From Promethearchaeota archaeon (GTDB lineage: Archaea > Asgardarchaeota > Odinarchaeia > Odinarchaeales > JBHLKK01): DNA of 5,819 bases. Where the stretch lies: contig JBHLPL010000117.1 of assembly GCA_048939465.1 (NCBI GenBank), positions 1 through 5,819 on the forward strand. Direction: 5' to 3'. A program made the position numbers and the translations under genes. Numbering within the stretch: the stretch's first letter is position 1; each line of letters starts with the position of its first letter. The notes beneath the pieces are model-generated. The model worked only from the letters and a program-made list of their open reading frames with translations, searched no databases and was not told where the DNA came from. Below, piece after piece: positions 1-5,819 of this stretch.

Positions 1-345
1 CAGCCTAATGGCAAATTTCCCATTCGGGCTGCAAAAGAGCTTGGATTCACGATGGATCAGATTCAGCCTGGTCTTCTGACTCCAGAGATCGGAAACACGT
101 ATTCTGGTTCGACGCCTCTGGGGCTGGCGGCGACTCTGGACATTGCCAAGCCCGAAGATAAGATTCTCGCGGTATCCTACGGTTCTGGTGCTGGAAGCGA
201 TGCGTTCTATATTGTTGTACAAGATCTAATAGAGGAGAAGCAACCTCTCGCCCCTAAAGTACGCGACTATATTACTCGGAAAAGATACGTTTCCTATAAC
301 TGCTACATAAAGTGGCGACGTGGAATAATTGGGCAGCCAACATAA
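1..345 (+). CDS. hmgS: Hydroxymethylglutaryl-CoA synthase, archaeal type (5'-truncated by window edge)
   Basis: Frame +1 is open from base 1 ([20 protein letters not shown]...), so the ORF-track start at 52 is internal. Conserved archaeal HMGS C-terminal motifs [18 protein letters not shown] and [11 protein letters not shown] are present. Followed by thiolase and DUF35 genes, the canonical cluster. Confidence 0.93.
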
Positions 346-359
346 AAGGGGCGAAAAAG

Positions 360-1514
360 ATGCGGAAAGTTGCTATTGTTGGAGTGGGCATGATCCAAGT
401 AACCGACCACTGGGATAAGTCTCTCAGGACGCTTTTTGCTGAAACAGCATTAAAAACTCTAGAGGACGCTGGAGATCCTAAAGTAGATGCGGCCTTTATA
501 GGCAATATGTCTGCGGAAGAATTTACAAAACAGAAGAATATCGCCACACTAGTCTCTGACTTTTCTGGATTCAGAGACATCCCTGCGACGAGAGTCGAAG
601 CGGCTGATGCGTCCGGGGGGAGTGCTATCCTAGAGGGATTCACTGCGGTTGCATCCGGTCTTTATGATACAGTTCTTGTGGGTGGCGTAGAAAAGATGTC
701 GGAAGCCATTTCCTCAGAAACTACCCAAATACTCTCTATGGCTGCCGATCAAGAATATGAAACCTTCCACGGCCTTCCGTTGGTTGGAGCTGCTGCGATG
801 CTCATGAGACTCTATATGCATGAGTTCAAGGCGACTCGGGAGCAATTTGCAGCTTTCACAGTTCAAATGCATGAAAATGCATCCTCGAATCCCTACGCAC
901 AACTACGATTCAAAACGACTCTGGAGAACGCTTTGGGAGCCCGCCCTATTGCAGATCCTATAACTCTGATGGACTGTGCTCCCGCCGGCGATGGAGCGGC
1001 TGCACTGATCCTTTGCTCTCTGGAAAAAGCTAAGAAAATAACGGATACTCCCGTTCAAATAATCGGAGTTGGTCAAGCTACAGACACACTCGCCCTTCAC
1101 GATCGTGAAGATCTCTTAACTTTTGGGGCTGTTTCAAAAGCTACCCAAAAAGCACACAAGATGGCGAAGACCACGCTGGAAGATATAGATGTGTTCGAGA
1201 TCCATGACTCGTACACGATAACTGGCCTGCTCTCCATAGAAGGCCTGGGTCTTTCAGAAAGGGGGGGTGCAGGAATGCTGGTTGAAGACGGGGGAATTGC
1301 AAAAGACTCACAAATTCCGGTTAACCCAAGTGGCGGACTCAAGGCACGTGGGCATCCGGTAGGTGCAACTGGTGTATATCAAGCGGCAGAGATTGCTCTC
1401 CAGTTACGCGGTGAGGCCGATGGGATGGAGGTCAAAGACGCAGAAATCGGGCTAACAGAGAATATTAGCGGAATGGCCTCACTAGCAAACATCCACATAT
1501 TGAAAAGAGTATAG
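360..1514 (+). CDS. Thiolase-family protein (archaeal acetoacetyl-CoA thiolase-like), with both catalytic Cys positions substituted
   Basis: ATG at 360 gives MRKVAIVGVG, a typical thiolase N-terminus (384 aa). Motifs GGVEKM, DCAPAGDGAAA, EIHDSY and NPSGGLKARGHPVGATG are present. The nucleophile motif reads EAADASG (D83) instead of EAACASG, and HDSY replaces HDCF. Confidence 0.9.
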   Translation: MRKVAIVGVGMIQVTDHWDKSLRTLFAETALKTLEDAGDPKVDAAFIGNMSAEEFTKQKNIATLVSDFSGFRDIPATRVEAADASGGSAILEGFTAVASGLYDTVLVGGVEKMSEAISSETTQILSMAADQEYETFHGLPLVGAAAMLMRLYMHEFKATREQFAAFTVQMHENASSNPYAQLRFKTTLENALGARPIADPITLMDCAPAGDGAAALILCSLEKAKKITDTPVQIIGVGQATDTLALHDREDLLTFGAVSKATQKAHKMAKTTLEDIDVFEIHDSYTITGLLSIEGLGLSERGGAGMLVEDGGIAKDSQIPVNPSGGLKARGHPVGATGVYQAAEIALQLRGEADGMEVKDAEIGLTENISGMASLANIHILKRV

Positions 1515-1520
1515 AGGTTT

Positions 1521-1526
1521 AGGTGA
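1521..1526 (+). promoter_or_regulatory. Shine-Dalgarno-like site for the DUF35 gene
   Basis: AGGTGA ending 7 nt before ATG 1534; complementary to the archaeal 16S anti-SD. Confidence 0.6.
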
Positions 1527-1533
1527 AACAGAA

Positions 1534-1968
1534 ATGAGAGTTCCAATGCGTTGGAGGGAAATTCCCCAACATTATCGTTTAGAAGGATCTAAATGCATAG
1601 AATGCGGCAAAGTGTACTTTCCACCGAAGCTTGTTTGTCCGATCTGCCATTCTACTAGTCTAGAAAAGATCTTTCTTCCTAGAAAGGGGAAGGTAGTGAC
1701 ATTTACGACCGTACGTGTTGCGCCTAAGACCTTTGAGCTCTACGTACCATACACTGTTGCCCTAATTGAACTGGAAGGTGGGACGAGACTGACTGCTCAA
1801 TTAACGGATTGTGACCCCTCGGAGATTTATATTGGAATGCCCGTCGAGACAATCATCCGAAGAATAAACACCGAAGGGAAGACTGGACCGATATTTTACT
1901 GTTATAAGTTCCGGCCTGAACTGGGATCAATGACAACAGATCGATCCAAAGCATCCTCAGAACCATAG
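1534..1968 (+). CDS. DUF35 family Zn-ribbon + OB-fold protein (thiolase/HMGS scaffold subunit)
   Basis: N-terminal CIEC...CPIC zinc ribbon (GSKCIECGKVYFPPKLVCPIC), then an OB-fold with GKVVTFT, PYTVALIELE and IGMPVE. Its position after HMGS and thiolase matches the known archaeal thiolase/HMGS/DUF35 complex. Confidence 0.92.
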   Translation: MRVPMRWREIPQHYRLEGSKCIECGKVYFPPKLVCPICHSTSLEKIFLPRKGKVVTFTTVRVAPKTFELYVPYTVALIELEGGTRLTAQLTDCDPSEIYIGMPVETIIRRINTEGKTGPIFYCYKFRPELGSMTTDRSKASSEP

Positions 1969-1976
1969 TCTCCATA

Positions 1977-1991
1977 TTTTTTAGATTTTTT
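1977..1991 (+). terminator. Probable oligo-T terminator of the mevalonate cluster
   Basis: Two T6 tracts (TTTTTTAGA TTTTTT) just after the DUF35 stop codon. Confidence 0.4.
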
Positions 1992-2000
1992 AGATAATTC

Positions 2001-2006
2001 TTTAAA
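2001..2006 (+). promoter_or_regulatory. Candidate TATA box for the HTH-ATP-cone-NrdD-like gene
   Basis: TTTAAA about 45-50 nt upstream of ATG 2051, in an AT-rich intergenic region. Confidence 0.45.
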
Positions 2007-2014
2007 CTTCTTTT

Positions 2015-2036
2015 GACTATCATTACTATGATAGTC
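2015..2036. promoter_or_regulatory. Perfect 9-4-9 inverted repeat, candidate operator
   Basis: GACTATCAT-tact-ATGATAGTC lies between the candidate TATA box and the start codon, covering the expected transcription start. Confidence 0.6.
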
Positions 2037-2050
2037 GGGTTGAGATCGTT

Positions 2051-4348
2051 ATGCCTAAATCAAGAAAGAGTATTTCTGAAGAGGAACAGACCTCCACGAT
2101 TCTCTCTGCAATTTCTAGCTCGCTGCGATCTGAAATCCTCAAACTTCTAAGTCGTGAAACGTCCCTATCGTTCACGGAGATTATGCAGGGTATCGATATT
2201 GATCCTCGTAATGCGGGTAGATTTGGCTATCACCTACGTGAGCTAAAACGGGCAAATCTCATAACGGGCGGACCGGCAACGGGCTATTCTCTGACACCCA
2301 TAGGAGAAAAAGTAGTAGACTTCATATGGACACTTGAAGATATAAGCAGGAAGTATTTGGATGAAATATTCGTCAGAACTTCAAGAATCTCGATGGAGCA
2401 CTTCGATCGAGGCAAAATAACAGAATCATTAGTAAGAGAAGCCAGTGTTCCGAAAACCCTTGCAGAGAAGATAGCGAAGGAAGCAGAAGATAGACTAATG
2501 AAACTGAAAGTACAGTATCTAACTTCTTCCTTGATTCGTGAATTCGTGAATGCTATCCTCCTCGAAAAGGGTTTTGAAGAATACCGTCATGCACTAACCC
2601 GTCTTGGTCTCCCTGTTTATGATATCACTCAGCTTATCAAGAATCCGTCATTTAAAGCAACCGACTCAAGTCCTGAAATTGTGCATAAATTGGCAGGAGA
2701 TGCTGTATTAGAGCAATACCTCTTTATGAAGATACTCCCTAGAAAGGTCGCAGATGCGCATCTTTCTGGAGCTATTCATATACCGCATGCCAGCTACTGG
2801 GTCTTAAAGCCAAACGAAATTTGCCATGACCTGCATACTTTGCTTCAACGAAATTTCTTTTCGGCAAAGCCTCCTAAAACGTTAAGAGATACCCTTGGTC
2901 AGATATCCATGATTATTGGAAATACACGAGCAAACGTTATTAGCGGGCAGGTTTTTGATCATTTTAACGTCTTTTTGGCACCATATGCGAGGGCAAAGGA
3001 CATAAAAGAAACAAAGAAAGCACTGAGAGTCTTCTTTGCTGAACTGAACAATACCTTCTTCAGTCAAGAGAAACGTCCGAACAGCACTATTCTCCTTGAA
3101 TTCACAATCCCCTCTTACCTCAGAGATACTCCGGCAATTGGACCGAACAATAGGATAGTTGGTACATATGGGGAGTATGCTGATGAAGCCAGTTTCATAT
3201 TAAACGCAATACTGGATATTTTGATGAAAGGCGATATGCTGGGGAGACCTTTCTTCAATCCAAACATCGTACTAAGAATAAGACCTGAAACGAGGGAAAC
3301 CTCTTTACAACTTCTACTGAAATCTCATAAGTTGGCCTCGAAATGGGGAACTCCCTACTTCATAAACATGCGTCCAGATTGGCAGACTCTGAATGCTTGT
3401 TACACCGGGAACCTCACACGTTTAGAATCTTCGTGGAAGAGTAATTGGGATCTGGGTGTCAATCGCACTGGAAATCTTGATTGGGTTGCAGTAAATCTCC
3501 CTCAAGTTGCTATTGAATCGAAGGGAGATGAGGAATCGTTGTTCGGTTTACTTGACGAGTATTTGAACATAATTTACGAAACTCTTACAGTAAAGCATAA
3601 AACAATTTATGAAAGGCTTCGAAAAGATCATCTACTTCCGCTACTCATGCATAATATTGATGGTGAACCTTACTACCGTTTAGAAAACGCAACTCATACC
3701 GTCGCTTTCTTGGGGTTAGATGAGGCCGTTAGAAAGTGCACCGGCAGCTCTATACATGAGGGGAGAGATGCTCTAGATTTTGCCAAGACTATACTAAATC
3801 ACCTGGCCGATTTTGCAGAGAACTCCACTAAAATCTCTGGTTTAAGATGGAACACAATGCAGATGCCCGCAAGTTCTGTTGCACATAGACTTGCGAAACT
3901 AGATGCAGAGCATTTCGGATCCGATAATTCAATTGCACAGAATGCTGGAGCCACACCCTTCTACAGCACCAGCAACATACTCGCGTCCGCCTCAGTACCG
4001 TTCGAAAAAAGAGTGGAACTGGAATCACAAATCCATCCTATGTTGCTGGGTGGGCACATGCTTAGCATTCCTTTATCGGATTCTCGTATTACATCAAAAA
4101 GATTGTTGAAAGCTACCGAGAGAATCTGCGATTCCGATGTTGGTTTCTTTGCCTATAGCAGACGTTTGACTTTCTGCAGCAGGTGTTTAAGCACATATCA
4201 GGGCGTCCAGCAGAAGTGCTCCTCTTGTGATCTGTCTGGCACAAATCTGAAAAGTTTTGACCGAGCGATTGGCACCTACGGACAGTTAGATAAACTAGAA
4301 TCCAGCCTGAAACTCGCAATTATTGGTCAGAATAGATATTCTCTCTAA
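2051..4348 (+). CDS. nrdD: Winged-HTH (ArsR-like) + ATP-cone + class III ribonucleotide reductase (NrdD)-like fusion, catalytic motifs degenerate
   Basis: aa ~15-95: wHTH (SSLRSEILKLLS...SFTEIM...GRFGYHLRELKRANLI...YSLTPIG). aa ~105-185: ATP-cone (VRTSRISMEHFDRGKITESL...LIREFVNAILLEKG). The body has NrdD hallmarks SGQVFDHFNVFLAPY, GRPFFNPN, WGTPYFIN, RTGNLDWVAVNLP, LGGH and a C-terminal CSRC-x10-CSSC Zn site. No NrdG activase gene is in the window. Confidence 0.85.
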   Translation: MPKSRKSISEEEQTSTILSAISSSLRSEILKLLSRETSLSFTEIMQGIDIDPRNAGRFGYHLRELKRANLITGGPATGYSLTPIGEKVVDFIWTLEDISRKYLDEIFVRTSRISMEHFDRGKITESLVREASVPKTLAEKIAKEAEDRLMKLKVQYLTSSLIREFVNAILLEKGFEEYRHALTRLGLPVYDITQLIKNPSFKATDSSPEIVHKLAGDAVLEQYLFMKILPRKVADAHLSGAIHIPHASYWVLKPNEICHDLHTLLQRNFFSAKPPKTLRDTLGQISMIIGNTRANVISGQVFDHFNVFLAPYARAKDIKETKKALRVFFAELNNTFFSQEKRPNSTILLEFTIPSYLRDTPAIGPNNRIVGTYGEYADEASFILNAILDILMKGDMLGRPFFNPNIVLRIRPETRETSLQLLLKSHKLASKWGTPYFINMRPDWQTLNACYTGNLTRLESSWKSNWDLGVNRTGNLDWVAVNLPQVAIESKGDEESLFGLLDEYLNIIYETLTVKHKTIYERLRKDHLLPLLMHNIDGEPYYRLENATHTVAFLGLDEAVRKCTGSSIHEGRDALDFAKTILNHLADFAENSTKISGLRWNTMQMPASSVAHRLAKLDAEHFGSDNSIAQNAGATPFYSTSNILASASVPFEKRVELESQIHPMLLGGHMLSIPLSDSRITSKRLLKATERICDSDVGFFAYSRRLTFCSRCLSTYQGVQQKCSSCDLSGTNLKSFDRAIGTYGQLDKLESSLKLAIIGQNRYSL

Positions 4349-4375
4349 AATTAGATGGGTATCTAGTGTGGAAGA

Positions 4376-4417
4376 TGGTAGCGGGGCCGGATTTATCCGG
4401 ACTGAAAAGAGACCGCT
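4376..4417 (-). repeat. Intronless, degenerate minihelix-like copy of the tRNA-iMet ends (AGCGG...CCCCGCTACCA)
   Basis: The - strand reads AGCGG TCTCTTTTCAGT CCGGA TAAA TCCGG CC CCGCT A CCA. The last 11 nt are identical to the spliced tRNA 3' end and the first 5 nt to its 5' end. It starts 1 nt after the tRNA CCA. Confidence 0.5.
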
Positions 4418-4423
4418 ATGGTA

Positions 4424-4456
4424 TTCCCCCGGGATGACGGTGTGTCTTGCTCCCGA
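4424..4456 (-). other. tRNA intron 6, position 71/72 (33 nt, acceptor stem)
   Basis: CCCC-GC|T-CGGGA...TCCCG-GGGG-AA|T: 4-bp central helix, two 3-nt bulges and a 5-bp intron helix. Removal restores U72, A73 and CCA. Confidence 0.8.
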
Positions 4457-4468
4457 GCGGGGGATGGA

Positions 4469-4498
4469 ATTTCATGGGTGCGGGCCTGCCGCCCCGGA
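4469..4498 (-). other. tRNA intron 5, position 59/60 (30 nt, T-loop)
   Basis: GATGG-TTCA-AA|T...TGAA-AT|T-CCATC: the T-stem is the outer helix and TTCA/TGAA the central helix. Removal restores TTCAAAT. Confidence 0.88.
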
Positions 4499-4512
4499 TT
4501 TGAACCATCGAT

Positions 4513-4535
4513 CTCCCGCAACTCCTCGGAGTTGA
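4513..4535 (-). other. tRNA intron 4, position 45/46 (23 nt, variable loop)
   Basis: CCCG-AG|T-CAACTC cgag GAGTTG-CGGG-AG|A: perfect central and intron helices. Removal restores AGATC. Confidence 0.88.
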
Positions 4536-4543
4536 CTCGGGGT

Positions 4544-4559
4544 ATCTCAGAGCCCCTCA
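4544..4559 (-). other. tRNA intron 3, canonical position 37/38 (16 nt)
   Basis: GGGG-CTCA-TA|T-GAG ggg CTC-TGAG-AT|A-CCCC: a strict BHB. Confidence 0.93.
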
Positions 4560-4576
4560 TATGAGCCCCGCGGGAT

Positions 4577-4589
4577 TTCAGGCCACGGT
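4577..4589 (-). other. tRNA intron 2, position 20a/21 (13 nt, D-loop)
   Basis: CAGG-AG|A-CCGTGG-CCTG-AA|A: 4-bp central helix and two purine 3-nt bulges; flanking helices relaxed. Confidence 0.78.
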
Positions 4590-4596
4590 CTCCTGA

Positions 4597-4625
4597 TTCG
4601 GCTCAAACGCCAATATGCGTCTGGC
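4597..4625 (-). other. tRNA intron 1, best-fit position 15/16 (29 nt, D-loop)
   Basis: TG-GGGT-AG|G-C CAGACGC atattg GCGTTTG A-GCCG-AA|T-CA: central helix 3 of 4 paired, 2-bp outer helix, 7-bp intron helix in register. Shifted junctions (16/17, 17/17a) give no central helix. Confidence 0.7.
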
Positions 4626-4717
4626 CTACCCCACCCCGCTTTCCAGTGTTACATATTACATTAATTGAGAGACAGTGTGAGCCTCTAAGGACATTTCCTG
4701 CCCTGAAATTCTTTTGC

Positions 4718-4747
4718 GAATTGGTGAGTGTTACCTCGACTCAATTC
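4718..4747 (-). other. BHB-shaped hairpin upstream of the tRNA (putative 5' leader)
   Basis: The - strand reads GAATT-GAGT-CGA-GGTAAC-ACTC-ACC-AATTC: 5-bp outer helix, 4-bp central helix and two 3-nt bulges in the correct orientation. Confidence 0.35.
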
Positions 4748-4770
4748 AATATGCTTGTCGTGAAAACATG

Positions 4771-4786
4771 TATTTAAATTCCTCGG
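4771..4786 (-). promoter_or_regulatory. Candidate BRE-TATA promoter for the tRNA transcript
   Basis: The - strand reads CCGAGGAA-TTTAAATA, a purine-rich BRE abutting a consensus TATA; predicted start near 4748. TTTAAA is palindromic, so + strand use for dys cannot be excluded. Confidence 0.5.
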
Positions 4787-4938
4787 AATTCATCTCCACT
4801 CTTTCGGGTGGGGTTTTCCTGGGAGAAGAAAATAAAAGTACCCACTGCTAGATTTCAGTTCATATTCGTGCTTGGATCACTCATTTAAAAGAAAGCTCCA
4901 AGTATTCATTACGAGATTCAAAGCGGTTATCTGAGGTG

Positions 4939-5819
4939 ATGGGATTGAGCAAGCACAGTGATAGGTTTGTTAAGAATATGGAACTTAACCCTGAAATCAC
5001 GGTTGATGAATTAATAGGCGAATTTAGAAAATCGGGAGCATTTGGTGCAGGTAGATTGGGTCTTGCTGCGGAGATACTAGGAAGGATGTTTCGCAAAGAG
5101 AGATTGCTGAAGTTTCTAGGATTGGCGGGTGCGCTGGTTCCAGCCGGCATTCGAAGAATCGTTTCCCGTCTTATTTACGATGGCCTGATTGATGTTTTAG
5201 TGACCACCGGTGCAAATATAACACACGATTTAGTTGAAGCTTTTGGAGAAAGACATGAGAAAGCATACATACAGAAAAATGATTCACAACTCAGAAAGCT
5301 GGGAATTAACCGGATATTTGATATCTATATTAGAGATAGTGCTTTCGAAGCTCTTGAAGATAATATTCAGGCTATTTTAAGCAATATAAGTGAGGAAAAA
5401 CGCATAGACGGACTTGCTGTTTATGAACTAATATGGGAAATTGGGAGGAGGATTAAAGACCGACACTCAATAGTTAGAAGTGCCTTCAAAAAGAAGATTC
5501 CGATATTCTGTCCAGCTGTTACCGATTCTATCTTAGGTCTTCAACTATGGTTATTCAGGCAAAGAGAAAAACTAAACATCGATGTCATAAAGGATTTGCA
5601 GAAAATAATTGACATAGCTTACGAGTCAGAAGAGGCGGGAGTTATAATTTTGGGCGGTGGAGTTCCAAAAAACCATATTCTCCAAACCATGTTAATAACG
5701 GGAAAAGGATTTGACTATGCTATACAAATAACAACTGATAGACCAGAGTCTGGGGGTCTAAGTGGTGCCTCACTTCAAGAAGCCCAATCCTGGGGAAAGA
5801 TTAAATCGGATGCCCTGTG
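4939..5819 (+). CDS. dys: Deoxyhypusine synthase (3'-truncated by window edge)
   Basis: Frame +1 is open to the window end, so it is absent from the ORF track: ...GAFGAGRL...FLGLAGALVPAGIR...LVTTGANITHDLVEAFG...GINRIFDI...IPIFCPAVTDSILG...LGGGVPKNHILQ...DYAIQITTDRPESGGLSGASLQEAQSWGKI. The catalytic Lys of SWGK is at 5797-5799. The start may be TTG 4945, since the SD GAGGTG at 4933-4938 abuts ATG 4939. Confidence 0.95.
   Translation, partial: MGLSKHSDRFVKNMELNPEITVDELIGEFRKSGAFGAGRLGLAAEILGRMFRKERLLKFLGLAGALVPAGIRRIVSRLIYDGLIDVLVTTGANITHDLVEAFGERHEKAYIQKNDSQLRKLGINRIFDIYIRDSAFEALEDNIQAILSNISEEKRIDGLAVYELIWEIGRRIKDRHSIVRSAFKKKIPIFCPAVTDSILGLQLWLFRQREKLNIDVIKDLQKIIDIAYESEEAGVIILGGGVPKNHILQTMLITGKGFDYAIQITTDRPESGGLSGASLQEAQSWGKIKSDAL

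Follow-up and report, generated by a model that had tools for sequence, protein, structure and literature searches.

In archaea, a complex of thiolase, HMG-CoA synthase (HMGS) and a DUF35 protein is the accepted entry into the synthesis of isoprenoid membrane lipids, and the purpose stated for channelling within it is to pull an unfavourable thiolase reaction forward. Thiolases need a reactive Cys, by way of an acetyl-cysteine intermediate. The question raised by the locus analysed here is, then, what the thiolase subunit of an HMGS-thiolase-DUF35 operon is kept for when Asp stands at the position of that Cys. Our analysis suggests that it is probably a pseudo-thiolase, retained as a scaffold and CoA-site partner of HMGS. 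In a literature search, we found no paper describing a Cys-less HMGS-linked thiolase in archaea, Asgards included.

Gene content and identity of the operon

The window, by which we mean the whole stretch of DNA that was analysed, is the entire contig C63 (5819 bases) of a metagenome bin of 1.96 Mb in 152 contigs, which is 91% complete. The closest named homologue bears the NCBI label "Promethearchaeota archaeon", and proteins of the same-order relatives are labelled Odinarchaeota, which makes the source an Asgard archaeon with ties to the Odin group. The features of the window are the following.

1-345, plus strand: HMGS, C-terminal 114 codons, cut by the contig start
360-1514, plus strand: thiolase-fold protein of 384 aa, HMGS-linked thiolase orthologue without the nucleophile Cys (Pfam Thiolase_N and Thiolase_C_1)
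606-608, plus strand: GAT, Asp83 at the nucleophile-Cys position (residues 79-87, VEAADASGG)
1203-1214, plus strand: CAT GAC TCG TAC, HDSY replacing HDCF (HDxF motif), with His282, Ser284 and Tyr285 (residues 281-286, IHDSYT)
1353-1355, plus strand: His332 of the GHP motif, kept (residues 330-334, RGHPV)
1534-1968, plus strand: DUF35 protein, zinc ribbon (CxxC...CxxC) and OB fold (Pfam zf-ChsH2 and OB_ChsH2_C)
2051-4348, plus strand: wHTH, ATP-cone and NrdD-like protein
4376-4640, minus strand: interrupted initiator-type tRNA gene, from an alignment of relatives
4936-5817, plus strand: deoxyhypusine synthase, cut by the contig end

The thiolase-like gene sits between hmgS and the DUF35 gene, in a gene order that is identical in 20 related loci, and the order HMGS-thiolase-DUF35 is the rule among the 31 Asgard genomes compared. 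The closest solved sequence to the thiolase-like protein was that of the Pyrococcus furiosus thiolase 7YVY (E 4.5e-112, 46% identity), and the match to 6ESQ covered residues 1-381 (E 3.8e-96). An AF2 model of the protein, built on 58 sequences, had a pLDDT of 96 and superposed on chain C of 6ET9 with a TM score of 0.97 and an rmsd of 1.3 A (Foldseek). For the DUF35 protein, the best PDB match was chain E of 6ESQ (E 1.3e-33), and the full-length HMGS of the congener G002 matched the HMGS of 6ESQ over its whole length (E 4e-142). Since each of the three operon proteins has its best match in the corresponding subunit of 6ESQ/6ET9 (HMGS via the full-length copy of the congener) and the model superposes on 6ET9 chain C, the thiolase-like gene is by descent an orthologue of the HMGS-linked archaeal thiolase.

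The operon is thus like that of the Methanothermococcus thermolithotrophicus complex (6ESQ/6ET9) in its three genes, their order, the subunit-wise best matches and the thiolase fold, and the His of HDxF, the His of GHP and the HMGS tetrad are likewise kept. It is unlike that complex in having Asp for the nucleophile Cys and Ser for the Cys of HDCF, so that the thiolase half-reaction and the channelling of acetoacetyl-CoA would be impossible by the known mechanism.

Pairwise dN/dS values against the congener, determined by the Nei-Gojobori method, were 0.097 for the thiolase-like gene, 0.064 for the HMGS fragment, 0.091 for the DUF35 gene and 0.045 for a canonical thiolase paralogue on contig C138, indicating strong purifying selection on the thiolase-like gene, comparable to that on the other two genes of the operon. 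An essential catalytic residue is gone while fold, partners and purifying selection are kept, which is the pattern of a pseudoenzyme, inactivity itself being predicted.

Active-site residues

The initial annotation had described the protein as lacking both catalytic Cys residues, and its reading of the sequence was borne out: Asp83, encoded by GAT, was confirmed in the translated ORF and in the alignments, HDSY was found at the motif position, His282 and the GHP His332 are kept, and C206 (MDCAP) and C219 (ILCSL) are the sole Cys residues of the protein. When the protein was aligned with solved thiolases in HMMER, Asp83 fell on the nucleophile Cys both in 6ESQ/6ET9 (veaaCasg) and in 7YVY, and Ser284 on the HDCF Cys of 6ESQ. 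A sequencing error had been thought unlikely, and this was corroborated by the same-genus genome G002, which has GAT at the matching codon, and by the proteins P0002-P0004 (85-90% identity), which come from other sources and all carry VEAADASGG and IHDSYT. An Asp codon is two changes away from TGY, for example via Gly; the codons found at the nucleophile column in relatives are GAT, GAA/GAG, GGA and AAT, all one step from each other.

Although both Cys residues are absent, the importance attached to their absence held for Cys83 and not for the Cys of HDCF. Among the 120 closest homologues, the third position of the HDxF motif is occupied by A (43), S (32), C (28), T (14), P (2) and N (1), and the P. 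furiosus thiolase (PFC_04095, 7YVY) likewise lacks the second Cys, with HDAF, and yet keeps its nucleophile (EAACASGG). Because A, S or T is found in 89 of the 120 homologues and Ala in the nucleophile-bearing 7YVY, the loss of the second Cys is unremarkable; its absence is ordinary for the HMGS-linked orthologue group, which this position does not define, and only the loss of Cys83 is unusual. The archaeal motif is written HDxF, and the His rather than x is essential in it, as the archaeal complex loses its activity with H284A and a Pseudomonas homologue with H294Y (PMC12960953). Another Cys of the protein was considered as a substitute nucleophile and rejected: C206 (DCAP) also occurs in Cys-bearing homologues, among them 6ESQ (MHCSP) and P0071, and is hence not a compensating change.

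Distribution and history of the Cys loss

At the nucleophile column, the 120 closest homologues have C (84), G (20), D (8), E (4), A (1) and P (1). Among the 31 Asgard genomes, D was found in the HMGS-linked thiolase of the window's genus and of one other family. Four Odin-like genomes from the order of the window have E, and His282 is replaced by Phe in them as well; G was found in a Baldr-like genome, in which both histidines are still kept, and N in one further genome, in which GHP has become GDP as well; the remaining linked loci have C. The Cys loss therefore recurs across Asgard lineages and is not peculiar to the genome of the window.

In trees of 147 rows (FastTree) and 74 rows (IQ-TREE), the window was placed inside a clade consisting entirely of Cys-less proteins, with a FastTree support of 95 and an SH-aLRT of 88 in IQ-TREE. 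The members of this clade are the window's genus (D), a Jordarchaeum-labelled group of about 57% identity (D), P0006 (G, with Ala for His282 and Asn for His332), P0017 (A) and the Odin-like group (E). As the window is nested in this supported clade, the Cys-less state of its lineage is old and maintained. Both trees agree in needing at least five changes between Cys and non-Cys, and the nucleophile would thus have been lost independently at least five times among the HMGS-linked orthologues. Placing all Cys-less rows in a single clade was rejected at a cost of 245 log-likelihood units (p-AU 7e-52, a generous p-value, the group being defined by the trait itself).

We also compared conservation between 46 non-redundant Cys-bearing orthologues and 10 non-redundant Cys-less orthologues from separate lineages, with a cut-off of at least 90%. 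Only four of the 68 sites conserved in the Cys-bearing set, namely 82, 83, 282 and 285, lose conservation in the Cys-less set, and the same residue is kept at 53 of the 68. The retained sites include the neighbours of the nucleophile loop, E80, S85 and G86, as well as D211-G212-A214, G325-K328 and G331-G338, and across the Cys-less lineages 87 sites are conserved at 90% or more. Such a pattern reads as the signature of catalysis having been lost with structure and pocket kept.

HMGS and the sources of acetoacetyl-CoA

The HMGS fragment of the window is 89% identical to the full-length HMGS of G002 (L005:407-1471), which keeps all four residues of the E-C-H-N tetrad. The fragment itself keeps the Asn (IGNTYS), the tetrad His lying just upstream of the contig start, and the N-terminus of HMGS was not found in the 91%-complete assembly. 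The tetrad is kept in 19 of 19 full-length linked HMGS genes, whether or not the partner thiolase has its Cys, and the HMGS of Cys-less operons differs from that of Cys-bearing operons by conservative substitutions only. HMG-CoA reductase was not found in the assembly of the window either; because it is present in a congener and in Odin-like genomes, the mevalonate pathway exists in the group. No second HMGS and no KAS III-like acetoacetyl-CoA synthase was found in the genome of the window.

The genome was also searched for other thiolases with the EAAC.../HDCF motifs, as had been suggested together with the idea of a second thiolase elsewhere, and two canonical thiolases were obtained, each paired with its own DUF35 gene.

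C138:93312-94586: canonical thiolase (EAACASAG, HDCF) with its own DUF35; the pair stands alone
C107:11565-12491: canonical thiolase (EAACATGS, HDCF) with its own DUF35; cut by the contig end

On C107, the pair stands at the head of a cluster that continues with the beta-oxidation genes for 3-hydroxyacyl-CoA dehydrogenase (3HCDH) and enoyl-CoA hydratase (ECH); genes in the vicinity encode an acyl-CoA ligase, a corrinoid adenosyltransferase and, with MeaB, a B12-dependent acyl-CoA mutase. On contig C25, a third, very divergent thiolase-like fragment adjoins an acyl-CoA dehydrogenase. Asgard genomes have on average 3.8 thiolase/DUF35 pairs (preprint, bioRxiv 2024.07.05.601840). Thiolases number exactly two in the complete Odin-like genome G003: one is HMGS-linked and without the Cys, the other belongs to a canonical pair that stands alone. 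No 3HCDH is present there, and in that lineage the only evident source of acetoacetyl-CoA is the canonical pair.

Interrupted initiator tRNA gene

A conserved RNA gene of 265 nt, which both ARAGORN and Rfam miss, was observed on the minus strand between the NrdD-like gene and deoxyhypusine synthase (4376-4640). Its counterpart in the congener shows 88% identity, and those in the Odin-like genomes, which lie directly downstream of the HMGS-thiolase-DUF35 operon, show 74-79%. In the alignment, every segment of an initiator-type tRNA-Met is present, including the A1:U72 pair, the CAU anticodon loop, the T arm (GATGG-TTCAAAT-CCATC) and an encoded CCA, and five or six variable insertions separate the segments, with compensatory changes in several of these insertions. 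After removal of the insertions in silico, ARAGORN called tRNA-Met(cat), a check that is partly circular, as the exons were chosen by hand. No other tRNA-Met was called by ARAGORN in the genome of the window, in which it found only 25 tRNAs in all. Up to five intervening sequences per tRNA gene occur in some Asgard families (preprint, 10.64898/2026.10.13.758758).

Discussion

The thiolase-like protein of this operon is a full, apparently well-folded orthologue of the thiolase subunit that would no longer be able to form the acetyl-cysteine intermediate. In the reading that we consider probable, the pseudo-thiolase and DUF35 would hold HMGS in an active assembly, and the pseudo-thiolase would be retained because HMGS needs it, supplying its own half of a shared CoA-binding chamber. 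Such an obligatory partnership is suggested because the subunits of the Methanothermococcus complex are reported to depend on each other, HMGS being inactive and thiolase insoluble when alone, and to have one fused CoA-binding chamber between these two (Vogeli et al. 2018, as cited in PMC12960953). The intact HMGS would still make HMG-CoA, from acetoacetyl-CoA that may be provided by the separate canonical thiolase/DUF35 pairs; oxidising 3-hydroxybutyryl-CoA is a further way in which the C107 cluster could yield it. The place of the thiolate as negative partner of the active-site histidines has probably been taken by Asp83, which would preserve the shape of the pocket, and without its nucleophile the complex would also be unable to thiolyse imported acetoacetyl-CoA. 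Among the possibilities raised in the initial annotation, the one favoured here is that of a non-catalytic scaffold, the second thiolase lying elsewhere, in view of the canonical pairs, the purifying selection and the confinement of lost conservation to catalytic positions. It also gains support from the further decay of the site in sister lineages, namely H282F in the Odin-like proteins and H282A with H332N in P0006. On the other side, His282 and His332 are kept in the lineage of the window, and a complex with no live thiolase would forgo the channelling that is credited with overcoming the unfavourable thiolase equilibrium, both of which count against a pseudo-thiolase. So does the absence of the HMGS N-terminus and of HMG-CoA reductase from the assembly, although a congener has the reductase.

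The nearest published idea is found in bacteria. PhlACB, MucABC and the Pseudomonas fluorescens ACAT/HMGS-DUF35 complex have the same three-part architecture, and one dead subunit is needed in them for assembly and activity, but they are the mirror image of the present case, since their HMGS-like unit is without the tetrad and their thiolase-like unit has its Cys (PMC12960953). The Friedel-Crafts pattern of PhlC/MucB, in which the Cys is kept and HDxF and the HMGS-like tetrad are lost, is absent here, where the Cys is lost and the HDxF His and the tetrad are kept. Another archaeal SCP2-type thiolase fold without the nucleophile Cys is Sulfolobus tokodaii ST0096 (4YZO), which has Ser in its place (DNTSGSGG; HDMA) but shows 33% identity and belongs to a different branch; no published function was found for it.

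A different explanation is that Asp83 (Glu in the Odin-like proteins), His282 and His332 carry out Cys-independent chemistry, Asp83 acting either as a nucleophile through an acetyl-aspartyl anhydride or as a general base, so that acetoacetyl-CoA or some other product is still made in the complex. CoA-transferases use a carboxylate nucleophile that forms an acyl anhydride. In a library of 1.8 billion proteins, 67 of the best 150 representative clusters are without the Cys, and acidic residues recur at the column (D 15 and E 10, beside G 14, S 12, P 5 and others). Both histidines are kept in 12 of 22 D/E-variant clusters against 0 of 14 Gly-variant clusters in these best 150, counts that ignore relatedness, and this higher retention, which could mean a working site, counts against a pseudo-thiolase. 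His282 and His332 are present in every D-type lineage near the window, and the pocket motifs DGA, GGLK and GHP.GATG are invariant. However, G and A occur at site 83 within the same supported clade, in proteins that are otherwise conserved just as well, and a carboxylate nucleophile in the thiolase fold would be without precedent to our knowledge. The retention of the histidines does not need a carboxylate, because the Gly-type Baldr-like lineage keeps both, and the Odin-like E-type proteins are without His282, which is essential by mutagenesis (PMC12960953). We therefore regard Cys-independent chemistry as unlikely. Its more specific form, in which the three residues make up a working site for acyl-anhydride acetyl transfer or enolate formation and the Asgard complexes still make and channel acetoacetyl-CoA by a mechanism new to the thiolase superfamily, is quite unlikely.

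It is very unlikely that the protein acts as a retro-aldolase or other lyase of the Ltp2/Sal kind, or as a KSQ-like malonyl-CoA decarboxylase using the histidine pair without a Cys. The analogy to Ltp2 had been drawn in the initial annotation, and there are points in its favour: Cys-less thiolase-fold proteins with DUF35 do act as aldolases (PMC12329534), the steroid aldolases 6OK1 and 9MYR, which have a Cys-poor SCP2-thiolase fold working with DUF35, are among the fold matches, and Tyr285 is specific to the Cys-less clade of the window. An aldolase of this type is nevertheless rejected on its motif, since the catalytic Tyr of Ltp2/Sal is the first residue (YDHF/YDCY) and His is first here (HDSY), and Sal can do without the Tyr at its last position, Y305F lowering kcat only 7.6-fold (PMC12329534). 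The identity to these aldolases is 22-23% (22% to Ltp2), against 43-46% to archaeal thiolases; their context is steroid catabolism, with DUF35 as the C-terminal domain of a hydratase, whereas here DUF35 is a separate gene and the operon is that of mevalonate entry. As for a malonyl-CoA decarboxylase, no acyl-CoA carboxyltransferase (PF01039) that would supply malonyl-CoA was found in the genome.

It has also been supposed that the complex serves a non-canonical HMGS reaction for which the thiolase step is no longer needed, as could be expected from a linked thiolase that is predicted to be dead while HMGS is kept. We consider this highly improbable, because the HMGS is ordinary in its E-C-H-N tetrad and its sequence, with only conservative changes relative to Cys-bearing operons and a whole-length match of the congener enzyme to that of Methanothermococcus, and because HMG-CoA reductase occurs in the genus and its Odin-like relatives. 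The chance of an assembly or sequencing artefact or of a decaying pseudogene, which a short contig (5.8 kb) from a bin of 152 contigs might suggest, is negligible, being ruled out by the purifying selection (dN/dS 0.10) and by GAT in the independent genome, together with the same motif in three further proteins, an intact frame, the confident model and the sites conserved among the Cys-less lineages.

If the protein is indeed a pseudo-thiolase, these organisms would feed the isoprenoid pathway with acetoacetyl-CoA that is made elsewhere, and the structural and CoA-holding role of the thiolase subunit would be separable from its catalysis. In that case, the label "acetyl-CoA acetyltransferase" and the metabolic reconstructions that count the gene as the first mevalonate step would be wrong for these lineages. 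This bears on how lipid and fatty-acid metabolism is wired in the closest archaeal relatives of eukaryotes.

Cys-less variants and related genes in the genome

For this thiolase type, the residue at the nucleophile position was counted over 147 of the 150 closest representative clusters at 50% identity (P0121-P0270), and the nucleophile Cys was absent in nearly half of them (67/147). Both catalytic histidines (His282 and His332 in the window protein) were mostly retained in the clusters with Asp, Glu, Ser, or Thr at that position, whereas none of the 14 clusters with Gly retained both. This difference hints that Cys-less proteins of this thiolase type fall into two kinds.

Further loci with thiolase-like or DUF35 genes in the genome (G000) from which the window derives include:

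C107, 1-12492, minus strand: acyl-CoA gene cluster (L037)
C25, 6831-7550, contig end: third thiolase-like fragment, very divergent (L038)
C3, 177-659, start of contig: lone DUF35 gene (L039)

The cluster on C107 opens with a canonical thiolase and DUF35 and continues with 3-hydroxyacyl-CoA dehydrogenase and enoyl-CoA hydratase. After these come an acyl-CoA ligase, both the large and the B12 subunit of a B12-dependent acyl-CoA mutase, MeaB, a corrinoid adenosyltransferase, and an amino-acid permease. The cluster looks like a short-chain acyl-CoA module of the butyrate/isobutyrate type. The fragment on C25, which adjoins an acyl-CoA dehydrogenase, showed 30% identity, lacked the nucleophile motif, and had no Pfam match at E 0.001; the lone DUF35 may be its partner across an assembly gap. 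Neither HMG-CoA reductase (PF00368) nor the N-terminal half of HMGS (PF01154) was found in this 91%-complete assembly, and HMG-CoA reductase was found in the congener G001 and in the Odin-like genomes.

Genes downstream of the operon

Features that follow DUF35 in the window include:

2051-4348, plus strand: 765-aa NrdD-type protein
4376-4640, minus strand: conserved RNA gene of 265 nt

The protein begins with a winged-helix domain (DUF7347/ArsR-like), followed by an ATP cone, and these are fused to a highly divergent anaerobic ribonucleotide reductase of the NrdD type, whose top PDB match was weak (E 8e-17). The C-terminus contains a Cys-rich ribbon and, at the expected place of the glycyl-radical motif, RAIGTYG. 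In the congener G002, the gene likewise follows DUF35.

The RNA gene, which was detected by neither ARAGORN nor Rfam, has A1:U72, a CAU anticodon, and an encoded CCA, and by these features it looks like an initiator-type tRNA-Met broken up by five or six insertions. Several of the insertions carry compensatory changes, and one T-loop insertion of 28 nt is confined to the window's genus. In Odin-like relatives, the gene is syntenic with the HMGS-thiolase-DUF35 operon. Across the whole genome, ARAGORN, even with anticodon-loop introns allowed, detected just 25 tRNA genes and no tRNA-Met, which suggests that in this archaeon the majority of tRNA genes are interrupted at non-canonical positions.

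Follow-up and report, generated by a model that had tools for sequence, protein, structure and literature searches.

A catalytically eroded class III ribonucleotide reductase carrying a winged helix-turn-helix is a probable regulator of RNR genes in Asgard archaea and Thermoproteota

An intact open reading frame of 765 aa (P0001), on the forward strand of a 5,819-nt stretch of Promethearchaeota DNA that was analyzed as a whole (“the window”), encodes a homologue of class III ribonucleotide reductase (RNR; NrdD) that lacks the catalytic residues of the active enzymes and carries a winged helix-turn-helix (wHTH) at its N-terminus. The sequence evidence makes it probable that this protein is a pseudo-enzyme acting as a nucleotide-responsive, NrdR-like transcription regulator of RNR genes. 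A pseudo-RNR serving as an analogue of NrdR had already been put forward in a preliminary description of this DNA, and at the level of sequence the idea is now supported by RNR genes as recurring neighbors of the gene family and by an operator-like palindrome at RNR promoters, including that of an unlinked nrdJ.

Domain layout and loss of catalytic features

The N-terminal domain scores above the cut-off of DUF7347 (36.5 vs. 27.6 bits), though below those of HTH_5 (20.5 vs. 22 bits) and HTH_20 (24.7 vs. 27 bits), and the ATP-cone profile PF03477 is matched with 27.5 bits, above its cut-off of 25.8 (Table 1). A match to NRDD (PF13597) over aa 205–745 (E = 2e-79) indicates that the 10-stranded α/β barrel of RNRs is present, while the score for TIGR02487 (NrdD), 285.8 bits, stays below the curated cut-off of 326.35; the NrdR profile gave no match to the 765-aa protein. 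The AF2 model (mean pLDDT 89.2, pTM 0.79) retrieves only class III RNRs (NrdD) among its top Foldseek matches (e.g., 8p2s, E = 8e-29), and the closest named homologue (87%) comes from a Promethearchaeota (Asgard) archaeon. The ArsR-like wHTH at the N-terminus, as well as the retention of the ATP-cone, the barrel scaffold and the zinc site, had all been noticed in the preliminary description and are borne out by these profile matches and by the homologues. With ArsR/SmtB proteins (PF01022, PF12840, DUF7347) the protein shares the N-terminal wHTH fold, with weak profile matches; it differs from them in missing the ArsR cut-offs, in its fused RNR body of 660 aa and in the lack of an obvious metal site. 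No Cys precedes C258, the wHTH contains none, and the search of aa 1–100 for a metal-sensing motif found neither a Cys nor another obvious site, non-Cys ligands being judged by eye.

Table 1. Features of the gene and its upstream region, in window coordinates; counts out of 121 refer to this protein and 120 homologues.
Feature	Position	Strand	Basis or remark
Candidate autoregulatory double-box match	1980–2017		Weak, in register, around putative TATA TTTAAA at 2001–2006
Perfect 22-bp palindrome, 9-bp arms, 4-bp spacer	2015–2036		Over probable start site
wHTH–ATP-cone–pseudo-NrdD gene	2051–4348	+	ORF, Pfam domains, AF2, Foldseek
ArsR-like winged HTH (DUF7347), aa 17–92	2099–2326	+	Pfam DUF7347/ArsR-like, E 6e-9
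VRTS-type ATP-cone, aa 105–190	2363–2620	+	Pfam match aa 107–179, E 5e-6
NxN substrate flap lost (ENAN to KATD), aa 202–205	2654–2665	+	N at 203 in 2/121
Glu256 in place of first catalytic Cys (RPNC)	2816–2818	+	Cys in 0/121
Finger loop, aa 450–458, Asn454 (nt 3410–3412) in place of thiyl-radical Cys	3398–3424	+	Alignment
Zinc site CxxC-x10-CxxC kept (C709, C712, C723, C726)	4175–4228	+	119/121
Glycyl-radical loop degenerate (RAIGTY), aa 738–743	4262–4279	+	Gly-Tyr pair in 0/121

For the catalytic features, active NrdDs of the YMGCRTRL type served as the reference, being the closest active relatives found (the nearest has 38.7% identity). Alignment to these enzymes confirms the substitutions that had been read from the sequence beforehand: the finger-loop Cys is Asn454 (codon AAC at nt 3410), the Cys of RPNC is Glu256, TPAES has become MPASS (Ser608), YTNS has become YSTS, HIHD has become HIPH, and the glycyl-radical loop RITGY reads RAIGT, with Gly741 kept and the following Tyr now Thr742. 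Two losses were absent from that earlier list: that of the NxN flap, and that of GLKVDGTGDHTS, the specificity-site hairpin of active NrdDs, which the alignment shows to be deleted in this protein. Throughout the family, a finger-loop Cys occurs at position 454 in 1/121 proteins and at position 453 (a Gly here) in 0/121; Gly is found at 741 in 54/121 and is never followed by Tyr, and the motif RxxG[YF] was not found in the C-terminus of any of the 121 proteins.

Could the protein nevertheless work as an atypical class III RNR, or as a radical enzyme of another kind, by means of a relocated Cys (Cys450 here, Cys456 in some Bathyarchaeia)? The fold and the zinc site are intact, Gly741 is kept in this protein, 36/121 proteins have a Cys at 456, and databases name such proteins as enzymes. 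The preliminary description had pointed out, as a caveat, that the NrdD of Thermotoga maritima is active without a Cys at the finger-loop tip and that Cys450 lies four residues upstream of Asn454. Both points fall away on closer comparison. In the alignment, Cys450 falls opposite the Asn of NYMG, and only 5/121 proteins have a Cys there, so that it does not qualify as a substitute catalytic residue; neither it nor Cys456 is conserved, and aa 448–460 are entirely free of Cys in 70/121 proteins. T. maritima NrdD indeed lacks a pre-positioned Cys, yet its C329A and C330A variants (motif SCCR) are inactive (PMC4493059), and since the pseudo-NrdD family has neither of this Cys pair, the enzyme provides no precedent for activity. 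Moreover, the substrate contacts made by the HxHD, NxN and TPAE(S) motifs, whose roles are established (PMC11226230), are gone, and NrdG was not found in the genome. An active enzyme is thus extremely improbable, and the aligned sequences indicate that the protein is almost certainly a dead enzyme, for which radical chemistry would be impossible.

Conservation, ancestry and genomic setting

Loss of catalysis has not been accompanied by decay of the gene. Compared with the orthologue of the same genus, synonymous and non-synonymous codon differences number 32 and 4 in the HTH, 32 and 3 in the ATP-cone, 151 and 78 in the barrel, and 17 and 16 in the glycyl tail. Among 87 family members, 38 of 86 columns of the ATP-cone and 13 of 71 of the HTH are more than 95% conserved, vs. 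about 9% of the barrel, and the HTH motif G-[RK]-F-x-Y-H-L is invariant, with G56, F58, Y60 and H61 each present in 121/121 proteins. By these counts, HTH and ATP-cone make up the best-conserved portion of the protein and selection is concentrated there; the codon differences mark the gene as one under strong purifying selection and not as a decaying pseudogene. A survey of homologues for joint conservation of the HTH and loss of the Cys had been proposed in the preliminary description, and across the 120 homologues the two do go together. The protein is very probably a DNA-binding regulator.

In a tree of 74 proteins, the pseudo-NrdD family, together with divergent Asgard paralogues, is separated from 44 active NrdDs with an SH-aLRT support of 100 (a quick, unrooted LG+G4 tree, in which the divergent paralogues were flagged for long branches). 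This split implies an old family and no recent copy of nrdD, and a recent tandem duplication of the adjoining nrdD was rejected, as the family branches apart from these neighbors. As part of the explanation as a whole, the protein would probably descend from an old duplicate of a methanogen-type NrdD to which a winged HTH was added.

The gene is present as a single copy in 64/91 Bathyarchaeia genomes, shows up in the majority of 31 Methanomethylicales genomes as the weaker of two NrdD-like matches, and occurs in 11/61 Asgard genomes of several lineages, six more of which have a more eroded paralogue; it was not found in one closed genome of the same order. Complete genomes that carry it include those of Methanosuratincola and Bathyarchaeum tardum. 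In 29/80 loci the gene immediately precedes nrdD, a glutaredoxin gene often standing between the two, and in six Bathyarchaeia genomes it lies directly upstream of the class II gene nrdJ, a placement before an unrelated gene that an origin by tandem duplication does not explain.

In the present genome, the pseudo-NrdD gene is unlinked to any RNR gene. It is flanked by an HMG-CoA synthase/thiolase/DUF35 cluster on one side and a deoxyhypusine synthase gene on the other, so its neighbors in the window are mevalonate genes with no RNR gene among them. As its only intact RNR, the genome encodes, on another contig (C78:8628-12074), a class II NrdJ with an intein, in which the catalytic motifs SACFV, NPC..GEQ and ESCNL are all present. 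No second NrdD was found in the assembly, which is 91% complete, and both NrdG models (TIGR02491 and TIGR02495) stayed under their cut-offs throughout it. The absence of an adjacent nrdG, noted earlier from the window, therefore extends to the assembled genome, and the question that had been raised along with it, whether a separate intact RNR and an NrdG are encoded, is answered by the presence of NrdJ and by the failure to find NrdG.

These data also bear on the possibility that the dead barrel works at the protein level, as a heterodimer partner that inhibits or scaffolds an active NrdD, with DNA binding being secondary. Such a role would account for the retention of the full barrel and the dimer surface, and for the frequent co-location with nrdD. 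However, strong purifying selection acts on the gene in a genome where no active NrdD is present; elsewhere the gene pairs with class II nrdJ too, and the HTH recognition motif is invariant. We regard action on a partner enzyme as very improbable.

Operator-like boxes at RNR promoters

A paired 16-bp palindrome, (A/C)TC(T/A)A-N6-T(T/A)GA(T/G), is found at RNR promoters of several lineages, with the two boxes 22 bp apart and the second lying over the BRE/TATA region. The half-sites of 5 bp, 6 bp apart, form the unit that is recognized in Asgard promoters. De novo motif searches that were run separately on Methanomethylicales nrdD promoters, where the gene is unlinked, and on Bathyarchaeia nrdD promoters arrived at the same register. 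In cross-prediction, 22/26 and 14/29 promoters outscored 95% of 321 control promoters, the former figure being that of Methanomethylicales promoters under the Bathyarchaeia-trained model. The box is rich in A and T and coincides in part with core promoter elements.

The box largely follows the gene. Promoters of nrdD that adjoin the gene have a median score of 9.8 bits, vs. 1.3 bits in genomes without it. With a symmetrised 38-bp matrix trained on Thermoproteota only, 6/11 gene-bearing Asgard genomes reach 9.1–22.7 bits, whereas the maximum in 35 genomes without a detected gene is 7.6 bits, although relatives among these are not independent. In the highest-scoring of the apparently negative genomes, the gene turned out to be present upstream, in a copy cut by the contig. 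There are exceptions in both directions: 5/11 gene-bearing Asgard genomes score under 4 bits, two of the genomes (G012 and G032) being without an in-register site, and three Bathyarchaeia genomes as well as G048 have a box (7.6–9.7) but no gene that was found. Since the genomes are related to each other, p-values for the box are overstated. The box also extends to class II genes: a matrix trained without Bathyarchaeia detects it at Bathyarchaeia nrdJ promoters in five genomes, one of them unlinked, with 16–21 bits. NrdJs without an ATP-cone have an in-register site in 7/7 cases in Bathyarchaeia (5.5–20.6 bits), and most ATP-cone-bearing NrdJs of gene-bearing Bathyarchaeia are without a box. 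NrdR was considered as the owner of the box and rejected, as it was not found in five box-bearing genomes.

In this genome, a candidate site of the form CTCTA-N6-TTGAG-N6-GTTGA-N6-TTAAA lies upstream of nrdJ (C78:8463-8500). It is the best of 1.96 million positions under a matrix that excludes the family of this genome, and a same-genus genome has an nrdJ site in the same register. Among 1,773 promoters, that of nrdJ comes first after training on three lineages or on other Asgard genomes; it drops to rank 4 when Thermoproteota alone are used, to 13 for Methanomethylicales alone and to 70 for Bathyarchaeia alone, and with shuffled matrices it reached first place in 0/200 cases. These ranks are not fully blind, because the symmetrised 38-mer form was picked after Asgard sites including that of nrdJ had been seen. 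Two earlier forms had missed nrdJ and were abandoned: a 16-bp Bathyarchaeia-only matrix failed to pick Asgard RNR promoters, this genome's nrdJ (2.3 bits) and pyrB promoters, and an unsymmetrised 32-mer model gave this nrdJ only 2.5 bits. Judging by the promoter sequences, RNR promoters are, with good confidence, the targets of the regulator.

The promoter of the gene itself ranks 5–30 of 1,773 under multi-lineage or Asgard-trained 38-bp models; where it takes rank 11, 13/200 shuffles equal it. For promoters of family genes in general, the mean is above that of controls, but no more than 12–20 of 79 exceed the 95th percentile of the controls, and the site falls on the TATA element; autoregulation via positions 1980–2017 is therefore suggestive only. 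The adjacent 22-bp palindrome keeps its arms in a genome of the same genus (G002), where spacer and flanks differ. Its spacing differs from that of the RNR box, no further copy within two mismatches was found in the genome, nrdJ included, and it was not seen upstream of distant homologues, being limited to the genus. As an operator of the family, the palindrome was rejected on these grounds.

The regulator might instead sense nucleotides to control other genes, such as pyrB/pyrI, the mevalonate operon or, via the 22-bp palindrome, itself, with the RNR box belonging to another factor. pyrB is nearby in 33/91 loci and thiolase or HMG-CoA synthase or reductase genes in about 30, the palindrome is conserved within the genus, and the box and the gene do not coincide in every genome. 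On the other hand, pyrB promoters yielded no box with the 16-bp model, and the gene has its own promoter and is convergent to pyrB. Genes for ATP synthase, NAC, PAN and TFE recur near the gene too, and the pyrB and mevalonate neighbors are consistent with a gene block conserved from early on. For the palindrome, neither a second genomic copy nor conservation past the genus was seen, and the RNR box accompanies the gene onto unrelated nrdJ promoters. Control of other genes instead of RNR genes is accordingly quite improbable.

If the RNR promoters are the targets, the position of the boxes has a bearing on the direction of control. In this genome and in Bathyarchaeia, the two boxes are unequal: box 1, immediately upstream of the BRE, is the stronger, and box 2 is degenerate over the TATA element. 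Archaeal activators such as Ptr2 bind just upstream of the BRE. The same protein and boxes might thus activate RNR genes by recruiting TFB/TBP from box 1, or switch between activation and repression with the bound nucleotide. Against this, a third half-site, on the BRE, is well conserved in all three lineages, and the functional analogue NrdR represses from boxes that overlap the polymerase site (PMC9110341). Activation or switching is unlikely, and by analogy a repressor is fairly probable.

Predicted dimer, proposed mechanism and comparison with known systems

For aa 100–560, a homodimer is predicted with a score of 0.67, vs. 0.00 for the best control; of the solved structures scored for calibration, 20/30 homodimers and 1/23 monomers came up to this mark, although the prediction possibly draws on solved NrdD dimers already known to the predictor. 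At least 86% of contacts are shared between runs, with pLDDT of at least 72. The predicted interface consists of the invariant ATP-cone helices (residues 152–190) and helix 205–231, an arrangement by which the two HTHs would sit together. The model thus predicts a homodimer whose two ATP-cones meet at the dimer axis beside the HTHs. The ATP-cones of Prevotella copri NrdD meet across the dimer as well, and move with ATP vs. dATP (PMC11226230). The lid of the cone reads VRTS, without the canonical KRDG, and is of the same type in intact NrdDs; sensing of ATP/dATP by the cone is likely.

In the proposed mechanism, barrel and zinc site would serve as a dimer scaffold. One dimer would bind per 16-bp box, and two dimers would occupy the boxes, which lie 22 bp apart, on the same face of the helix. 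Exchange of ATP and dATP in the cone might alter the arrangement of the HTHs or the oligomeric state. The DNA-bound form, probably loaded with dATP, would block TFB/TBP, because box 2 covers BRE and TATA, and would thereby repress RNR genes when dNTPs are plentiful. More comprehensively, and with a modest preference over other histories, we infer that a whole class III RNR was converted early in Asgard/Thermoproteota history into a dedicated dATP/ATP-sensing RNR regulator, which acts in trans on class II and class III genes via a double 16-bp operator shared across phyla, fills the role of NrdR, and in Bathyarchaeia prefers the cone-less NrdJs, where transcriptional would replace allosteric control.

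Several known systems share parts of this design. The barrel, the VRT[SG] ATP-cone, the zinc site and the predicted dimer are those of NrdD (PF13597/TIGR02487, YMGCRTRL subtype; 8P23, 9D3X, 4COI, 1H78), with 33–39% identity to the closest active members; in contrast to NrdD, the protein lacks the catalytic Cys, the Gly-Tyr loop, the NxN/HxHD/TPAES contacts and the specificity hairpin, has gained an N-terminal wHTH, has no NrdG partner that was found, and belongs to a separate branch of the tree. NrdR likewise combines an ATP-cone with DNA binding, which is putative here, has paired AT-rich 16-bp palindromes over RNR promoters, and serves RNRs of different classes with one regulator, as would be the case here (PMC9110341). 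Homology to NrdR is, however, limited to the ATP-cone: NrdR has a Zn-ribbon with RRRR instead of a winged HTH, the present protein comprises a whole RNR barrel within its 765 aa, and its boxes have another sequence and are 22 bp (two helical turns) apart instead of about three turns. The paired palindromic boxes at RNR promoters, which co-occur with the gene apart from the exceptions given above, are thus an analogous but different motif.

NrtR, ThiR and Bacillus PurR are one-component regulators in which an HTH joined to a domain of enzymatic origin governs genes of that enzyme's pathway. Archaeal RbkR (PMC5397151) likewise resembles the present protein in fusing an HTH to an enzyme-derived domain and in controlling genes of the same pathway, as is proposed here, and differs from it in having stayed catalytic; here, the scaffold is a radical enzyme and the probable sensor is an allosteric module instead of the former active site. 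HTH-plus-enzyme regulators of their own pathway are thus already known, and no paper on an RNR-derived example was found. No description of the pseudo-NrdD family was found in the literature covered, which included term look-ups in a survey of RNR insertions and extensions and in a survey of archaeal fusions, with subscription journals outside its scope, and the same search returned no paper on the transcriptional control of RNR in these lineages.

NrdR is rare in archaea (PMC9110341), and transcription has been proposed as the level at which RNRs lacking an ATP-cone are controlled (PMC4390871), an idea that the pseudo-NrdD family now offers a means of testing. The present analysis adds a comparison with the relatives that are genuinely active, an operator model that spans phyla and a candidate target in trans; now that a protein, a short putative operator and a gene it may control can be named, the question of RNR control becomes open to direct testing. 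For annotation, many entries named “anaerobic ribonucleoside-triphosphate reductase” in Asgard archaea, Bathyarchaeia and Methanomethylicia would not be enzymes, and the present genome, which depends on the B12-dependent NrdJ, would be mis-scored as possessing a class III RNR.

Eroded and other NrdD-like relatives

A paralogue of the regulator, far more eroded, is present in one Asgard family (loci L174-L179, in genomes G050, G042, G013, G033, G023 and G057), where it comprises approximately 635-670 aa and consists of the HTH, the ATP-cone and a shortened barrel. At the nrdD promoters of these genomes, the box, i.e., the paired palindrome regarded as the putative operator, scores 6.0-17.7 bits, and the DNA there is very AT-rich. 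A different NrdD-like protein is encoded at L258 (G169, C24:152-1618), with similar matches in G172, G134, G178 and G111. These proteins of approximately 530-580 aa, found in Bathyarchaeia genomes without the regulator, have neither HTH nor ATP-cone and are apparently deficient in the Cys and the Gly loop.

Gene neighbourhood and the adjacent non-coding element

The regulator family lies in a gene block that recurs in Asgard archaea and Thermoproteota (L025-L029, L031, L057-L130): mevalonate genes and an HTH_3 protein are located upstream, and pyrB/pyrI, V-ATPase, NAC, PUA and PAN-like genes downstream. Within the window, the HMGS/thiolase/DUF35 cluster includes a thiolase (360-1514) that reads VEAADASG at the expected Cys position.

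The GC-rich element 3' of the regulator gene (see table) is 87.5% identical to its counterpart in a same-genus genome and partially matched in four same-order genomes. Rfam and ARAGORN made no call on it, and RNase P RNA and SRP RNA are located elsewhere. Its initiator-tRNA-like 5' end, CAT anticodon loop and TTCAAAT loop would fit a tRNA-Met with multiple introns.

Palindrome copies, ATP-cones and an intein in the host genome

The palindrome RGAACATAWGTTCY occurs in 23 copies across the genome (G000), most of them without a long ORF start within ~130 nt; they may represent a separate regulon or a small repeat element. Two of the four additional ATP-cone ORFs are apparently stand-alone cones. 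NrdJ (C78:8628-12074), the class II RNR, carries a LAGLIDADG intein inserted within the catalytic NPC-x-E motif.

Features located in the window and on other contigs (C) of G000
Feature	Location	Strand	Open frame (aa)
GC-rich non-coding element	window 4376-4640	-	
RGAACATAWGTTCY copy (example)	C2:5935		
RGAACATAWGTTCY copy (example)	C23:10363		
RGAACATAWGTTCY copy (example)	C78:15705		
RGAACATAWGTTCY copy (example)	C139:19984		
RGAACATAWGTTCY copy (example)	C139:20304		
ATP-cone-containing ORF	C66:10189-10395		318
ATP-cone-containing ORF	C64:5746-5952		108
ATP-cone-containing ORF	C53:7824-8024		97
ATP-cone-containing ORF	C38:9421-9612		284

Follow-up and report, generated by a model that had tools for sequence, protein, structure and literature searches.

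The locus described here raises the question of whether an essential initiator tRNA can be encoded in seven pieces separated by six introns, and whether such a gene is the working copy in its genome. The sequence analyzed, referred to below as the window, is the whole 5,819-nt stretch of contig JBHLPL010000117.1 from a Promethearchaeota archaeon; NrdD is also encoded in it. A preliminary description of the window had proposed that six segments, when removed, leave an intact initiator tRNA cloverleaf. The proposal was examined with respect to the identity of the product, its conservation among relatives, the 3' end of the gene, the geometry of the splice sites and the remainder of the genome.

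Architecture of the gene

The initiator tRNA (iMet) gene lies on the minus strand, extends from window position 4640 to 4419 and is 222 nt long. Positions in the precursor are numbered such that position i corresponds to window position 4641-i. The precursor begins with AGCGGGG, the acceptor strand, and terminates with UACCA. There are seven exons of 15, 7, 17, 8, 14, 12 and 5 nt, and the six introns of 29, 13, 16, 23, 30 and 33 nt, which total 144 of the 222 nt, occupy precursor positions 16-44, 52-64, 82-97, 106-128, 143-172 and 185-217. In standard numbering, these introns are inserted at 15/16, 20a/21, 37/38, 45/46, 59/60 and 71/72. The segment lengths, their total, the exon sizes and the coordinates of the preliminary description were all reproduced exactly, and the locations that it gave for the introns (two in the D loop and one each in the anticodon loop, variable loop, T loop and acceptor stem) match the six positions. 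The gene is neither split nor permuted, as the seven exons are collinear on one strand within 222 nt. The features of the locus are as follows:

4641..4669, minus strand: putative promoter region, judged from sequence, with an A/T-rich TATA-like stretch about 20-30 nt upstream of A1
4626..4640, minus strand: exon 1, 15 nt, acceptor 5' strand, U8, G9, D-stem 5' strand, A14 and G15; equals positions 1-15 of compact Asgard iMet
4597..4625, minus strand: intron 1, 29 nt, at 15/16 in the D loop; central helix 3/4, inner 7-bp hairpin at precursor positions 18-24:31-37
4590..4596, minus strand: exon 2, 7 nt (UCAGGAG), D-loop bases 16-20a including G18 and G19
4577..4589, minus strand: intron 2, 13 nt, at 20a/21; central helix CAGG:CCUG
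4560..4576, minus strand: exon 3, 17 nt, A21, D-stem 3' strand, G26, anticodon stem 5' strand and loop to A37 (anticodon CAU)
4544..4559, minus strand: intron 3, 16 nt, at the canonical 37/38; full hBHBh'
4536..4543, minus strand: exon 4, 8 nt, A38, anticodon stem 3' strand, 44 and 45
4513..4535, minus strand: intron 4, 23 nt, at 45/46 in the variable loop; HBh', central helix CCCG:CGGG
4499..4512, minus strand: exon 5, 14 nt, 46-48, T-stem 5' strand and T loop to A59
4469..4498, minus strand: intron 5, 30 nt, at 59/60 in the T loop; hBH, central helix UUCA:UGAA
4457..4468, minus strand: exon 6, 12 nt, U60, T-stem 3' strand and acceptor 3' strand 66-71
4424..4456, minus strand: intron 6, 33 nt, at 71/72 in the acceptor stem; HBh', central helix CCCC:GGGG
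4419..4423, minus strand: exon 7, 5 nt (UACCA), U72, discriminator A73 and encoded CCA
4376..4418, minus strand: conserved 3' tail, 43 nt, with a spacer containing GUCUCUU (4407-4413), a hairpin (4387-4400) and CCCCGCUACCA (4376-4386)

Identity of the spliced product

ARAGORN called the 78 nt of joined exons tRNA-Met(CAT), with a cloverleaf fold. The spliced molecule has A1:U72, U8, A14, G18G19, A21, G26, a T loop that reads UUCAAAU, A73 and an encoded CCA, and its anticodon loop, CUCAUAA, is closed by three G:C pairs (29-31:39-41). The CAU anticodon, A1:U72, the three consecutive G:C pairs and A73 mark it as an initiator and are common to compact Asgard iMet genes.

A pattern search of 121 genomes of the phylum was employed to find such genes. 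It recovered 21 initiator genes with an uninterrupted anticodon arm, two of which, L130 and L133 from another Asgard family, are wholly uninterrupted. The spliced product without its CCA is identical to these two at 73 of 75 positions, and the two differences constitute one compensatory T-stem pair. On the Rfam tRNA model RF00005 (cut-off 29), L130 and L133 score 62.5 bits, a value that belongs to the compact homologues and not to the spliced 78-mer. The initiator identity proposed earlier is therefore supported by the tRNA-Met(CAT) call and by the close match to compact homologues that score well. The same two genes fix both junctions of the smallest internal exon, because their D loop reads UAG-UCAGGAG-AUCCC. 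Since UCAGGAG is present in the D loop of these uninterrupted genes, exon 2, with its 7 nt, is part of the mature molecule, and the D loop contains two introns and not one.

In the unspliced window, ARAGORN found no tRNA and no Rfam family matched even at E values up to 1. Furthermore, a genome-wide search with a tRNA model listed 24 genes, and the contig of the interrupted iMet gene was absent from that list. The expectation that standard tRNA finders might miss the gene was borne out by all of these searches, and genomes of this group would consequently appear to be without an initiator tRNA.

Conservation among relatives and within populations

Seven multi-intron genes were compared: those of this genome, of the same-genus genome G002, of four Odinarchaeum genomes (L027-L030) and of the metagenome contig L145. 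The exons do not differ at any of their 78 bases among the seven genomes and contigs, which represent three lineages. The introns are 45-100% identical across the seven and 45-65% identical between genera, with the short intron 2 at 79%. G002, in which the whole locus has 88% identity to that described here, contains all six introns. In the four Odinarchaeum genomes, introns 1, 2, 3, 4 and 6 are kept and the T-loop intron is exactly missing, leaving GAUGGUUCAAAUCCAUC uninterrupted. L145 contains introns 1, 2, 3, 5 and 6; here the variable-loop intron is exactly missing, such that ACCCCGAG is followed directly by AUCGAUGG, and the intron at 59/60 is 27 nt long with a different sequence. The affinity of L145 to Odinarchaeum is judged from intron and tail similarity only, as no homologous genes were shared among the neighbours of L145. 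Another metagenome contig, L146, has three introns. One possibility is that the six-intron state was ancestral to the order of Odinarchaeum and was followed by two precise intron losses.

The introns differ in sequence in ways that preserve their pairing. The inner 7-bp hairpin of intron 1 has lineage-specific sequences with the pairing kept. The hairpin of intron 5 differs between G002 and G000 by a compensatory change from A:U to G:C. In intron 6, the inner helix reads CGGGA/UCCCG in this genome and CAGAAU.../...AUUCUG in Odinarchaeum, where it is 9-10 bp long.

Variation within populations was evaluated with sediment and mangrove contigs, taken from four public metagenome runs that belong to four studies and aligned to window positions 4300-4760. 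A 5.5-kb mangrove contig is identical over the stretch and is possibly the window's own source rather than independent support. Three other contigs (X7, X15 and X17), which show 18 to 28 differing sites relative to the window, cover the gene without an insertion, deletion or joint. The presence of the same architecture in these diverged contigs indicates that it is not an assembly artefact. No intron-less allele was seen among the contigs over 4300-4760. Among the best-supported differences listed, all 27 variants inside 4419-4640 fall in introns, intron 1 among them, and if these listed differences were spread evenly over the gene, the probability of this outcome would be about 8e-6. Moreover, the similarity of the diverged strains ends at 4372 and 4669, indicating that the conserved unit includes the presumed promoter at one end and the whole tail at the other.

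The 3' tail and the end of the tRNA

The gene is followed by a conserved tail that comprises a spacer, a hairpin and a second copy of the tRNA 3' end. The spacer sequence GUCUCUU (GUCUCCU in other lineages) is complementary to AGGAGAC at the junction of exon 2 and intron 2, a pairing of 10 bp here. The hairpin has 5 bp and a 4-nt loop in this genome (4-5 nt across lineages), and two double changes between lineages preserve its pairs. The end of the tail, CCCCGCU(A/G)CCA, copies the acceptor 3' strand, the discriminator and CCA. The tail was found in all seven genes with the 71/72 intron and was absent from 22 Asgard iMet genes without intron 6 (L146 and 21 others). The seven tail-bearing genes are probably one clade, and the association is thus to be counted as one co-occurrence and not as seven. 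A genome-wide search for a doubled acceptor 3' strand gave 45 matches, of which only that at iMet resembles a tRNA gene. An att-flanked mobile element was also considered for the pair of copies and was rejected: the approximately 70 nt between them (intron 6, UACCA, the spacer and the hairpin) contain no ORF, and the arrangement is kept across two families.

The presence of a second 3' end raises the possibility that the sixth segment is no ordinary intron and that the acceptor 3' strand and CCA are supplied by the downstream copy, through a larger excision or alternative processing. In favour of this reading, the copy is as strongly conserved as an exon, its use would leave the mature sequence unchanged in five of the seven genes, and a terminal exon of 5 nt is awkward mechanistically. 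However, no BHB joins 71/72 or other exon ends to the copy, and the hairpin that precedes it, with a loop of 4-5 nt, cannot substitute for the T arm. The copy ends in GCCA in two of the Odinarchaeum genomes, where its use would replace the conserved A73 by G73. Intron 6, on the other hand, has a well-preserved HBh' motif of its own, in whose inner helix compensatory changes have occurred, and UACCA stands directly after its 3' bulge in all seven sequences. Use of the downstream copy as the mature 3' end is considered very unlikely, and intron 6 is taken to be a true intron that is followed by a terminal exon of 5 nt.

Geometry of the splice sites

The junctions were scored against the BHB geometry, a 4-bp helix flanked by 3-nt bulges with each cut after the second base of the bulge. 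The canonical intron 3 served as the template, in which the central helix is formed by two runs of four bases, one in the exon and one in the intron, that stop two bases short of the 5' cut and of the 3' cut, respectively. Five of the six iMet junctions have all four central pairs. Intron 1 has three of four in this genome, due to a G10.G42 mismatch, and four of four in about three to four of the six relatives compared (G002 and the Odinarchaeum genomes, three of these four). The preliminary description, which placed every junction in EndA geometry with a 4-bp helix, was accurate for five of the junctions and a slight overstatement for intron 1.

By class, one of the iMet motifs is strict and five are relaxed. 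Intron 3 has an outer helix of 5 bp (the anticodon stem), the central helix CUCA:UGAG and an inner helix of 3 bp. The relaxed motif of intron 1 has the 7-bp inner hairpin beyond one mismatch. In intron 2, the central helix CAGG:CCUG, which is CAGG:CUUG with a G-U pair in Odinarchaeum, is bordered by flanking helices of 0-2 bp. Introns 4 and 6 have inner helices of 6 and 5 bp, next to CCCG:CGGG and CCCC:GGGG, respectively, and are both without an outer helix; the outer helix of intron 5 is the 5-bp T stem, next to UUCA:UGAA. It counts against the proposed splicing that cleavage of the relaxed motifs (introns 2, 4 and 6 without an outer helix and intron 1 with its G.G mismatch) would depend on a predicted broad-specificity enzyme.

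As a control, random cut pairs of similar length were drawn from the same locus. A central helix with four of four pairs was obtained in 2% of them, and in 0.5% it was accompanied by a flanking helix of 2 bp or more. Since five of the six junctions have four of four pairs, against 2% of random pairs, and homology to the compact genes fixes the junctions independently, chance is excluded. Introns 2, 4, 5 and 6 can slide by 1-2 bases in this genome with the product unchanged. The cut positions of these introns were therefore chosen by BHB geometry and by the 71/72 junction of Odinarchaeum, which is unambiguous (CCCCGC/ACAG...GA(A/U)/UACCA, with slashes at the cuts).

Fewer or shifted introns would be another explanation of the locus, for instance if the D-loop region were excised as one unit of 44-49 nt and exon 2 were not part of the mature tRNA. 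Strong helices do exist at the cut pairs (18,64) or (19,63), with outer helices of 6-7 bp, and none of the other four BHBs is as weak as those of introns 1 and 2. However, such an excision would yield a product without G18 and G19 and with a D loop of about 6 nt, whereas the compact homologues hold UCAGGAG exactly at this place. Furthermore, exon 2 is invariant in all seven genes, whereas the adjoining intron bases are variable. We attach very little probability to a single D-loop excision, and the six-intron structure with two separate introns in the D loop is preferred.

C46 and A47 belong to the BHBs of both intron 1 and intron 2, and the 3' strand of the anticodon stem belongs to those of both intron 3 and intron 4. 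Because of these shared bases, the six BHBs cannot coexist, and removal of the introns must be stepwise. When the whole precursor was folded thermodynamically, most BHBs received a low probability, which also counts against the proposed splicing. The values were mostly near zero and varied inconsistently among species, and no order of splicing can be derived from them in silico.

Gene copy number and processing enzymes

The assembly is 91% complete and consists of 152 contigs. A short-word BLAST search with the spliced tRNA against this 91%-complete genome found exon clusters at this locus only, and a scan of the same assembly for initiator-type anticodon arms, in which a canonical intron was allowed, returned this locus only. 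In the closed 1.4-Mb genome of a relative (G003), one of the five GGGCUCAUA sites lies in a tRNA context, and this site is the interrupted gene. The suggested check for another iMet gene thus disclosed none, either in the 91%-complete assembly or in the closed relative. A separate comparison showed a 12-nt identity between an upstream dispersed repeat and bases 5-16 of the spliced tRNA; with E of about 6, it was set aside as chance level.

That the locus is a decaying pseudogene or relic, with a working iMet in the unassembled 9% of the genome, would accord with an assembly of 152 contigs at 91% completeness and with the silence of standard tRNA finders at the locus, but is hardly credible given that 78 of 78 exon bases are kept across two families and a metagenome lineage while introns fall to about 50% identity, that population variants avoid the exons, that the BHB helices covary, and that the closed relative G003 is without an alternative iMet anticodon arm.

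The enzymes needed to process an interrupted gene were sought in the genome. Two proteins of the EndA family (PF01974) are encoded, 204 aa and 191 aa in length. The Tyr/His/Lys triad is present in the 204-aa protein, whose closest match is the alpha (catalytic) subunit in the heterotetramer of Aeropyrum pernix (3p1z_B; E 1.5e-44). In the 191-aa protein, Val replaces the catalytic His, as seen in an alignment to the Methanocaldococcus jannaschii enzyme. From their sequences, the two paralogues probably form an (alpha-beta)2 heterotetramer, an EndA type that is able to cut non-canonical introns (PMC5829648, PMC4090602). A survey of EndA subunit architecture, which had been recommended together with the search for a second iMet gene, thus revealed a catalytic and a His-less paralogue, as expected for a genome with non-canonical introns. 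Two genes for the RtcB ligase are also present (E 1.8e-152 and 1.3e-97).

Proposed maturation of the precursor

The architecture of the gene, the BHB geometry, the conservation of the exons, the two cases of precise intron presence or absence and the enzyme genes were observed directly. From these sequence features we infer transcription, each cleavage and ligation, their order and any role of the tail. A search for RNA runs that contain a 1-kb stretch with the gene, or the gene by itself, listed none. The locus is very probably the functional and apparently only iMet gene of an uncultivated Asgard archaeon of sediment (mangrove or other), a member of a sister family of Odinarchaeum, whose precursor would be spliced and trimmed. 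Transcription would give a precursor of approximately 265 nt, extending from around A1 to the second CCA. EndA, likely as the (alpha-beta)2 heterotetramer, would then cut twelve sites, two per BHB, and RtcB would ligate the seven exons. Trimming of the 43-nt tail would finally expose the encoded CCA. A seventh BHB that could release the tail after CCA was looked for and was found in none of the seven sequences.

One possibility considered is that the tail acts in cis as a helper and allows the acceptor-stem intron to be spliced, by pairing with the free 5' acceptor strand and the exon 2 region. Such pairing would keep the true 3' strand free for the CCCC:GGGG helix of intron 6, and the tail would tether the 5-nt terminal exon until it is joined by RtcB. 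When the last intermediate was folded, the probability of the intron 6 central helix was about 0 without the tail and 0.12-0.60 with the tail. However, between 6 and 80 of 100 shuffled tails reached the observed probability of this helix. Since shuffled tails do about as well, the folding is compatible with a helper, yet gives no support for a specific function of the tail. Consensus folding of the seven precursors paired the 5' acceptor strand with the copy in the tail, in an overall structure too unclean to serve as evidence. We regard a helper function as rather unlikely; the tail may instead be an ancient duplication scar that is retained for another reason. If the helper function were correct, the tail would represent a novel type of chaperone for archaeal tRNA splicing that is built into the transcript, and it would explain how an intron survives three bases from the end of the acceptor stem.

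Comparison with known systems

The nearest analogy for the tail is provided by the split tRNA genes of Nanoarchaeum equitans. These are expressed as separate transcripts, and extra complementary sequence holds the pieces together for formation of the BHB and joining in trans. The likeness lies in complementary sequence outside the tRNA that holds pieces in place. The pieces of Nanoarchaeum equitans are joined in trans, whereas the Asgard iMet is one transcript in which tethering by the tail is hypothetical.

Multiple introns are documented in other Asgard archaea. Introns occur in 92-95% of the tRNA genes of Atabeyarchaeia and Freyarchaeia, with several in more than half (Valentin-Alvarado et al. 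2024, PMC11291895). An October 2026 preprint (Goswami et al., bioRxiv 10.64898/2026.10.13.758758) reports 2.2 intervening sequences per gene, with a maximum of five, for Freyrarchaeaceae, Jordiarchaeaceae and Atabeyarchaeaceae; Odinarchaeia are unmentioned in its main text. The published Asgard tRNAs belong to the same phylum as the host of the present gene and resemble it in that most genes are interrupted, non-canonical sites are found in the D arm and T arm, the junctions are BHBs, introns have been gained repeatedly and annotators miss them. They differ in having up to five introns per gene, as opposed to six here in another class, with the 71/72 intron and the tail in addition. Closest of all is the iMet gene of Candidatus Odinarchaeum, an ortholog with identical exons, introns 1, 2, 3, 4 and 6, the same tail design and a shared deoxyhypusine synthase neighbour. 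It has five introns, to which the present lineage adds the 30-nt T-loop intron at 59/60.

Outside the Asgard archaea, multiple-intron tRNA genes are described in the Thermoproteales (Pyrobaculum, Thermofilum and Caldivirga; Sugahara et al. 2007, 2008, as cited in PMC4090602), and reviews give two or three introns per gene for crenarchaeal tRNA genes, mainly those of Thermoproteales (PMC4090602). These genes are alike in their short non-canonical BHB introns, relaxed HBh' and hBH motifs and (alpha-beta)2-type endonuclease. They are unlike the present gene in that they belong to another phylum and have fewer introns, and no 3'-end-copying tail is described in these accounts. Nuclear tRNA genes of Cyanidioschyzon merolae have up to three ectopic introns, for which stepwise removal was seen by RT-PCR (PMC3728597). 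They are similar in carrying several BHB-type introns in the D, anticodon and T regions. This organism, however, is a eukaryote with a maximum of three introns in which splicing has been demonstrated experimentally, whereas splicing of the Asgard iMet is deduced from sequence.

The preliminary description had used the Thermoproteales as its frame of reference, with up to three introns as the benchmark and six as about double the known maximum. The host is instead an Asgard archaeon, in the order of Odinarchaeum, and the benchmark is outdated by the Asgard genes with up to five introns in the 2026 preprint. Six is one above the highest count found reported and, because five have already been reported in Asgard archaea, the novelty consists of one extra intron and not of a doubling. 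The six-intron iMet has the highest count that could be found and is an extreme case of a documented phenomenon, not a new principle. No description of a 71/72 intron with a 5-nt terminal exon and an accompanying tail was found in the literature compared.

An essential RNA of 78 nt that is put together from seven exons, with twelve cleavages and six ligations, would indicate how far protein-based tRNA splicing may go. The five-intron relatives, without either the T-loop or the variable-loop intron, provide a natural series of intron gain and loss in the archaeal group closest to eukaryotes. Moreover, the precursor could be used as a compact substrate to test in which order introns are removed, which substrates Asgard EndA accepts and how micro-exons are held for RtcB.

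Interrupted initiator tRNA genes in other Asgard archaea

Two metagenome contigs carry interrupted genes for initiator tRNA-Met (iMet), as does the window.

L145 (Ga0164318_10187909), ~1170-1440: interrupted iMet gene with five introns and the 3' tail
L146 (JABAOC010016790.1): interrupted iMet gene with three introns, at 20a/21, at 37/38 and in the variable loop

The intron combination of L145 differs from that of the five-intron Odinarchaeum gene in that the T-loop intron is present and the variable-loop intron is absent. L146 has neither the acceptor-stem intron nor the 3' tail. The iMet genes of other Asgard families (L129, L131, L132, L135-L139) have single introns and the sites vary, being found in the variable loop, the T loop or the D loop. 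Judging from these sequences, the varied sites argue that the initiator gene has been interrupted repeatedly within the phylum.

The 3' tail is a conserved element directly downstream of the CCA end.

Window 4376-4418, minus strand: conserved iMet 3' tail, in which GUCUCUU is followed by a covarying hairpin of 5 bp and then by a copy of CCCCGCUACCA, the acceptor 3' strand plus ACCA

Among the genes compared, the tail was limited to iMet genes with an acceptor-stem intron.

tRNA gene complement and RtcB

Rfam or ARAGORN detected only 24-26 tRNA genes in the genome of the window (1.96 Mb, 91% complete) and most of these are 90-147 nt long. The low count, taken together with these lengths, suggests that many more multi-intron tRNA genes escape detection. 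The same genome has two RtcB genes, one of which lies within a 973-aa open frame.

Contig C31 of this genome, 2961-5708 (loci L142, L144): RtcB gene within the 973-aa open frame

In this frame, the match to the RtcB family is broken in two (profile residues 1-57 and 45-426), and the matching stretches are separated by approximately 460 codons. From the sequence, the interruption looks like an intein.

Neighboring features of the window

The iMet gene lies between a protein-coding gene and a dispersed repeat.

Window 2051-4348, plus strand: NrdD, anaerobic ribonucleotide reductase, 765 aa
Window 4680-4843: dispersed repeat of ~160 bp, with the putative iMet promoter on one side and the deoxyhypusine synthase gene on the other

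The N-terminus of NrdD has a winged-helix/ArsR-like domain (DUF7347, HTH_20) that precedes the ATP cone. At least 15 more copies of the repeat are present in the genome, with 75-84% identity, and the contig depth in metagenomes is raised about ten-fold over 4713-4747, inside the repeat. The repeat has no terminal inverted repeats and matched no Rfam family. It may represent a MITE-like element, or else a so far unknown family of small RNAs.

Habitat

Several studies of mangrove and other sediments have yielded metagenomes that contain DNA nearly identical to window 4000-5000. The organism, a relative of the hot-spring archaeon Odinarchaeum, therefore appears to be a sediment dweller.

Follow-up and report, generated by a model that had tools for sequence, protein, structure and literature searches.

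In ordinary bulge-helix-bulge (BHB) introns, an outer helix keeps the exons together. Pairing between the 5' and 3' flanks of a precursor is a property of the leader/trailer processing stems of archaeal rRNA and of the extended acceptor stems of eukaryotic pre-tRNAs, and external guide sequences, like the acceptor/T minihelix, are reportedly substrates of RNase P and of the CCA-adding enzyme. BHB introns at non-canonical sites, and several of them in one gene, are familiar from archaeal tRNAs, and the tRNA genes of Asgard archaea are heavily interrupted (PMC4090602, PMC11291895, bioRxiv 10.64898/2026.10.13.758758). Introns of the relaxed HBh' form require broad-specificity endonucleases, and the form is known for enzymes of the (alpha-beta)2 and epsilon2 types (PMC4090602, PMC5829648). 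The sites listed in a review run from 20/21 to 59/60, a site at 3/4, in the 5' strand of the acceptor stem, being called "extreme" (Sugahara 2008 as cited in Yoshihisa 2014, PMC4090602). In its accessible part, a 2026 preprint mentions a few acceptor-stem insertions without detail and gives a maximum of five intervening sequences per gene (bioRxiv 10.64898/2026.10.13.758758); the accessible text does not name Odinarchaeia. tRNAs made from separate or rearranged pieces are also known, namely the split tRNAs of Nanoarchaeum, Caldivirga and Desulfurococcales and the permuted tRNA-iMet of Thermofilum pendens (Chan, Cozen and Lowe 2011, PMC3218864). In the literature that was searched for acceptor-stem and 71/72 introns and for tRNA introns of Odinarchaeia, the accessible portions describe no 71/72 site, no terminal CCA mini-exon and no outer arm or structured trailer; a case tabulated in the supplement of the 2026 preprint is possible.

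The window, that is, the whole stretch of 5,819 nucleotides of DNA analysed here, comes from a genome of 1.96 Mb that is 91% complete. The 5' end of tRNA-iMet occurs at one locus only in this genome, at position 4640 of the minus strand, which from there opens with a 5' end typical of archaeal initiators, AGCGGGG UG GGGU AG. The flanking genes are ordinary archaeal ones: an HMG-CoA synthase/thiolase/DUF35 trio, an anaerobic ribonucleotide reductase and a deoxyhypusine synthase. DNA runs from four studies (mangrove and sediment metagenomes) contain all the sampled words of the window, and no RNA run was among the carriers; its presence in the DNA runs of four studies rules out a one-off assembly artefact. 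When ARAGORN and Rfam (E-value mode) were applied to the raw, unspliced window, no RNA gene was called. Standard finders are blind to this tRNA gene because it is interrupted, and in this it resembles the Asgard tRNA genes of the accessible literature, which belong to the same phylum, are for the most part interrupted and are missed by the same kind of program.

The borders between exons and inserts were set by comparison with L010, L021 and L022, three initiator genes from this phylum that contain no inserts and read GGGU-AG(N)CAGGAGAU-CCCG-CGGGG-CUCAUAA-CCCCG-AGAUC-...-CCCCGCUA. The pre-tRNA-iMet thus delimited consists of seven exons and six inserts of 29, 13, 16, 23, 30 and 33 nt (Table 1), as against the maximum of five intervening sequences given in the accessible part of the preprint. 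All seven exons are colinear, lie on one strand and span 222 nt, so that the gene is neither split nor permuted. Joined by their coordinates, they make a 78-nt RNA which ARAGORN calls tRNA-Met(cat); a preliminary description of the locus, made from the DNA letters, had indeed announced that splicing would give CCCCGC+UACCA. The 78-mer carries the hallmarks of an initiator (A1:U72, A73, CCA, the anticodon CAU and an anticodon stem closed by three G-C pairs) and differs very little from the uninterrupted L021 and L022. Its U72 and A73 are supplied by the mini-exon only. A strict 4-bp central helix was looked for in the case of intron 1a, and none was found.

Table 1. Elements of the predicted tRNA-iMet precursor in the window; a caret marks a predicted cut.
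Feature	Positions	Strand	Remarks
Predicted tRNA-iMet precursor: seven exons, six introns, structured 3' trailer (265 nt)	4376..4640	-	
Exon 1: positions 1-15 (5' acceptor strand, U8 G9, D-stem strand GGGU, A14 G15)	4626..4640	-	
Intron 1a, D-loop, 29 nt	4597..4625	-	Borders by comparison with uninterrupted relatives; hairpin covaries
Exon 2: UCAGGAG (D-loop, G18 G19)	4590..4596	-	L010, L021 and L022 read AG(N)CAGGAGAU unbroken
Intron 1b, 13 nt: CAGG AG^A ... CCUG AA^A	4577..4589	-	
Exon 3: D-stem 3' strand, anticodon-stem 5' strand CGGGG, CUCAUA (anticodon CAU)	4560..4576	-	
Intron 2, 16 nt, canonical site 37/38, strict hBHBh' (inner 3 bp, outer 5 bp)	4544..4559	-	
Exon 4: A38, CCCCG, A44 G45	4536..4543	-	
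Intron 3, 23 nt, at 45/46: CCCG AG^U ... CGGG AG^A	4513..4535	-	
Exon 5: AUC, T-stem strand GAUGG, UUCAAA	4499..4512	-	
Intron 4, 30 nt, at 59/60: UUCA AA^U ... UGAA AU^U	4469..4498	-	Missing from the sister family
Exon 6: U60, T-stem strand CCAUC (61-65), CCCCGC (66-71)	4457..4468	-	
Intron 5, 33 nt, at 71/72: U, CGGGA, 16-nt loop, UCCCG, GGGG, AA	4424..4456	-	
Exon 7, mini-exon UACCA (U72, A73, C74, C75, A76)	4419..4423	-	
Trailer strand CGGUCUCUU	4407..4415	-	Complementary to AGGAGACCG (4586-4594), exon 2 and first intron 1b bases (helix P2)
Trailer hairpin CCGG-AUAAAU-CCGG	4387..4400	-	Directly adjoins the outer acceptor strand (analogue of the T-arm)
Second acceptor 3' strand copy CCCCGCU-ACCA	4376..4386	-	Pairs with A1-G7 (4634-4640), predicted helix P1

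The rule for placing the cuts was taken from the 37/38 intron of the same gene, CGGGG-CUCA-UA^U-hairpin-UGAG-AU^A-CCCCG, whose 4-bp central helix has a 3-nt bulge on the 3' side of each strand; cleavage follows the second base of the bulge. The 71/72 insert follows the same rule, CCCC-GC^U-CGGGA...UCCCG-GGGG-AA^U-ACCA: C66-C69 provide the 5' strand of the central helix and GGGG its 3' strand, the 5' bulge begins with G70 and C71, and the inner helix has 5 bp. The preliminary description was exact as to coordinates and elements, the GGGG opposite C66-C69, the bulges GC^U and AA^U and the CGGGA/UCCCG helix all being present. The insert therefore has the central helix and the bulges of a BHB intron, and its removal restores a tRNA. 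What it lacks is the outer helix: 0 bp can form between ACCA and the bases before C66, because the latter are the T-stem strand. With an inner but no outer helix, the intron is of the relaxed HBh' form and not of the strict hBHBh' form, and since the canonical outer helix is missing at the 3' site, its cleavage would depend on a broad-specificity EndA. The genome encodes two EndA paralogues (PF01974 genes on contigs C90 and C139), whose presence suggests such a broad specificity, together with RtcB; it also encodes the RNase P RNA, RNase Z and an archaeal CCA enzyme.

Several of these features are those of the non-canonical introns of Thermoproteales and Asgard archaea, which are likewise short, with a 4-bp helix, 3-nt bulges and a cut after the second bulge base. 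The likeness to non-canonical BHB introns extends to the relaxed HBh' form, to the occurrence of several introns per gene and to the two EndA paralogues in the genome. However, unlike the sites listed in the review, 71/72 falls on the 3' strand of the acceptor stem, with only 5 nt left before the end. Unlike the known BHB introns, its splicing would install U72, the discriminator and the CCA, and its 3' exon has no partner strand of its own.

Taken singly, the sequence of the window proves little, since a naive BHB scan of the precursor gives 17 motifs with an inner helix compared to 14.8 +/- 5.2 in shuffles, which is not above chance; the scan was not used as evidence. The arrangement at the 3' end is rare: GGGG-NN-UACCA lying 15-45 nt behind a fixed CCCCGC was encountered in 143 of 2,000,000 random 56-mers, and in none of the 2,000,000 when an inner helix of at least 4 bp was demanded in addition.

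Unlike the single sequence, the comparison of sequences is decisive for the 71/72 intron. A BLAST search against 40 relatives, in which no motif was assumed, yielded five orthologues: one in another species of the genus (G002) and four in a second family. One of the five sits in a one-contig genome, where BLAST found one locus only. All five, which belong to two families of Odinarchaeia, carry an insert at 71/72. GGGG, A-N and UACCA are unchanged among them, and the inner helix is rewritten, CGGGA/UCCCG in the window corresponding to CAGAAU/AUUCUG. Pattern scans of genome and metagenome collections added 3 records from Odinarchaeia, 8 species of Bathyarchaeia and some 45 metagenome contigs; 21 matches were set aside, being chance matches in bacterial or other non-tRNA DNA plus a few contig-end tRNA fragments. 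The scans brought in a third Odin-type lineage, L051, with the inner helix CGAG../..CUCG. The occurrence of the intron in Bathyarchaeia was unexpected, and the carriers there make up one clade.

Over 31 distinct intron regions, the inner helix is paired in 95.5% of cells, as against 33-57% with slid partners. In these 31 sequences, 8 pairs are changed on both sides, and none of 500 shuffles did as well; compensatory changes thus maintain the intron helices in the relatives. The central helix, CCCCGC and UACCA were fixed by the search pattern, so that their invariance in the pattern matches was not counted as evidence; for these elements, invariance is supported by the six BLAST-linked genes only. 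The preliminary description had proposed an intron at 71/72 that leaves U72, A73 and CCA on a 5-nt exon, and had suggested looking for covarying 71/72 introns in related genomes. The comparative evidence bears out the proposal, and the search did turn up such introns, in the five BLAST orthologues and with the double changes of the inner helix.

Behind UACCA comes a trailer (4376-4418, minus strand), conserved in every Odin-type gene and always in the same order: first a short spacer and the hexamer GUCUC(C/U), then a linker of 4-8 nt, followed by a hairpin with 4-5 bp and a second CCCCGCU-RCCA. The hexamer, the sole conserved block of the linker region (7/7 Odin-type genes), can pair with GGAGAC, which comprises G18-G19 of the D-loop exon and the opening bases of intron 1b. 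The helix so defined, P2, is 9 bp long in the window and in L051 and 7 bp in the sister family, and it has one compensated end pair, G-C in the window versus C-G in L051. The gap between the trailer hairpin and the second CCCCGCU is 0-1 nt in Odin-type genes. This outer copy ends in ACCA, but in GCCA in L004 and L005, where the inner exon retains A73. It pairs with A1-G7, forming helix P1, in the minimum-energy RNAfold folds of four precursors, and an RNAalifold consensus of 7 Odin-type precursors, computed without guidance, contains both P1 with the outer copy and the trailer hairpin. In the latter, three of five pairs are compensated across lineages (RNAalifold); P1 is invariant and hence gives no covariation signal.

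P1 (7 bp) and the hairpin (4-5 bp) together make a predicted outer arm of 11-12 stacked pairs, with a 3' RCCA in 7/7 genes. Such an arm has the shape of a tRNA-like acceptor/T minihelix, i.e. a 7-bp helix, RCCA and a coaxial hairpin, about 12 bp in all. The loops of the trailer hairpins are not T-loop-like. As the second CCCCGCU pairs with A1-G7, an acceptor-like arm is predicted to exist before splicing, and A1-G7 are not orphaned. P1 and the true acceptor stem are mutually exclusive, and so are P2 and the helix for the splicing of intron 1b. When the spliced tRNA was folded together with the trailer in RNAfold, the outer copy was still favoured, which means that removal of the trailer needs a further step. 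A crude screen of the genome for a duplicated acceptor strand elsewhere found only the locus in the window, and those Asgard relatives that are without the 71/72 intron are also without the trailer. These pairings bear on two statements of the preliminary description. That GGGG and G4-G7 compete for C66-C69 was confirmed. Its further inference, that no acceptor stem can form until splicing and that splicing is thereby forced ahead of RNase P and RNase Z, is not supported in this form: the trailer, which had escaped the preliminary description, carries a copy that is predicted to pair with A1-G7, and with an outer arm predicted before splicing this order is not compelled.

The Bathyarchaeia have a version of their own. 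Their intron has the form A-CAGG...CCUG-GGGG-AA^UACCA, and the second acceptor strand is absent. Here a conserved 5' leader (GGAGACG, then CGGA) is complementary to the trailer (UCCG, then CGUCUCC), and the 7-bp leader/trailer helix GGAGACG/CGUCUCC is followed by RCCA in 41/44 distinct sequences. In this clamp, 87.8% of cells are paired, compared to 32-57% when it is slid. Its covariation is not significant (2 compensated cells, 145/500 shuffles being as good) because the helix is nearly invariant, and its support comes from conservation, co-occurrence and long-leader variants only; in the last of these, two in number, about 45 extra bases lie between the leader strand and A1 and the complementarity is kept. 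In an even sample of 121 Bathyarchaeia genomes, the combination of 71/72 intron, leader and trailer was present in G041 and G043 only, and the 26 other Bathyarchaeia iMet genes that were read end simply in CCCCGCUA(CCA), with neither a leader nor a trailer of this kind. Since the relatives without the intron lack the trailer or leader, the clamp goes with the 71/72 intron. The two phyla, i.e. the Odin type and Bathyarchaeia, have similar intron ends and share the trailer hexamer GUCUCC. Like rRNA processing stems and extended acceptor stems, the Bathyarchaeia clamp pairs the 5' and 3' flanks of the precursor; unlike them, it ends in RCCA and co-occurs strictly with the 71/72 intron. The Odinarchaeia depart from those stems in another way, the partner of their trailer being exon sequence and not a leader.

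A conserved BHB was also looked for in the clamp and none was found, one being present in the window's genus only. This second candidate is formed by intron 1b and the trailer, with the outer helix AGGAGACC/GGUCUCUU, the central helix GUGG/CCAU and, as bulges, CC^U and AG^C; G002 carries a compensating change, its central helix reading CCAC. It would cut 3 nt behind the CCA. It is absent from the sister family and from L051 and, for this reason, was rejected and not built on. A nested second tRNA (outer cloverleaf, loop GUGGCCC) depends on this non-conserved BHB and was rejected as well.

We consider it highly probable that the locus is a functional gene, the only tRNA-iMet gene of this Odinarchaeia archaeon, with its sixth intron between C71 and U72, and that its precursor follows a pathway of the following kind. 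In the precursor, C66-C69 would pair with the GGGG of the intron, giving a relaxed HBh' bulge-helix-bulge in which the central and inner helices are separated by the 5' bulge GC^U and the 3' site AA^U adjoins the central helix. EndA would cut after the second base of each bulge, and RtcB would join C71 to UACCA, creating A1:U72, A73 and the CCA end. The 3' trailer would be anchored upstream, on the one hand through the strand that pairs with the D-loop region (P2), on the other hand through the hairpin and the second CCCCGCU-RCCA that pairs with A1-G7 (P1). P1 and the hairpin would build the outer acceptor-like arm of 11-12 stacked pairs, with a CCA end of its own. The 5-nt exon has one potential pair (U72-A1) and cannot stay bound alone; the trailer pairings are therefore read as a substitute, which would hold "UACCA + trailer" on the tRNA body until the C71-U72 junction has been sealed by RtcB. 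Once spliced, the tRNA would use its real strand 66-72 in place of the outer copy, and the trailer would be cut off. From the gene sequences, we infer cleavage and ligation at 71/72, a role of the outer arm as tether and end guard for the 5-nt exon, and the order of the processing steps. As in split and permuted tRNAs, helices formed by non-tRNA flanks would hold the pieces for EndA and the ligase, and again it is an initiator tRNA that is affected. Unlike in those genes, the pieces are colinear and in their natural order, and the flank helix is not itself a BHB.

The window and its nearest relative, G002, would by themselves permit a simpler account, in which no splicing takes place at 71/72: the tRNA would end in CCCCGC-U with C73 as the discriminator, RNase Z would trim the trailer and the CCA would be added enzymatically. 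In these two genomes, a U does follow C71; moreover, ARAGORN accepts the six-exon form ending ...CCCCGCUC as tRNA-Met, and RNase Z and a CCA-adding enzyme are both encoded. However, the sister family, L051 and all Bathyarchaeia members have an A after C71, so that an unspliced RNA would have A1.A72 and no A73 there and only splicing gives U72, whereas all the uninterrupted relatives that were read encode U72-A73, mostly with CCA. The covarying inner helix beside an invariant GGGG-AN-UACCA would also be left unaccounted for. The preliminary description had named such an unspliced end (...CCGCU-C, with the CCA added) as the alternative to its intron; the alternative is possible in the window's genus and breaks down elsewhere, and as an explanation of the locus it appears very improbable. 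The outer copy lends itself to another interpretation, according to which the CCCCGCU-ACCA of Odinarchaeia is the real mature 3' end and the inner CCCCGC...UACCA lies within a larger intervening sequence. It is a perfect acceptor strand, with a U72-like U, RCCA and an adjoining hairpin, and it is this copy that pairs with A1-G7 in the minimum-energy folds. Nevertheless, splicing onto it was rejected, as the 4-bp central helix is absent at every junction tested, from 65/66 to 72/73 (at best 2/4 in all 7 genes). The outer discriminator is a G in two species, the hairpin loops are not T-loops, and the Bathyarchaeia clade has the intron but no outer acceptor copy, all of which makes a mature end at this place very hard to believe in.

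One may also ask whether the gene is decaying, a mobile element or an intron having inserted at the 3' end of the tRNA and duplicated it (an att-like repeat), with the structures as roleless leftovers. The acceptor 3' strand is indeed directly repeated, about 75 nt apart, and the resemblance of the intron ends and of GUCUCC in two phyla suggests a transferable module. But this is the only iMet gene in the genome, and a single locus was found by BLAST in a closed, one-contig relative; all exons are intact, and the helices are preserved by compensatory changes across families. The probability that we are dealing with a mere scar is almost nil. An insertion may well be the origin of the 71/72 arrangement; as judged from the sequences, its present state is under selection. 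The role of the outer arm can be debated without doubting the intron. In a reading that we regard as possible, though rather doubtful, the arm would be mainly a built-in guide, an acceptor/T minihelix (7 bp + 4-5 bp + RCCA) for RNase P, RNase Z, the CCA enzyme or exonucleases, so that the ends would be trimmed or protected while the true stem cannot form. In its favour, a 7-bp helix followed by RCCA is found in both architectures (7/7 Odin-type genes, 41/44 Bathyarchaeia sequences), and the stack of 11-12 bp, with 0-1 nt between hairpin and helix, has the length of an acceptor/T arm. Against it, the hairpin loops are not T-loop-like, the use of the arm by enzymes is conjectural and drawn by analogy, and a guide role is compatible with that of a tether.

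Returning to the 71/72 intron with its trailer pairings as a tether, the 7-bp-plus-RCCA design is constant in two unrelated sequence solutions, which suggests a second role, the presentation of tRNA-like ends. By analogy, the outer arm of the unspliced precursor may offer such ends to RNase P, RNase Z, the CCA enzyme or exonucleases. The tether and guide roles are not mutually exclusive, and we infer both. A 7-bp helix with a 3' RCCA, stacked on a short hairpin and formed by a strand complementary to the target's 5' end, is common to the arm and to external guide sequences; in its layout, with a pairing strand followed by a linker, a hairpin, the acceptor complement and RCCA, the trailer matches a three-quarter external guide sequence. 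Unlike these, the outer arm is natural, acts in cis and is part of a tRNA precursor, and the likeness is one of predicted structure only. Carried further, the data may be taken to mean that archaea with a 71/72 intron wrap their iMet precursor in an outer acceptor arm, which would be a natural external guide in cis and a mini-exon tether at once; that U72, A73 and CCA would be installed by EndA and RtcB and not by RNase Z and the CCA enzyme; and that GUCUCC in two phyla would mark a transferable module of intron, mini-exon and clamp. We offer this wider view tentatively, as one that is more apt to fail than to hold.

What RNase P, RNase Z, the CCA enzyme, the synthetase and a/eIF2 read in a tRNA is its acceptor stem, its discriminator and its CCA. 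In this essential single-copy gene, three of those elements would be present only after protein-catalysed splicing, and the 3' exon is too short to be held by ordinary exon-exon pairing. The site 71/72 would be a new extreme for the position of an intron in an archaeal tRNA. An initiator gene interrupted in this manner explains the missing initiator tRNA calls in these Asgard and Bathyarchaeia genomes. The outer arm poses a problem of RNA folding, namely how tRNA-like ends can be offered and the pieces kept together during multi-step splicing. Finally, a module common to Asgard archaea and Bathyarchaeia would bear on the spread of tRNA introns.

Six inserts interrupt the initiator tRNA-Met (iMet) gene of the window, two of them, introns 1a and 1b, within the D-loop, whereas the text of a 2026 preprint on Asgard tRNA genes puts the maximum for any one gene at five (bioRxiv 10.64898/2026.10.13.758758). 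Intron 1a forms a hairpin that covaries; a strict 4-bp central helix was looked for at its splice sites and none was found. A strict-looking bulge-helix-bulge can be drawn between intron 1b and the 3' trailer, in this genus only: in the second species of the genus (G002) the sequence CCAC provides a compensating change, and neither the sister family nor L051, the locus of a third Odin-type lineage, conserves the structure. If cut, this structure would sever the trailer 3 nt 3' of CCA.

In the organism's own genome, which is 91% complete, ARAGORN detected only 25 tRNA genes, and with the Rfam tRNA model the number was only 24. Long inserts are present in many of those detected. Standard finders leave the tRNA set largely undetected. 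The best match to RtcB in this genome lies on contig C31, as two separate stretches inside a single 973-aa open frame, an arrangement that may correspond to a ligase gene containing an intein; a second RtcB is located on contig C78. In the window, two mechanically called ORFs overlap the tRNA gene. Both are very probably spurious, with a risk of wrong annotation by gene callers. The anaerobic ribonucleotide reductase NrdD of the window carries a winged-helix/DUF7347 domain at its N-terminus, with an ATP-cone also N-terminal to the catalytic domain.

Positions of the features discussed (window coordinates unless a contig is named)
Feature	Position	Strand	Details
NrdD	2051-4348	+	
ORF overlapping tRNA gene	4323-4535	+	70 aa
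ORF overlapping tRNA gene	4393-4560	-	55 aa
iMet gene, six inserts	4419-4640	-	
Intron 1a	4597-4625	-	
Intron 1b/trailer bulge-helix-bulge	4582-4594 with 4407-4421	-	outer AGGAGACC/GGUCUCUU; central GUGG/CCAU; bulges CC|U, AG|C
Best RtcB match	C31:2961-5708	-	

In another Asgard family, the iMet gene L013 (genome G017) has an insert within or adjoining the 3' strand of the T-stem, at about 64/65, and a second copy of CCCCCGCUAC immediately 3' of CCA. This copy is absent from L008 and L012, the loci of sister genomes without the insert. L013 may be a further example of a near-3'-end intron that comes with a spare acceptor strand.

In the Bathyarchaeia iMet loci with a 71/72 intron, the leader carries at -12 to -5 a conserved GAUCUCAG, perfectly complementary to the exon bases CUGAGAUC, which comprise the 3' strand of the anticodon stem and the variable loop; RNAfold pairs the two in L034 and L041. 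Two metagenome contigs (L060, L081) have a variant leader, in which the strand of the leader/trailer clamp, GGAGACG..GCGGAC, is preceded by a TATA-like TTTTAATAT and is found some 55 nt 5' of A1, with roughly 45 nt of additional sequence between the two.

The trailer hexamer GUCUCC is common to the Bathyarchaeia clade (L034, L041, L084 and others) and to the Odinarchaeia (L003-L006, L051), as are the intron ends, A-CAG...CUG-GGGG-AA, at the same loci. That hexamer and intron ends are alike, although each tRNA body is typical of its own phylum, suggests that a module made of intron, mini-exon and trailer moved between the two groups, perhaps by recombination at the 3' end of the tRNA.
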